Shown here in pieces: positions 1 to 64,000 of a stretch of 64,000 nt of DNA. Source of the DNA: Leptonemataceae bacterium (GTDB lineage: Bacteria > Spirochaetota > Leptospiria > Leptospirales > Leptonemataceae); the NCBI GenBank assembly GCA_965227295.1, contig OZ245742.1:1888001-1952000 (forward strand). The letters run 5' to 3'. Under the pieces are notes generated by a model. It searched no databases. It was not told the DNA's origin and saw only the letters and a list, made by a program, of their open reading frames with translations. A program made the position numbers and the translations under genes. Every line of letters starts with the position of its first letter. Positions within the stretch are counted from its first letter, which is position 1.

Positions 1-7
1 GGACAAC

Positions 8-676
8 GTGCCACCGACAATCCAGGTAATGATTGTAGATGATCACCAACTGCTCCGCGAAGGGCTGTCCCGGATCATTGAAAAAGAACCGGGCCTCAGC
101 GTGAGCGGCGAGGCGGCGGACGAATGCGCGGCTTTGCGGATCCTTTCGCGCGATGTGCCGGACGTTCTCGTTCTGGATCTGTCTTTGCACGAAGACAGCC
201 TGAGTTTTGAATTTCTGCATGCCGTGCGGTCGCGTTATCCGCGCATGCAGGTCTTAGTCTACTCGGCGCACGATGAGTTTGTTTACGGCGAGCGTTGTCT
301 GCGCGCCGGCGCCATGGGGTTCGTTTCCAAGCAGGCCGGCCCCCGGCAGCTTCTGGAAGCGATTCGGGCGGCCGCCGCGGGCGAACGTTTCGTCAGCCCC
401 GCGCTGTCCGACAGGCTCATGAAACGTTTCTTTGACGGCGATTCTCTGAATCCCATCGACCGGCTCAGCGATCGAGAACTGGAAGTCTTCTACCTCATGG
501 GCCGCGGCCTGCCCGCGAAAGAAATCGCCGATCGTCTCGGAATTACCCGAAACACGGTGGAGTCGCACTTTCAACATGTGCGCGGAAAGCTGGGGCATGC
601 GGACAATACGCAGCTCATTCGTGAGGCGCGGAAGTGGTTCATCGAACAGGCGGGCGTCGGCGAAAACAACGCTTAG
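8..676 (+). CDS. NarL/FixJ-family response regulator (REC + LuxR HTH)
   Basis: IVDDH...VLDLSL receiver domain; LSDRELEVF...IADRLGITRNTVESH LuxR HTH. Confidence 0.92.
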   Translation: MPPTIQVMIVDDHQLLREGLSRIIEKEPGLSVSGEAADECAALRILSRDVPDVLVLDLSLHEDSLSFEFLHAVRSRYPRMQVLVYSAHDEFVYGERCLRAGAMGFVSKQAGPRQLLEAIRAAAAGERFVSPALSDRLMKRFFDGDSLNPIDRLSDRELEVFYLMGRGLPAKEIADRLGITRNTVESHFQHVRGKLGHADNTQLIREARKWFIEQAGVGENNA

Positions 677-679
677 ATC

Positions 680-1381
680 TTACGCATCGTCTTCCGGCGG
701 CGGCGCGTCCCGGCTTCCGCGTTCGGCCAGAATCCACTGCACCGCCACCTTGTTGATGTCGGCGGAACTCTTGAGACCCAGTTTTTCGCGAATGCGAGCG
801 CGGTGTGTTTCCACGGTACTGCGGCTTACGCCCAGTTTCTCCCCGATCTCCGCCGTGCTGAAGCCCCAGCCCGTGAGTTCGAAAATCTCCAGCTCGCGAT
901 CACTGAGCGCGTCCACGATGGAACCGCGGTCTTCACTGCCCGGCTGCACAAAGTAGCTGCGCATAATGCGCTTCGCAAGATCTTCACTGAGATACAACTC
1001 TCCGATCAACACTTTGCGCAGCGCCTCCAGCACGACCGAGGAGTGTACGCTTTTGGTGACGTAACCTCGCGCGCCGGCTTTGATGCAGCGTTCGGCGTAG
1101 AAGGATTCGTTGTGCATGGAATGCACCAGCAGGTAGATCTTCGGATAGCGATTGTGCACGGTGCGTAAGAGTTCCAGTCCGGACGCGGCCCCTTCGAGGG
1201 TAATGTCCACGATGGCCGCGTCGGGGGGGTGTTCGCACTCGGCCAGAAGCTTGAGGGCATCCCGGGAGTTACCCGCCTCGCAGCAGACGACCAGGTCTTC
1301 TTCGCGATCAATGATCTCCCGCAATCCTTCGCGGAGAATCGGATGATCATCCACAAGCATGATGCGCTTGCGATCGCTCAA
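680..1381 (-). CDS. NarL/FixJ-family response regulator (REC + LuxR HTH)
   Basis: LVDDHPILREG receiver; LSDRELEIF...STVETHRARIREKLG. Start placed at the TTG overlapping the upstream kinase stop (TTGA). Confidence 0.9.
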   Translation of the reverse strand: MSDRKRIMLVDDHPILREGLREIIDREEDLVVCCEAGNSRDALKLLAECEHPPDAAIVDITLEGAASGLELLRTVHNRYPKIYLLVHSMHNESFYAERCIKAGARGYVTKSVHSSVVLEALRKVLIGELYLSEDLAKRIMRSYFVQPGSEDRGSIVDALSDRELEIFELTGWGFSTAEIGEKLGVSRSTVETHRARIREKLGLKSSADINKVAVQWILAERGSRDAPPPEDDA

Positions 1382-2871
1382 ACTTCCGTTCCTCCGGAAT
1401 TCGCCTGCATCGGAACCGTGCAGACGACACACAAATCATGGGCCTGCTTTCGGAAGGAGAGCTGCGCCCCGATCATTTCCGCCCGGTACAGCATCAATTC
1501 GTGCTGGTGAGATTGTGATGGTTCCGTGTCCGTGCGTGCCTGAAAGGCGCAGATCTCCAGTTCCAGATGATCACCGGCCTGTTTGATGCGGGCGTTAATG
1601 CGTTCGGTGCGTGCCGCGACACAGTAGTCGACGGCGTCGGCGGCGATGTAGTACAGATGCAGGGCGCTCTCCGCGGACAGCGGCAGATCTCCGGGACACT
1701 GAACGCGACACGGCGTTCCGTAGAAGCGTTCATAACGCGACGCCAGGTCCGCCAGGTTGTCCGGCAGGCTGGCGGCATCCAGTTGCAGGGGATAGAGACT
1801 CAACGCATTTTCCCGGGTTTCGTCGATGGCCCGGCGGAGCGTCTCGCTGATCTTCGTCGCGAGCGAGCACGCGGAGTCCTGCCCGGATTCCGCCAGTCGT
1901 TGTTCCAGGGACTCGGCGAGATAGGCGATGCCCGATAGCAACTGTCCGAGATTGTCGTGCAGGTTTCGGCCGATGCGACGGCGTTCGCCTTCACTCACGC
2001 TCAGGAGTTTGCGTCCCAGTTCCCGCTGTCCGCGCAGGTTCTCGGCGTGATCGTGAATTTCGGTGATGTCCTGCGTGACTCCGGCGATAAGCCTGGGAGA
2101 GCCGTTCCCGTCCCGGGCGAAGACACGGTCCTGCGAGAGCATGTGCCGCCATCGGCCGTCGGCGTCGCGCAGCCGCACCCGGGATTCCATTGTTTCGTTG
2201 TCGCTGACGTTTGCGTAGCGTGCGGCGCGTTCCGGTTGCCGCGCAAGATCGTCCGCATGCATGATCTCGGAGTTGATGGCGCCGCCGAAGTCCTCCACTT
2301 CCTCGCGGCTCATGTCGGCGAACTGAAGCGCCGCGGGGTTCGAGTAGATTGAGTACTCCTGTTTCAGGTCGTAGACGTAGACCGGCAACGGTACTGTATT
2401 TAAGACGCGCTGATAAAACGAAGGCGTTCCTGGAGTCGTTTCCTCGATCGGTTGCAGGCGGGCGAAGAAATCCCGGATATGCGCACTATGTTTTTCAGTT
2501 ACGCAGAACAGCGGGCCACTGCGTAACGCTTCGGACGCAATGTCCATGAGTTTCGCGCGCGATTTCTCGTCGGCCTCGGTCATTTCGGCCAGAGGTTCGC
2601 CGGTAATGCTGATGATGATGGTCCCGGCCGCACCGCGGGTGTGTATGTGCCGTACCAAATCCACTGCCCCGTCCCAGGAATGGTGGATAATGACGGCGGC
2701 GGGTGAGAACGATTCTAAAGCCGTAACGGCTCCGTCGTACGTAGAGACCGTTTGCACCGGCCAATCCCTGAGAAGCGTCCTTAAAGAGAGCGCGAAGTCC
2801 TCGTCTGCGGCGATGAGCGTGTTCACTGGCAGGGCGGAGTTTCTCCTGAGGAGACTGGGTTCGCAAGTCAT
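1378..2871 (-). CDS. PAS-domain sensor, HisKA_3 (NarX/UhpB-like) kinase with degenerate ATPase domain
   Basis: PAS/PAC (HADDLAR...RLRDADGRWR...DITE); H-box ERRRIGRNLHDNLGQLL; N/G boxes not recognisable. Confidence 0.82.
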   Translation of the reverse strand: MTCEPSLLRRNSALPVNTLIAADEDFALSLRTLLRDWPVQTVSTYDGAVTALESFSPAAVIIHHSWDGAVDLVRHIHTRGAAGTIIISITGEPLAEMTEADEKSRAKLMDIASEALRSGPLFCVTEKHSAHIRDFFARLQPIEETTPGTPSFYQRVLNTVPLPVYVYDLKQEYSIYSNPAALQFADMSREEVEDFGGAINSEIMHADDLARQPERAARYANVSDNETMESRVRLRDADGRWRHMLSQDRVFARDGNGSPRLIAGVTQDITEIHDHAENLRGQRELGRKLLSVSEGERRRIGRNLHDNLGQLLSGIAYLAESLEQRLAESGQDSACSLATKISETLRRAIDETRENALSLYPLQLDAASLPDNLADLASRYERFYGTPCRVQCPGDLPLSAESALHLYYIAADAVDYCVAARTERINARIKQAGDHLELEICAFQARTDTEPSQSHQHELMLYRAEMIGAQLSFRKQAHDLCVVCTVPMQANSGGTEV

Positions 2872-3054
2872 TTGTACGAGTTTCTACGTAAATAATACTC
2901 ACTCAATTTCATGACCCTGTGGCGAAAAACGCTACAGGGCGTACCGGACAGTCGACTACCTCAGAAGTACGGCTTCCCCCGATTGTTCTAACCCTCGCTC
3001 TGATGTAGGCTCAGTCCACGTTAGGCCGCGGGACGGCCGCACCGGAGGAAGAAC

Positions 3055-4809
3055 ATGAAACTCGCATTGAGGGGTAAACTTATTCTGGGATTCAGTTTAG
3101 CAATGATCGGTATCGGTATCGTCGCCTGGCGCGGCATCGTCGGCATGTACGGCCTGAACGCGGAGCTGAATTCCATTGAAGAAAAACAATTTCGCCCCGC
3201 GGCTTTGATCGCGGACGCAAACGTCGCCTTGCTCGCGTGGAACCGCGCGATCCTGAAGCACATCATCGTCACGAATCGCAATTCCATGAAGGAGCTGGAA
3301 AAAGAAAGCGGCGAGAATAAAACGATCCTGCACGAAAAAATGGAGGAGCTGGCCGGCCTGTCGGGATTGAGCGACGAGGGCCGCGGTCTTATAAAAGAAA
3401 TTCGCACGAGCATCGAGCGGGCCGACGGAACCGAAGCGAAGGTCGTCTCTCTCAGCCGCTCCGAACAACAGGACGAGGCCCGCGTGCTCATGAATAGCGA
3501 CCTGCGACCGGTTTTCAACGAACTGGATGCAAATATGACGACCTTTCTGCAACTGCAACGCAAGCAGTTGGAGACCGTCATGACCGCCACCGATGCGCGC
3601 TTCAACGAGTCCATGCGCAACATCATCATCCTCACCATTGCGACGTTCGTAATCGTCGTCGCGGCCGCGTTTTTCATTATTCTGTCGATCACCCGGCCGA
3701 TCCACAACTCCATCAACTCGCTGTCCGAAAGCGCGGGACAGGTGGCCGGAGGGTCCCAGCAGGTAAGTATTGCCAGCCAGAAGTTAGCAGAGAGTACGTC
3801 GCAACAGGCTTCCGCCCTGGAAGAGAGTTCCGCTTCCATCGAAGAGCTGTCCGCCATGACTCAGAACAACTCCGAGATGTCCGACGAGGGCAATCGTCTG
3901 GCCGAGGAGTGCGCCCAGATTGCGGGGCGGGCCAACGAATCCATGACGTCGCTCAAGCGCGCCATCCAGGTCATTAATTCTTCCTCGGAGAAGACCGGGA
4001 AGATCGTAAAGGACATCGACGAGATCGCTTTTCAGACGAACATCCTTTCGTTGAACGCCGCCGTGGAAGCCGCCCGGGCCGGACAGGCCGGCAAGGGTTT
4101 TGCCGTAGTTGCGGAAGAAGTGCGCAACCTCGCTCTGCGCGCGGCCGAAGCGGCGAAAAACACAACGGACCTTATTGAGGGTTCGCGTAAGTCCATCAAC
4201 GAAGGTTTTACGCTGACCCAGGCGACAGAGAAAGACTTCGGCGAATTGAGCGAGTCCGTTGCGCGTCTGAAGAAACTCGTTTCGGAGATCAACACCGCGT
4301 CCGGTGAACAGGCCCGCGGCATCGAAGAGATCAACCGCGCGGTGGAAAGTATGAACGACGGTACGCAGTACAACGTTACGGCTTCCGAAGAAAGCGCGGC
4401 CGCGGCGGAAGAGCTGAGTGCTCAGGCGCGCGCCCTGATGGATGTCGTAGATGATCTTTCAGCCATTGTCGGTCGCATTGATCGTCGTCGCGGCGATACG
4501 CGGCAAGACCTCAAACAAGCCCAGGTGCACGAAGCCCATAAGGCCGTGCAAGAACATGCTAACGGTAACGGTAACGGAGCCGGCAACGGCAAGGTCGTAT
4601 ACACGAACGGTCGCGCGACGCAGGACTCGAACGGAAAGGCCGTGCATGCGAACGGGAACGGCACGCACTCCGGGAACGACAGTCACGCTTCCGCGGAAGA
4701 CGGCGCGCATTCCGGTAACGGCCGGGAGCCGGTGGCCGCGGGAAAGAACGTCCGCCCGGAAGACGTCATCTCTCTCGAGGACGATGACGAACACTTCGAT
4801 CGCTTCTGA
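3055..4809 (+). CDS. methyl-accepting chemotaxis protein (4HB-type sensor)
   Basis: Two TM segments; signalling tip IAFQTNILSLNAAVEAARAGQAGKGFAVVAEEVRNLA; C-terminal pentapeptide HFDRF. Confidence 0.95.
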   Translation: MKLALRGKLILGFSLAMIGIGIVAWRGIVGMYGLNAELNSIEEKQFRPAALIADANVALLAWNRAILKHIIVTNRNSMKELEKESGENKTILHEKMEELAGLSGLSDEGRGLIKEIRTSIERADGTEAKVVSLSRSEQQDEARVLMNSDLRPVFNELDANMTTFLQLQRKQLETVMTATDARFNESMRNIIILTIATFVIVVAAAFFIILSITRPIHNSINSLSESAGQVAGGSQQVSIASQKLAESTSQQASALEESSASIEELSAMTQNNSEMSDEGNRLAEECAQIAGRANESMTSLKRAIQVINSSSEKTGKIVKDIDEIAFQTNILSLNAAVEAARAGQAGKGFAVVAEEVRNLALRAAEAAKNTTDLIEGSRKSINEGFTLTQATEKDFGELSESVARLKKLVSEINTASGEQARGIEEINRAVESMNDGTQYNVTASEESAAAAEELSAQARALMDVVDDLSAIVGRIDRRRGDTRQDLKQAQVHEAHKAVQEHANGNGNGAGNGKVVYTNGRATQDSNGKAVHANGNGTHSGNDSHASAEDGAHSGNGREPVAAGKNVRPEDVISLEDDDEHFDRF

Positions 4810-4834
4810 TTGAAATCATTCTAACGGGAGGAAG

Positions 4835-5386
4835 ATGTCTATGTCCGCACAAGAAACAGCCGGTGCCGTTCGCGGCGCCGGATTCGAAGAATACTCGGAG
4901 AACGCCGAGGAGATCGCCGCCGATGTGTACCTGACCTTCTCGGTCGCGGAGAACGAATACGCCGTCGCGGTGGCGGGGGTTCGCGAGATCCTCGGCCTGC
5001 CGGAGCGCACCGAGGTTCCGGATATGCCGACCTACGTGAAGGGCGTCATTAATCTACGCGGCCGGGTGGTGCCGCTGATCGACATGGGCCTGCGCCTCGG
5101 TCACCAGAGCGAGAGCGAATACGGGGAACGTACCTGCGTGATCATCATCGAGGTGGGCCGGCTTCTGGCCGGATTGATCGTCGATTCGGTGAACGAGGTC
5201 ATGCGTATTCCGGAAGAAGACCTGGAACCGGCGCCGCGGTTTTCCGCGGAGGGCGGCCGCAGCCATCGTTTCATTCGTAGCATCGGCAAGACCGAAGACG
5301 GGGTGAAACTCGTCGTTGACCTCGGCGGCCTGCTGGATGAACAGGGGCGTCGGGTGTTGGAGCAGACGGAGACGATTTCCTCGTAA
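4835..5386 (+). CDS. cheW: chemotaxis coupling protein CheW
   Basis: YLTF...VPDMPTYVKGVINLRGRVVPLID...GLIVDSVNEV. Confidence 0.93.
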   Translation: MSMSAQETAGAVRGAGFEEYSENAEEIAADVYLTFSVAENEYAVAVAGVREILGLPERTEVPDMPTYVKGVINLRGRVVPLIDMGLRLGHQSESEYGERTCVIIIEVGRLLAGLIVDSVNEVMRIPEEDLEPAPRFSAEGGRSHRFIRSIGKTEDGVKLVVDLGGLLDEQGRRVLEQTETISS

Positions 5387-5419
5387 GTTTTCATCGAGGG
5401 AAGTTAGTGGAGAAAGACG

Positions 5420-7240
5420 ATGGATGATCTGCTGCACGGATTTCTTTCGGACGCCCGGGAGATTGTGGACTCCACGGAGGCGATCGTCGTGCGCTTCGAC
5501 GCGGACGGTGGTTGTCTCGACGCCGATCCTTTGCATCGTCTCTTTCGTGGTTACCATACGCTCAAGGGCACCGCGGGCTTCTTCGAGTTGCAACACCTGG
5601 TTTCCGTAACTCACGCCGCGGAAGACTTACTGGATCTGTTGCGGGAACAGCCGGCTCTGTTGAATCGCGACGACCTGCGCCGTCGCACGGTGGAACTGAT
5701 GCTGTCGGTGGGTGACTTTCTGCGTCGTTTGATCGACCACATCGCGGAGCACGGCAACGACGCGGACTTTGCCGCCGAAGCGAAAACCTTCACGGAGCCC
5801 CTGCGCGATCTCGTGCACGACGCAAGGCGACCCGCCGACGCCGACCCGCAGTCTTCGGGTGCGGAGAAAGCCGCTGTGATCGAAGCGAAGCCGGCGACGG
5901 AAGCGATGCCGGAGGAAGCGGAACACGGTGCATCGTTCGGACTGTTCGATGAAACGGCGCCGACCGCAGAAGGGCCGGCGGCCGACGCGGCGATATCGTC
6001 GACCGAGGCCCGCAAGTCCGACCGAAGCCACAAGGACATTCGCATCAGCGTTGATCGCATCGATCGTCTGGTGGATTCCACCGGAGAGTTGACCATCATC
6101 GAATCCATGATTCGGCGCTCGGTGCAATCCATGAACGGCACCGCCGACCACGAACTGCGCAACGCCGCCGGCCAACTGCGGTCTCTCGTGCGCAATCTTC
6201 AGGAAATTGCGTTGGGTATGCGCATGATTCCCCTGGTCGGCGTCTTTCGCAAAGTGGAACGCCTGGTCTCCGATCTGCGCCGACGTTCGGGTAAGAACGT
6301 CGTGCTCGAAACTTACGGCAGCGACACCGAACTGGATAAGTCCGTAAGTGAAGCCGTCGCCGATCCGTTGATGCACATCCTGCGCAACGCCGTGGATCAC
6401 GGCATTGAATCGCCGCAAGAGCGTGCCGACGCGGGGAAAGCGGGCGAGGGGCGCATCGTTCTCGAAGCGCGGCACGCCGGCAGCGAGGTGTGGATCAGTG
6501 TACAGGACGACGGCCGCGGCCTGGATCGCGAAAAGATTCTCGAACGCGCCAGGGAGCGCGGGCTTATCGACGTCGCGATGCGGACGGCTGAACTGAGCGA
6601 CGAAGAGGTCTGGGACTTCATTTTCGAACCCGGTTTCTCCACCGCGGAAAGCATCACACACATGTCCGGTCGCGGCGTGGGCATGGACGTCGTTCGCAAA
6701 AACGTTCACGCGCTGCGCGGGCGCGTCGAGGTACGCGCGGAACCGGGCGGCGGCACGCGCTTTCTGTTACGCATTCCCTTAACACTTTCGATCATCGACG
6801 GCATGATCATGGAGATCGACGGCAGTTTCTTTGTATTGCCCACCATCGATATTCATCGTTCCCTCGCCGTAAGCGAAAAGACGGAACGGGAAGCCCTGCC
6901 CGGCGGCGACGTCCTGCATGTGGACGGACGCCTGGTGCGTACGCTGGCATTGCGTTCGGCGTTTCGTTTCGGTGTTGCGACTCGTGAAGATCGGGACCAT
7001 CCCCTCGCCGTAATCATTGAACAGGAAGGCCGCTATCTCGCGTTGTATGTCGATCGCATCATCGGCAACCAGAGCGTCGTGATCAAGCCGCTGCCGGAGT
7101 ACATGCGGGGCGTACGCGGTCTCGCCGGTTGTACGATCCTCGGCGACGGCGAGGTGGCGTTCATCTTCGACGTACAGGATCTGCTGCGGCGCTTCGCCGC
7201 GACCGCCGCGGACCGGCGTCACCTGGGGGCCGCGACATGA
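5420..7240 (+). CDS. cheA: chemotaxis histidine kinase CheA
   Basis: Hpt LFRGYHTLKG; HILRNAVDHGIE; DDGRG; IFEPGFSTA; SGRGVGMDVV; C-terminal CheW-like domain. Confidence 0.95.
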   Translation: MDDLLHGFLSDAREIVDSTEAIVVRFDADGGCLDADPLHRLFRGYHTLKGTAGFFELQHLVSVTHAAEDLLDLLREQPALLNRDDLRRRTVELMLSVGDFLRRLIDHIAEHGNDADFAAEAKTFTEPLRDLVHDARRPADADPQSSGAEKAAVIEAKPATEAMPEEAEHGASFGLFDETAPTAEGPAADAAISSTEARKSDRSHKDIRISVDRIDRLVDSTGELTIIESMIRRSVQSMNGTADHELRNAAGQLRSLVRNLQEIALGMRMIPLVGVFRKVERLVSDLRRRSGKNVVLETYGSDTELDKSVSEAVADPLMHILRNAVDHGIESPQERADAGKAGEGRIVLEARHAGSEVWISVQDDGRGLDREKILERARERGLIDVAMRTAELSDEEVWDFIFEPGFSTAESITHMSGRGVGMDVVRKNVHALRGRVEVRAEPGGGTRFLLRIPLTLSIIDGMIMEIDGSFFVLPTIDIHRSLAVSEKTEREALPGGDVLHVDGRLVRTLALRSAFRFGVATREDRDHPLAVIIEQEGRYLALYVDRIIGNQSVVIKPLPEYMRGVRGLAGCTILGDGEVAFIFDVQDLLRRFAATAADRRHLGAAT

Positions 7241-8082
7241 TGAGCGGCAACCCGGAAGTTCGTCCGATGACGGCGACGGAGTTCGAGTACATTTCGAATA
7301 TGCTCCGGCAGAGCCTCGGCATTCGCATGCGCGAAGAGAAACGCACGACGTTGCATCATCGTCTCTCGCGCCTGGTGCGGGAGGCCGGGTTCAACAATTA
7401 CGGCGATTACTTCGAGTATGTCGCGGACGACAGCGGCGGCGGGGCCATGAGCGAAATGATCGCCCGCATCACCACGAATCACACGTATTTTTTTCGCGAG
7501 GACGATCACTTTGAATTTCTGCGCGCGGAGATCTTTCCCCGGTGGAAGGACCGCGAGTCGATTCGTATCTGGAGTGCGGCCTGCGCCACGGGCGATGAGC
7601 CGTATACCATCGCCATCGAACTTATTGAGTATTTCGGTCCCGGGCTTCTCGGCCGGGACTGTGCGATCCTCGCCACGGATATTTCCCGGCGTGCCGTGGA
7701 TGCGGCGCGCCGGGGCGTTTTTTCCGCGGAGCGCGTGTCGGCTTTGCCGGCGAACCTGCGCCGCCGGTACTTTCGTAAGACGGGGCGGGATCAATTCAAA
7801 ATTCTGGAAGACCCGCGCAAACTGGTAACGTTCGGCGTACTGAACTTAAGGCGCCGCGACTTTCCGTTTCGGGGTCTCTTTGACGTCATCTTTCTACGCA
7901 ATGTAATGATCTATTTCGATCCGGCCACGGCCGCGGAAACCGTACGTTCGCTGAGCCGCTACCTGCGGCCGGGGGGATACCTCGTCATCGGCAAAAGCGA
8001 GACCCTGGACCGTTCGGTGAAGGAATTTCAAAGCATCCGGCATTCGATCTACCGTTATTCCGGCAGGCAGGGCCAGGCATGA
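7237..8082 (+). CDS. cheR: chemotaxis methyltransferase CheR
   Basis: TTNHTYFFRE; IRIWSAACATGDEPYT; FDVIFLRNVMIYF; ATG overlaps the cheA stop (ATGA). Confidence 0.94.
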   Translation: MMSGNPEVRPMTATEFEYISNMLRQSLGIRMREEKRTTLHHRLSRLVREAGFNNYGDYFEYVADDSGGGAMSEMIARITTNHTYFFREDDHFEFLRAEIFPRWKDRESIRIWSAACATGDEPYTIAIELIEYFGPGLLGRDCAILATDISRRAVDAARRGVFSAERVSALPANLRRRYFRKTGRDQFKILEDPRKLVTFGVLNLRRRDFPFRGLFDVIFLRNVMIYFDPATAAETVRSLSRYLRPGGYLVIGKSETLDRSVKEFQSIRHSIYRYSGRQGQA

Positions 8083-9161
8083 TTCAAGAGACAGCCGTGA
8101 AAACTCGCGTCCTGATCGTGGACGACAACGCCGTGATCCGCCGTATCTTGAGGGACGGACTGTCCCGGGAGCCCGATCTGGAAGTGGTGGGGGAGGCCCC
8201 GGATCCCTTCGTGGCGCGGGATCTAATCGTTAAGTTGCGACCGGATGTTCTTACGCTGGACGTGGAGATGCCGCGCATGAACGGCGTGGAATTCTTACGT
8301 AAACTCATGCCGCAATACCCGTTGCCCGTGGTGATGGTCAGTTCTCTGACGCGCCGGGGACGTTCCATTACTCTCGAAGCACTGGAGCTCGGCGCCATCG
8401 ACTACGTGGAGAAGCCCGACGGCATGCACGGCTCCGCCGATGATATGATGGAAGCGCTCATTGCCAGGGTGAGGGTCGCCGCGCAAACAGACATACAACA
8501 AATGTTAACGCGGCGTGGGAGCGGCGGCCCGCGTACGAAACGCGACGTCTCCCGGACGCCGACAGCCCCGGCCGGCCTCTTACAGGTCGTGGGCATCGGC
8601 GCCTCCACCGGCGGTACGACGGCCTTGCACGAACTCCTGGGCGAGTTGCCCCCGGAGTCGCCGGGCATCGTGATCGTGCAACATATGCCGGCGGGGTTCA
8701 CGAAACTATTCGCGGAACGCTTGAACGAAGTCTGCGGTCTCGATGTGAAAGAAGCCGAGACCGGTGATCTCATTCTCCCCGGCCGGGTACTGGTGGCGCC
8801 CGGCAACCGGCATTTGTCCGTGCGTCGTCGCGGGAACGCGTTCTGTACGCACGTCTTCGATTACGATCGAGTGGGCGGACATCGGCCGTCCGTAGACGTG
8901 CTCTTTTCTTCGCTCGCGGAGAACGTTCCCGGAGATCGCTGCGCCGGCGTGCTGTTGACGGGCATGGGCTCGGACGGGGCGCGCGGTTTGAAGGACATGC
9001 GCGGGGCCGGGGCGCGCACCATCGCTCAGGACGAAGCGAGCAGCGTGGTCTACGGCATGCCCAGGGCCGCCGTCGAACTGGGCGCGGCGGAGTTCGAACT
9101 TCCCCTGGAACGGATTGCGGGCCGGCTGCGCGCGTTAATGTATGAGGAGGCAAAGTTATGA
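8079..9161 (+). CDS. cheB: chemotaxis methylesterase CheB (REC + methylesterase)
   Basis: GIGASTGG; IVQHMP; HRPSVDVLF; LTGMGSDG; VVYGMP. Confidence 0.95.
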   Translation: MIQETAVKTRVLIVDDNAVIRRILRDGLSREPDLEVVGEAPDPFVARDLIVKLRPDVLTLDVEMPRMNGVEFLRKLMPQYPLPVVMVSSLTRRGRSITLEALELGAIDYVEKPDGMHGSADDMMEALIARVRVAAQTDIQQMLTRRGSGGPRTKRDVSRTPTAPAGLLQVVGIGASTGGTTALHELLGELPPESPGIVIVQHMPAGFTKLFAERLNEVCGLDVKEAETGDLILPGRVLVAPGNRHLSVRRRGNAFCTHVFDYDRVGGHRPSVDVLFSSLAENVPGDRCAGVLLTGMGSDGARGLKDMRGAGARTIAQDEASSVVYGMPRAAVELGAAEFELPLERIAGRLRALMYEEAKL

Positions 9162-10396
9162 TTCCCCACGTTTTGATTGTGGACGCCGACGAACACAGTC
9201 GCGGCCGGGCCGCGGGTATCGTCGTAAACTCGGGTTATGCCTGTGCCACCGTAGGTTGCGCCGGGGAAGGATTAGCGCGTCTTGAGCGTGAACCCTTCGC
9301 CGTCACCCTGGTGGACGCCGATCTGCCGGATATGGCCGGCCACGAATTCATCTCCCATGCCGTGCGTCGTTTCGACACCGTATGCCTCGCCCAGGCGGAG
9401 AACCCCGGCACGGACAACGTCGTGCAGACCCTGCGGGAATTTCGGGCCTTTGATTATCTGGTGAAGCCGTACGATGAGGACACGTTACGCCTGGCCGTGC
9501 AGCGCGCTTTTGAAAACTACGAGATCCTGCGTTTAACGCGCGTGTTGCCCGAGGTGGAGCGTAGTTTTTATGAAGACGCTTTGCGCATGTTCAACTGGCG
9601 CCAGGAGATTCGTCGCAAGACGGAGGAATATCTGGCGAGTACCGTCATCCATCAACTCAACATCGGCTTCTTTCACGGCAGCGGCGTGGGAGCGTTGATG
9701 TCGGCCATGAGCATTCTGTTTTCCCAGGCGGAGAAGAACGCAGAGGGCAACGTGCAGATCGCGGGCCCGCTCTTCGATCTTGCGAAAGAGAACTACGAGA
9801 CCAGTCTCTCGGTCATTCGCAGCCTGTCCGATGCCCAGGCCATCCTTATGGAAAGCCGTCCCGCGGAAAGCCGCGAGGACGGCAGCGGTCTCTACGAATT
9901 TCTCGACGAACTGCGCCGGGATCTGCGGCCCATGCTGGAACTGAAAAAACAGCACATTGACCTCGGCTGTCCCGGCGGTGTGGCCGATCGTCGCACGTTT
10001 CCCTTCGATCGCGAAAAGATGCACATACTGTTCGAAGAACTGCTGATCAACGCGATGAAGTATTCGATGGAAGGCGATACGATCTTTCTGCTCGCCGTCG
10101 GCCGGGGCGACTTCCTGGAATTTAAGGTCATGAACCCGGCCCGGGACGCAATCTGTCGGCCGATTCAGGGTCGCGAAGAGGGCCTGGTGTTCGAACCGTT
10201 CTATCGTTTGCAGGCGGACATGGATGATCGTTACACCATGGAACGTTTCGGTCACGGCCTCGGCCTGGCCGTGGTGAAGAAGATCGTGGAGTCGCACGGC
10301 GGCTCCGTGTTTTTGCACACGATCCAGAATCATTTGCGGGCCGAGGGCGGTAACGACGTATGCATTACCGTGCGCATTCCGTTAAGTGAAGATTGA
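9158..10396 (+). CDS. hybrid receiver / histidine-kinase-like ATPase protein
   Basis: N-terminal REC (LIVDAD...LVDADLPD...YLVKP); C-terminal ELLINAMKYS, VFEPFYR, GHGLGLAVVKKIVESHGG. Confidence 0.82.
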   Translation: MIPHVLIVDADEHSRGRAAGIVVNSGYACATVGCAGEGLARLEREPFAVTLVDADLPDMAGHEFISHAVRRFDTVCLAQAENPGTDNVVQTLREFRAFDYLVKPYDEDTLRLAVQRAFENYEILRLTRVLPEVERSFYEDALRMFNWRQEIRRKTEEYLASTVIHQLNIGFFHGSGVGALMSAMSILFSQAEKNAEGNVQIAGPLFDLAKENYETSLSVIRSLSDAQAILMESRPAESREDGSGLYEFLDELRRDLRPMLELKKQHIDLGCPGGVADRRTFPFDREKMHILFEELLINAMKYSMEGDTIFLLAVGRGDFLEFKVMNPARDAICRPIQGREEGLVFEPFYRLQADMDDRYTMERFGHGLGLAVVKKIVESHGGSVFLHTIQNHLRAEGGNDVCITVRIPLSED

Positions 10397-10421
10397 AATA
10401 ATCTAAGGAGAGGAGGAGTTT

Positions 10422-10778
10422 ATGAAGAAGGTATTGATCGTAGACGACGCACCGACGGTGCTGAAAATCGTGGACTTTACACTAACATCGCAGGGTTACG
10501 AAGTCGTACAGGCGGGTAACGCCAACGAGGCCATGGACCGCGTGCGCGAAGAACGGCCGGAAATCGGCATCTTCGATGTGAACATGCCGGGCAAGAGCGG
10601 CATTGAACTTACCCGGGACGTGCTGAGCAGTGAAGAAGGCCGGGACATGAAGGTCGTGATGCTGACCACCGAGTCCAGCGCCGAAATGAAAGATCGCGGT
10701 CGCGAGGCCGGGGCGGTGGGTTGGCTGGTAAAGCCGTTTCAGAACGACGATCTGCTCAGCCTCGTGAGCAGTTTATGA
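10422..10778 (+). CDS. cheY: CheY-like single-domain response regulator
   Basis: VLIVDD...FDVNMP...MLTTES...GWLVKPF; strong SD (aggaggag). Confidence 0.88.
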   Translation: MKKVLIVDDAPTVLKIVDFTLTSQGYEVVQAGNANEAMDRVREERPEIGIFDVNMPGKSGIELTRDVLSSEEGRDMKVVMLTTESSAEMKDRGREAGAVGWLVKPFQNDDLLSLVSSL

Positions 10779-10793
10779 TGAAAGGAGGAATGG

Positions 10794-11621
10794 ATGGGCG
10801 CTGAAACCCGGATGCTGCGTCGTCTGGCCGGCTATCGCCGTACGGCGCAGGAAATCCGCGACGGATTGCGGCGCGGAGAGTTTTATGTTTTGTATCAACC
10901 GATCGTGCACGGTTGCAGTCCGGCGCGTCCGTATGCCTTTGAGGGCCTGGTACGCTGGGATCATCCGGAGCGCGGTCTCGTGGGACCGGCGGCTTTCATT
11001 CCCGTGGCCGAAGAGATGGATCTCATCTACGATCTGGGCCGCTTCGTGCTGAGCGAGGCGTGTCGGTTCGCGCAACACCTGCGCCGGGAGCGGCCGCAGG
11101 AAAGGGAGCCGCTGCTGGTTACGGTGAACGTCTCGCCGTATCAATTGCATCGCAAAGACTTTGCGAGAGAATGTTTGCAGACGATCGCCGCGGCCGAACT
11201 GCCGGTGGGAGCGATCATCCTGGAGATTACCGAGGGCGTGGCACTGGAAGACGCGGCTTCCTGGGCGACCCTGGGCGAACTGCGCGCCGCCGGCATCCCG
11301 GTGGCCATCGACGACTTCGGCTCCGGTTATTCGACGCTGAGCCGCCTGCGTGATCTGCCCGCCGAGTACGTGAAGCTGGACCGCTACTTTCTGCGCTACA
11401 CCGAAACGGAGGCGGACCGCGCGTTTTTCGCGGCGATCGTACGGATGGCCCGCGCCCTGGATTTGCGTTTGATCATTGAGGGTGTGGAAACGGCGCAGCA
11501 TTATCGTTTCGTGCAGGACCAGGCATGTGATTTCCTGCAGGGCTTTCATTTTCACAGCCCCATGCCGGAATTCGCGGTGCTGAATTACCTGGCGAAACTA
11601 GAAAACGCGGCGTCGGTGTAA
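10794..11621 (+). CDS. stand-alone EAL-domain c-di-GMP phosphodiesterase
   Basis: YQPIV, FEGLVRW, NVS, LEITE, IDDFGSGYS, KLD, EGVET, LQGF. Confidence 0.9.
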   Translation: MGAETRMLRRLAGYRRTAQEIRDGLRRGEFYVLYQPIVHGCSPARPYAFEGLVRWDHPERGLVGPAAFIPVAEEMDLIYDLGRFVLSEACRFAQHLRRERPQEREPLLVTVNVSPYQLHRKDFARECLQTIAAAELPVGAIILEITEGVALEDAASWATLGELRAAGIPVAIDDFGSGYSTLSRLRDLPAEYVKLDRYFLRYTETEADRAFFAAIVRMARALDLRLIIEGVETAQHYRFVQDQACDFLQGFHFHSPMPEFAVLNYLAKLENAASV

Positions 11622-11646
11622 ACGGTTAACTTCTCTTCAGGAAAAG

Positions 11647-12876
11647 TCAGTCATACGACCGCACATGCCGCAGTCCCAGGATCGCCAGAATCGTACACAC
11701 GCAAATCCCCAGACCCATGTACGCCACCGCGCGTCCCGTGCCCACCTGGTCCGCGAGCAAACCCGAGGCGAAACCGCCGACACCGGGAAAGACCTGGAAG
11801 ATCATCCCGTACAACGACATGACCCGGCCGCGCAGGTAGTCCGGGGCCGCGCCCTGGAGGGCCGCCGGGATCATGGCGCCCACGGCGCCGCCGAAGGTTC
11901 CGCAGACCGCTAAGATGATCGCAGTATAAGTTACGGAGGTGTCGCGTACAATCTGCGAAAGCACCAGTCCCATGATCAGCGCGCCGCCGAGCATCATCCA
12001 GCCGCGGCGGCCGCGGTTGTGCAGCGTTCGCGCAATGATGCCGCCCACGAACAACCCGGCGCCCATGGAGGAGAGAAAAGCGCCGCGCTCGCTTTCGGAA
12101 AGCCCCAGCACGGCCTGAGCGTACTGCGGCATGAGGACGAGCAGCGGGCCGATCACACCCATTACGATCATCTCTAACAGCAACACTTCTCGAATTAGCG
12201 GAGTGCGCACGGCGAAACTCAGGCCCTCGCGAAAGTCGGCGAAGGCGTTACTGGAGACGCGACGCTCGTAGGGACGCGGGTGGACGAAGAACATCAGTAC
12301 CCAGGCGCTCGCATAGAGGGCGCCCGTGGCGTAGAAGAGGCCGGACCAGGGCAACGCCGCTTTGATGAAGCCGGCAATCAACGGGGCGGCGCCGAAGCCG
12401 ATGATGATCAACACGTTGAGGATGACCGTGGCGCGGCCGGCGTCGCCTTCCGGAACGAGGTTCGCCAGTAATGATAGGCGGCCGGGAATTAAGAACGTGA
12501 GCGCGGTTCCGTTTAAGAAGCCGATGCCCAGAATGATCCAGCGCAGTTCGTCACTGAGTCCGGTGAAGTGAATCACCACGGCGAGTACGAACGCCGTGAT
12601 CATGTAGACCGATTGCGCGAGCTGCACTACGGCCAGGCGCGACACGCGATCCAGCAGCGCGCCGGCGACGGGGCCGAAGAGCAGCGCCGGCAGGTAACTC
12701 ATGAGAAAGACCAGGCCGGTGAAACCGTCGGAGCCGGTGATGGCCCGCGTGAGGATGATGGTGCCGTAGACGAACATGTTCGCCACGAGCAGCGTGCCGA
12801 AGGTGTTCAGATAAAATAAAAGCAGCGAGCCCGGGGCGACGGGAACTTCGGCGGACGATTGAGCAGCGGGATTCAA
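11647..12876 (-). CDS. MFS transporter
   Basis: About 12 hydrophobic segments; GALLDRVSR motif A; APDYLRGRVMS. Confidence 0.88.
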   Translation of the reverse strand: MNPAAQSSAEVPVAPGSLLLFYLNTFGTLLVANMFVYGTIILTRAITGSDGFTGLVFLMSYLPALLFGPVAGALLDRVSRLAVVQLAQSVYMITAFVLAVVIHFTGLSDELRWIILGIGFLNGTALTFLIPGRLSLLANLVPEGDAGRATVILNVLIIIGFGAAPLIAGFIKAALPWSGLFYATGALYASAWVLMFFVHPRPYERRVSSNAFADFREGLSFAVRTPLIREVLLLEMIVMGVIGPLLVLMPQYAQAVLGLSESERGAFLSSMGAGLFVGGIIARTLHNRGRRGWMMLGGALIMGLVLSQIVRDTSVTYTAIILAVCGTFGGAVGAMIPAALQGAAPDYLRGRVMSLYGMIFQVFPGVGGFASGLLADQVGTGRAVAYMGLGICVCTILAILGLRHVRSYD

Positions 12877-12981
12877 GACACGGCAGTTTCAGACCACCGG
12901 TCCAATCTGGCGAGCGGTTTTAGTAAAATCCACTCCTGGAAAGTGGTTGCACCCGTCGCTTTTCGGAGTTGTGATCGATCT

Positions 12982-14079
12982 ATGCCTCCGGAACTCCAGG
13001 AATTGCTCGAACGCACGTACTACGGCAACACGGTGGGACAGTGGGCCGCGGCGTTGGGGCTGATTGTTCTTTCGATCATCGTCGGCCGACTTCTATACTG
13101 GATTCTCGGCCGCTGGGTGAAAGCCCTGGCCCGTCGCACGGAGACCCGCCTCGACGATTTACTCGTGGATATGCTGGAAGAACCGGCGGTGGGCCTGGTG
13201 ATCGTCTTCGGACTGCGCTATGCGCTCGGTTTCTTGAGTATAAGTGAACAATGGTTAAGCACACTGGACGCCGCCGTCGTCTTCGCGGTCACGATGCTGA
13301 TCACCTGGCTCATCGTGCGCGTGTACGATGCCCTGCATCAGGAGTACCTTGTCGCCCTGGCCGAGAAGACCGAAAACGATCTGGACGATCAGTTGTTGCC
13401 CATCGTGCGCAACGGAGTGCGTTTCGTTTTGTTTACTCTGGGCCTGATCGTCGGACTCAACAACGCCGGCTTCGACGTCGGTGCCGTGCTCGCGGGTCTC
13501 GGCATCGGCGGCCTCGCCTTTGCACTCGCCGCTCAGGATACGGTGGCCAATCTCTTCGGCGGCGTAACAATCTTTTTGCAGCGGCCGTTCAAGCTGAAGG
13601 ATCGCATTGAGGTGGCCGGCATCAAGGGCTACGTTACGGAACTCGGCCTGCGCACCACGCGTCTGCAAACGGCAAGCGGGGAGAAGATCCAGGTGCCGAA
13701 CAAGTTCTTTACGGAGAATAGCATTCGCAACCTGGACGACTGCGATTACTACTACGCCGAAGAAAGTTTTCGGCTGCATCGCAATACTTCGCCGGAACAA
13801 CTGGACGCGCTGCTCGAAGCCCTCGGCGCTTTAACGCACAAGGACATGAGTTGGTCCATGGCGCTGGTCGCGGGCCTGGATGAATTCGGCGTCGAGGTAA
13901 AGCTGGCGTACGGAGTCCATCAGTTCCAGTACGACGAAGGCTACTTCAATCACTACGAAAAATTGGCCGTCGTAAAATCCTGCATAAACCGCGCGGCGCT
14001 CGGCATCTTGCGCGAGCAGACCATTCGCCTGGCGTTGCCCGTGCACATCAGCTTACGATCAGCGATGCCACACGACTGA
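12982..14079 (+). CDS. mechanosensitive channel, MscS family
   Basis: LAGLGIGGLAFALAAQDTVANLFGG; RPFKLKDRI; GLRTTRL; VPN. Start at ATG 12982. Confidence 0.9.
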   Translation: MPPELQELLERTYYGNTVGQWAAALGLIVLSIIVGRLLYWILGRWVKALARRTETRLDDLLVDMLEEPAVGLVIVFGLRYALGFLSISEQWLSTLDAAVVFAVTMLITWLIVRVYDALHQEYLVALAEKTENDLDDQLLPIVRNGVRFVLFTLGLIVGLNNAGFDVGAVLAGLGIGGLAFALAAQDTVANLFGGVTIFLQRPFKLKDRIEVAGIKGYVTELGLRTTRLQTASGEKIQVPNKFFTENSIRNLDDCDYYYAEESFRLHRNTSPEQLDALLEALGALTHKDMSWSMALVAGLDEFGVEVKLAYGVHQFQYDEGYFNHYEKLAVVKSCINRAALGILREQTIRLALPVHISLRSAMPHD

Positions 14080-14628
14080 AAACGCGCCGCGCAGTTCGCC
14101 GATTTGTTCGTAGCCTTTTGCGCGGTCCTCGGGATACAGCGCGTCGATTTTCGCAGCGGCCGCCGAGTCGATGCTGTCCGGGCCGCCGTGGCACTTGAGG
14201 CAGAGGTTGTTTGCGATTTTGATGGGGCGCATCACGCGGTAATTTTCACCGGTGCGTTCGGCGACCACACCGATCTTTTCCCCGTTTGCCAGAGACTCGC
14301 GCCATTGTTCCAGGATGCGTTGTTCGAATTCGTCCGGCGCGTGATCGGGATTGCGAGGCCGGTCGGAGATGCGCCGGATCGAGAAGCCTTCTTCGGCAAG
14401 TTGCGTTTCCAGCTCCGGTGAAACGACGTGGCACTTTTCCACGGCGCCCGCGAAGCCGGACTCGCCGATGGCCGTCTGCAACTCCTGTAAAAGCTGCTGC
14501 TGAAAATCTGCGAAGAGGGCCAGCGAACGTTCGCGGCGTTGTTCGTCGGTGAGTTGGGACTGATCACCGCAGGCGATGAGCAGCGTCGCCAGCAGGCTGG
14601 CTGCCGTAAGGCGGAACAATGTGAACAT
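14059..14628 (-). CDS. DUF3365-type c-type heme lipoprotein
   Basis: Lipobox LLIAC; RISDRPRNP; CLKCH heme motif; YPEDRAKGY...GELRGAFSV. Confidence 0.8.
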   Translation of the reverse strand: MFTLFRLTAASLLATLLIACGDQSQLTDEQRRERSLALFADFQQQLLQELQTAIGESGFAGAVEKCHVVSPELETQLAEEGFSIRRISDRPRNPDHAPDEFEQRILEQWRESLANGEKIGVVAERTGENYRVMRPIKIANNLCLKCHGGPDSIDSAAAAKIDALYPEDRAKGYEQIGELRGAFSVVWHR

Positions 14629-14759
14629 GGGATGATGCTTGTCGGTCGCAGGAGCGTGTCAAGCGTGATACCGTAAAAGGCTTGCATGCGAGGGTTTTCC
14701 CGGGATCGTCGGACGGGGGTTGCGCACCGTATCGCGGCCCCCGTGGAGCCTGGAAGCAT

Positions 14760-15089
14760 ATGAATCAAAAACAAAAAGACGAACTCAAAGCGGACATCGG
14801 CGAGAAGATCGCGGTGCTGCAAAAGGACATTGCGTCTCTCGAAGAAGCGACGCAGCCGGTGGCGCCGGACGTGGCCCTGGGGCGGCTCACGCGCATGGAG
14901 GCCATCCAGAGCAAGAGCGTGAACGAGGCCGCGCTAAATGATGCCCGCAAAAAGTTAGTGGGTCTGGAGTCGGCCCTGGAGCGCATCGACACGCCGGACT
15001 TCGGCCAGTGCGTCTCGTGCGGCAAAACCATACCCGCGGCGCGCCTGGAGTACATGCCCGAGACGACGGTGTGCGTGGAATGCGCCTGA
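14760..15089 (+). CDS. TraR/DksA C4 zinc-finger protein
   Basis: PVAPDVALGRLTRMEAIQ; FGQCVSCG...RLEYMPETTVCVEC. Confidence 0.88.
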   Translation: MNQKQKDELKADIGEKIAVLQKDIASLEEATQPVAPDVALGRLTRMEAIQSKSVNEAALNDARKKLVGLESALERIDTPDFGQCVSCGKTIPAARLEYMPETTVCVECA

Positions 15090-15094
15090 GATCG

Positions 15095-15688
15095 TTATCG
15101 TTTCAGTTTACGGCCGATCCAGCGAAGCAGGCCCTGTAAGTTCTCTCGACTGCGTGCTATGCCGAGGGGATGCTCCGCCGGCGTGCCGGCCAGAGGAAAA
15201 AACGCCGCGGTACTGAGGGCGATCCAGCGCGCTTCCTCGCCCGGGCGTTCGATCCGCAGGCCCTCGGCTTTGCCTTCGGCGAGAATGTCCTCGATGGTGC
15301 GGAGGAAACGTTGTTCGGCCGTCTCCCTGGTTTCCGGGGCGAATTCCAGCACCGCCCCGGCGAGTTCCCGGGGGCCCTGCTTGTTGTCGGCGAAGGGCTG
15401 CCACATGTCGTAAAAGCCGAGCACGTAATCGTCAAGTTTCTTAAGTGATTGTTTTCGAGAGTTAAGGATCCTATCCGCGAATTCGGCGTGTCGTTCGGCG
15501 AACGCGTGGGCGACACGCCGGACGACGGCGACCTTGTCTTTGTAGTAAACATAGACCGTGCCCACGGCCACCCCCGCCCGGCGGGCGATGTCCTGGACCG
15601 TGGTGCGACGAAAGCCTTTTTCGAGAAACAGTTCAATGGCGGCCTCGATCAGTGCCCGTTCTTTGTCACCCGTGCGTGGCCGCGGCAT
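15095..15688 (-). CDS. TetR/AcrR-family transcriptional regulator
   Basis: AAIELFLEKGFRRTTVQDIARRAGVAVGTVYVYYKDK. Confidence 0.92.
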   Translation of the reverse strand: MPRPRTGDKERALIEAAIELFLEKGFRRTTVQDIARRAGVAVGTVYVYYKDKVAVVRRVAHAFAERHAEFADRILNSRKQSLKKLDDYVLGFYDMWQPFADNKQGPRELAGAVLEFAPETRETAEQRFLRTIEDILAEGKAEGLRIERPGEEARWIALSTAAFFPLAGTPAEHPLGIARSRENLQGLLRWIGRKLKR

Positions 15689-16649
15689 CGTGTTGCTCCA
15701 GGAATTCGACCAGAAGACGTTTCACATCCTCCGGCGCTTCCTCGTGAGGGAAGTGACCAACGTTTGAGAGATCCGTGCGCATTGCAACGGTAAAGAAATC
15801 TTCCCAGGCCTGCGCGTGGACCGGACCCACGAATCCGTCGGCCGCGCCCCAGATCAACTGCATCGGAACGTTTTTCAAAGAGGTTGCTGCCGCCGTGCTC
15901 GTGCGTTTCAAAAAGTCGATGTCCTCGTCATCGTAGGTCGCCTTCAGAAAACCGAGCGTGCCGAGGCGATCCTGCGCGTTGCGATGCAATGCCAGGAAGT
16001 GCCGGTGCATGCGCCGACTGAGGCCGCCGCGGCCCCAGGCGGACTTCACCATCACCCGCGCGGAAAAATTCATGTACCGATACAGCCAGCGCATGAAGGC
16101 GCTGCGAACGATCGGCAGTTGTTTCGCGAAGCCGGGATCGATCTCCAGGAACGGGCGACACCAGGAGTTCAGGACCGAAACGCTGCGCACGCGGCCCGGG
16201 TGTTCCGCCGTAAGGGCATGCATGGTACGGAGACCGATCATGCCGCCGAAGTCGTGGAGGACAAAGTGCCATTCCGGCAGCGAACTACCCGGAGGCGCTT
16301 CTCGATCTAACTTCAGGAGCAGAGAAGTTAGATTGGCGGCGTGGTCCTCCGGACGATACGTCCACCGGGCCGGACGATCCGAAAGGCCGAAGCCGATGTG
16401 ATCCGGCGCAATGACACGGTAGCCCCGCTCCGCGAACGAGGCGATGAGTCGCCGGAATTCGAAGCTCCAGCCCGGGGTCCCGTGAACCAGGACCAGCCGT
16501 CGGTGGCCTGCGCCCTCGTCGATGTAGTGCAGGTTGCCGGCCGGAGTCTCGTGGAAATGCGAGGGGAACGGGTACTCGTCTTTCAGATACCAGGCTGAAG
16601 CTTCCAGTTGCCGGCGACGGTTGAGACCCTCAGGTGTTTGAATATTCAT
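15666..16649 (-). CDS. alpha/beta hydrolase, haloalkane-dehalogenase-like
   Basis: YPFPSHF...LHYIDEG; VHGTPGWS; APDHIGFGLSD; HDFGG nucleophile elbow; GHFPHEE. Confidence 0.87.
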   Translation of the reverse strand: MNIQTPEGLNRRRQLEASAWYLKDEYPFPSHFHETPAGNLHYIDEGAGHRRLVLVHGTPGWSFEFRRLIASFAERGYRVIAPDHIGFGLSDRPARWTYRPEDHAANLTSLLLKLDREAPPGSSLPEWHFVLHDFGGMIGLRTMHALTAEHPGRVRSVSVLNSWCRPFLEIDPGFAKQLPIVRSAFMRWLYRYMNFSARVMVKSAWGRGGLSRRMHRHFLALHRNAQDRLGTLGFLKATYDDEDIDFLKRTSTAAATSLKNVPMQLIWGAADGFVGPVHAQAWEDFFTVAMRTDLSNVGHFPHEEAPEDVKRLLVEFLEQHDAAATHG

Positions 16650-16650
16650 A

Positions 16651-16678
16651 ACTGAATATTCGATAAATAAAGTTCAGT
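16651..16678. promoter_or_regulatory. putative TetR operator over the hydrolase-tetR promoter
   Basis: Inverted repeat ACTGAA-N16-TTCAGT directly upstream of the ATG, next to a TTGCCG -35-like hexamer on the minus strand. Confidence 0.5.
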
Positions 16679-16795
16679 CGGCAAGTTTTTTTGGGGCCCC
16701 GCCTCGAATACCTGCGAGGCGTTCTCATTCTCAAGCGCATCCAGGTTGGCGGAGAACCGGGTCCTGACCGCGCGGCCAGGACGATCCAGACAGAA

Positions 16796-17185
16796 ATGTA
16801 TGATATTCTGACGGCACTTCCGGCCGCCGGATCGACGTTCTACGTGCAGTGCGTGCGAGGCAATGCGGACTACGCGACGTACTGGTCTTCCACGACCCAC
16901 GTCGCCTGCGACAGCTCCACGTCGGATTGCTCCGGAGGGGATGATCCATCGGCCGGTGCGTACATGGCCTTCGGTCGTGCTCTGGGTTTCAACAGCGGTA
17001 CGATTACCGACGTGCACGGCGCGGGTGCCCAGCGCAGCGACGACAAGGACGATGTGAGTACGAAAAGCGGCGCCCAGAGCGGGAATGTCGGTTTCGGATC
17101 TTTTTATTATCATGGTCCGCAGGGCGACATCCTGCGTGACGGCAACGGCGAGGACGGCCAGTACGTGAGGTGCGTGCGCAACTGA
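16796..17185 (+). pseudogene. truncated DUF1566 (Lcl C-terminal-like) protein fragment
   Basis: FYVQCVRGNADY, YWSSTTH, AFGRALG...DVHGAGAQRSD, HGPQGD, YVRCVR motifs; N-terminal part absent. Confidence 0.6.
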
Positions 17186-17207
17186 TTGCTGAGTAAGATG
17201 ATTTCTG

Positions 17208-17353
17208 TCGACCGGGTTGGATTCGAACCAACATAAGTGCTTGTAAAAACTATTCGATTGGATCGCCCGTTTATAGAACGATCCGAGTGAGTAACTTTGT
17301 TTCTGCTTTGACAGTTGACGAAACTGTTGCCTTTACCATTTGGCTACCGGTCG
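17208..17353 (-). ncRNA. non-canonical tRNA-like RNA with 78-nt variable region
   Basis: 7-bp acceptor CGACCGG/CCGGTCG; U8A9; D arm GCC-AAATGGTAAA-GGC; stem ACAGT-TTCGTCA-ACTGT; T arm GTTGG-TTCGAAT-CCAAC. Confidence 0.7.
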
Positions 17354-17398
17354 GTATTTTACTTATGACTCCATAGTGTTCTGCACGCCCCTGAACGA

Positions 17399-17432
17399 AG
17401 AAAGGCGAGCCTTTGGTCGGGCTCGCCTTTCT
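17399..17432. terminator. terminator-like hairpin (possibly bidirectional)
   Basis: 13-bp perfect stem AGAAAGGCGAGCC/GGCTCGCCTTTCT with 8-nt loop. Confidence 0.65.
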
Positions 17433-17781
17433 GTTTCAGTAAATATGTCACTGAACTAAGGCAAGCGCACGCCTCCGGCCGGCGCAAGGTATTCGACGCC
17501 GGTCGCGCTCTCGTTGTGGTTGCGTGTCTTATGCATGATCATTCCTGATTGCTTACCGGAAATTGGACGATAAGGATCGCAGAAATCTTCATAAAAAATG
17601 GCGCGTTTCTTGCTGGCCCGGGCTGCACGGCCCGCGGTAGTCCGGCGGAAGTCAATAGCAGCGAAAATTTGGGCTATCATCGCAACAATTTTTAGGCCGT
17701 ATCAAAGATCGATAATTGGTTAGAGCTTGCGGGCAAAAGACTTGCCCCCGGCGGGCAGGCGTGCTGAATCTGTCCCCCGAT

Positions 17782-18769
17782 ATGAGCACAATTCGCCGCC
17801 CGATCATCCTGTGCGCTGTCGCCGCGCTTGCGGTGACGGAGCCTTTCAGGAATACGCTCTGTTCGGTGGCCTCGCCAGCTTCGGGCTACGTACGATTACG
17901 AAGCTCTTCAACAAGGTGTGGTCGTGGGTCCGCCAGGTTGTTTACAAATCACTCGTATGGATGGCGGCGCGTCTCGGTGCTTCCCTGTCGGCGCGGCTTG
18001 AGTTTGTGAAGTGGCGGCAGCCCCGGCCGGAGGTTCCTTTACGCCGTGCGGTCTGGGCGTTCATATCGATCCAGTCTCGACGGCGGCCGTAGACTCGATG
18101 TTTGGACCGTGGGCCGTCGATGGCGATATTTACATGAGCCCCAGCGAGCAGCAGTGGAAGCAATCCAACGTCATCTTACATGAGTACGGGCACTTTTTGC
18201 ACTGCATGGTCCTCGGTGACAGCCGATCGATTGAAAATATCACGGCTTACTGGAACGAGATTCGTCGTGATCCGCAGGGCTTCATAGGCAAACTAATCGC
18301 TCAGTTTCATGAGGGTATCGCGGAGTATTTCGCTTTCTCGCTGTCGGGCCGCTTTGGATACACCGGGGCAGAACTGCTGAACATCGAAGAAAACTGGTCC
18401 CCGTACTTCTTTCGCGCGACATCCAATTCGACCCTGCTGCTCCCAGGAAACTATTTACTGGATGTTCTTTACCAAAGTGATTCGACGATCGCATCCATCA
18501 CATCGATCTTGCACGACTTACATGATTCGGAAGCCGATTCACATCCCGCCGTTTCTTATGCCGGAGTAACCGACGTCGTTAGTTCGGGATTTATGGGCGG
18601 CAACATCAATCCACTGATCGCCAGTCTTCCGGCACGGCCGACGATCGATGATCTTTATCAAACAGCGCAGGCGCTCTACGCACCGCGCTTTGATGTCGGC
18701 TGGAATCATGTTTATTTTCGCAAGTCCGGCTCGTTTTCGTACGACATTTCAAGATGGGTAATCGAATGA
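17782..18769 (+). pseudogene. frameshifted secreted zinc metallopeptidase (gluzincin-like)
   Basis: HEYGH followed by downstream HEGIAEYF in ORF 18011-18769; a signal-peptide-like start (MSTIRRPIILCAVAALAV) lies upstream, out of frame with it. Confidence 0.5.
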
Positions 18770-18936
18770 ACTATGCAAGGCATCTACTCTTGAGTGCCGC
18801 TCTGTTCGCGGCTCTGACACTCGGTTGCTATAGAACCGGCGGCGATTGCGATACGGAATGCCAGCAGGAGCGAGCAATCCCCCTGCTTATTTTGCTGTTG
18901 CTGGATCAATCGACGCAACAACAGAATCAGAACTAA
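18766..18936 (+). CDS. small putative lipoprotein
   Basis: ATGA-coupled to the peptidase stop; MNYARHLLLSAALFAALTLGC lipobox. Confidence 0.5.
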   Translation: MNYARHLLLSAALFAALTLGCYRTGGDCDTECQQERAIPLLILLLLDQSTQQQNQN

Positions 18937-19210
18937 GGTTTGCAAAGAATCGTTCTCTATCGCGCCACCGGATTCATCGTATTTGTTCTTTCTGCAAGCG
19001 CAGCCTGGTTGGCTATTCTCAAGTGCTGGAAACGCCCGGTAGCGGTGATCGCGCTCTATCCGGCATTGAACGTCATTGCCCTGATCGTGCTGTCGCTCGC
19101 TGCCATGCTGGAATGCTGAGAGTGCTCAATCAGACAGCGCTACAACTGAGTAAATCTCCTGAGAGTGCAAGACCTCGCATCCGCTTTTGCAATTTCTTAA
19201 TATATTTTAA

Positions 19211-19600
19211 ATAACTCCGGATCATCAGAAAGGCAAGAGCGGTCGCGGCCAGTACGTGTATTACAAACACCGCTGCACCAACGCGGAACGCCCTCGCTAC
19301 TTCTCGGCGCCCCGCCTGATCGAAGCAATCGACGCGGCCGTGGCCAGGCTTCAATTTACCGAAGCCTACGCGGAACGTCTCGGCCGCCTCTTCGAGGGGG
19401 CGATGACTCAGCAAGCATCGAATTTCAAATCGGATCAGAAGTATATCCGGTTGAAGTGCGAAAGATAGCCGTATTCGTTCCTGGCGGACGAAGGAATCTA
19501 TCTGGCACCCCGCAAATGAAAAGCAGTAGAGACCGCATTGCGCGGACTCCTGAAGTACTCCCGCCTTTCAGTTGAGGGTGTTCGATTTCGTTTATTTCTG
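19211..19600 (+). pseudogene. probable large serine recombinase remnant
   Basis: KGKSGRGQYVYYKHRC zinc-ribbon-like segment followed by a helical region, pointing toward the tRNA 3' end. Confidence 0.4.
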
Positions 19601-19687
19601 CGGAGAGGGAGGGATTCGAACCCTCGGTCGGTGTTACCCGACACACGCGTTCCAGGCGTGCACCTTAAACCGCTCGGACACCTCTCC
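19601..19687 (-). tRNA. tRNA-Ser(GGA)
   Basis: GGAGAGG acceptor; anticodon arm CACGC-CTGGAAC-GCGTG; long variable arm; GGTTCGAATCC. Confidence 0.95.
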
Positions 19688-19782
19688 GGGAAACCACGAC
19701 GAAACGGGCTTGCCGATATCGACGCGTCCGAATACGATTTCTACAGGGCCTGTCCGGTCAACCACAAGACGCCCGCCGCCGT

Positions 19783-21234
19783 ATGCCTGTAGCCGCCAAG
19801 CCCGGTTCCGTCCGCGATCAAAAACTCAAGCCGGTCGTTCACGACGGCGTCGCCCACGCCTCCATGCTGGGCTCCGGCGAAAACTACTTCGGCGCCTTCG
19901 CGGTCTATCTCCAGGCCACGAACTGGCAAATCGGCATGCTGGCAGCCCTGCCGCCGTTCCTGGGATCGATCTTCCAGTTCAGCGGGGTGCGCGCCATGGA
20001 GCGGCGGCCGCGGCGCCGACGGGCGTTGATGGTCGCGGGTGCCGTCGTGCAGGCCGCGTTCCTCATACCCATCGCCGGCCTGGCCTTCGCCGCTCCGGGC
20101 CTCGCCGCCTGGGCGCCTCTAATATTGATCGCCCTTGTCACCGGATACTGGGCCGCCTCGTCCTTCGTGGCGCCCATCTGGAGCGGCGTCGTCGGGGATA
20201 TGGTGCCGCCGGAAGAGCGCGGGCGATTCTTCGGCGCGCGGAACGTGCGCGTGGGCTGGGCGACGATGATTACGCTTGTCGGCGCGGGTCTGGCGTTGGA
20301 GATCGGCACACGCTTTTCGATGACGGCGGCGGCCTATCTCGGCATCTTTCTGTTTGCGGCGCTGTGTCGGCTCACGTCGTCCTGGTGGTTGAGTCGGTAT
20401 GATGATCCGCCGTACGAGGTCCGCCCGGAGCACTACTTCAGCTTCGGAGAGTTTATTCGGCGTTCACCGAACTCCAACTTCGCGAAGTTTGTTTTTTTTC
20501 AGGCGAGCATGAACTTCGCGGTGTGGATCGTGGCCCCGTACTTCGCCGTCTACATGCTGCGGGATCTTAACTTTTCGTACATGGAGTTTATGATCGTTAC
20601 GGTCACCGGGGCGGTCTCGCAGTTCTTGCCGATGCACTACTGGGGTCGGCTCACGGACAGCTTCGGCAATAAAAAAGTGCTCACGGTCTGCGGCTACGGC
20701 ATCGTGCTCGCCCCGGTCTTGTGGCTCTTTTCCACGAACTTCTATTATCTCATCTTCGCTCAGGCCGCGGCGGGTTTCGCCTGGTCCGGGTATCTGCTCT
20801 CCACGTCTAACTTCATGTTCGACGCGGTTACGCCGCCCAAGCGTGCCCGCTGCGCCGCCTACCAGTCCTTTGTGAATGCGATCATGGTCTTCGCGGGTTC
20901 CATGACCGGCGCCGTCTTTGCGCTGCCGTTCCTGGCGGAGCCCATCCTGGCGGTGTTGCCGTCGCACTTTACCGGCGGCTCGGTCATCCCGGCCATCATT
21001 CTCGTCTCTGCCGTGCTTAGATTACTGCTCTTAATTATTTGGGAACCGCGATTTAGAGAAGTGCGCACCGATGTGGAGCCGGTACGTCACCATCAACTCA
21101 TCTTTCGCCTGAGCCACATGCGTCCGGCCCAGGGCATGAACGTCGGTGTATTGTACGGCGCGGAAGAGCCGTCCGTTGCGGAAGCGGATGCGCAGGATGC
21201 GCCGTCCGTTAACGATCCCGCAGAAAGGCCCTGA
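19783..21234 (+). CDS. MFS transporter
   Basis: About 12 TM segments; WSGVVGDMVPPEERGRFFG; WGRLTDSFGNK. Confidence 0.87.
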   Translation: MPVAAKPGSVRDQKLKPVVHDGVAHASMLGSGENYFGAFAVYLQATNWQIGMLAALPPFLGSIFQFSGVRAMERRPRRRRALMVAGAVVQAAFLIPIAGLAFAAPGLAAWAPLILIALVTGYWAASSFVAPIWSGVVGDMVPPEERGRFFGARNVRVGWATMITLVGAGLALEIGTRFSMTAAAYLGIFLFAALCRLTSSWWLSRYDDPPYEVRPEHYFSFGEFIRRSPNSNFAKFVFFQASMNFAVWIVAPYFAVYMLRDLNFSYMEFMIVTVTGAVSQFLPMHYWGRLTDSFGNKKVLTVCGYGIVLAPVLWLFSTNFYYLIFAQAAAGFAWSGYLLSTSNFMFDAVTPPKRARCAAYQSFVNAIMVFAGSMTGAVFALPFLAEPILAVLPSHFTGGSVIPAIILVSAVLRLLLLIIWEPRFREVRTDVEPVRHHQLIFRLSHMRPAQGMNVGVLYGAEEPSVAEADAQDAPSVNDPAERP

Positions 21235-22147
21235 CGTCTTCGGCGGTGCGACCGGGAATCTCTTCCATGGGGATGTGGCCGGCGTCGTCGTAGAAGATGA
21301 GCTTCGAGTTCGGCAGGTCCTCGTCGAAGCGTTCGCCGAACTCCGGCGGAATCCAGACATCCTGGCCGCCCCAGAGAATGAGCGTGGGGTGTCGAATCTC
21401 GCCGATGCGTTCGAAGGGCGGCGGCCGGTCGTTGCGAATGCGTTTCAGCAGCGCCCCGCGATTGCCCTCGCGCCGCAACAAATCGTGGTAACGATCGATG
21501 AGGGCGTCGGTAATGAGTGCATCGTTGCCGTAGACCTGTTCCAGGTTGCGGCGAATCATGAAACGCGGCGACACGTAGCGCATGATTTCGCCGACCACCG
21601 GCGTGCGCGCGAGCCGGAAGATGGGCGGGCTCTTTTCTCGCGGATAACCGGCGGCGTCGATTAAGATCAAATGACTGACACTCAGCGGATGCTCCAGGGC
21701 GAAGACCCAGGCGATGCCGCCGCCGAGCGAGTTGCCGGCCACGGTCACGCGATCGAGGCCGGCGGCCCGGACGAAGGCGTGCGTAAACTCGGCGTACTCG
21801 GGATACGTATACGCAAACTCCGGATCGGCGGCGGGGCCGGTGAGGCCGTGTCCGGGCAAATCAAATCGAACGAGCACGTAGTCGTCGCGCAGTCGTTCCA
21901 CCCACGCCTCCCAGGTATGCAACGAAGCGCCCGTGCCGTGGATAAGCAGCAGCACCGGTTTGCCGGTTGTTTCCCCGTTCGTTTCGATGCGATAGTGCAC
22001 GGCCGTGCCCTGCACATCCAGGAAGCGCGATGGCGGCGGGGCGTATTTTTCTTTCAGGGATTCCAGCGGAAGGTCCGGGTACACGACAAGATACACGCCG
22101 CCGCTCAGCAGTGCGAGGAGGATGATCGATATGCTTAGTTTACGCAT
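21209..22147 (-). CDS. alpha/beta hydrolase with N-terminal anchor
   Basis: IHGTGASLHTW; DLPGHGLTGP; GNSLGG; GHIPMEE. Confidence 0.9.
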   Translation of the reverse strand: MRKLSISIILLALLSGGVYLVVYPDLPLESLKEKYAPPPSRFLDVQGTAVHYRIETNGETTGKPVLLLIHGTGASLHTWEAWVERLRDDYVLVRFDLPGHGLTGPAADPEFAYTYPEYAEFTHAFVRAAGLDRVTVAGNSLGGGIAWVFALEHPLSVSHLILIDAAGYPREKSPPIFRLARTPVVGEIMRYVSPRFMIRRNLEQVYGNDALITDALIDRYHDLLRREGNRGALLKRIRNDRPPPFERIGEIRHPTLILWGGQDVWIPPEFGERFDEDLPNSKLIFYDDAGHIPMEEIPGRTAEDVRAFLRDR

Positions 22148-22177
22148 GATTGCAGATTAAGTATTGATGAAAAAAAG

Positions 22178-22675
22178 TTAAGCGCGCTTCGCCCGGAAGA
22201 ATTCGCGCAGCAGGGCCCCGTATTCCGCGCGGTACTCTTCCAGGAGGACGAAGTCCGGATAGTGGTTCAGTCGCGCCGCGGCCCCGTCGCCGTGTTTCGC
22301 ACCGCGTTCCCATTCCAGGAGCGCGGACATGGGCGCCCCTTTTTCCGACCGTGCACAGTAAAAAATGCGCCGCACCCGCGCGAGCACAGCGGCGCCCGTG
22401 CACATCATGCAGGGTTCGAGGCTGCTCAAGAGTACGGCGTTGCTCAGGCGTTCGGATTTTTCGGTCGTGCAGGCGGCGCGCAGGGCCAGCAGTTCGGCGT
22501 GAGCCGTGGGGTCTCGCCGTTCCACAATACGGTTCCGTTCCAGGGAAATGCGGCGCACGCGGTCTTCTTCGACGGCGAGTACCATGGCCGCCACGGGAAC
22601 CTCGCCCGCGGCCGCGGCCTCTCGGGCGCAGGCGAGCAGTTGCGTGACGTACTCGTGCGGCGGCACTTCCATCAT
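22178..22675 (-). CDS. tadA: tRNA adenosine deaminase TadA-like
   Basis: GEVPVAA; DPTAHAE; SLEPCMMC; LLREFF. Confidence 0.8.
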   Translation of the reverse strand: MMEVPPHEYVTQLLACAREAAAAGEVPVAAMVLAVEEDRVRRISLERNRIVERRDPTAHAELLALRAACTTEKSERLSNAVLLSSLEPCMMCTGAAVLARVRRIFYCARSEKGAPMSALLEWERGAKHGDGAAARLNHYPDFVLLEEYRAEYGALLREFFRAKRA

Positions 22676-22743
22676 GCTCGACAGCAAAGCACGACACGGT
22701 GCCGTCGTAAAGCGCGATTGACCTGCAACGAAGCGTCGTTGCA

Positions 22744-25700
22744 GTGTCGGTCGTGGAATCTTTCTACATGATGATCGGCGCGGCAGTGTGCATTGCGGGT
22801 GTCGGTGGTTATCTGCTGGGGCGGCGACAGACGAGACGGCGCGGTGTGATTGCATTGCCCGCCTTTGACGATAAGGCGCGGAAGCCGGAACCGGAACCGG
22901 AGCCCGTGCCGAATCCGCCGGCGCAGGCCGTTGCAACGCAGGCTCCGGAAAACGAAAATACAGCCGCGGAAACACCGGCGCTGCGTTTGCAGGCGATCCT
23001 CCGTGATCTGGACACGACGTTCTATGATCTCGCGCATCCGCGGGATCTTCTCGAACAAAAAGCCTTCGCGGACGGCGTGGCGTTGCTCGCGGATCGCGAA
23101 AGCTTCGGCCCGGCGGAGCTGGAAGGATACGTTGCCGGTGACAGTATCACCGCCGCATGCCTGGCGTTGCGCTCCCTGGAGCTGCGAGCGGAAGATCATC
23201 CTGAAAAGGTTCCGGAAGTAGCGCGCGAAACCGTGCTGCGATTTTTGCCGGGCCTGAGTACGTTTCCGTTGTACTACGCATTGCGATTTCTCGGCGCCAC
23301 CGCCGTCGATCAAAGGTCCGTGGCGGAAGTGCTGTTGTATGTAAACGAATGGTGGGCCGGTAACGCGCTGGTCGTAACGATTCTGGGCGAATATCTCCAG
23401 GAGGCGTCGAAGCAGCATCCGGGGGCGCCGGCTTTCGGTGACGCTCTGAACGAACCGCCGTCGGCCATGAACGTCGAGGCCGTCGCGAAGGTTCTCGATG
23501 CGTTGAACGTGAACGGCCGTTTCGATTTGCGCCGGGAGTTCGAAAGATTTCGGCGCACGCAAATCGATCGCGGTTACCTGAACGGCATCGGCCGCATTCG
23601 CGAGGCGCGCGTACAGAAGAACGGCATTGTGGCGCAGCCGGACTGGGAGCCGCGCCTGAGTGCTCTGGAGCGACAACTTCGCGGCAAGCAACCACGTTCC
23701 GTGCTCATCGTCGGAGACCCGGGCACCGGCAAGAGTTCGTTCCTGGAGCTCCTGCTGGATCGCTTCAGCCGAAGCGGCTGGAAGATTTTCATCGCCGGCG
23801 CCCAGGACGTCATGGCCGGGCAGACCTACATCGGTGAAATCGAAAAACGCGTCCGTGAACTGGCCGGCCATCTTGCGGTGGATCGCAAAATCATCTGGCA
23901 TGTCCCGGACTTGATGGAGATGCACTACGCCGCCCGGCATCGTTACAATCCCGTAAGTTTACTTGAGATGTTCTTACCGTACGTCGAATCCGGTGCACTC
24001 ATCATCGTTTCCGAAATTCGCAGCGGGACCTACGAGCGTTTGTCGCGCTGGAAGGCCCGGGTGCGCACCGTGTTCGAGACCGTGCGTTTGCGCACGCCGG
24101 ACGACGCCGAGGCCGTCGCGTTATTCCGCCGCTGGGCCGAGCCGCAATACGGCAATCTGCACTCAAGTTTTCTAAAAGAAGCCATGCAGATGGCCCGCCA
24201 GTATTTCAGCGACCAACAGGCACCGGGCAATCTGTTTACATTCATGAAGATGGTCCTGGGTCGCCTGGAACGTGGACGTGAGAGCAATCCTGGGCGCGCG
24301 CCCGGTCAGGACGATTTGCTCCAGACCCTGGCCGGTCTCACCGGTTTGCCGGTGGCGCTGCTCGACGAACGCCAGAGCCTGGATCCGGAAGACCTGCGTG
24401 AACTTTTCTTGAGTCGCGTGGTCGGCCAGACCGAGGCGGTGGATTGTCTGGTGGAACGTGTGGCCATGATCAAGGCCGGCCTCACCGATCCGAAACGTCC
24501 CTACGGTGTCTTTCTGTTCGTCGGGCCCACGGGTACCGGCAAAACCGAAATCGCTAAAACCCTGGCGGAGTTCTTGTTCGGATCCGCCGATCGATTGCTG
24601 CGCTTCGACATGAGCGAGTTTCAGAGCTACGATTCCCTGGGCCGGCTCGTGGGGGAGGGCGGCCTTGAGGACGCGAACGATCCCGGCGACGGTTCCCTGG
24701 TGCGTAAGATTCGCAAACAACCGTTTTCGGTCCTCCTGCTCGACGAATTTGAAAAGGCGCATCCGAACGTGTGGGACCTGTTCCTGCAGGTCTTCGACGA
24801 CGGCCGATTGACCGACCGCCAGGGGGTGACGGCGGACTTCCGGCATAGTATCATCATACTAACTTCTAACGTCGGAGCAGTAGTATCCCGGGGCCCGGGC
24901 ATCGGATTTGAATCCGGGAGCGGCGGTACGTTGTCCGTGTCCGGTGTGGAGAAGGGCCTCAGTCAAACGTTCCGCCGGGAGTTTCTCAATCGCATCGATC
25001 GCATTGTCGTATTCCGGCCATTGTCCCGGGCCGTCATGCGGGAGATCTTGCAGAAAGAGCTGCGCGCCGTGATGGGCCGGCGCGGTTTGCGGCATCGCGA
25101 GTGGGACCTGGAGTGGGACGACTCGGCCCTGGAGTTTCTGCTGGATCGCGGTTTTACGCCGGACCTGGGCGCGCGCCCCCTGCGGCGTGCGGTGGAGCGT
25201 TATCTGCTCTCACCGCTGGCCATGACCATCGCGCGCCGTCAGTATCCCGAGGGCAGCCAGTTCCTGCTGATTCGCGGCGATAGCGAGGGACTCCAGGTGG
25301 ACTTCATCGATCCCGATCGCCTGGAATCCGAAGACGTTGAAGCCACGGACGTTCCGGAGGATCATCGCGATTTGCGCGGCCTGGTGTTGCAGGCCGCGGG
25401 GACGCCGGAAGAGGCCGCGCTCTTAGAACGTACTTTACAGAGGTTAGGGCAGCGGGCATCCGAGGACGACTGGCTCGCGGCGAAGAACGAACTCATCGAA
25501 CGTACGAATCAGGCGGACTTCTGGGAGTACGACGATCGTTACGCCGTGCTGAGCCGCATCGAACTCTTTCATCGTCTGGAAGAAGCCCTGGAAACGGCCG
25601 GCTCGTTGTATCGCCGGCTCACGGATCGGCGGCCGCCGTACAGCCCGGACCTCAGCCGGCGCCTGGCGCGTCTATTGTACCTGCTCGAACAGGCGCAACT

Positions 25701-26202
25701 CGCCCGGGATGAAGGCCTGGCCCGGGACGCCTTTCTGTTGATTGAAGCCGTTCCGGATCGCGAGGGCGAATCGTCCGCGGCGTTCAGCGAGCGTTTGTAT
25801 CGCATGTATGCGGGCTGGGCGAAGTTGCGCCGCATGCGCTTCGCCGTACTCGAAGAGGCCCCGGACGTCGGTCGTTATGTACTGGCTGCGGCGGGTTTCG
25901 GAGCGTATCGTATTTTGCAGAACGAAAGCGGGCTACACGTCTACGAAAGTCCGTCGGAGCGCCGGCGAGTGCGGTTGCGGGTCATGCCGCAACCGGACCA
26001 CGAGGCCGCGGGCGGAACGGAGTTGCTCACCGAACAGGCGCAGCGGGCCTTTGCGCAAGCTTACGATGAACAGGAGTTTGCGCGCGTGGTGCGTCGCTAC
26101 CGGGAAGAGCCGTCACCGTTGGTCCGCGACGCGGTGCGCGGCTATCGCACGGGCAGAGTGGAGCGGGTGTTCGAGGGCAACTTCGATCTGGTGAGTGAGT
26201 GA
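22744..26202 (+). CDS. ClpA/B-like double AAA+ ATPase fused to a C-terminal release-factor-like (PCRF) domain
   Basis: N-terminal TM; GDPGTGKS; VVGQTEAV, GPTGTGKTEIAK, DMSEF, LLDEFEKAH, GARPLRR; tail ADFW...RMYAGWA...GFGAYRILQNESGLH...RRY...VRD. Confidence 0.8.
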   Translation: MSVVESFYMMIGAAVCIAGVGGYLLGRRQTRRRGVIALPAFDDKARKPEPEPEPVPNPPAQAVATQAPENENTAAETPALRLQAILRDLDTTFYDLAHPRDLLEQKAFADGVALLADRESFGPAELEGYVAGDSITAACLALRSLELRAEDHPEKVPEVARETVLRFLPGLSTFPLYYALRFLGATAVDQRSVAEVLLYVNEWWAGNALVVTILGEYLQEASKQHPGAPAFGDALNEPPSAMNVEAVAKVLDALNVNGRFDLRREFERFRRTQIDRGYLNGIGRIREARVQKNGIVAQPDWEPRLSALERQLRGKQPRSVLIVGDPGTGKSSFLELLLDRFSRSGWKIFIAGAQDVMAGQTYIGEIEKRVRELAGHLAVDRKIIWHVPDLMEMHYAARHRYNPVSLLEMFLPYVESGALIIVSEIRSGTYERLSRWKARVRTVFETVRLRTPDDAEAVALFRRWAEPQYGNLHSSFLKEAMQMARQYFSDQQAPGNLFTFMKMVLGRLERGRESNPGRAPGQDDLLQTLAGLTGLPVALLDERQSLDPEDLRELFLSRVVGQTEAVDCLVERVAMIKAGLTDPKRPYGVFLFVGPTGTGKTEIAKTLAEFLFGSADRLLRFDMSEFQSYDSLGRLVGEGGLEDANDPGDGSLVRKIRKQPFSVLLLDEFEKAHPNVWDLFLQVFDDGRLTDRQGVTADFRHSIIILTSNVGAVVSRGPGIGFESGSGGTLSVSGVEKGLSQTFRREFLNRIDRIVVFRPLSRAVMREILQKELRAVMGRRGLRHREWDLEWDDSALEFLLDRGFTPDLGARPLRRAVERYLLSPLAMTIARRQYPEGSQFLLIRGDSEGLQVDFIDPDRLESEDVEATDVPEDHRDLRGLVLQAAGTPEEAALLERTLQRLGQRASEDDWLAAKNELIERTNQADFWEYDDRYAVLSRIELFHRLEEALETAGSLYRRLTDRRPPYSPDLSRRLARLLYLLEQAQLARDEGLARDAFLLIEAVPDREGESSAAFSERLYRMYAGWAKLRRMRFAVLEEAPDVGRYVLAAAGFGAYRILQNESGLHVYESPSERRRVRLRVMPQPDHEAAGGTELLTEQAQRAFAQAYDEQEFARVVRRYREEPSPLVRDAVRGYRTGRVERVFEGNFDLVSE

Positions 26203-26214
26203 GGGAAGAAAACC

Positions 26215-26348
26215 TACTCCGAGGACCGAGGCACCGAGTTTTTTTTGGGGAGGCTGTTGTAGCCCGGAATATTGCGGGTTACGCTCGTTCTTGAGCCTTT
26301 GAAAATTCCTCTCCCAAACCTTCCCTCGACACCTCGGTCCTCGGAGTA
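26215..26348. repeat. REPIN/MITE-like element, copy 1
   Basis: 17-bp terminal IR TACTCCGAGGACCGAGG / CCTCGGTCCTCGGAGTA; same ends at 50752-50838. Confidence 0.75.
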
Positions 26349-26373
26349 AAAAAAAACGAGGGCGCCCGTAACC

Positions 26374-27531
<1,158 letters not shown>

Positions 27532-27556
27532 TGATTTACCTCAGCGAGTCTCAAGA

Positions 27557-27584
27557 GTTTCATTGACTCAAATGTCAATGAAAC
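27557..27584. promoter_or_regulatory. palindromic operator upstream of the acyl-CoA dehydrogenase
   Basis: Perfect 11-6-11 palindrome GTTTCATTGAC-TCAAAT-GTCAATGAAAC. Confidence 0.65.
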
Positions 27585-27679
27585 AAGCATAGAGCCGGCG
27601 TCAATCGAATCTTACAGCGTTTAAGAATCGGCGAAATGGTTTGATCCCGGAATAAAATGCAGGTTAGGACGAGGTGGAG

Positions 27680-27782
27680 TTGGGCGCGTCGCCTTCGGCG
27701 ACCGCGCTTTCCGGGGCTCCGCTTCGCTGCGGTCTCGCCTGCGGCGAGACTGGCCTTCGGCCACCCCTCCAATCGCTCGCGC
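27680..27782 (+). repeat. structured repeat / ncRNA, Flavo-1-like, copy A
   Basis: TTGGGCGC...CCGCGCT...CTCCGCTTCGCTGCGGTCTCGC...GCGAGACTGGC...ATCGCTCGCGC; homologous to copies B and C. Confidence 0.65.
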
Positions 27783-27805
27783 AAGAGTTGCGATTTCAAG
27801 TTCTT

Positions 27806-27977
27806 GCGCCAGGGATGCGAAGCATGGCGCGTAGCGCCAGTCTCGCGCTTGCGCGAGACCGAAGCGATAGCGGAGTGCGTAGCAGCCCGACCGCCGCGCA
27901 CAAGTCTCGCTTCGGCGAGACTTGTGAACCCGACGACTCGCAAGGCGAGTCGCTACACTCGCGGCGGGGGCGCCCAA
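27806..27977 (-). repeat. structured repeat / ncRNA, Flavo-1-like, copy B (extra hairpins)
   Basis: Same scaffold on the minus strand, tail-to-tail with copy A. Confidence 0.62.
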
Positions 27978-27987
27978 AAGAAACTTC

Positions 27988-29058
27988 TCAAGGATCCGAT
28001 TGCATCTCCGCAAACTTCAATACTTCATCAACAAACATCTCCCGCGCGGTCCGCATCCACTCGCGATCGACGTTCGGCTGTTGCTGATTTTCATATGCCG
28101 CGCGGTAATCGAAACGATTCGCCGTCACCGCCCCGAGCTGCGCGGCGTGCTGCGCGTTCAATAACTGCTCAAACTGACCCGGCTGCGGCACCAGATAACA
28201 CGGCTTGCCGAAGTACAACGCCTCGGCGACACTTTCAAAGCCGGCGCGGGAAGCATAGGCGCGGCAACCGGCCAGGTCCTGTAGGAACTCCTGTGCATCG
28301 GACTGCTTAAAGCGCACGCGACCGACGGTTTCGTCACGATGATAACCGTAGACGATCGCCGGCAGGTCGTCGCCGCACTGACGCAGGATTTCGTCGCGCA
28401 TGCCGCCGGAGTTGTGATAGATCAAAAGATAGTCGCCGTCTTGCGCGCGCGTATCGTAGACCTCGCGGCGCAACAGGGGCGGCAGGATCACGGCTTCGCC
28501 GCGAGCGCGTTCGAGGCCGGGGAGCAGACTCAGCGCCAGGTCCAGGCCGCCGCGACGATGCATCAACGCCATGGCCAGGCGAAAGCCCGCGTAGATGCGC
28601 AAACGACTCAGGCCGACGTGCGGCCGCGGACAATCGTGCAACAGAAAACGACGATGGCCGTCGATGGTGATCAGCGGAAGTTTGCGGCGCAATGCCTCGC
28701 CGGAAACGAAGGCCTCGAAGTCCGAAAGCACCACATCGGGGTGCACGCCGTCCAGAATGGCACGTACGTCCCGCATACGCCGCCCGTGCTTCGACAGATC
28801 GGCGAGATAGCGCAACGTCGTCCGCGTGAACGAAACGCCGCCGCGACGGTCCTCGACCATGTACGGGCCCGGGATGGATTGCAGCGTTACATGCGGCAGC
28901 AATCGACGCAGGGCCGGTTCGAACCAGGCGGCGGGTTTGCGGCCGACGGTAACAATGTGCAGGTCAAAGTGCGGGGCGAGCAGATCGCAGTAGACCAGGC
29001 CGCGGGAGAGGTGGCCGGAGTACTGGCTTTGCAGGGCGATGAGCAGACGCGCGGGCAC
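27988..29058 (-). CDS. glycosyltransferase (GT-B; MJ1255/VC2487-like)
   Basis: GHLSRG; VVLSDFE; PPLLRREV; RAGFESVAEALYFGKP...QFEQLLNA. Confidence 0.82.
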   Translation of the reverse strand: MPARLLIALQSQYSGHLSRGLVYCDLLAPHFDLHIVTVGRKPAAWFEPALRRLLPHVTLQSIPGPYMVEDRRGGVSFTRTTLRYLADLSKHGRRMRDVRAILDGVHPDVVLSDFEAFVSGEALRRKLPLITIDGHRRFLLHDCPRPHVGLSRLRIYAGFRLAMALMHRRGGLDLALSLLPGLERARGEAVILPPLLRREVYDTRAQDGDYLLIYHNSGGMRDEILRQCGDDLPAIVYGYHRDETVGRVRFKQSDAQEFLQDLAGCRAYASRAGFESVAEALYFGKPCYLVPQPGQFEQLLNAQHAAQLGAVTANRFDYRAAYENQQQPNVDREWMRTAREMFVDEVLKFAEMQSDP

Positions 29059-29062
29059 GTGA

Positions 29063-30667
29063 CTATTCGATCACGGTACCCTGTACGAAGCGACGAAAAA
29101 TTTCCATCTTACGCAGGCCGAAGACGCGCAGTTTGTTCTCTTTCAGCCATTTCTCGACGCCCAAATACGTGACACCGGGCTGCTCCCGCTTGCGCAGGGA
29201 GACGCCTTCTTCATAGAGAATTCGATACTCACGCTTCACCATTTCCAACTGGCGCGAATACGTTAAGTACGAGTCCACGTCTTCTCCGGTGACGTCTTTT
29301 TCTTTGAGGCGCGCGTTCCACCAGTCGATGAGCACCTTCTTCAAGAATTCCTCCGGGTACTCGCGCACGGTGTTGTTGTTATGATCGAGGTAGAACATCT
29401 CCCCCAGGCCGCGACCGCGCAGGTCGCCCAGGAGAATGCGGTAAAAGACGTTGGGCCCGCAGTGATACAAAAACACTTCCGGTTTTTCTACGCCGGGAAA
29501 GTCTTCTTCCAGCACGCCGTTAGCCATCTTTGCCAGGCTGTCGGTGATGAGGTCGTGGTACGGAACGATGGCGTGTTCGCCCTGGCCCTTGCGGACCACC
29601 GCCGCCGCCGTAGTCATGGGAACGTGCAGGATGTCGTTTTCGTCGACGTTTACGTGATAGGCCTCTTTCAAGAGCGTAACACATTCTTCGAAGAACTTAA
29701 TGGGCACTTCTAGATTGTAGTGCGGACTGCGGTTCCAGTCGCGACTGCCCAGCAGCGGCACGCTGATGATGCTGGCACGATTGAGCTTGTGCTCCCGGGT
29801 TTCGAGGACGATGTTGTAGGCGATGGATCCGCCCAGATCGGGGCCGACGGCTTCTTCTTTGTCTTGTTCCTCGGCCTCTTTTTCCTGGTCGTCGACCTGG
29901 GTCGGCATCTCGCCGGGCTCCGGTTCGTCCAGCAGGCCGTAGACCGTGTAGCGGATGTCCTCGTCGTAATTGACGTCGATCTTGTGGCTACCGGTGATCT
30001 GGTCGACGTTCTCCTTGCGGACGTTCATGTAGAGCCGCAGTTCGTCCAGGAAGGAATCCGTCTGGCGAATGAGCAGAGTCAGCGACTTCAGGTACTCCTT
30101 TTCGATCTGCAACGCCAGGGTGCGGGTGACTTTCAAAACCGAAAGAGTATCGAGGATCTTCTGCACCTCGCGCCAGTTATTCTTCGCGCTTTCGTTGAAC
30201 GTACGGATCTTTTCGTAGAGGCGCTTGAACTTCAGAAACTGGATTTGCCGGCGGTTCTGGGTGCTCTCGAAGTAACGCCGTTCCAGGCGGGAGGCTTCTT
30301 TTTCCAGGGAGTCGTCCGAGGACGTTTCCACGTAGACTCTAAAGCTTTTTTGAATTGCACTTAAGGCCGCGTCCAGTTTTTCGCCGTGGGCCTCGATGGC
30401 GCTCTGTACGTCCGAGGGCAGCCCGACCGACAGGAACTTGTCCCGAATGATTTGGACGGTGCTCCAGTGCGGGCGCAGCACACCCTCAATGGGTTTCTTG
30501 AATACGCGGTGATCGTGGACGTCCCGGTAGGAGATATCGTGGGAGAAGTCCAGATCCTGGAAGGGGCTTGCCTCTCCGGCGCGCTTCGCCCGGGCCTCGT
30601 CCCGGGCTTTCTGTTCGGCCTGGAGGTTCTCCAGTTCGAAGGGATCGTCGGCGAAAGGGTGCAGCAT
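29063..30667 (-). CDS. hypothetical protein
   Basis: 534-aa ORF with host-like codon usage, following ftsH on the same strand. Confidence 0.8.
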   Translation of the reverse strand: MLHPFADDPFELENLQAEQKARDEARAKRAGEASPFQDLDFSHDISYRDVHDHRVFKKPIEGVLRPHWSTVQIIRDKFLSVGLPSDVQSAIEAHGEKLDAALSAIQKSFRVYVETSSDDSLEKEASRLERRYFESTQNRRQIQFLKFKRLYEKIRTFNESAKNNWREVQKILDTLSVLKVTRTLALQIEKEYLKSLTLLIRQTDSFLDELRLYMNVRKENVDQITGSHKIDVNYDEDIRYTVYGLLDEPEPGEMPTQVDDQEKEAEEQDKEEAVGPDLGGSIAYNIVLETREHKLNRASIISVPLLGSRDWNRSPHYNLEVPIKFFEECVTLLKEAYHVNVDENDILHVPMTTAAAVVRKGQGEHAIVPYHDLITDSLAKMANGVLEEDFPGVEKPEVFLYHCGPNVFYRILLGDLRGRGLGEMFYLDHNNNTVREYPEEFLKKVLIDWWNARLKEKDVTGEDVDSYLTYSRQLEMVKREYRILYEEGVSLRKREQPGVTYLGVEKWLKENKLRVFGLRKMEIFRRFVQGTVIE

Positions 30668-30728
30668 GGCTTAACGTACGCTCGCCGTAAGCTACGGCGC
30701 CGGTACGGCGCCGCTCAGGAAGAAACGC

Positions 30729-32759
<2,031 letters not shown>

Positions 32760-32907
32760 GGAATCTACTACCGACGTTTGCCGGATCTCTACAAATATTA
32801 CGTATTTAGCATAATAGCCAGCAAAGGACCGCCCGTCAATCAAACGGGGTTATTTTAAAGTTCAGGACCGGTCCGAAAAAAAAAGGGAAAACACCGGAAT
32901 TCCTTTT

Positions 32908-33016
32908 TTGGGCGCGTCGGCGCAAAGCGCCGACCGGGCTGCTCCGGGCTCCGCTTCGCTGCGGTCTCGCCTGCGGCGAGACTGGCGCTACGCGCCACCC
33001 TGCGCATCCCTCGCGC
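32908..33016 (+). repeat. structured repeat / ncRNA, Flavo-1-like, copy C
   Basis: TTGGGCGCGTCGGCGCAAAGCGCCGACCGGGCT...ATCCCTCGCGC. Confidence 0.65.
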
Positions 33017-33052
33017 GAAGAGTGTGCGGTCGTGATTCTACCCACCCTTCAA

Positions 33053-33117
33053 GGACTGAGTCAGGGGGGAGGACACGCTCAATTGGGAACCGCGTGTCCT
33101 CCCCCCTGACTCAGTCC
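33053..33117. terminator. 26-bp perfect hairpin at the pth stop
   Basis: GGACTGAGTCAGGGGGGAGGACACGC / 13-nt loop / exact complement. Confidence 0.7.
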
Positions 33118-33677
33118 GCCTTAAATTTCTCGACGACCTCGTCGATGTCGCCGTGGGTAATTGAGCGAATTGCGGCTTCGGCGTCGTTGATGATGCTGAT
33201 CAACTGCATGTTTTCGAGGGGCTCGAACTCTTTGCCGACGTAGCGCTTGCGAGAAATCTTGCGCGGCATTTCGCCGCGAATGCCCACACGAACGCGGATG
33301 AACTCCGGAGACTTCAACGCCTCGCGCAGATTCGAGATGGCCGGGTGGGCGTGGTCGTCGCCGCCCTTTTCGACGATCAGCCGGCCCAGGGCCAGCGTGA
33401 AGTCGTCCATGATGACGATGATGTCGTCGGGCTTGATTCTAAGAAACGAAGCGATGTAAAGCGCGGCCTCGCCGGAGAGTTCGGCGAAGGTCTGCGGTTT
33501 CAAGAGGACGATTTCCTCGCCCTCGAAATCTCCGCGGCCGATCAACGACTTCTTTTTCTTCGTGCGGATCTCAATGTCGTTGTTGTTCGCGATGACATCG
33601 AGAATCTTGAAACCGATGTTGGACCGGTGACTGGCGTACTTTTCACCGGGATTGCCGAGTCCAATAATCAGTTTCAT
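33111..33677 (-). CDS. pth: peptidyl-tRNA hydrolase homolog (catalytic motifs degenerate)
   Basis: LIIGLGNPG; LLKPQTF; RVRVGI; position after rplY. Confidence 0.85.
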   Translation of the reverse strand: MKLIIGLGNPGEKYASHRSNIGFKILDVIANNNDIEIRTKKKKSLIGRGDFEGEEIVLLKPQTFAELSGEAALYIASFLRIKPDDIIVIMDDFTLALGRLIVEKGGDDHAHPAISNLREALKSPEFIRVRVGIRGEMPRKISRKRYVGKEFEPLENMQLISIINDAEAAIRSITHGDIDEVVEKFKAD

Positions 33678-33719
33678 GGGCGCGTTTCAGAAATGCCGGG
33701 CCGTGAGCCCGACGCCTCC

Positions 33720-34358
33720 TTACTTCTCTTCGGCTTCTTCGCCCTCGGCCGCGGCTTCCGCCACCCCTTCGCCGCCCGCGGAGTCCGTGCTCTTCACGGT
33801 CATGCGCGAACGCGCCACGCGGACGATGATGGGATCGCCCTGCAGGATGATCTCCCACTCCGGCGGCGTGCCCAGTTGAGAGAGATGCACGCCGTCTTCG
33901 ACGTTCAGATCCGTTACGTCCACGGTGATCACTTCGCGGAAGTATTCCGGCGTCGTGCGCACTTTCAGTTTACTGATGTACTGTTCCAGGGCGCCGCCGG
34001 CCTTCACGCCTTTGGCGAAGCCCGTGGTTTCGATGGGTACGGTGATGATGGTCTTGCGACCTTCGGTTACACGATAAAAGTCCACGTGCAGTACGTCGCC
34101 GCTCACCGGATGACGCTGGATTTCTTTCACGATGACCTGGCCGGACATGTCGCCGCCGTTCACGTCCAACTGGATCAACGTGGAAGTCCGCAGACCTTTC
34201 TGGATCAGTCGCTGGAAGTCTTTGGTCGAGAAGGAAATGACCTGGGACTTGCCGCCGGAAATGACGTTGCCGGGAATCCGGCCGTCTCGACGCATACGCC
34301 CGGCTTCGTTGGTGCCGCGGTCGGTGCGCGCTTCGCTTTCGAGTTTCAGTTCGCTCAT
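33720..34358 (-). CDS. rplY: 50S ribosomal protein L25/Ctc
   Basis: RMRRDGRIPG; KEIQRHPVSGDVLHVDF; GVKAGGAL. Confidence 0.93.
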   Translation of the reverse strand: MSELKLESEARTDRGTNEAGRMRRDGRIPGNVISGGKSQVISFSTKDFQRLIQKGLRTSTLIQLDVNGGDMSGQVIVKEIQRHPVSGDVLHVDFYRVTEGRKTIITVPIETTGFAKGVKAGGALEQYISKLKVRTTPEYFREVITVDVTDLNVEDGVHLSQLGTPPEWEIILQGDPIIVRVARSRMTVKSTDSAGGEGVAEAAAEGEEAEEK

Positions 34359-34405
34359 TTTTGATATGCTCCTGTAGAATTGCCCAAACTTACGTTCAAT
34401 GAATC

Positions 34406-35392
34406 TTAATTGCCCAGAAAGAGGGAGCTCACGGACTCCTCGTTGTGAATGCGCCGGATGGCTTCGCCGTAGAGTTTCGCCACGGACAGCACCGTGATTT
34501 TGTCGATGCGTTTCTCTTCCGGCAACCGGATCGTATTCGTTAGAATGACTTCGTCGATAATGGAATCCTGTAGTCTTTCGATGGCCGGCCCGGAGAGCAC
34601 GGCGTGGGTGGCGCAGGCCATGACCTTCACGGCGCCGTTCTCTTTCAAGGCTGCGGCCGCCTTCGTAATGGTACCGGCGGTGTCGATCATGTCGTCGTAG
34701 AGGATGCAGGTCTTGCCCTCGACGTCGCCGATGACGTGCATGACCTCGGAGACGTTCGCCTGCGGCCGGCGTTTGTCGATGATGGCAAGTCCGGCCTGAA
34801 TTTGCCGCGCCAGGTACCGTGCGCGTTCCACGCCGCCGGAGTCCGGCGACACCACGACCAGCTCGTTGAGTTGTTTCTTCTTAATATATTCCACGAACAC
34901 CGGCGCCGCGTAGAGGTGGTCCACCGGAATGTGAAAGAAGCCCTGGATCTGATCGGCATGCAGATCCATGCAGAGCATGCGATCCGGGCGCATGCTTTCC
35001 AACAGGTCCGCCACGACCCGGGCGGAGATGGGCACGCGCGGTTCCACTTTACGATCCTGACGGCCGTAGCCGTAGTACGGCATTACGCAGGTGATGCGCG
35101 CGGCGGAGGCCCGGCGCAGGGCATCGAGCATGAGCAGGGTCTGCATGAGGTGATCGTTCGCCGGGCTGCTGATCGGCTGAATCAAAAAGACGTCCCGGCC
35201 GCGTACGTTCTCGTCGAGCTTCACGGAGATTTCACCGTCCGAGAAAGTCTTCAAAACGGCGGTGCCCAGAGGTACGCCCAGGTACGAGCAGATTTCCTCG
35301 GCCAGCGGCTGATTGGCCGCCCCGGAAAAGATTAAGAGTTGATAAGACCTGGACACTGACTGCTCTTCCTCCGAGTTGATGGGGTGCTTCAA
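34406..35392 (-). CDS. prs: ribose-phosphate pyrophosphokinase
   Basis: [44 protein letters not shown]. Confidence 0.97.
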
Positions 35393-36162
35393 TTTTGGCT
35401 CACCCGGGCGGCCTGCATCTCACGTTCGAGAGCGGCAAGATCGTCCGGCGAGTTGACGCCGCGCGCTTCGACGGCGTTGTCGAGGATCATGCTGCCGACG
35501 TTCGCGCCCTCGTTGCGATAGAGTTCCACGGCGTCGGGTAAGTAGTACTCGTTCTGGGCGTTATTCGAACCAATGCGGCGCAGCACGTCGAAGATGCCCG
35601 GGCTCTGAAAGATGTACGTGCCCGTGTTGATTTCCTGGATCTTACGGACGTCGTCGTCGGCGTCTTTTTCTTCAACGATGCGCGTAAGCCGACCATCGTC
35701 GTCGCGGACCAGGCGGCCGTAGCCGGTGGGCTCATCCAGGTGCGCGGAAAGAACGGTGACAGCGTTGTTTGCGGACTCGTGGCTCGAAAGCAGTTTGCCG
35801 AAGCTTTCCGGTTTCAGCATGGGCATGTCACCGGACGCCACCAGGACCGGGCCCCTGTAATCGCTGAGGGCCTCCGCCGAACACTGGAACGCGTGGCCGG
35901 TACCGAGCTGCTCCGCCTGCACGGCGAACTCCATGCTCACGTCGTCGATCTCGGGGACAATCTCGCGGACAACTTCCTGTTTGTAACCGACGATGAAGAT
36001 CAGCCTGCGAAAGCCGGCGGACACAAGGTGTTCGATCACATGCACCAGAAGCGGTTTGCCTGCGAGAAGGGTGGCGACCTTGGGGTTTTCGGATTTCATG
36101 CGGGTACCTTTACCCGCCGCGAGGATGACCGCCGCCTTTGCGTCTGTAGATGTGTTCGCCAT
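35389..36162 (-). CDS. glmU: GlmU N-terminal uridyltransferase (no acetyltransferase domain)
   Basis: [40 protein letters not shown]; ends after GVNS. Confidence 0.88.
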
Positions 36163-36177
36163 TGCGGAAGCGATATG

Positions 36178-36249
36178 CTGGGCCGGGAGGATTCGAACCT
36201 CCGTATGCCTGGACCAAAACCAGGTGCCTTACCGCTTGGCGACGGCCCA
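36178..36249 (-). tRNA. tRNA-Gln(TTG)
   Basis: TGGGCCG acceptor; CCTGG-TTTTGGT-CCAGG; GGTTCGAATCC. Confidence 0.95.
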
Positions 36250-36295
36250 ATCTAACTCAAACAAGAACTATTTCAGCCGGGAGAGGGACCGGCGG

Positions 36296-37189
36296 TCAGG
36301 CTGAATACTCACTGAACTCGCGAAATTCAAAACCCGGAAACGCACGTTGCATGACGGAACAAAGTTCCGTCCGGCGTTCCGGTGAATCCACGAGGCCGTA
36401 GAGGCTCGAGCCCGAACCGGTGAGGGAGGCAAACGATGCGCCATGTTCCAGGAATTTTTCTTTGACTTCGAGGAGCGATCCATGCATGGCAAAGACCGGA
36501 CCTTCGAAATCGTTTTCCAGAACGCGCGCCGTTCGCCAGTCGGAAGCTTCCAGAGCCCGGCGAACCCCTCCGCTGAGTCCCGACAATGTCTTTGGGGGGC
36601 CGCTTCCCTGTAAAGTCCTTTTCAATGCGGAGTAGGCGGCGGGCGTGTCGATTTTTAACAACGGGAAGCACAGCACGCCGTGCATCGCGCCCAGCGTCAG
36701 GGGTTCGATTATGTCCCCGATGCCCGTGACCAGGGCCGGCCGTCGCACCAGAAAGAACGGCACATCGGCGCCCAGGGTGAGGGCAATGCGATGCGCCTCA
36801 TCTTGCGCAAGATCGAAGTGATCGCGCACGCGAGCCAGCACCATGCCCGCGTCGGAGCTGCCGCCGCCGAGGCCGCCGCCGGTGGGCACGCGTTTGATCA
36901 GTTTTACGCTGAGGGGCTCGCGAATCTCGCGCGTGGCGGCCAGGGCGCGCCACACCAGGTTTTTCTGGAGAGCGTCGCCGCGCTCGCTGACGGCGTCGAA
37001 GTCCGCGCGCACGGCTTCCGGCAGTTCGTTGACGGTGCTGAGATGATCGTCTCGGTCCGGCGACGCCTCGATGAAGATCTCATCGCCGAAGTCGATGGGC
37101 ACGAAGATGCTGGAGAGATAGTGGTAGCCGTCGGATTGGCGGCGGTGATGGACCTCTAAGCCGAGGTTGATTTTCGCGGGACAGAGCAT
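36296..37189 (-). CDS. ispE: 4-diphosphocytidyl-2C-methyl-D-erythritol kinase
   Basis: PAKINLGL; KRVPTGGGLGGGSSDA; GADVPFF; LTGSGS. Confidence 0.95.
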   Translation of the reverse strand: MLCPAKINLGLEVHHRRQSDGYHYLSSIFVPIDFGDEIFIEASPDRDDHLSTVNELPEAVRADFDAVSERGDALQKNLVWRALAATREIREPLSVKLIKRVPTGGGLGGGSSDAGMVLARVRDHFDLAQDEAHRIALTLGADVPFFLVRRPALVTGIGDIIEPLTLGAMHGVLCFPLLKIDTPAAYSALKRTLQGSGPPKTLSGLSGGVRRALEASDWRTARVLENDFEGPVFAMHGSLLEVKEKFLEHGASFASLTGSGSSLYGLVDSPERRTELCSVMQRAFPGFEFREFSEYSA

Positions 37190-37237
37190 GTGGCCGGGCG
37201 GCCGCTTCGAAGACGGCCCGGAAGCGGGCCGCGGGGA

Positions 37238-37396
37238 TTACTTGCTGAGTTTCTTTTCGACGTACTTCACGTGCTTGCGGGCCCGCGGATCGTACTTCAT
37301 GACTTCCAGTTTGCCCTGCTGCTTCTTACGGTTCTTGGTGAACGTATAGAAGTGGCCCGTGCCGGCCGTGGACTCGAGTTTCATGAGTTCGCGCAT
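37238..37396 (-). CDS. rpmG: 50S ribosomal protein L33 (zinc-free type)
   Basis: [22 protein letters not shown]...[10 protein letters not shown]. Confidence 0.93.
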
Positions 37397-37539
37397 AGTA
37401 GCGGCAGAATCCGGCGGTTGATGGGGCTGTCCAGCGAAAAAGGGGAACAGTCTGGAGGGCGAAGGCGGGAGCCTCCGACCGCCGCGAATCACTGCAAAAA
37501 ACACTGGCCCTGAAATCTGTGGCCCTGTTCGTGAAATAT

Positions 37540-38124
37540 ATGATAAAACTTACTAATTGGGGCGCCGGGCTCGTCATTGCCGCAGCCTTGCTGCTGGCCT
37601 GCCAGTCCGGCCCGTCCCTGATCCAACAACCCATCGAAGGTTCGACGGAGCAACTCGGCTACCGGATTACCAGTGTCACCGGGCCTGTGGCGTCGTACAC
37701 CGAAGGCAACTATCGGGTCACTCCGAAAGACCCGACGGAAGGCTACATCCTCGTAAATATCGAGGTCACGAACCGTGGTTCATCTCAGCAAACTGTCGAT
37801 CTATCGGGAACGACCCGTCTCGAACCCCACAAGCGCATCTTGAAAAGCAAGACGAGCGACAAAGAAATTGAAGTGCCGAATATCCCGACAAACGTGCGTT
37901 ACTGTAACGTCTTTTCCGGCTTGCTCGGCGACCTGACCTTTACCGCCGGCTACGAGGAGTTCGAACTGGGACCGGGCGACAGTGCCTGCCGCACGGCCTA
38001 CTACTTCTTCAAGAAAGGCGAACGACCGGAGCGTCTCATCGTGTTTGAATTTGTCGGTGAAAAAGTCGAAGGCAAAGTGCTGAAGACGAATGATCTACTG
38101 ACGATTGAAATACCCGCGCCGTAA
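37540..38124 (+). CDS. lipoprotein (DUF4352-like beta fold possible)
   Basis: Lipobox [17 protein letters not shown]...LGPG. Confidence 0.65.
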
Positions 38125-38157
38125 GCGTGCACACCCGTGGCCCGGTCGCCTGCCGGG

Positions 38158-39741
38158 CTATGGATTCTGCGGATCAATTTCGTACTTGCTCATCTTCAAC
38201 TTGAAGTTCCCGCGATCGAGTCCGCTTTCCCGCGCGGCCTTGCTGATGTTCCCGCCGCTGTTCTGTAGCGCCCGGCGCACGTAACTTTCTTCGAACGCCG
38301 CCTTGGCATCGAAGAAACTCTGCGAATCCGCCGCCGTTGCATCGACGCTTGCCGCTTGCTTTGCCCGTTTCGCCGCGGCTGCGCCCGGTCCCGCCACGTC
38401 GATGTGCGTGGGATCACTCAGTACGTCGCCGCCGGCGTGCAGGATCACCAGGCGGTGCACCGTGTTCTCCAGTTCGCGGACGTTGCCCGGCCAATCCGCG
38501 GCTTCGAGGCGTTGCAGCACGGACGGAGCGAAACCGTCGACGTCCTTGTGTTCGAGCGCGGCGTAACGTTTCAAGAAGTGCCGGCCGAGCAAGGCGATGT
38601 CCTCGCGGCGTTCACGCAGCGGCGGAATGCGTAAGATGATCGTAGCCAGTCGATCAAACAAATCCCGCCGCATGAACGACTCGCCGTCCTCGCTGCTGTC
38701 GCCGGTGAGGTCGCGGTTCGTCGCCGCGATGACACGCACGTTCGTCTGGATTTCCTTTTTGCCGCCGACCCGGCGCAGGGTGCCTTCCTGCAAAAAGCGC
38801 AGCAGCTTGGACTGCATGCCGGGGGACATCTCGCCGACCTCGTCCAGAAAGAGCGTGCCGCCGTCCGCTTCTTCCAGCAGGCCCGGCTTCGTTCGATCAG
38901 CGCCGGTGAAAGCGCCCTTTTCATGGCCGAAGAGTTCGCTTTCGAGCAACGTCTCCACCACGCCGGCGCAGTTGATCTTGATCAGCGGTCCGTCCGCGCG
39001 ATCGCTGCGTTGGTGCAAGGATTCAGCCACTAACTCTTTGCCGACGCCTCTTTCGCCGAGAACCAGGACCGGCGCCTGGGACGGCCCGGCCAGATCGATC
39101 AATCGGCGTAATTCTTCTACGGCCGGTGACGCGCCGATGATCGCTTCGTCCCGGCTCTGTTCCAGCAGGGCCACGGCCTGGTCGCGTTCTTGCTCCACGG
39201 CCTCGTAGCGCCGGCTGTTTACCAGGGAGATGCCGGCCTGAACGGCCAGGCGTTCCAGGAAGTAGTAGTCCTCTTCGTTGAAGGCTGTGTTCTCGTCCCG
39301 GCCGATCGTAAACAGACCGTAGCCCTGCTCGCCGATTTCGAAGAACGCCGCCTCGGTGCGCTTCGGCGCGTGGCCGTGTTTCGCGAAGGCCTTAACCTTC
39401 GAAAGTGCCGCCGTGAGTCCCTCCGCCACGAAGAAGTTGCCCTGTTGTTCCTGAATCGCGTCCGCGCCCAGTTCCAGAACGGCGTGCTCTTTTTCACCGT
39501 CGCCGATGTCCGAGGTGCCGGCGGATTCCAGAAGTTCGAAACGAAGTTTTTTGTGCGAACGGCCGCTCGCCGCGTCGACCGGGGCAGTCCCGTCCGCCAG
39601 GCGCCAGACCTCGGCACTGTCGCATTGCAAGAGCGCGATCGAGGAGAGGGTGATGGATTTCAGGATGTCCCGCGTGTCGAGCTTCGAGCTGATGATCGCG
39701 TTGATCTCAAGCAGCTCCTCGAGCTTCTTCAGGCGGCGCAT
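38158..39741 (-). CDS. sigma-54-dependent enhancer-binding protein with GAF domain
   Basis: GERGVGKE; ESELFGHEKGAFTGA; LFLDEVGE; WPGNVRELEN; Fis-type HTH. Confidence 0.93.
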   Translation of the reverse strand: MRRLKKLEELLEINAIISSKLDTRDILKSITLSSIALLQCDSAEVWRLADGTAPVDAASGRSHKKLRFELLESAGTSDIGDGEKEHAVLELGADAIQEQQGNFFVAEGLTAALSKVKAFAKHGHAPKRTEAAFFEIGEQGYGLFTIGRDENTAFNEEDYYFLERLAVQAGISLVNSRRYEAVEQERDQAVALLEQSRDEAIIGASPAVEELRRLIDLAGPSQAPVLVLGERGVGKELVAESLHQRSDRADGPLIKINCAGVVETLLESELFGHEKGAFTGADRTKPGLLEEADGGTLFLDEVGEMSPGMQSKLLRFLQEGTLRRVGGKKEIQTNVRVIAATNRDLTGDSSEDGESFMRRDLFDRLATIILRIPPLRERREDIALLGRHFLKRYAALEHKDVDGFAPSVLQRLEAADWPGNVRELENTVHRLVILHAGGDVLSDPTHIDVAGPGAAAAKRAKQAASVDATAADSQSFFDAKAAFEESYVRRALQNSGGNISKAARESGLDRGNFKLKMSKYEIDPQNP

Positions 39742-39744
39742 GGT

Positions 39745-40497
39745 TTACTGAAGCAGGATCTTCTGGAGAATCAACTTTTCTTTTGCGTCGAAGTAGTCCG
39801 CGTACTCGGCCATGATCTCCTGGGCCACGTCCTGGGAGAGATAGTCCACCGTGCGGGTGAAGGGCTTTTTATGCAGCGGCTCGTACCACTGGAAGACCAG
39901 GCCGCCGTCCGGTTCATAGATGTCCGCGCCCTGCATTTCGTCGTTTACCGTGGAACGCGTGGGCCGGCCGTAGATGGCGATAAGGCGCTCTTTGACCAGC
40001 GTGGACGGCAGGAATACCGTGCTCACCTTTACGTGAAAGAGCCGGGCTTCCACCTGATCGTGCTCTTCTTCGGTGAGCTGGTGGTTCTGCAGCAGCGCCA
40101 CGTTGTACGGCGTGCGGTAGAAATTGTAGCGGTAGAGCACGTCGTTTCGGCGGACCAGGATGAACTCGTTGCGGACCTCGTTGAGGATTTCCACGCGTTC
40201 GATGCTCGTCGCCGAAGTGGCCAGGTTCTTCAGCCGCGTACGGACCTCGGTATAGGTGGCGCCCCACTGCGCATCGGCGAAACCGTTCAACGGGGACGAA
40301 CCGATCTGCCCGGCCTGGCCGTTCCCCTGTGCGAGGTAAAAGCTCTCCGGTTCGGCGGTATCGTCAAAACCGGCGGGCATTTCTTCGGCGGGGGTGGTGG
40401 GATCGAAAAAGATCTCTTCTTCGTCCATGCCCTGGGCGGAAAGCGGCAGGACGCCGAAAAACAGAACGGCGAAGAGTACGAGTCGGCGGGGATCCAT
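39745..40497 (-). CDS. exported hypothetical protein
   Basis: Signal peptide (LVLFAVLFFGVLPLSA); lies just upstream of the EBP gene on the same strand. Confidence 0.75.
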   Translation of the reverse strand: MDPRRLVLFAVLFFGVLPLSAQGMDEEEIFFDPTTPAEEMPAGFDDTAEPESFYLAQGNGQAGQIGSSPLNGFADAQWGATYTEVRTRLKNLATSATSIERVEILNEVRNEFILVRRNDVLYRYNFYRTPYNVALLQNHQLTEEEHDQVEARLFHVKVSTVFLPSTLVKERLIAIYGRPTRSTVNDEMQGADIYEPDGGLVFQWYEPLHKKPFTRTVDYLSQDVAQEIMAEYADYFDAKEKLILQKILLQ

Positions 40498-40568
40498 GCC
40501 TATATAATCGGAAAAAAACCGGTGGGAAATCAAGGGCAATTTCCCGGGAAATCTCCGCCGCCGCTCCC

Positions 40569-40904
40569 TTATTCCAGGGAGCGCACGGCGTCTTCGACGG
40601 AATCCGCGAGAGAGAGGGCGCCGGCCGCGGCCAGGATCGCGATCTTCCGGATGCGCGGGCCGGCCTCGGCGAGGACGAACTGTCCGCCGCGCTTGCGACA
40701 GTGCATGTGCGCGGAGATGAACGTGCCCGAGATCAGCGAGTCGATGTACTCGACGCAGCCCAGATCAAAGATAAGATTCGGCGGCCCCTGTTTCAGGAGA
40801 TCCTGCACCAGGGTGGCCATTTCCAGGACCGTACTTTGTTCCAGGATGTCCTCCTGGAAAGAGACGAGAGAGTAACTTGAATGGGTGCTGATGTCGTATT
40901 GCAT
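40569..40904 (-). CDS. STAS-domain protein (anti-sigma antagonist-like)
   Basis: LIFDLGCVEYIDS; 111 aa. Confidence 0.8.
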   Translation of the reverse strand: MQYDISTHSSYSLVSFQEDILEQSTVLEMATLVQDLLKQGPPNLIFDLGCVEYIDSLISGTFISAHMHCRKRGGQFVLAEAGPRIRKIAILAAAGALSLADSVEDAVRSLE

Positions 40905-41041
40905 GGATGCTTCCGGTGCTGTTGATACGAATCAGCATAACGCATTCGTGTTCAGAAATTGTGTGCCGAATGCTAAAAGTCTATTCACTGTGTTAAAAAT
41001 TCGATAGCCGGTTCGGCCGCCCGGCGCGCCACAGGAACGAC

Positions 41042-41506
41042 TTACATCATGGACTGGGCGTAGTTTTGTTCGCCCACGCGGCCGATGAGTTCCAGCTGGG
41101 TTTCGAGCCAGTCCACATGATCTTCCTCGGAGTCGAGGATGGACGTCAACAACTGCCGGGATACGAAATCTTCGACCTGCTCGCATAGCTTGATGGCCTC
41201 CCGGAGGTCGGGAATGGCTTCGTGTTCCGTGCGCAGGTCGCATTCCAGAATTTCTTTGACGTTTTCGCCGATGTAGAGTTTGCCCAGTTCCTGGAGATTC
41301 GGCAGGCCTTCCAGAAAGAGAATGCGCTCGATCAACTGATCGGCGTGTTTCATCTCGTCGATGGATTCCTCGTACTCTTTTTGGCCGAGTTTGTCCAGGC
41401 CCCAGTTCTTGTACATGCGGGAGTGCAGGAAGTACTGGTTGATGGCGGTGAGCTCGTTTTTGAGGATTTTGTTGAGGTGCTGGATGACGTCGGCGTTGCC
41501 TTTCAT
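41042..41506 (-). CDS. bfr: bacterioferritin
   Basis: MKG...[12 protein letters not shown]...[10 protein letters not shown]...[11 protein letters not shown]. Confidence 0.96.
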
Positions 41507-41618
41507 AATAGCCTGCAAGAAAGCACAGACACAAAGGCCGTCAAGGCCATCGCGACTTTCTGTTCGTGTGTTTTGAGAAAAGGAATTGAGACTGAGTGTA
41601 AATCCGGATTACCGGCGC

Positions 41619-41819
41619 TCAGGCCACGGAGTGCAGGGAGCCGGGCATGGTGGGACGGCCGCCTTCCTCGTAGAGCACGCGCTCGGCTTCTTCCAGGCAG
41701 CAGCCACAGCTCTGCCCCAGGCTGGTCTGGGCTTTCAGTTCTTCCAGCGTGGAGGCTCCATCCCGGGCGAGATCCCGGATCTGCTGATCATTGATGCGAT
41801 GGCAAACACAGACAAACAT
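41619..41819 (-). CDS. bfd: bacterioferritin-associated ferredoxin
   Basis: MFVCVC...LGQSCGCC; upstream of bfr. Confidence 0.9.
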   Translation of the reverse strand: MFVCVCHRINDQQIRDLARDGASTLEELKAQTSLGQSCGCCLEEAERVLYEEGGRPTMPGSLHSVA

Positions 41820-41844
41820 GCAAACGTACCCGACGACTGGGACA

Positions 41845-41873
41845 ATCGTACTGAGAATCATTCTCAGTGTCAA
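41845..41873 (-). promoter_or_regulatory. sigma70 promoter of bfd with Fur box in the spacer
   Basis: TTGACA-17nt-TACGAT; 9-1-9 palindrome ACTGAGAAT-C-ATTCTCAGT (41850-41868). Confidence 0.8.
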
Positions 41874-41965
41874 TCGATTGGACGCCAATTTCGGTCCCCG
41901 GACGGGATTTTTTTTTCGGATTCGTGCGGGATTTTCTGTGGGGCCGACCCGGCGATCCGGGCCGT

Positions 41966-42406
41966 TCAGCCGAAGTGCATTTCGACGTGCTTCTTGATGT
42001 CCGTAACGCGGTCGTCGAGTTTTTCGATGTCGTCCACGGCGGCGTTGGCGAGGCCGAGGGCCCGGCTGACCAGGGCGAAAGCGCCTTCCATGCGCGCGCG
42101 GATTTCTTTGACCCGGCCGATCTCCTCGTCGACCTGGCGGATTTTGTTGTTCAGGAATTCGTTCTTGTGCACCCACTGGCGGCGTTCGTGTTCCAGTTCC
42201 GCCAGGCGTACGTTAATGCGGCGGCGCTCCTGTTCGATGGCGGCCTTTTTCTCGACTTCCATGAGTTCCAGATCGTCCTGTAACTTCGCGCGCTGCACTC
42301 GCATGTAGCGTGAGTAGCGTCGGCGCGCGCGGTTGTGTTCGCGCAGGGCAATGCGCCGACGTTGGGCCTGGCGGAGTCGCAGGAGTTTGCGGATTTGCTG
42401 GATCAT
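41966..42406 (-). CDS. coiled-coil hypothetical protein
   Basis: E/K/R-rich heptad pattern. Confidence 0.65.
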   Translation of the reverse strand: MIQQIRKLLRLRQAQRRRIALREHNRARRRYSRYMRVQRAKLQDDLELMEVEKKAAIEQERRRINVRLAELEHERRQWVHKNEFLNNKIRQVDEEIGRVKEIRARMEGAFALVSRALGLANAAVDDIEKLDDRVTDIKKHVEMHFG

Positions 42407-42576
42407 GAGTGGCGTACCTTGAACCAGAGTTCGAAGACCGGGTCTGGAGAACAAGAATCATACGGCGGACCTCAGCCCGGGCAGGCGTTTTTCGTCGGAG
42501 TTATCCACGCTCTCCGCAAAGGCTAAGGTTTGCGGAAAGTATGTTAAGTGTACGGCGGGTGAAACTGTGAATACCG

Positions 42577-43194
42577 CTAGCGACTTTCACCCATCTCGAC
42601 GAGGAAGCCTTTGAGCATCTCTTCCAGATCCTTCTGGGCTTCTTTTTCTTTGTAGGCCATTTCCAGACGGACCAGATCGGCGACGTGTTGGGTCAGGTAG
42701 CCGTCGGAGTCAAAGTTCTTCAGCACGTCTTCCAGGTATGCCGTTTCGGAGCCCTGGAGCGAACCTTCCAGGTACAGATTGCACATGGTCTGGATGGCCA
42801 CGGCGCGGGCGGGGCCTTCCTGCGCCTCGTTCAGCAGGTCCTTAATGGGACCCATAATGATGCGCCGGTACGTGGGGAGGATGCTTGAGATGAGATCGAT
42901 GGTGCCGAAGGGGATGTTGTCCGGCAGATGCCTGGCGAGGCGCAGGAGCATTTTCATGGAGCGCAGCGTACCGGAGTAGCCTACGGCATGAATGACCGCG
43001 GAGCAGTAGCGACTATTTTTGCTCCAGGCCTCGGGGCTCTTGCACTCTTCGAGCATTTCGCCGAGCGCTTCGAGGGAGGCGGCGTCGCCGGCCGCGGCGG
43101 AATCGGACAACTGCTGCATGGCCAGAACCATGGCGTGGTCTCCCTCTTTCGCTTTGATCGAAGCGATGATGCTGTCGTGTTCCCCGGTAGGCAT
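42577..43194 (-). CDS. helical hypothetical protein
   Basis: 205-aa ORF with SD (gggag) and host-like codon usage. Confidence 0.75.
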   Translation of the reverse strand: MPTGEHDSIIASIKAKEGDHAMVLAMQQLSDSAAAGDAASLEALGEMLEECKSPEAWSKNSRYCSAVIHAVGYSGTLRSMKMLLRLARHLPDNIPFGTIDLISSILPTYRRIIMGPIKDLLNEAQEGPARAVAIQTMCNLYLEGSLQGSETAYLEDVLKNFDSDGYLTQHVADLVRLEMAYKEKEAQKDLEEMLKGFLVEMGESR

Positions 43195-43334
43195 GGCAAA
43201 GACTCCCGCACGGTGGAGGGGGCACGGGATTCTTCAATCAAAAAAGGTGGAATCTCACAAGAATACAGTTGACTGGTTGTATAAATTGCGGGCCAGCCTG
43301 AACTTACTTCACGCTCCGGGATCGTGCAGGATGA

Positions 43335-45296
43335 TCACATCCGCAGCGCAACAATCGTTAAATCGTCGGTGACGGGGGCGTTGCCGCGAAAGTCCCTGGC
43401 GTCGGCGGCCAGAGCGTGGACCATTTGTTCGGCATGGAGTGCGGCGTTCCGTTCGGCGAAGGCCTGCACGCGGTCGATGCCGTAGAGTTCACCGGCGGCG
43501 TTTTGAGTTTCGTCGAGGCCGTCGGAGAAAAGCACGAGAGTGTCGCCGGCCTGCATGGCGAAGGTTTCGGTGTGATAGCGCGCGGCATCGAAGGCGCCCA
43601 GAACCGTGCCCCGGGCGTTGATGCTCCGGCCCTTGCCGGCGTGTACGAAGACCTGATCCGGATGGCCGCCGCAGGCGATGGAGACCCGGCCCTCCACGGC
43701 GTCGATGTCGGCGAGGACCGCGGTGAAGTAGGCGTTCAGTTTGCCGTAGCGCGCGCGATAGGCCGCGTTCAGGCGGCGCAGAATCTCGTCCACCGGCGCG
43801 TCGAGTTCGCTCAAACGATCGTACTCGTTCTTGATGATCATGGTCGTCAGCGCGGCCTGTACGCCGTGACCGGTGGCGTCCGCGAGAAAGATGCGATGCA
43901 CGCCGCGCTTGCGCTGGATGATGTCGTAGATGTCCCCGCCGATTTGAATCATGGGTTCGAAGTAGACGGCGGTTTGCAGTTCGTTGCAGCGCGGGCACTC
44001 GCGATTCAGTACGCTCGCCTGGACCTTGCGTGCCAGGTCCAGATCGTCGGACAGAGTCTTGAGCGTGCGCGCGAGTTCGGCCTCGGCGGCGGCCTTTTCT
44101 TCGTAGCGCAGTCGGTTTAATTCGGCCTCTTTCTCGGCGCTCTCCACGCGCAGGCGGACCTGGAGATTGCGCATGCGCAGATTGTTCTCGGCGTTGAATA
44201 CCTGATCTTTGATTTTTTGATACTGTTTGCTATGGTGCAGGGCCTTCACATAGTCGCCGCGGGCCTCGTAGAGTTCTGCCAGGCCCCGATGTACGCGGAA
44301 CGTCGTCGGCAGCGCGTCGGAATGATCCAGGGCGTCGAGGGCCTGCAGGAGATTTTCTTCGGCCAGGTCCAGCTTGCCGACTTCCCGGTGCAGGCTGCCG
44401 AGATTCAAAAGCACCTCCGCTTCAATGGCACGATTGCGGATCTTGCGGAGAATCAACAGGCAGTGGCCGTAAGCTTCCAGGGCTTTGTCCCGGCGACCCA
44501 GTTGATGGTACATGCCGCCAACTTCTAAGAGCGCGCCGGCTTCGCCGAGCAACTGTCCGTCCTCGCGGGACATCTTGAGGCTGATGTCGTAGTTCTTTAG
44601 CGCGTTTTCGAAATCTTCCTGGTGTTTGTAGAAGTGACCGATCTCCCAGTGCGTGCGGGCGACACCTGCGATGTGGCCGCTCTGTTGAAAGAGTTCCCGG
44701 GCCTTGTGAAAATGCGGCAGCGCGTCGACGTACTCGGCCAGGGCGACGTGAATGCGCCCCATGTTATGATGGGCCCAGGCCTCGCCGCGGACGAAGCCGA
44801 CTTCCCGGCACGCCTCGCGATTGGCCAGGGCGTACTCCAGGGATTGTTCGTACCGTCCCAGATAAAAGTTCGCGTTCGAGGCGATGTCCAGTGCCGTGGA
44901 TTCCCCCTTGCGGTCCCCGACTTCACGAAAGAGGCGGATGCTGTGTTTCGCCAGGTTCAGTCCCCGACCCAGGCGTGTGATCAAAAGATGATAGTACGCA
45001 AGATTACGTAATGCCGCGGCCAGGCCGGGGAGGTGGCCCAGCTCGCGGGCCCGGCGCAGGGTTGCGCGGCTCAGTCGATACGTACGATCGGTGTCGAGGA
45101 GCGCGGTTTCCCAGGCGAGTTCGTTCGTAAGATCGACGCGTTCTTCGCAGTAATCGTCGCCGTGTTGCTCGTAAGATTGGAGTTGCGCTTCCAGTTCGCG
45201 GATGCGTTCGTGCTGGGCCGACGATCCGCTCGGAGGTGCGATGCCCTGCGGTGCGGACTGAGGAGGCTCCTCCAGAATTTGCAAATCGTCGGGCAT
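43335..45296 (-). CDS. TPR-repeat SpoIIE/PP2C phosphatase
   Basis: Multiple TPRs; IGGDIYD; LADATGHG; FSDGLDE; DDLTIV. Confidence 0.9.
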   Translation of the reverse strand: MPDDLQILEEPPQSAPQGIAPPSGSSAQHERIRELEAQLQSYEQHGDDYCEERVDLTNELAWETALLDTDRTYRLSRATLRRARELGHLPGLAAALRNLAYYHLLITRLGRGLNLAKHSIRLFREVGDRKGESTALDIASNANFYLGRYEQSLEYALANREACREVGFVRGEAWAHHNMGRIHVALAEYVDALPHFHKARELFQQSGHIAGVARTHWEIGHFYKHQEDFENALKNYDISLKMSREDGQLLGEAGALLEVGGMYHQLGRRDKALEAYGHCLLILRKIRNRAIEAEVLLNLGSLHREVGKLDLAEENLLQALDALDHSDALPTTFRVHRGLAELYEARGDYVKALHHSKQYQKIKDQVFNAENNLRMRNLQVRLRVESAEKEAELNRLRYEEKAAAEAELARTLKTLSDDLDLARKVQASVLNRECPRCNELQTAVYFEPMIQIGGDIYDIIQRKRGVHRIFLADATGHGVQAALTTMIIKNEYDRLSELDAPVDEILRRLNAAYRARYGKLNAYFTAVLADIDAVEGRVSIACGGHPDQVFVHAGKGRSINARGTVLGAFDAARYHTETFAMQAGDTLVLFSDGLDETQNAAGELYGIDRVQAFAERNAALHAEQMVHALAADARDFRGNAPVTDDLTIVALRM

Positions 45297-45431
45297 CGGG
45301 GCGGGGCTCCAGATTCGAAAGTTAGCCAGGCCTGGGACGTACGGCAAGCGGAATTGCAGCGCGCAGACCGTAAACAAACAAAGCGGAGCTCCGGGGTGCG
45401 GATTCGCTGGATGTTTTTTCCGAAGCGACGA

Positions 45432-46352
45432 CGCCGGGGAATTATGCTTTCCGCTGATGCGGAAAGCCGGCGGTTCAGAACTTCCGCCGACGCGAAAGTT
45501 CTGCCGGTCCGCCTTACCACGTCCCCCGAGCCGGACGCCGGTTTGCGACTGCGACTTTGTTTCGGCAACGTCTCTTATGAAGAAGACGCCGTTCCGGTGC
45601 GCCGTGCCACATTCCCCGGCATGACCTCCGCTCGTCAGCTGGAACCAGCCGTACCCTTAGAAGGCTAAATGTACACTGGCCTTCACTTACTTCAGAATTC
45701 GGGGCGTGGGCGAACTACCCGCGCGGTTTCGGTAGTTCAAGAGCTGCGGTTCGCTACCGTTGCCGTGAGAAACTTGAAGTAAGTCGCGAAATTGTGAAGG
45801 GACTTTTTTGGCTACGGCTGAGCGGGAGTTGTGGATTTTCGTTTTGCAAAGCATGTTGGAGTCGACCCGGACGCTGGTTGTGCGGATCCGCTATCGTAAC
45901 GTTCCTTGCGGCGACGACGCCGTTCCAGTCCGCCTTACCACGTCCCCCGGCCCAACCTCCGCTCGTCAGCTGGAACCAGTTGTACCCATAAAAGGCTTAA
46001 TGTACACTCACCGCCACTTACATGACGATTCGGGGCGTGTCTGAACGTTTCGCGAGTTTTCGGTGGTTCAAGAGCTGCGGTTCGCTACCGTTGCCGTGAG
46101 AAACTTGAAGTAAGTCGCGAAATTGTGAAGGGACTTTTTTGGCTACGGCTGAGCGGGAGTTGTGGATTTTCGTTTTGCAAAGCATGTTGGAGTCGACCCG
46201 GACGCTGGTTGTGCGGATCCGCTATCGTAACGTTTCTTGCGGCGACGACGCCGTTCCAGTCCGCCTTACCACGTCCCCCGGCCCAACCTCCGCTCGTCAG
46301 CTGGAACCAGTTGTACCCATAAAAGGATTAATGTACACTGGCCGCCACTTAC
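45432..46352. repeat. tandem 331-bp structured repeat array (locus 1)
   Basis: ACCTCCGCTCGTCAGCTGGAACCAG at 45624, 45955 and 46286 (period 331); homologous to 61850-62375. Confidence 0.9.
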
Positions 46353-46372
46353 ACCACGAAGGGGTGTAAGTG
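46346..46372 (-). terminator. hairpin after gltX
   Basis: CACTTACACC/GGTGTAAGTG 10-bp stem just past the stop. Confidence 0.55.
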
Positions 46373-46377
46373 AACCT

Positions 46378-48012
46378 TCAGACGACTGCGGCCAGGCGTT
46401 GTTCGATGCGTTCGGCGACGGCCTCGTAGCCGAGCAGGGAAAATAACGTCGGCAGTTCCAGGCCCTGCATGGAGCCGGTGCTCGCGATGCGAATGGGCAT
46501 GAACAATCCGCGGCCCTTCGCCCCGCTGCGTTCGCCGGCTTCTTTCATGAGCGCGGAGTAGGTCTCGGGATCTTCCGGTTTGCGTTCGCGGATGAGATCG
46601 CGGAAGGCCTCCACCGCGGCGCGGCCGGTGTCGTCGCCGAGCAATGCTTTCGCCTCGTCGCTTTCAATGTGACCGGCCTGGTCGGCGAAGAGTTCGCGCG
46701 CGTACGCGGGGAACTCGTCGAGGGTATCCAGATAGACCTTAACTGACTCGAAGGTTTTCTTAAGGGTTGCCTCGTCGGCCTGGAGATCCGGGGCCTCCGT
46801 CTGCACGAAGGCGCTGACCTCGGCCCAGAGTTCTGCAATGGGAGTCTCGCGAATGTAGCGGTTGTTCAACCAGTTCAGCTTGGACTTCTTGTTGATGTGT
46901 TTACTCAGTTCGTCGCGGCTGAGTTGCGTGGGATCGAAGTCTTCGCCCTCGGACTCGCCGGCGCTGCCGGGATCGTTTTTCTGTGTCTTGCCGGCCTTCG
47001 CGTTCTTGTCTTTTTTGCCGCCACCTTTGCCACCTTTGCCACCTTTGCCGGGTTTGCCGATCAAGAAAAAGTCGAACATGGACGGTGACTTCGAGCAGTG
47101 CGCCACGTCGAAGCGCTTCGCCAGTTCCTTCCCGGGCAGATACTCCACTCCGTCCCGGGGATACCAGCCGAGCAACGCCATGTAGTTCGACACGGCCTCG
47201 GGCAGGTAGCCGAGTTTTTTGAAAAACAGCACCGATGCGGCGCCCCGGCGCTTCGACAGCTTGCGATGATCCGTACCGACGATCTCCGAGATGTGCGCGT
47301 ACTGCGGTTGCTCTAACTTCAGGGCCTCGTGGATTAAGATCTGCCGCGGCGTGTTCGAAAGATGGCCGACGCCCCGCACCACGTGGGTGATTTTCATTTC
47401 GTGATCGTCCACGACGACGGCGAAGTTGTACGACGGAAAACCGTTGGACTTGACGATGATGAAGTCGCCGATGAGACGCGAATCGAACTTCACGCGCCCC
47501 TGCACCTGATCGTCTACCACGATCTCCCGCGGGTCCACCTTGAATCGAACGGCGTAGGTTTCGCCGTTGCCCTGACGTTCGCTGACTTCCTCTTTCGAAA
47601 GGCCGCGACACTTGCCGTCGTAAACGTGGGGCAGGCCGAGTTCCTTCGACTTTTCCTGCTTCGCCGCGAGTTCACTGTCCGTACAGAAACACGGGTAGGC
47701 CAGGTCTTCGGCGAGCAGTCGGTCGACGTACTTCTGGTACGTATCGAGGCGCTCGCTCTGGCGATACGGCGTGTAGGGGCCACCGGCTCGCACGCCCTCG
47801 TCTTCTTTGATGCCCAGCCATTCCAGGGAATCGAGAATCAACTCCTCGCTTTCTTTGCTGGAGCGCTCCTGGTCGGTGTCTTCGACGCGTACTACGAAGG
47901 TGCCGCCGTGGGCCTTCGCGTGCAGGTAGTTGAACAACGCCGTGCGGGCCCCGCCGATGTGGAGGTAACCCGAGGGAGACGGGGCGAATCGTGTACGTAC
48001 TTCTTGTGCCAT
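46378..48012 (-). CDS. gltX: glutamate--tRNA ligase
   Basis: RFAPSPSGYLHIGG; RVEDTD; PYRQSER; KLSKR. Confidence 0.97.
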   Translation of the reverse strand: MAQEVRTRFAPSPSGYLHIGGARTALFNYLHAKAHGGTFVVRVEDTDQERSSKESEELILDSLEWLGIKEDEGVRAGGPYTPYRQSERLDTYQKYVDRLLAEDLAYPCFCTDSELAAKQEKSKELGLPHVYDGKCRGLSKEEVSERQGNGETYAVRFKVDPREIVVDDQVQGRVKFDSRLIGDFIIVKSNGFPSYNFAVVVDDHEMKITHVVRGVGHLSNTPRQILIHEALKLEQPQYAHISEIVGTDHRKLSKRRGAASVLFFKKLGYLPEAVSNYMALLGWYPRDGVEYLPGKELAKRFDVAHCSKSPSMFDFFLIGKPGKGGKGGKGGGKKDKNAKAGKTQKNDPGSAGESEGEDFDPTQLSRDELSKHINKKSKLNWLNNRYIRETPIAELWAEVSAFVQTEAPDLQADEATLKKTFESVKVYLDTLDEFPAYARELFADQAGHIESDEAKALLGDDTGRAAVEAFRDLIRERKPEDPETYSALMKEAGERSGAKGRGLFMPIRIASTGSMQGLELPTLFSLLGYEAVAERIEQRLAAVV

Positions 48013-48026
48013 AACTTTTGCGATGC

Positions 48027-48614
48027 TTAATATAAGCTCTGGAGATATTTGTGGAGACCGCGCCGGTAGATCTGCATGACGACGACGTAGCTGCCGTCGG
48101 GTTCGGCGTGGACCTTGACGATGCGCCCTTCCTGCTGGATGAGCTCTTTGATTTTGCCGCGGCCGTAGGCGCCCATGCGCGAAGAGATGGATCGCTCGCG
48201 GAGAATCAATTCCTCGGCGCGGGCCTTCGCCGGTTCCTCGCCGCGCAACCGGGCGTCCTCGCGCGAATCGGCGATCACCGTAACATACACCTGGTACGTG
48301 TTACTGGAGACCAGGCCCTCGCGGCGATAGAGCGCGGGCAGGGTGCTGCTTTCGGAAAGTCCGCCGTGGCCGCCCTCGGCCTCGACGAACCGTCCGGGGT
48401 GATAGGGGCGGGCCTGGGTCTCTTCCGCGGGGCTCCGGCAGGCGCCGGCGAGCAGCAACAGGAGGATCAGCGTTCCGGCTGTGCGTCGTCCTCGACCTCG
48501 CGGAAGCCCTCGTCGTCTTGCCGGAACGTGGGGTCGCCGAGAGGATCGTTCGGATCCGTGGTGCCCGGCTCCGGTTCGGGCCGGCGTAACTGTTCGGCTT
48601 GTTTTCTCTGCCAT
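48027..48614 (-). CDS. putative lipoprotein (true start uncertain, probably near 48500)
   Basis: LILLLLLAGAC lipobox; EGLVSSNTYQV resembles the neighbouring gene. Confidence 0.55.
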   Translation of the reverse strand: MAEKTSRTVTPARTGAGHHGSERSSRRPHVPARRRGLPRGRGRRTAGTLILLLLLAGACRSPAEETQARPYHPGRFVEAEGGHGGLSESSTLPALYRREGLVSSNTYQVYVTVIADSREDARLRGEEPAKARAEELILRERSISSRMGAYGRGKIKELIQQEGRIVKVHAEPDGSYVVVMQIYRRGLHKYLQSLY

Positions 48615-49213
48615 CGTTCGAGATTTTCCGGGCGGAAGGTGAGCGATACCGACCGGATTTGAGCCGGGAGGTCTTCGCCTTCAATCCGGAATACCACGGA
48701 ACACGACGCGCGGGAGCGGTTGTCCTGTAAAGCAATGAATCCCTGCTCCAGCAGGTCCCGGAAATCCAGCTCCGCGCGGATGAGATCGCGTTCGCTGAAA
48801 TCGAGGGGATAGTCCCGGGCGAAGTCCCCGCTGTCGACACCACTGCTGCGCTCCTGGCCGGGACGCACATCGAAATGCGTGTGCAGCATGACGCGCAGGG
48901 AGCGTTCTTTCGCCGTGCGCAGCGCCGTGTTCAGACAGAGTCGGTGGGCCGCCCGGGAGCCGCCGTAGCGCCGACTCTCGATCTCGGCCTGGCCGACGGT
49001 CTGGAGGACGTTCGGGCTGAGGAAACCTTCGGTCGTGAAGTTGTAGGTGACGTTTTGTTTTACCAGGAAAGAGGACGGTTGGCAATTTGCGGCGAGCAGT
49101 GTGAGAAGGAGCAAGATTTTACACCGAGGCGCCCAAAGAATTTTTTTAATACATGATACCACTTTACCGTCTCGGATCGTTTGCGAATGTAAAAGCTCTT
49201 CTTCAGCGTTCAA
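48467..49213 (-). CDS. putative lipoprotein
   Basis: LLLLTLLAANC lipobox; EGFLSPNVLQT; start uncertain. Confidence 0.65.
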   Translation of the reverse strand: MNAEEELLHSQTIRDGKVVSCIKKILWAPRCKILLLLTLLAANCQPSSFLVKQNVTYNFTTEGFLSPNVLQTVGQAEIESRRYGGSRAAHRLCLNTALRTAKERSLRVMLHTHFDVRPGQERSSGVDSGDFARDYPLDFSERDLIRAELDFRDLLEQGFIALQDNRSRASCSVVFRIEGEDLPAQIRSVSLTFRPENLERWQRKQAEQLRRPEPEPGTTDPNDPLGDPTFRQDDEGFREVEDDAQPER

Positions 49214-50360
49214 CCAGAATCACGAGTTCCACGTGGGGCGTGCGCGGGAAAAAATCGAAGATGTGCAGTGACCCGGGTGCGTAGCCGTGGCCGAGCAGGC
49301 CTTCGAGATCGCGATCCAGGGTCGCGGGATTGCAACTGCTGTAGAGAATCGCGGGGACCGTGCCGGCGAAGGCGTCGATCTGCTCACGGGCCAGGCCGCC
49401 CCGGGGCGGGTTGATGATGGCGAGACCGGTGTCCGCGGCGGGAGCGACGGCGTGCTTGTAAAGATCCAGGGAGTGGAAGTTACCGGCGTAGCTCCGTTTC
49501 TTGAAGTTGCTCCGGGCGAACTTGAGCGAGCTGGAATGATTGTCGTAGCCGTCGTAGCGTTCCCCGAGAAGATCGCGTACGTAGCCGCCGATGAGTCCGT
49601 GGCCGCAGAAGAGTTCGACGGTGTTCGGTTGTCCCGGTGGCACGAGCGATCGCAGGGCGTCGAGCCAGGGCTGCAACAGATGACGATTCGTTTGACTGAA
49701 ACCGTCGTCGGGGCGGTCCCAGTCCAGGCCGTCGATCTCCAGGTCGTCCAGGGAATCGTAGAAGATCGACGGATCGCGCGGGCCGCGGCGACCGCGTCGC
49801 GGTGTGGGAACGCTCGCGGGGTCTTCTCTAAACGTACGGCGATCTTCGATTAAGACGGCGTTGATTTGCGGATCCAGTTGTTTGCAGCCGTCTTCGGGCA
49901 GGTCGATGAGGTCGTTCGACGACGGGGCGTAGAATCCCACGAGCACGTCGTCACCGTCGCGGCGGACGTGCAATCGCGTCCGCGCTCGATAACCGTCCGG
50001 CGGACTTGTGTGCACGACCTCGGCGATGCCGTTTGCCCGCAGTTGTTCGCGTACAGTGCGCAGGTGTTTGTGTTCGTTCAGTAGATCGAGCTTGAGCTGA
50101 AGTTCGCTTTCCGGACTCAGGTGGCGAAACGAACAGCCGCCGCAGCGCGGATAGACCGCGCAGTCGCTGCTGATGCGTTCCGGGGCCGGGCTGAGAATTT
50201 CGACCGCGCGCGCGAAGAGCAGGCGCGCGTTGCTTTGCATCACCTCGGCGCGGACTTCTTCGCCGGGCAGGGCGCCGTGCACGAACACCGTGCGGTCCGT
50301 GGTGGAATCGTGAGCGAGGGTGTAGCCGTTCTGGACCCACTTGCGCGGTCGGAGAATCAT
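49203..50360 (-). CDS. RNA m5U methyltransferase, TrmA/RlmD family
   Basis: TRAM (VFVHGALPGEEV); CAVYPRCGGC; FSQTN; INPPRGG; YSSCNPATLDRD; DFFPRTPHVE. Confidence 0.88.
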   Translation of the reverse strand: MILRPRKWVQNGYTLAHDSTTDRTVFVHGALPGEEVRAEVMQSNARLLFARAVEILSPAPERISSDCAVYPRCGGCSFRHLSPESELQLKLDLLNEHKHLRTVREQLRANGIAEVVHTSPPDGYRARTRLHVRRDGDDVLVGFYAPSSNDLIDLPEDGCKQLDPQINAVLIEDRRTFREDPASVPTPRRGRRGPRDPSIFYDSLDDLEIDGLDWDRPDDGFSQTNRHLLQPWLDALRSLVPPGQPNTVELFCGHGLIGGYVRDLLGERYDGYDNHSSSLKFARSNFKKRSYAGNFHSLDLYKHAVAPAADTGLAIINPPRGGLAREQIDAFAGTVPAILYSSCNPATLDRDLEGLLGHGYAPGSLHIFDFFPRTPHVELVILVER

Positions 50361-50361
50361 G

Positions 50362-50697
50362 TTATTGGAAGAGACGCGATTGTTCGGTGGCGTCCCGGTC
50401 GTCGCCGTCTTCGTCGGTATCGATGGCCTGTTTGTCGAGGCTGCCGTCGTCCCGGCGTTCGAGATACTCGAGTTTCTTTTCGGCCTGTTCGAGTTTTTCG
50501 CGACAGACCTGGCGGAGTTGCATGCCCTTTTCGTAGGCCTTGATGCTTTCGTCGAGGCTCAGCGATCCGCTTTCGAGCTGGCGGGTGATGGTTTCGAGTT
50601 CTTCGATGGCCTCTTCGAAGGACAGGATGGGGCCGCCGTTTTGGGAAGGCGTTTCGCCGGACTTAGTCGCGGCTTTGCTCGCTGCTTTTTTGGCCAT
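50362..50697 (-). CDS. xseB: exodeoxyribonuclease VII small subunit
   Basis: SFEEAIEELETITRQLESGSLSLDESIKAYEKGMQL...AEKKL. Confidence 0.92.
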   Translation of the reverse strand: MAKKAASKAATKSGETPSQNGGPILSFEEAIEELETITRQLESGSLSLDESIKAYEKGMQLRQVCREKLEQAEKKLEYLERRDDGSLDKQAIDTDEDGDDRDATEQSRLFQ

Positions 50698-50751
50698 GAC
50701 GGCGTTCAACTTCTGGCGTGCTTACGAGGTTGCAAGCAGGTTTTGGGAGTC

Positions 50752-50838
50752 ACTCCGAGGACCGAGGTACCGAGGGTTATTGAGAAGCCTTTGTCCGGGG
50801 ACGCTCCTCACCTTCCTCGAAACCTCGGTCCTCGGAGT
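50752..50838. repeat. REPIN/MITE-like element, copy 2
   Basis: 17-bp IR ACTCCGAGGACCGAGGT / ACCTCGGTCCTCGGAGT. Confidence 0.75.
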
Positions 50839-50847
50839 CGGTTTTCT

Positions 50848-51435
50848 TCACGCAAATCGAAACTTCATCTCCACATGCGCGGTGACTTCGATTTCGCTGG
50901 CGTGCAGCGTCGGTCCGTCTTCCCCGACGACGGCCTGGTCGATGTAAACCTCGGGAAAAACGTGGACGAGCTCACCGAGTTTGCGACCGGCCGCCGCGGC
51001 CACGGTGCGGGCCGTTTCCGTTCCCCGACTTACCGCTTCGTTCAGTACAGCTTCGCGCGCCGGGCCGGGATTGCTGAGAAACGATGATATCTCCAGTATC
51101 GGCGCATCTTCCATAAGCAGCATGGCCGTGTAGAACATCTGTAATGTTTCGGTGTGATTGGAGAAGCGCGCCGTGATTTCGCCGTGACCCTCAAAGCCGG
51201 TGAAGATTGATTGTTTCTCGCGATCGTACTGCGGCAGGACGCGCACATGCGATGCTTCGATGTGCAGATGCGCCGCGGGCGGCAGATCTCGCAGGCGGCT
51301 CAGAATGAGTTCCGCGCGTTGTTCGAGACGCTCGCGACATTGCTGGTAACTCGCGTCGTGCGTGTGTATGCGGAGCTGCGCCTGGATTGTATCGGGAACG
51401 AATCTGCGTTGCGTCGTTTCTGTCAGGACGATCAT
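50848..51435 (-). CDS. SIMPL/DUF541-like protein
   Basis: VPDTIQA...PQYD...REAVLNEAV...TVAAAAGRKLG...EIEVTAHVEMKF. Confidence 0.65.
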   Translation of the reverse strand: MIVLTETTQRRFVPDTIQAQLRIHTHDASYQQCRERLEQRAELILSRLRDLPPAAHLHIEASHVRVLPQYDREKQSIFTGFEGHGEITARFSNHTETLQMFYTAMLLMEDAPILEISSFLSNPGPAREAVLNEAVSRGTETARTVAAAAGRKLGELVHVFPEVYIDQAVVGEDGPTLHASEIEVTAHVEMKFRFA

Positions 51436-51643
51436 GTTTGACTAGATCTCGTGATGCGCATTGCTACCAGCGTTTTTCAGCGCAAGATGATACGCTGTTT
51501 CCTACCGTTTTGCTCGGAAACTCCGCACAAGCTTTCCACATTTTTTTATGCATCCCGGTAAAGAAACTTGCATTCGTTATTGATCCATTTAGGGCGACAT
51601 GTAAGGTTTGGGGATATGGGAAGATCGTATCGGGAGCACGGCC

Positions 51644-52114
51644 ATGAAATTCCAGGAGCACACTACATCATATTCGACTAAGACGGCGCATCATGCGCTG
51701 AGCCCGCTGAACGAGGGCATTCAGGACAACGGCGTCCTGGACTTTTCCATTCGTTCGTTCGAGGATCATCATCTTGTGATGGTCGGGAGTTTCGATCTCG
51801 ACTACTACCAGGACGTGCAGATCGAATTCTCCGGCGTCAGTTATCTTTCCTGTCCCTCCGATTTTTCCGATGCATCGTTTCGCGAACTGGACCGCGAGGA
51901 ATGCGCGGACCTCATTGAATTTCTCGGTGAATCCCTGGATCACGAAAGCCGCGTCTTCGCGGTGGACATCGCCGATTTCTACAACGTGAACACGCACTAC
52001 ATCGTCGCCGATGACGTGGACTTTCAGTTCGGCAAAGTTTACTTCTATCCCCGCGAGAACCTGGAGCCCGGTGAAAGCATTGCGCCGTGGGTGATGGGGC
52101 AGGCCGCGGGTTGA
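51644..52114 (+). CDS. acidic hypothetical protein
   Basis: SD gggag; GSFDLDYYQDVQIEFSGVSYLSCP. Confidence 0.7.
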   Translation: MKFQEHTTSYSTKTAHHALSPLNEGIQDNGVLDFSIRSFEDHHLVMVGSFDLDYYQDVQIEFSGVSYLSCPSDFSDASFRELDREECADLIEFLGESLDHESRVFAVDIADFYNVNTHYIVADDVDFQFGKVYFYPRENLEPGESIAPWVMGQAAG

Positions 52115-52151
52115 TTTTTCTGCGCGCGGGAGGACGTTGCACCGCGCAATC

Positions 52152-53726
52152 CTACAAACACAGCTCGTCGGTTTCGAAGGCGCCGATGGAAACGGGTGCC
52201 GTGCGTGCGTTGCCGTTGCGATCCACCGTTACCGATGCAGACAGATCCACGCCGCCCTGGGTCAGCGTGCACGGCGACGTCGTCGTATAAGCGTAGGTCG
52301 TCGCATCCAGGACCGGCGCGTCCGCAAGCGTGCCGCAGCCGCCGAGGGTGAGCGGGCCGCCGCACGACGAGTTGACCATGGTCATGGTCAGCGAGGTGAT
52401 GTTTACGGCCCCCTGGTCGGCGTACGGATTGGTCGAACAGCCCGTAAGATTGTTGTTACCGAATGCGACGGGCGTGGACGAAGCATTCGATTCGAAGACG
52501 CAGTAGTTCGTCGTCCCGCCGTTGCTCACGATGAGGTTGTTGTTCATGGAGATCGTGAGCGTGCCGCCCAGCTCTATGACGCGCGTGATGCCCGTCGATG
52601 TTCCACCGGCGATGATCGTGTTGTGTTCGAGACTCGCGTTGCTCCCGGTAATCTGCACGCCGATGGAGCGCCCGGCGCCGGTCATCTCTCCGGCGATGAC
52701 GACGTTGTTCGTCATCGTATCGAGGCGGTTCCCGCCGCCGACGATGGCCACGCCGATCGTCGGCGAACTTCCATTGGATGCGCCGGCCTCGATGCGGTTC
52801 CTCGTGACGACGTTGTTCGTGCCCGTCGCCGTAACCGAAAGCGCCGTCGGCGCGAAGGCTCCGCCGCCGGTGTACGCGCCGGCCCGGATGTCGTTGTTGC
52901 GAATCGTAACGTTATCCGAAGAACCACTGAGATCGAGGCTTAGCGGACTCGTCGTTGCGGACGCCGGTGTTTCCAGGCGCAGCCCGTCGATGACGATGTC
53001 GGTCATGGAGGTGATCGTGAGTACAGTGATGCCCACGGTCGACGCGAGGATGCGCGACGTGTAAGTGTTGTTCGGATCGCGAAGCTGAAAATCCGTGGAG
53101 TAACCCCCGAAGAGCGAAACGCGCGACGCCGGAGTAATGGCGGCGGTGGTGTTGTAATCACCGGCAGCGACGTTTACGGCGCAGTACGTTCCGGCCGAAG
53201 CGCACGACGCTGTGACCGTGGTTATGGAGTTTGCGATCGTAAGTTTCGGCGCATCGCGCGTGCCGGCGTTTGCGTCGTCGCCGTCCGTGCGCACATAGGC
53301 AACGGCGTCGGCCACGAAGTAACTGTAGTTGATGTCGGCGGCGGCCAGGTTCAGGTTCGCGCTGCGGCACCCCGAGAGCGAAAGCGTGCGTGCGTCACCG
53401 GTAGTCCAGTTGGTCGCGGGCGTGAGGGTGACGACGGTGTCGTTGTTCGAGTACGATAAGCTTGCGTTGCCGAGCGTTCCGCCCGCGCTGCATGCGGACG
53501 GATCGAGTTTCGTATCGAACGTAAACGTCAGTGTGTCGTGGCGTTGGATGGCCGACGTGTTCGGTGCCGAGGTCGCAATCAGCAGCGGCGTTTGCGCGGG
53601 AACGAGATACAACAGATAGCCCAGCGCCGGATTGCATTCCGCGTCGGAAGCGAGGCAATCGGCGCTGTCGCAATGGGCAAGCCCGAGCAACAGCAAGGCG
53701 ACGGCGAAAGAACCGCGGGAACGCAC
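52152..53726 (-). CDS. surface lipoprotein: Ig-like + DUF1565/beta-helix
   Basis: Lipobox LGLAHC; Ig-like (TFTFDT...VTLTP); YVRTDGDDANAGT...PKLTI; N/I/T-rich beta-helix repeats; DRNGNAR...IGAFE tail. Confidence 0.75.
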   Translation of the reverse strand: MRSRGSFAVALLLLGLAHCDSADCLASDAECNPALGYLLYLVPAQTPLLIATSAPNTSAIQRHDTLTFTFDTKLDPSACSAGGTLGNASLSYSNNDTVVTLTPATNWTTGDARTLSLSGCRSANLNLAAADINYSYFVADAVAYVRTDGDDANAGTRDAPKLTIANSITTVTASCASAGTYCAVNVAAGDYNTTAAITPASRVSLFGGYSTDFQLRDPNNTYTSRILASTVGITVLTITSMTDIVIDGLRLETPASATTSPLSLDLSGSSDNVTIRNNDIRAGAYTGGGAFAPTALSVTATGTNNVVTRNRIEAGASNGSSPTIGVAIVGGGNRLDTMTNNVVIAGEMTGAGRSIGVQITGSNASLEHNTIIAGGTSTGITRVIELGGTLTISMNNNLIVSNGGTTNYCVFESNASSTPVAFGNNNLTGCSTNPYADQGAVNITSLTMTMVNSSCGGPLTLGGCGTLADAPVLDATTYAYTTTSPCTLTQGGVDLSASVTVDRNGNARTAPVSIGAFETDELCL

Positions 53727-53802
53727 GGGGCAAAAGTACCGTGAGCTGTTCGATGCATCAAGCGAAATACGGCCGCGGAGAACCTCTTGCCGCGTCATCC
53801 CA

Positions 53803-54882
53803 TCACTCCAACCGCCGCACCAACTCCGCCAGCTCCGGCGCCGGTGCTTCGCCGCGGCGCTTAAAGATCTTCTCACAATCACTTAAGAACCGCGCACTGT
53901 CGTAGCGATTCTCGGGGCCCCAGGCCAGCGGCGGCACGTACTTCTCCGGATGCCCGCCGAAGACGTTGGCGCCGGCGTCGATGACCGTGCCGGTGTTCAG
54001 CATGGTACCGATGGCCGTCTTCACGCAATCGCCGACGAGCGAACCGAACTTAATGCGCCCGGTGTTTACGAGCACGTTGCCTTCGACGCGCAGGCGAATC
54101 TCGCCGTAGTTGTTTTTCAGATCGCTGGTGGTCGTGAGCGCGCCCAGGTTCACCCAGCGGCCGAGGATGCTGTGGCCCACGAAACCCTCGTGGTGTTTGT
54201 TACTGAAACGATCGAAGATGGAGTTTTCGATCTCGCCGCCCGCGCGCACATGCCGGCCGAGCACGCAGCCGCCGGTGAGGCGCAGGTTATCCAGGCGCGC
54301 GTCGGGCCCGACGTAGGCCGGACCTTCGATGTAACAGAACGGCGAGACCTGCACGTTGCGGTCGAGGATGATCGGTCCGCCCCGCGTATCGAAGACCGAG
54401 CCCGGCAGCACTTCCGCATCCGAGTGCACGTGTAGATCTTTTGCATCGCCGATGATCTCGATGCCGCGCAATTCCTTTGCGTTCTTGAGTTGCGTTGTTT
54501 CGTCGTTAAGCCAGGCCTTCAGATCCGTTTCCAGTCGCTCGGGAATACGATCGAGCAAGTCCAGCAACGGCACGTACTCCGAGGTCACGATGCGATCAAA
54601 GCCGTCGACGGAGTCGTCGCGGGTGATTTCGTGCGGCGCGCGTTCCGGTTTGCGGCCCAGGGCCCGGCAGGAACGCACACCTTCGATGGAAGACACCAGG
54701 CGTTCGTAGTCGGCGTCGGCGTGGTAGTAGTAGAGCTGCGCGCCGGGTTCTTCAAAACGGCGCAGGCGTTCGAGGGTCGTGTAGATGCCGTCGCAGAGCG
54801 AGAAGATGGAACGGAAGCGTGTGAACGGCCGCGCCTCGGGGCGGTCGTCGTCGATCAGCAGAATTTTCGCGGGCTCCGTCAC
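53803..54882 (-). CDS. GlmU-family protein with left-handed beta-helix (putative GlcN-1-P acetyltransferase)
   Basis: GPIILD; IEGPAYVG; GGEIENS; NKHHEGFVGHS; NLGALTTTSDLKNNY; downstream of glmS. Confidence 0.8.
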   Translation of the reverse strand: MTEPAKILLIDDDRPEARPFTRFRSIFSLCDGIYTTLERLRRFEEPGAQLYYYHADADYERLVSSIEGVRSCRALGRKPERAPHEITRDDSVDGFDRIVTSEYVPLLDLLDRIPERLETDLKAWLNDETTQLKNAKELRGIEIIGDAKDLHVHSDAEVLPGSVFDTRGGPIILDRNVQVSPFCYIEGPAYVGPDARLDNLRLTGGCVLGRHVRAGGEIENSIFDRFSNKHHEGFVGHSILGRWVNLGALTTTSDLKNNYGEIRLRVEGNVLVNTGRIKFGSLVGDCVKTAIGTMLNTGTVIDAGANVFGGHPEKYVPPLAWGPENRYDSARFLSDCEKIFKRRGEAPAPELAELVRRLE

Positions 54883-54933
54883 GGACGGACAGTGTGACTA
54901 CAGCCCGCCGGATTCGGAAACCGATTTTTTAAC

Positions 54934-56769
54934 TTACTCCACCGTCACCGACTTTGCCAGGTTTCGCGGCTGATCCGGCTCACAACCGCGTTCCACGGCG
55001 ACATAGTACGCGAGCAGTTGCAGCGGCAGAACCGCGAGCAGCGGGGAAAGAAGTTCCGGACAGTCCGGAATCGCGAAGCTGTAGTCCGACATGGACGGGA
55101 CCAACTCGTCGCCTTCCGTGTGGATGGAGATGATCTTACCTTTGCGGGCGCGTACTTCTTCGATGTTCGAAACCATCTTCTCGTAGATGTCGCCCTTCGG
55201 AGCAATGCAGACCACCGGCACCTCATCGGTGATGAGGGCGATGGGGCCGTGCTTGAATTCGCCGCCGGCATAACCCGAGGCGTGAATGTACGAAATCTCT
55301 TTGAGCTTGAGTGCGCCTTCGAGAGCCGTGGGATGATTCCAGGAGCGGCCCAGAAAAACGAAGTCCTTCGTTTCGCGGAAGTCCTTCGCCCATTCCTTGA
55401 TGACGTCCGCGCGTTCCAGAATGGCGTCCATGTGGTCCGGCAGGCGCCGAATGTGTTCGAAGAGTTCCTGACGTTCCTCTTTGCCGACGAGCCACTTAAT
55501 GCCGCCGAGAAAAACCGAGTACAACAGAAGATGCAACAACTGCGCGGTATAGGCCTTCGTGGAGGCCACACCGATTTCCGGGCCGGCCATGAGATCGATG
55601 TAGGCGTCCGACTCGCGGGCGATGGTGGAGTTGACGTTGTTCACGAACGAGAGCACGCGCAGGAACTTCGCCTTGGCTTCGTAGATGCCGGCGATGGTGT
55701 CCGCGGTTTCGCCGGACTGGGAGATGGCGATGACCTTCGTGTCTCCCTCGGCCACGGGGTTGCGGTAGCGAAACTCGGAAGATAGATCCACCTCGGTGGA
55801 GACCTTGGTCAAACGTTCGAGGTACATCTTACCGACCATGCCGGCGTGCCAGGAGGTCCCCGCGCTTACGATCATGAGGCGCGAGAGCCGCACCAGGGAT
55901 TCGTTGGAGCCGGCCTTTTCGGGAAACAATACTTTGCCGTTCTCGCCGATGCGCTCCTGGATGATGCGCCGGAACATGCCGGGTTGCTCCATGATCTCTT
56001 TGAGCATGAAGTGATCAAAGCCGCCCTTGTCCAGGTCGCTCACTTTGATTTCGATCTTCTTGAGTTCGTAGGGGACCTCGTTGCTCCCGTCACCATTGTA
56101 CACGTGCAGTTTGTCTTTGGTGATCCAGCCCCACTGGCCGTTTTCGAAGATGTAGTGTTCGTAGGCCAGGGGCACGACCGCGGGAACGTCGGAGGCCAGG
56201 AACGCCTCGCCGCGGCCCTGGCCGTAAATCAGCGGGGAACCGTCCCGGGCGAAGAAGATGCGATCGGGCGTTTCGTCGTAGATCAGCACGAAGGCGTAGC
56301 GGCCTTCCAGGCGACGGACGGTGGCGTGCACGGCCTCTTCGATGGACTTTCCTTTCTTAATATAGTCTTCGACCAGGTGCGGGATGATTTCGGTGTCCGT
56401 GTCCGAATGGAAGACGTGGCCTTCGCGAATGAGTTCGTGGCGGAGTTCGTAATGATTCTCGATGATGCCGTTATGCGCCACGGCGATGTGCTTGTTTTCG
56501 TCGGTGTGCGGGTGGGCGTTGGTTCGATTGGGCTCGCCGTGAGTGGCCCAGCGCGTGTGACCGATGCCCATGCGGCCTTCCACGGGGTGGTCGTGGAGCA
56601 GGGCCTCCAGGTCTTTGATTTTGCCTTTCTCTTTACGAACGTGGATTTCGCCTTTGTCGAGGATGGCGACGCCGGCCGAATCGTAACCACGGTATTCCAG
56701 GCGCGTCAAACCTACCAGCAGGACCGAGTCCACGGACTTCGGGCCGATATAACCGACGATACCACACAT
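54934..56769 (-). CDS. glmS: glutamine--fructose-6-phosphate aminotransferase
   Basis: MCGIVG; LEYRGYDSAG; GHTRWATHG; SQSGETAD; QPRNLAKSVTVE. Confidence 0.98.
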   Translation of the reverse strand: MCGIVGYIGPKSVDSVLLVGLTRLEYRGYDSAGVAILDKGEIHVRKEKGKIKDLEALLHDHPVEGRMGIGHTRWATHGEPNRTNAHPHTDENKHIAVAHNGIIENHYELRHELIREGHVFHSDTDTEIIPHLVEDYIKKGKSIEEAVHATVRRLEGRYAFVLIYDETPDRIFFARDGSPLIYGQGRGEAFLASDVPAVVPLAYEHYIFENGQWGWITKDKLHVYNGDGSNEVPYELKKIEIKVSDLDKGGFDHFMLKEIMEQPGMFRRIIQERIGENGKVLFPEKAGSNESLVRLSRLMIVSAGTSWHAGMVGKMYLERLTKVSTEVDLSSEFRYRNPVAEGDTKVIAISQSGETADTIAGIYEAKAKFLRVLSFVNNVNSTIARESDAYIDLMAGPEIGVASTKAYTAQLLHLLLYSVFLGGIKWLVGKEERQELFEHIRRLPDHMDAILERADVIKEWAKDFRETKDFVFLGRSWNHPTALEGALKLKEISYIHASGYAGGEFKHGPIALITDEVPVVCIAPKGDIYEKMVSNIEEVRARKGKIISIHTEGDELVPSMSDYSFAIPDCPELLSPLLAVLPLQLLAYYVAVERGCEPDQPRNLAKSVTVE

Positions 56770-56944
56770 AATCGGCCAAGGATTTAGAAGCGGGACCCCG
56801 GATCAAGGACGAAAGACATCACAATTTCCCTCTACAGATGTAAGTGTGGCGGAAGGGATACACACCTGCTTTGAGAAAAATCAACGGCCTCGCAAAGAAA
56901 GTTCCTTCTATATAAAAGCCGCCGTGAAATCACGGGAAAACACT

Positions 56945-58027
56945 ATGACGCGTATAGTCGCCACCGCGACCGGCCTGCCGGCGAACTACTACAGCCAGGA
57001 CGATCTTATCGCCGCCTTTCGGAGTATCTGGGCCGGGCGGCACTACAACCTGGACCGCCTGGAGCAATTCCACCGCAACGTCCTCGTCGGAGGCCGGCAC
57101 CTGGCGCTGACCATTGACGAATACCAGGCCCTGAAGGGCTTCGGAGATTCCAACGACGCCTGGACCCGCGTGGCCCTGCAGCTCGCCGAAGAAACCGTAA
57201 GCGCCCTCCTGGAAAAAGCGCGGCTTCCGGCCAGGGGCGTCCACCAGATCGTCTTCACGACCGTGACCGGTCTGGCTGTGCCCTCGATCGAAGCGCGGCT
57301 CATGAACCGTCTGGATTTCGACACTGCCACCAAGCGCGTGCCGCTCTTCGGCCTGGGTTGCCTGGCCGGCGCCGCGGGCCTCGCTCGATTGTACGATTAC
57401 CTGCACGGCCATCCGGACGAGGCGGGCATTCTGCTTTCGGTGGAACTGTGTTCATTGACGTTGCAGCGCGAAGACCTGTCGATTCCGAACATCATCTCGA
57501 GCGGTCTCTTCGGCGACGGCGCCGCCGCGGTGTTGATGGCCGGCGCGAACCATCCGCTCTCCAACGCCGGCGGCGACTTTCTGGAACATCCGCGGCCGAA
57601 GGTCCTCGGCTCCAGGTCGATCTTCTTTCCCGACTCGGAGCGGGTGATGGGCTGGGACATCGTCGACAGCGGATTCAAAGTCGTGCTGTCGTCGGACGTG
57701 GCGCCGTTCACGCGGACGCACTTGCGGCCGGGCGTGGACGCGTTCTTAAGTGAGTATGATCTTACCTTAAAGGACATGGGCGTGTTTGTCGCCCATCCCG
57801 GCGGACCGAAAGTCATTGAAGCCATGGCCGAGGCCCTCGAGATCGACGTGAGCGAGCTGCAACTCTCATTGGACAGCCTGGCGCAGGTCGGCAATCTTTC
57901 GTCGGCGTCGGTGCTCTTCGTCCTTCAGGAAACGCTCAAACAAAAACGGCCCGCGCCGGGAACCTACGGTTTGCTGATGGCCATGGGCCCGGCCTTCTCG
58001 GCGGAGGCCGTGTTGTTGCAGTGGTGA
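56945..58027 (+). CDS. type III polyketide synthase
   Basis: Catalytic Cys (GLGCLAG), His (HPGG), Asn (GNLSSAS); VELCSL; LFGDGAAA; MGPAF. Confidence 0.93.
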   Translation: MTRIVATATGLPANYYSQDDLIAAFRSIWAGRHYNLDRLEQFHRNVLVGGRHLALTIDEYQALKGFGDSNDAWTRVALQLAEETVSALLEKARLPARGVHQIVFTTVTGLAVPSIEARLMNRLDFDTATKRVPLFGLGCLAGAAGLARLYDYLHGHPDEAGILLSVELCSLTLQREDLSIPNIISSGLFGDGAAAVLMAGANHPLSNAGGDFLEHPRPKVLGSRSIFFPDSERVMGWDIVDSGFKVVLSSDVAPFTRTHLRPGVDAFLSEYDLTLKDMGVFVAHPGGPKVIEAMAEALEIDVSELQLSLDSLAQVGNLSSASVLFVLQETLKQKRPAPGTYGLLMAMGPAFSAEAVLLQW

Positions 58028-58032
58028 TTCCC

Positions 58033-58635
58033 ATGCCGGATATCATCTTACATATTACACCAACGAAAGTCGCCTTTCTCGTTTTCGTCCTGCTGCTCGC
58101 CGTGCAGCGCATTTTTGAGTTGCGACTCAGCAAACGTAACGAGGCCGCCATGCTGGCCCGGGGCGGCCGGGAGCATGCGCCCGGGCATTTCCGATTTATG
58201 AAGGTCGTGCACACGCTCTGGTTCGTGGCCATGATCGTGGAAGTCCTGTTGTCGCCGTACGCCTGGTTTGTCTCGCTCATTGCCGGGCCGGCCTTCGTTT
58301 TCTTTTTGCTCGGCCAGTATCTGCGCTACGCGGCGATTCGTACGTTGGGCGCGCGCTGGTCGGTGAAGATCCTCACGGTGCCGGGGGAACAATCCGTGGC
58401 GCGGGGCATCTATCAGTACATTCGCCACCCGAACTACCTGGGCGTGATCCTGGAAATCGTTGCGGTGCCGCTCTTGCACGGCGCCTGGATCACGGCGTTA
58501 GTGTTTTCGATTTTGAACGGGATCGTGTTGTGGATTCGCATTCGTGCGGAGGAGCAGGCGTTGGTGGAAGTGAACGAGTACGCTGCGAACTTTGCCGGGC
58601 GGCCGAGATTTGTTCCGGGGCTGTCCTCGGAGTGA
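58033..58635 (+). CDS. ICMT-family membrane methyltransferase (SrsB/BpsB-like)
   Basis: QRIFELRLSKRN; LGARWSVKI; GIYQYIRHPNY; RIRAEEQAL. Confidence 0.9.
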   Translation: MPDIILHITPTKVAFLVFVLLLAVQRIFELRLSKRNEAAMLARGGREHAPGHFRFMKVVHTLWFVAMIVEVLLSPYAWFVSLIAGPAFVFFLLGQYLRYAAIRTLGARWSVKILTVPGEQSVARGIYQYIRHPNYLGVILEIVAVPLLHGAWITALVFSILNGIVLWIRIRAEEQALVEVNEYAANFAGRPRFVPGLSSE

Positions 58636-58642
58636 AAAAATC

Positions 58643-58894
58643 ATGAACGATACTGAAATCGAAAACGCCGTCGCCGCTGTCCTCCGCGATCAGTGCAACG
58701 TGACGAAGGACATTACCTCGCAGTCGCGACTGGCGGAGGACCTGGGCCTGGACTCCGTGGGCATGTTGACCATGGCCGTAGAAGTGGAAAATTATTTCCA
58801 GACCGTGCTCGGTGAGGCGCCGGAAAAGCCGCCACGGACGGTGGCGGACGTCGTGGCCTTGCTGCGTGAACGACTCTCGGAGCAGGGACGCTAA
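58643..58894 (+). CDS. acyl carrier protein
   Basis: DLGLDSVG phosphopantetheine motif. Confidence 0.88.
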   Translation: MNDTEIENAVAAVLRDQCNVTKDITSQSRLAEDLGLDSVGMLTMAVEVENYFQTVLGEAPEKPPRTVADVVALLRERLSEQGR

Positions 58895-58899
58895 TATTC

Positions 58900-60594
58900 A
58901 TGGAAAACACATTAACGCAGGCTCTGGTGAACGCGGCGCGGACCGGCGACGGGGTGCGCTTCTTTTCCCGGAGCGGCAATGTAGAGGTCTTCCCGTACTC
59001 TCGATTGCGTGAAGACGCCGCTCGCGCCGCCGGTCACCTGCGCGCCGCCGGCGTCAGGCCCGGCGATACGGTGGCCTTGATTCTCTCTACATCCTACGAA
59101 TTGGTGACGGCCATCTTCGGTGTCCTGTTCGCCCGGGCCGTGCCGACGTGCCTCGCCACGCCGCGTTTGGGTCGCATGAACGACTACGCCGAAGCGACGA
59201 CCGCGATGCTGAATGCGGCCCGGGCCAGGCTGCTGGTTACGGACGCGAGCGCAACGAAGTCCATCGCCCCCATTGCCGCGAACGCGGAACTGCGGCCCGC
59301 CGTAATGACTCCGGACGCCTTAATGCAAGATGGTACGCAATTAGAGGAAGACGTCTCCCCCGACGACCTGGCGTTGATTCAGTTCTCCAGCGGCACGACG
59401 GTGGCGCCGAAGCCGGTGGGGCTGAGTCACGGCAACATCACGGCGAACGCCCGGGCTATCCTCAGTACGTTTCCGGGGAATATTAGCGATCATAGCGGTT
59501 GCTCCTGGCTGCCGTTGCACCACGACATGGGGCTCATCGGCGGCCTGTTTACGGCGGTCCTGGCACCCGGCAACATGACGTTTCTGCGGCCGGAAGACTT
59601 CATCGCCCGGCCGGCGACCTGGCTGCGCGCGCTGAGCGAGTCGAAGGCGACAATCTGTCCGGCGCCGAACTTCGCGCTGCAAATCTGCACGGATCGCATC
59701 AAGGACGAAGAGATTGCGGAGCTGGACCTGTCGCACTGGGAGATTGCGTTGATCGGGGCCGAGACCGTGCGTGAACACACCCTGCGTCGTTTCGCGGATC
59801 GTTTCGCACCGGCGGGCTTTCGCTACGAGAGTTTCACGCCGGTCTACGGTCTGGCCGAAGCAACACTCGCGGTAACTTTTAGTGACCCAGGGTTAGCGCC
59901 GAAGTCCGTGCGGTTGCGGCGTGCGGACCTGGGTGAGGGGCGGGTGAGCGCGTTGAACGGTTCCGCGGCCGTGGAGGATACCCCGGACGCCGTTTCCGTC
60001 ATGAGCGTGGGCCGGCCCCTGGACGGCATGGAGCTGCAGATCCGGAATGCGGAAGGCGGCGTCCTTCCGGAGGATCGGGTGGGGCGCATCTTCGTACGCG
60101 GGGCTTCGGTGATGCAGGGCTACTTCGGCCGCGCGGAAGACACGGCGGCGGCCGTGCAGGACGACGGCTTTCTGGATACCGGTGATCTGGGTTTCTTGCA
60201 CGACGGCGAACTCTACATTTACGGCCGGGAAAAAGACATCATCATTCTCAACGGACGCAATCACGATCCGCAGACGATTGAGTTCGCTCTGGATCGTGTC
60301 GCCGGTTTGCAGCACGAACGCGCGGCGGCCGTGCCCATCGAAGATGCCGGGCGCGGAACAGAGGGCTTCGCGGTTATCGTCGAAAAAGAGAAGGGCAAGG
60401 GCGTGGACCCGGAGGACCTGGCCGTGCAGGCGCGGGAAGCCGTGATCGGCGCCACGGGGCTCATTCCCGACCGGGTCGTGGTGCTGGAGATCGGTCGCCT
60501 GCCGCGGACCACGAGCGGTAAGATCAAACGCGGGACCGCGCGCGAACTTTTGCTGAGTGACGGTCTGGAGATCTTAGCGCTTAGCGAGCGGTGA
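58900..60594 (+). CDS. fatty acyl-AMP ligase (FAAL)
   Basis: QFSSGTTVAPK; SWLPLHHDMGLIG; VYGLAEATL; DTGDLGF; LPRTTSGKIKR. Confidence 0.9.
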   Translation: MENTLTQALVNAARTGDGVRFFSRSGNVEVFPYSRLREDAARAAGHLRAAGVRPGDTVALILSTSYELVTAIFGVLFARAVPTCLATPRLGRMNDYAEATTAMLNAARARLLVTDASATKSIAPIAANAELRPAVMTPDALMQDGTQLEEDVSPDDLALIQFSSGTTVAPKPVGLSHGNITANARAILSTFPGNISDHSGCSWLPLHHDMGLIGGLFTAVLAPGNMTFLRPEDFIARPATWLRALSESKATICPAPNFALQICTDRIKDEEIAELDLSHWEIALIGAETVREHTLRRFADRFAPAGFRYESFTPVYGLAEATLAVTFSDPGLAPKSVRLRRADLGEGRVSALNGSAAVEDTPDAVSVMSVGRPLDGMELQIRNAEGGVLPEDRVGRIFVRGASVMQGYFGRAEDTAAAVQDDGFLDTGDLGFLHDGELYIYGREKDIIILNGRNHDPQTIEFALDRVAGLQHERAAAVPIEDAGRGTEGFAVIVEKEKGKGVDPEDLAVQAREAVIGATGLIPDRVVVLEIGRLPRTTSGKIKRGTARELLLSDGLEILALSER

Positions 60595-60598
60595 GAGC

Positions 60599-61840
60599 GT
60601 GACCGCGGAGTACGACATCGTCATTGTGGGCGGCGGCCCCGCCGGACTCGCCGCGGCGATCGTTTCCGGACGCAACGGGCTGCGCACGTTAGTTGTAGAT
60701 CGCAAGAAGTTACCAAACGAACATAAAGTCTGCGGGGAAGGTTTGATGCCCTCGGGACTCGCGGTGCTGGAAAACCTGGGCGTACTCAAACATCTCGGTA
60801 CGGCGGATTCCCGGGAATTCCGCGGCATTCGTTATACGATGGACGGTGCTCCCGGGAGCGTCGTGGCGGCGGAGTTTGCGGAAGGCCCCGGCCGCGGCAT
60901 TGCCCGGCGGAACCTGGCGCGGGCCATGCTCGCGCGTCTGGCGAACTTTGAGTGCGTGGACGTGACCGGAGAAAGGCGCTGCGTGGCGCTGGAAAAAAGC
61001 GACGGCGGAATGCGACTGGTCCTGGCGGATCTTAGCGGGCGACGGACCGGCATCGCGGCGCGTCTGGTGCTGGGTGCGGACGGACTGAGTTCTACTGTGC
61101 GTAAGTTAGCGGGTCTGGATCGTACCGGCGCGCGATCCGCAGGCAAACGACCACGTTGGGGCGCACGCTGGCACTTCCCGGTGACGCCCTGGACGGAAGG
61201 ATTGGTGGACGTGCATTTTGCCGCGTCCCATGCGGGCGGCAGCATGGAAGCCTATGTAACGCCCGTCGGCCCGAACGAAACCGGCGTCGCCTTTTTGTGG
61301 GATCGTGAACGTTTGTCGGCAGCCCGCGGCGCCGCCCTTCATGAGACGTTACTTGCGGAGTTCCCGGAAATTCAGGCCCGCATTGCGAACGCAGAGCCGT
61401 TGCCGGACGGCGGCGCGGTGGGCCCGCTGCGTCGTCGCGCGACGGCTCAAACGGCGGACGGTGTCGTGCTGATGGGCGACGCTGCCGGTTACCTCGACGC
61501 CATGACCGGGGAGGGCCTGTCGCTTGCGTTTGAGCAGGCCCTGGCGTTCGAGGAGTGCGTGATTCCGGCGCTAAGTTGCGATAAACACAAGCTTGTATCG
61601 AGTCAGGCGCTCCGCGGTTATCAGCGTCGCTATCGCGGCATTGTGCGCAGCTATTATCTTACGACGAACCTCGTGTTGTGGTTGTCCCGGCATCCGCGAT
61701 TGTTCGCCCGGGTGTTGCGCGGACTCGCGCATCGCCCCGCGGTGTTTCAGCACATGCTCTCGGTGAATATGGGTACGCGATCCGTGCTGGCGTTGCCCGT
61801 GGCTGAGTTGCCGGGATTTGCCTGGGGTACGGTGCGCTGA
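60599..61840 (+). CDS. FAD-dependent oxidoreductase/monooxygenase (SrsC-like)
   Basis: VGGGPAG; KVCGEGLMP; GADG; GDAAGYLDAMTGEG. Confidence 0.88.
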   Translation: MTAEYDIVIVGGGPAGLAAAIVSGRNGLRTLVVDRKKLPNEHKVCGEGLMPSGLAVLENLGVLKHLGTADSREFRGIRYTMDGAPGSVVAAEFAEGPGRGIARRNLARAMLARLANFECVDVTGERRCVALEKSDGGMRLVLADLSGRRTGIAARLVLGADGLSSTVRKLAGLDRTGARSAGKRPRWGARWHFPVTPWTEGLVDVHFAASHAGGSMEAYVTPVGPNETGVAFLWDRERLSAARGAALHETLLAEFPEIQARIANAEPLPDGGAVGPLRRRATAQTADGVVLMGDAAGYLDAMTGEGLSLAFEQALAFEECVIPALSCDKHKLVSSQALRGYQRRYRGIVRSYYLTTNLVLWLSRHPRLFARVLRGLAHRPAVFQHMLSVNMGTRSVLALPVAELPGFAWGTVR

Positions 61841-61849
61841 GCCGCCGTG

Positions 61850-62375
61850 ATTTCGCTCCGTTCGTCGGCTGGAATCAGCCGTACCCAAAAATCCTTAATA
61901 TACACTGGCCTTCACTTACTTCACGATCCGGAGCGTGTGCGAACTACCCGGGCGTTTCCGGTAGTTCAAGAGTTGCGGTTCACGGCGTTTGCCGGGATGA
62001 ACATGAAGTAAGTTGCAGTATAGTGAAGGGGATCTTTTGGCTACGGCTGAGCGGGAGTTGTGGATTTTCGTTTTGTTAAGACTGTCCGTCTCGACCCGGA
62101 CGCGGATTTGCGGTTCAGCTACCGTAACGTCTCTTGCGACGCCGCCGCCGGGGAATTATGCTTTCCGCCGATGCGGAAAGCCGGCGGTTCAGAACTCTCG
62201 CTGAAGCGAGAATTCTGCCGGTCCGCCTTACCACGTCCCCCGGCCCAACCTCCGTTCGTCAGCTGGAACCAGTTGTACCCATGAAAGGCTTAATTTAAAC
62301 TCACCGCCACTTACCTTGCGGTTCGGGGCGTGTCTGAACGTTCAGCGAGTTTTCGGTGGTTCAAGAGCTGCGGTT
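61850..62375. repeat. structured repeat array (locus 2, diverged copies of the 331-bp unit)
   Basis: Shares GGCTACGGCTGAGCGGGAGTTGTGGATTTTCGTTTTG, GTCCGCCTTACCACGTCCCCCGGCCCAACCTCC and other blocks with locus 1. Confidence 0.88.
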
Positions 62376-64000
62376 ACATGGCACGAATCCGCGGCTCGCG
62401 CTGCGTCACGGGATGTAACTTCCACATCTCATTCGCATACTGGCGAATCGTTCGGTCCGAGGAAAACTTACCGGAGCGAGCGGAGTTGAGGATCGAACGT
62501 CGCGTCCAGTGACTCGCATTCTGGTAGTCCGCGGAAATTCGGTCCTGGATGTCGCAGTAGGCATCGAAGTCCGCCAGCAGAAGATAGTGATCTCCGCCGT
62601 AGACCAGGGCATGAAAGATCTCCTGAAAGATACCGGGCTCGCGGCGATTGAAGTAGTTGCCGCGCACGGCTTCGAGGACGCGGTGCACGCGTTCGTTTTG
62701 TTCGTAGATTTCCACGGGGTTGTAGCCGTTCGTACGAAGATGCTCGACTTCCTCGGTGGTCTTGCCGAAGATGTAAACGTTCGCCGCGCCGGCTTCTTCC
62801 AGAATCTCCACGTTTGCGCCGTCCAGCGTGCCCACGGTGAGCGCGCCGTTTAACATGAACTTCATGTTGCCGGTGCCCGAAGCTTCCATGCCCGCCGTAG
62901 ATATTTGTTCGCTGAGGTCGGCCGCCGGAAAGATGCGCTCGGCGAGACTTACGCGATAGTTCGGAAGAAACACCACTTTCAGAAGATCGCCGATGTCCGT
63001 GTCGGCGTTGATCACCTCGGCCACGCTGCAAATCAACTTGATGATCATGCGCGCGCGATGATAGCCCGGCGCCGCTTTGCCGGCGAAGATCACCGTGCGC
63101 GGGGCGTAGCTGTTGCGATAACCGGCGTCGCTCTTGAGTCGCTGGTACTCGGAGATCACGCGTAAGATGTTCAGGTGCTGGCGCTTGTACTCGTGGATGC
63201 GTTTGATCTGCACGTCGAACATGGAATGCGGGGAAACGTGCACGCCGGTTTCGAACTGAATGATCTTCGCCAGTTGCTCCTTGTTATGCAGTTTCACCCG
63301 GCGCCAGTCTTCCTGAAAGCCCGCGTCGCTTGCGTGATCATCCAGGGCGCGTATTTCGTCCAGGTCCTTCTGCCAGCCCCGGCCGATGCGCGCGATGATC
63401 AAATCCGCCAGATCGGGGTTGGCCGACGGCAGCCAGCGGCGATGCGTAATCCCGTTCGTTTTGTTTTGAATAAGGTCGGGCCGCAACTCGTGGAAGTCCC
63501 GAAAGACGCGCTCCTGAATGATCTTCGTATGCAGCGCCGCCACCCCGTTCACGGCCGACGAACCGATGCACGCCAGGTTCGCCATGCGCACCTTTTGTAC
63601 GGAACCTTCTTCGATGATCGACAGACTGCGGATCTTCGCGTCGTCCACGCCCTGTTCGCGGAGTTCGTCGAGGAAGCGTTGGTTGATTTCGTAAATGATT
63701 TCCAGGTGCCGCGGGAGCAGCTCTTCGAAGAGTTCCACGTCCCATTTTTCGAGGGCCTCGGGCATGACCGTGTGATTCGTATATGCAAGCGAGCGCCGGG
63801 TTAGATCAAACGCGCGATGCCAGTCCAGCAGATGTTCATCCACCAGGATGCGCATCAGTTCGGCGACGGCGACGGCCGGATGCGTATCGTTCATCTGGAA
63901 AAACACACGTTCGGGTAGTCGGTCCCAGTCATCGCCTTCTTCGGCCTGGAAGGTCGCGAGGGCGTCCTGTACCGTGGCGGCGACCAGTAAGTACTCCTGC
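62374..64000 (-). CDS. glgP: glycogen/starch phosphorylase (5' end outside the window)
   Basis: QMNDTHP; AYTNHT; NKTNGIT; KRIHEYKRQ; EASGTGNMK; FSSDRTI. Confidence 0.96.
   Translation of the reverse strand, partial: QEYLLVAATVQDALATFQAEEGDDWDRLPERVFFQMNDTHPAVAVAELMRILVDEHLLDWHRAFDLTRRSLAYTNHTVMPEALEKWDVELFEELLPRHLEIIYEINQRFLDELREQGVDDAKIRSLSIIEEGSVQKVRMANLACIGSSAVNGVAALHTKIIQERVFRDFHELRPDLIQNKTNGITHRRWLPSANPDLADLIIARIGRGWQKDLDEIRALDDHASDAGFQEDWRRVKLHNKEQLAKIIQFETGVHVSPHSMFDVQIKRIHEYKRQHLNILRVISEYQRLKSDAGYRNSYAPRTVIFAGKAAPGYHRARMIIKLICSVAEVINADTDIGDLLKVVFLPNYRVSLAERIFPAADLSEQISTAGMEASGTGNMKFMLNGALTVGTLDGANVEILEEAGAANVYIFGKTTEEVEHLRTNGYNPVEIYEQNERVHRVLEAVRGNYFNRREPGIFQEIFHALVYGGDHYLLLADFDAYCDIQDRISADYQNASHWTRRSILNSARSGKFSSDRTIRQYANEMWKLHPVTQREPRIRAM

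Follow-up and report, generated by a model that had tools for sequence, protein, structure and literature searches.

A tRNA-shaped RNA with an extra two-helix arm and its proposed link to a Ro60-like protein

A gene of 146 nt in a Leptonemataceae genome encodes an RNA that has all the arms of a tRNA and, between its anticodon and T arms, an insert of 78 nt. It lies on the minus strand of the window, by which we mean the whole 64,000-nt stretch of DNA that was analysed. Covariation, homologues and the conserved insert support selection on its structure, as a first-pass annotation had supposed in calling it a tRNA-mimic non-coding RNA. The RNA is probably a Y-RNA-like partner of a Ro60-like protein with true tRNA topology, a reading that we prefer because the module in its insert is common to Y-RNA-like units and because its relatives adjoin a Ro60-like gene. 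The gene and the parts of its tRNA body are as follows.

17208..17353, minus strand: the whole tRNA-shaped RNA gene, 146 nt (Rfam tRNA model; family models R1 and R2)
17347..17353, minus strand: 5' strand of the acceptor stem, CGACCGG, RNA nt 1-7, which pairs with nt 139-145 (CCGGUCG)
17329..17344, minus strand: D arm, nt 10-25, with A14 and G18G19 (from sequence)
17311..17327, minus strand: anticodon-like arm, nt 27-43, with a 5-bp stem (ACAGU/ACUGU) that covaries and the loop UUCGUCA
17216..17232, minus strand: T arm, nt 122-138, GUUGG-UUCGAAU-CCAAC (from sequence and the Rfam tRNA match)
17208..17215, minus strand: 3' strand of the acceptor stem with discriminator A, nt 139-146 (from sequence)

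Every element reported at first pass was recovered at these positions on the minus strand, including the 7-bp acceptor stem, U8-A9, the D, anticodon and T arms, the insert and its 9-bp hairpin. The arms follow one another as acceptor, D, anticodon arm, insert, T and acceptor, with the acceptor ends free, and the bases typical of tRNA tertiary contacts are present (U8, A14, G18G19, the T loop and a possible A15-U48 pair). Position 37 of the anticodon loop is C. The discriminator A is followed by CAG, and CCA is not encoded. The minimum-energy fold was this cloverleaf plus the hairpin (-39.4 kcal/mol, z = -3.41), and none of 200 shuffles was equally stable. The suggested Infernal search against Rfam returned a full-length tRNA match (RF00005, 47.0 bits, E = 6.7e-7, end to end over model positions 1-71), above the gathering score of 29, while family models R1 and R2 gave 172.8 and 99.2 bits. 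ARAGORN left the window RNA uncalled, and likewise its long relatives. The window genome holds one long-form copy only.

Several known identities were considered and rejected. For tmRNA, ARAGORN reported none, the best model of the Rfam clan was tRNA, and the RNA has a full anticodon arm and only 146 nt. For a group I intron or ribozyme within the insert, the window gave no family match at the gathering score, nor did member loci when E-values were set permissively. The earlier view that the RNA is too short for either a tmRNA or a self-splicing intron held up, on its length, the missing tmRNA call and the lack of an intron or ribozyme family match. A decoding tRNA was rejected on the anticodon loop, which has C37 in the window and G33 in a homologue from another genus (genome G008), is unconserved, lacks U33 in about half of members and has 8 nt in some; the insert, at 78 nt, also exceeds the normal variable region, which has 4-5 nt or, where it forms an arm, no more than about 25 nt.

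The RNA belongs to a family of tRNA-shaped RNAs of 115-200 nt, in which relatives score 36-54 bits with the Rfam tRNA model. Among 17 aligned members, 94.3% of cells in helices were paired, compared with 66.9% in shuffles, and the covariation score was 0.742 compared with 0.206 (0 of 500 shuffles reached the observed value); slid controls gave at most 0.215. Compensatory changes were found in these members at 7/7 pairs of the acceptor stem, where 100% of cells were paired, and the anticodon stem covaried at 5/5 pairs. In the T arm, 3/5 pairs were compensatory, again with 100% of cells paired. The D arm sequence GUAGCC.AA.GGUAAAGGC is nearly invariant, but the search pattern selected for it. 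The G008 homologue is 72% identical to the window RNA, with 0 of 32 pairs broken and both sides changed in 11. By eye, the anticodon loop is unconserved across 26 members, about half of which lack U33 and two of which have an 8-nt loop; position 33 of the G008 copy is G.

The ends of these RNAs bear on whether they could be charged. CCA follows the RNA in 11 of 31 relatives and in 20 of 76 in a second set, far more often than by chance, and G1-C72 is found in 16/17 members. Copies have wholly different acceptor stems and A, G or U as their discriminator base. Members frequently adjoin Leu and Ser tRNAs, and both SerRS and LeuRS ignore the anticodon. One alternative, a tRNA with a giant variable arm that is charged by an anticodon-ignoring synthetase and serves either translation (recoding) or non-ribosomal aminoacyl transfer, would suit the excess of CCA, the shared G1-C72, these neighbours and the full tRNA core with its usual tertiary-contact bases. 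We nonetheless judge it very improbable: no single identity set is evident, given the variation in discriminator and acceptor stem; the rules of U33 and a purine at 37 are broken; the arm is flanked by unpaired linkers of about 10 nt, unlike class II tRNAs; and the linkage to a Ro-like gene described below would go unexplained.

The insert is the part of the RNA that ties it to Y-RNA-like units, and it divides as follows.

17299..17310, minus strand: linker A, nt 44-55, CAAAGCAGAAAC, unpaired and rich in A and C (folds, alignments)
17289..17298, minus strand: 5' strand of the outer helix P1, nt 56-65 (minimum-energy fold, covariation)
17285..17288, minus strand: internal-loop strand ACUC, nt 66-69 (conservation)
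17260..17284, minus strand: hairpin P2, nt 70-94, 9 bp, GGAUCGUUC/GGGCGAUCC (folds, covariation)
17256..17259, minus strand: internal-loop strand AAUC, nt 95-98, which opens AAUCGAA (conserved between window and G008)
17246..17255, minus strand: 3' strand of P1, nt 99-108 (minimum-energy fold, covariation)
17233..17245, minus strand: linker B, nt 109-121, UACAAGCACUUAU, which runs into the T arm (conservation)

The layout is fixed in the family: a CA-rich linker, the outer helix, an ACUC/AAUC internal loop, the hairpin and an ACAAGC linker. Linker A was unpaired in folds of nearly every member, and alignments gave it a CA-rich consensus. The P1 columns (59-63/106-110) showed compensatory change at 5/5 pairs, with 90.6% of cells paired, and the P2 columns covaried across 26 members. 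CUC of the ACUC strand was invariant in 17/17 aligned members, among which ACA.G of linker B was also invariant or nearly so. We considered whether the ACAAGC linker might pair instead with the anticodon stem and rejected this, as by eye the two do not covary. Separately, AAUCGAA resembles the CGAA-type Ro60-binding motif in the accessible text of PMC4201824 and PMC12135203. Relative to the motif GNCGAA(N0-1)G, the window has AAUCGAAUAG, near but inexact, and relatives have AAUCGG, AACCGG or ACUCGC.

Such conservation is hard to reconcile with a genuine tRNA gene that carries a small intron or mobile insertion and is restored to a normal tRNA by its removal, which we regard as extremely improbable. 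The placement in the loop region is intron-like, and a short AAGCA repeat flanks the insert in the window and in G008; the repeat, however, belongs to the conserved linkers and is not a target duplication. The insert is also the most conserved, covarying feature of the RNA, its 78 nt are far below group I intron size, no intron or ribozyme family matched it, and the anticodon loop stays non-canonical after its removal.

Two features flank the window gene.

17399..17432, minus strand: a perfect inverted repeat of 13 bp with TTTCTT after it, lying 46 nt upstream of the RNA (repeat I2, sequence)
17201..17207, minus strand: a 7-nt trailer, CAGAAAT, directly 3' of the RNA (repeat D1), identical to the tRNA-Ser trailer at 19594-19600

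The inverted repeat, judged from its sequence, is likely to be the terminator of the upstream ORF, in which case the RNA would be a separate transcription unit. A consensus scan left this repeat unflagged, and copies of it, 87% identical, occur within the genome's tRNA array; a consensus promoter scan found none directly upstream of the RNA. The trailer could be the remnant of an att core. The gene sits in a low-GC patch beside tRNA-Ser, and the neighbouring ORFs had no match among Pfam or PADLOC families. That these flanking genes are decayed, as had been suggested, was not borne out, since they simply match no such family. Carriage on a mobile island, also suggested at first pass, fared better: the low-GC patch beside tRNA-Ser, the sporadic distribution of the RNA and its relatives on phage contigs make a mobile origin plausible. 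A test for an empty site gave no clean one, as same-genus genomes are not syntenic and too diverged (83% identity even at tRNA-Ser). The flanks of the window and G008 copies are unrelated, indicating that the RNA alone was kept. With tblastn, no remnant of a Ro-like gene was found near the window RNA (best E 8.2).

A dead or dying pseudo-tRNA, that is, an array tRNA with a chance insertion in its variable loop now drifting in the remnant of a mobile element, would fit parts of this setting. C37, the lack of an encoded CCA and an isolated position in a low-GC patch, surrounded by ORFs without a family, mark the window copy. Genome G047 contains decayed look-alikes with a broken acceptor stem (fold z-scores -0.4 and -1.0), and in the window genome two tRNA-Lys(UUU) paralogues are told apart mainly by an insertion of ~46 nt in the variable loop; as this insertion is unrelated to the module, such insertions can evidently arise without it. 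Decay is nonetheless quite improbable for the window RNA, since none of its pairs is broken relative to the 72%-identical G008 copy and 11 are compensated, the loop strands and linkers of the insert are conserved in distant phage members, and between the two bacterial copies, with their unrelated flanks, only the RNA was retained.

The preferred Y-RNA-like reading draws on units found next to a protein gene elsewhere in these genomes. In the window genome (G000), this gene is followed by two Y-RNA-like units, and in G008 by one. Each unit has a terminal helix in which both ends lie, loop strands AAUC/ACUC and a second helix, together with a ACAAGCAU linker, CA-rich linkers and a tRNA-like domain. 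The ACUC strand and the ..ACAAGCAU linker are common to the window RNA and the units of both genomes. The signature CAATCG-N6-14-ACAAGCA occurred exactly three times in the 5.94-Mb window genome, in the two units and in the window RNA, and its reversed control occurred once. The first-pass annotation had set the RNA apart from Y RNAs by its arm order; the order is indeed canonical, yet the insert module is that of the Y-like units and relatives adjoin a Ro60-like gene. Three permuted tRNA-like loci (L005-L007) were considered as classical YrlA beside Ro60 and rejected, because no TROVE was found in G035, G026, G012, G008 or G047.

The candidate partner is a protein of ~630 aa with helical repeats, a von Willebrand factor A (VWA) domain bearing a MIDAS (metal-ion-dependent adhesion site) and an extra N-terminal beta-rich segment, in a family of at least 2,073 database members. 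Its MIDAS residues (D-x-S-x-S, T and D) are invariant. From modelled structure, we propose that it represents a divergent family of Ro60-like ring proteins. Using the whole model (pLDDT 72-75), the best full-length Foldseek matches were Ro60/TROVE structures (9kop, E = 2.7e-7; 2nvo, 9l5y, 1yvr and 9nen) over 530-580 aligned columns, but with low TM-scores of 0.35-0.46. In a comparison of the N-terminal domain alone with 48,161 chains, Rsr, phage Ro60 and Xenopus Ro60 ranked first to third (Z = 8.5, 7.4 and 6.5), although a Z of 8.5 is modest for a helical repeat. Foldseek on this domain alone gave nothing significant, and in structural re-alignment of the whole model VWA domains swamped the ranking. 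At the sequence level, Pfam TROVE (PF05731) matched none of 7 family members and 10 distant relatives, the window genome had no TROVE, and a PDB sequence profile reached a phage TROVE protein only at E = 0.61. The N-terminal 430 residues and ORF2 went unnamed by Pfam, NCBIfam and PHROGs, and the ESM Atlas had no usable match for ORF2. The Ro-like cluster in the window genome adjoins Wadjet-type and E1-type genes, and the protein gene is grouped there with genes for JAB and E1-type ubiquitin-like conjugation.

RNA and protein are linked in phage-like contigs, where the RNAs lie within tRNA arrays on the strand of the ~630-aa protein gene. With the RNA as anchor, 10 loci offered 1.8 kb or more of downstream sequence, and at 8 of them a same-strand ~630-aa VWA gene lay downstream. 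With the protein as anchor, one or more long RNA matches were present within 4 kb at 36 of 69 viral loci and none at 33; all 86 matches were on the strand of the gene. Two checks put forward at first pass were decisive, the Infernal models and the survey of homologue neighbourhoods for TROVE-like genes, the latter turning up a Ro60-like gene beside the relatives. In bacteria, RNA and protein co-occur in the identical 2 of 42 genomes of the taxonomic family, and neither was found in other genomes of an order sample (151) and a phylum sample (151). The protein gene of the window genome (G000 286,421-288,232) lies 1.6 Mb from the window RNA, and in G008 the RNA and the Ro-like gene are on different contigs. 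Four viral records fetched by RNA pattern had neither the Ro-like protein nor TROVE; three of them are at least 90% complete and two carry clear long-insert RNAs.

With blastn, the window element had no match in phage (50,697 records) or plasmid (72,556 records) collections, nor did three tandem phage-type copies in the phage collection. An insert-specific pattern found only the G008 contig among genome contigs and nothing among viral contigs, and the insert pattern tied to the D arm found nothing in metagenomes.

On phage-like contigs, members in or next to large tRNA arrays often form tandem runs of two to five with differing loops. This arrangement would also be expected of a tRNA-array accessory RNA that works without a Ro-like protein, for example as a decoy or sponge that takes up host nucleases that target tRNAs or enzymes that modify them, with the variable anticodon-like loop as bait and the extra arm as a stabiliser or the handle of another factor. 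The two phage records (one 100% complete) that carry clear long-insert RNAs without a Ro-like protein or TROVE are consistent with such a role, as are the Wadjet-type and E1-type genes adjoining the Ro-like cluster of the window genome and the account of tRNA arrays as putative anti-defence units in the accessible part of PMC12803027. We consider this alternative unlikely, as it leaves unexplained the same-strand linkage to the Ro-like gene, the exact bacterial co-occurrence and the module common to the Y-like units, and as the loops without U33, about half of them, would make poor mimics of real anticodon loops.

As a Y-RNA-like partner of the Ro60-like protein, the window RNA would be expressed as a stable non-coding RNA, a complete tRNA look-alike with an extra two-helix arm in its variable region. 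The insert arm (P1, the ACUC/AAUC loop, P2 and the linkers) is the putative docking site for the ring protein. The tRNA body may allow maturation by RNase P, RNase Z and the CCA-adding enzyme, may protect the RNA from nucleases and possibly docks a tRNA-binding partner. The RNA would thus serve a Ro-type ribonucleoprotein as a Y-RNA-like subunit and have the connectivity of a tRNA, not the permuted one of YrlA. A bolder extension, which we rate as rather a long shot, makes the RNAs programmable adaptors of a widespread, hitherto undescribed Ro-type machine of jumbo phages and some bacteria. The constant arm would dock the ring, the tRNA body would give tRNA-style maturation, and the choice of target would fall, copy by copy in a tandem run, to the hypervariable anticodon-like loop, the target being for example a particular host or phage tRNA (by loop-loop pairing) or a particular anticodon nuclease. 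On this view, tRNA arrays would harbour an RNA-guided system for tRNA surveillance or counter-defence.

The role of the tRNA-like portion of bacterial Y RNAs is a standing question in the field, and the family would offer a natural 'un-permuted' version of a Y RNA, with real tRNA ends and often an encoded CCA. It is linked to a large protein family, of the size given above, that sequence models miss as Ro60, and RNA and protein both lie within tRNA arrays of phages, for which a counter-defence role is suspected. The window genome provides a tractable bacterial case, with one RNA unlinked from the protein gene and two beside it. If the binding is real, the range of Ro-type ribonucleoproteins would widen, the use of a tRNA module for processing, charging or partner recruitment would become directly testable, and a class of genes would come into view that tRNA finders overlook and that would otherwise be annotated as odd tRNAs or pseudogenes.

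Ro60 and Y RNAs are conserved from bacteria to humans, and some class II-type tRNAs are charged regardless of their anticodon. A full-text literature search, covering main texts, found no Y RNA with canonical tRNA topology and no description of the ~630-aa Ro-like protein family. With Rfam at E up to 5, the window locus and the Ro-like loci of both genomes gave only tRNA and two chance-level rows, and no Y-RNA family.

Class II tRNAs (Leu, Ser, Tyr and Sec) and the allo-tRNAs of Mukai et al. (PMC5389517) have an extra helical arm between the anticodon and T arms, as the window RNA does. Their variable arms measure about 10-25 nt and begin directly after the anticodon stem, whereas the arm of the present family has 60-90 nt, two helices, a conserved internal loop and unpaired linkers of ~10 nt, and is accompanied by a non-canonical anticodon loop.

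The Thermus phage phiLo (PMC12135203, as far as its accessible text goes; 9KOP and 9L5Y) has a phage-borne Ro60-type protein with Yrl1 and Yrl2 encoded just upstream, Y-like RNAs whose stem-bulge-stem layout and CGAA motif resemble the arrangement here. Its structures, 9kop and 9l5y, rank with the top structural hits of the Ro-like protein. The phiLo protein has a recognisable TROVE and about 500 aa, whereas the protein here has about 630 aa and the additional beta-rich segment at its N terminus, and the Yrl RNAs are Y RNAs with a 5'-3' stem that, unlike the window RNA, are not tRNA-ended.

More generally, the accessible portions of PMC4201824 and PMC12135203 describe tRNA-like Y RNAs that are encoded adjacent to bacterial and phage Ro60 and bound by it, and in M. 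smegmatis the first of these reports that RNase P cuts YrlA and that CCA is added, giving tRNA-like ends. YrlA (Chen et al. 2014, PMC4201824, in the same portion) is, like the window RNA, a tRNA mimic whose D and T arms are conserved and in which a 15-48 Levitt pair is possible. In each an internal loop interrupts a helix, whose strand toward the T arm carries a motif of the CGAA type, present in the window RNA as a near match; both kinds occur in phages, and the phage relatives of the window RNA are encoded near a Ro-type gene on its strand. By the YrlA criterion of lying within ~4 kb of a Ro60 gene on the same strand, the window copy falls outside, at 1.6 Mb, while its phage relatives qualify with respect to the Ro-like gene at 36 of 69 loci. 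The window RNA further differs in that its candidate partner is unrecognised by Pfam TROVE. The connectivity is reversed: in YrlA, as described there, the two ends form the Ro-binding stem, which replaces the anticodon stem, and the 'acceptor' is a closed stem-loop (T, AS, D), whereas the window RNA keeps a separate anticodon-like arm, has true acceptor ends and bears its putative Ro-binding helix in the variable region, closed off as a hairpin arm.

The RNA gene in question lies on the minus strand of the window:

17208–17353, minus strand, tRNA-shaped RNA gene of 146 nt, read from the sequence

Its acceptor stem has 7 bp; U8-A9 and a D arm bearing G18G19 come next, followed by an anticodon-type stem of 5 bp whose loop, UUCGUCA, has C at position 37. 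A 78-nt insert separates this arm from a textbook T arm and a discriminator A; CCA is not encoded, and CAG stands directly 3′ of the discriminator. ARAGORN did not call the gene, and the Y-RNA families of Rfam gave no match at E up to 5. The Rfam tRNA model matched it end to end (47.0 bits, E = 6.7e-7, gathering score 29) and assigned the extra bases to the variable region; an intron-bearing tRNA, in which those bases would be an intron, is the least likely of four rival explanations. The minimum-energy fold was a cloverleaf plus a 9-bp hairpin (z = −3.41; 0/200 shuffles equally stable). Sequence, Rfam score and fold bear out the first-pass annotation, which had described a tRNA shape with a 78-nt insert and a 9-bp hairpin. 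The long form has one copy in the 5.94-Mb genome (G000).

A genome of the same family and another genus (G008) holds a 140-nt homologue with 72% identity, the flanks of the two copies having no similarity by blastn or tblastx. None of the 32 predicted pairs is broken and 11 carry changes in both partners; the two acceptor stems, though wholly unlike, still pair, and blocks of the insert are conserved. This pairing speaks against a decaying pseudo-tRNA, the second likeliest of the rivals. A covariance model built from the two copies (R1) scored strongly in just two genomes, G000 (172.8 bits) and G008 (162.7 bits), among 42 family, 151 order and 151 phylum genomes. The remaining hits reached at most 46 bits and were mostly of ordinary tRNA length, with exceptions in G047 (149 nt) and in G063, G012 and G035 (103–113 nt, 29.5–37.6 bits).

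G047, which belongs to a sister family, has two AT-rich tRNA-like units in tandem, with inserts of ~80–90 nt, at L033:1299–1454 and 1501–1649 (+). One resembles the window RNA in its D arm and linker blocks, yet its acceptor stem is broken and its fold weak. These units are probably decayed relatives; the Ro-like protein described below was not found in this genome. The R1 hits in G012 and G035 overlap loci L007 and L005, respectively, where, as in G026, chains of permuted tRNA-like modules were seen (L005 ~1420–1620, L006 ~1420–1620, L007 ~1400–1620 (−), in G035, G026 and G012). Their order is T arm, tetraloop-closed acceptor helix, D arm, anticodon-like arm (GUU or UUA); ~300 nt of GC-rich structured sequence follows. 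The chains matched no Rfam family beyond partial tRNA, and neither TROVE, the Pfam domain of Ro60, nor the Ro-like protein was found in the three genomes.

Metagenome and viral contigs were searched with a pattern that asked only for the characteristic D arm plus, 85–115 nt downstream, a T loop; it fetched 45 metagenome and 10 viral loci, some of them merely two neighbouring tRNAs. R1 made many matches of ~115–190 nt in these loci, none called by ARAGORN. The long matches often stand two or three in tandem, within or at the margin of large tRNA arrays, and some are on viral contigs of 190–370 kb. With E limited to 1e-7, 26 matches of 129–155 nt remained, from 19 sources; 23 of the 26, by our reading of the folds, have a common insert layout:

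Part 1, A/C-rich unpaired linker of ~10 nt
Part 2, outer helix
Part 3, internal loop of ~4 × 4 nt, its 5′ strand ACUC and its 3′ strand AAUC or a variant
Part 4, inner hairpin
Part 5, return strand of the outer helix
Part 6, conserved linker ..ACAAGC.. running into the T arm

Every tRNA helix of the family covaries. In an independent MAFFT alignment of 17 members, standard pairs filled 94.3% of cells (66.9 ± 1.4% in shuffles) and the covariation score was 0.742, compared with 0.206 in shuffles, 0/500 of which reached it, and at most 0.215 with slid partners; the outer insert helix had compensatory changes at 5/5 pairs. By eye, the anticodon-like loop is unconserved: U33 is missing from about half of the members, several carry A34, and in two the loop is 8 nt long. 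Of 31 members, 11 have CCA after the discriminator and 5 more have CCT; in a second, independent set 20 of 76 have CCA there, the chance rate being 1 in 64. Given the covarying helices, the encoded CCA and the unconserved loop, the family keeps the tRNA core and tRNA-type ends and not the decoding loop. A chargeable long-arm tRNA, third of the four rivals in likelihood, would share the core and ends; that loop speaks against it. Near the long RNAs in L047, L051, L055, L089 and L091, ARAGORN called odd tRNAs of normal length, which may be additional tRNA mimics that do not decode: some have A34 anticodons (Asp-atc, Cys-aca, Ser-act), one is a ‘tRNA-Ser’ of 73 nt, and in two the ‘anticodon’ has two bases.

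Clustering of 487 stop-to-stop ORFs from 18 member loci and the window region yielded one protein family in 8 loci, each time just 3′ of the RNAs and on the same strand; the gene is present in 8 of the 10 loci with at least 1.8 kb of downstream sequence. This Ro-like protein of ~630 aa has a C-terminal VWA domain (Pfam VWA_2, E about 1e-5) whose MIDAS set is invariant, and the protein’s first ~430 residues had no match in Pfam, NCBIfam or PHROGs. For its AlphaFold2 model (pLDDT 75), the best full-length Foldseek hits were Ro60/TROVE structures (530–580 aligned columns, TM 0.35–0.46): 9kop (E = 2.7e-7), 2nvo (Deinococcus Rsr), 9l5y (Thermus phage Ro60), 1yvr (Xenopus) and 9nen (human). When the N-terminal domain was modelled alone (pLDDT 72) and aligned without Foldseek to 48,161 PDB chains, three Ro60 representatives took ranks 1–3 (Z 8.5, 7.4 and 6.5), and only one chain attained Z 8. 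A language-model search placed TROVE clusters among the more distant neighbours (scores 0.90–0.92). However, the N-terminal domain alone had no significant hit in Foldseek, and sequence profiles from the protein failed to reach TROVE. Since the structural matches speak for the assignment and these two results against it, we call the modelled protein Ro60-like with moderate confidence. At E up to 0.001 the family numbers at least 2,073 proteins; one, P0097 (1043 aa), has intein and homing-endonuclease domains (Pfam PF14528, PF14890).

Because the D-arm pattern had biased the RNA sample, the reverse test was begun from the protein, using a broader RNA model from the 17-member alignment (R2). A protein-anchored scan of viral contigs gave 69 loci with 86 R2 hits at E up to 1e-5, 76 of them at least 115 nt long and all 86 on the protein gene’s strand. 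At least one long hit lay within 4 kb in 36 of the 69 loci (21 upstream, 17 downstream, 2 both), and none at this threshold in 33. Among the 42 family genomes, the protein and the tRNA-shaped RNA occur in the same two and no others, with two same-genus relatives of G000 lacking both; the protein’s presence in 2/151 order-sample and 1/151 phylum-sample genomes mirrors the RNA results. As related genomes are not independent, this co-occurrence is supportive and not statistical proof. The picture is not a simple one, and the likeliest rival is an array-borne decoy RNA working without a Ro-like protein: neither this protein nor TROVE was found in four pattern-fetched viral records (three at least 90% complete), two of which carry clear long-insert RNAs (L089 and L095, the latter a twin of L054), with inserts that deviate from the family consensus.

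The Ro-like homologue of G000 is intact (286,421–288,232, a 626-aa open frame, E = 1e-154) and lies 1.6 Mb from the window RNA; no Pfam-TROVE gene was found in this genome. Directly 3′ of it are two tandem units of ~130 nt (fold z −2.4 and −3.0), each with a terminal helix uniting both ends, loop strands AAUC and ACUC, a second helix, and a tRNA-like domain between the linkers ..UUACAAGCAU.. and ..CCAAACGAAA... In the first unit the tRNA-shaped domain is whole and was called tRNA-Arg by ARAGORN. The units have a predicted Y RNA layout built on the same module as the window RNA insert. The signature CAATCG-N6-14-ACAAGCA has exactly 3 sites in G000, the two units and the window RNA (1 site for the reversed control). 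G008 has a Ro-like protein 60.6% identical to that of G000 and one Y-like unit ~350 nt downstream of the gene; its tRNA-shaped RNA is on a different contig, and both this copy and the window copy are unlinked to the Ro-like gene. The cluster in G000 (L099, G000:C1:280000–296000), adjoined by Wadjet JetD and an SbcC/JetC-like ATPase, occupies positions 91–8218 on the minus strand in this order:

Ro-like gene
Two Y-like RNAs
ORF2, conserved with phage loci (E = 2e-9)
Prok-JAB ORF (E = 5e-5, just under the cut-off)
113-aa ORF
ThiF-type E1 (PADLOC ‘E1-E2’)

On the best-supported reading, which we consider rather likely, the Ro60-like protein has a Y-RNA-like partner in the window RNA, whose connectivity is truly that of a tRNA. 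In this RNA the insert arm would serve the protein as docking helix, and the tRNA body would provide for maturation and stability and perhaps a docking surface.

The window RNA stands at the margin of a low-GC patch (~17000–19600, GC 0.52–0.54 versus about 0.60) whose other end, 2.4 kb off, is marked by a genuine tRNA-Ser(GGA). An identical 7 nt, CAGAAAT (−), lies directly 3′ of the window RNA (17201–17207) and of the tRNA-Ser (19594–19600), and ORFs of the patch had no Pfam or PADLOC family. The bracketed 2.4-kb patch may be what is left of an element that integrated at tRNA-Ser; neither an empty site nor an insertion event was found in relatives. In a same-genus genome (L031, G001:C2:3978000–3990000), a small ORF homologous to window 19214–19462 and adjoining tRNA-Ser is present twice (~3046–3708 and ~7751–8588), the second copy inverted and with a 30-nt piece from the 3′ end of tRNA-Ser beside it. 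A perfect 13-bp hairpin, with a T-rich run after it, lies 46 nt upstream of the window RNA, and 87%-identical copies of this hairpin occur in both inverted blocks of a G000 array that packs 41 tRNA genes into about 12 kb (L173, G000:C1:4545000–4561000). An origin from a mobile element of the tRNA-array kind would agree with this context. The array also holds a tRNA-Lys(UUU) paralogue (L173:13303–13420 (+)) with a ~46-nt variable-loop insertion bearing its own hairpin; outside it, the gene equals its normal 73-nt counterpart in the other block (L173:3505–3577 (−)) bar two bases at the T-stem junction. The insertion lacks the AAUCG..ACAAGC module and is unrelated to the window RNA insert, so variable-loop insertions can arise on their own. 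Directly after tRNA-Asn, a very stable 116-nt structured element (L173:12162–12277 (+), z −7.1) has a tRNA-like start and a long perfect hairpin at its end.

According to excerpts of PMC4201824 and PMC12135203, the helix that Ro60 contacts has a bulge or internal loop plus a CGAA-type motif; by analogy, the AAUCGAA of the window RNA occupies the corresponding position. [quoted passage not shown] The connectivity of the window RNA is reversed relative to YrlA, and, unlike YrlA, it retains an anticodon-like arm beside the module. Ro60 with tRNA-like Y RNAs is already known from bacteria and phages (excerpts of PMC4201824, PMC12135203 and PMC7824862). A full-text literature search found no description of a canonical-topology Y RNA, of the divergent protein family or of a home in phage tRNA arrays. 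What appears to be new relative to those systems is a canonical tRNA topology whose variable region carries the module, the divergent Ro60-like protein family, and the housing of both RNA and protein in phage tRNA arrays.
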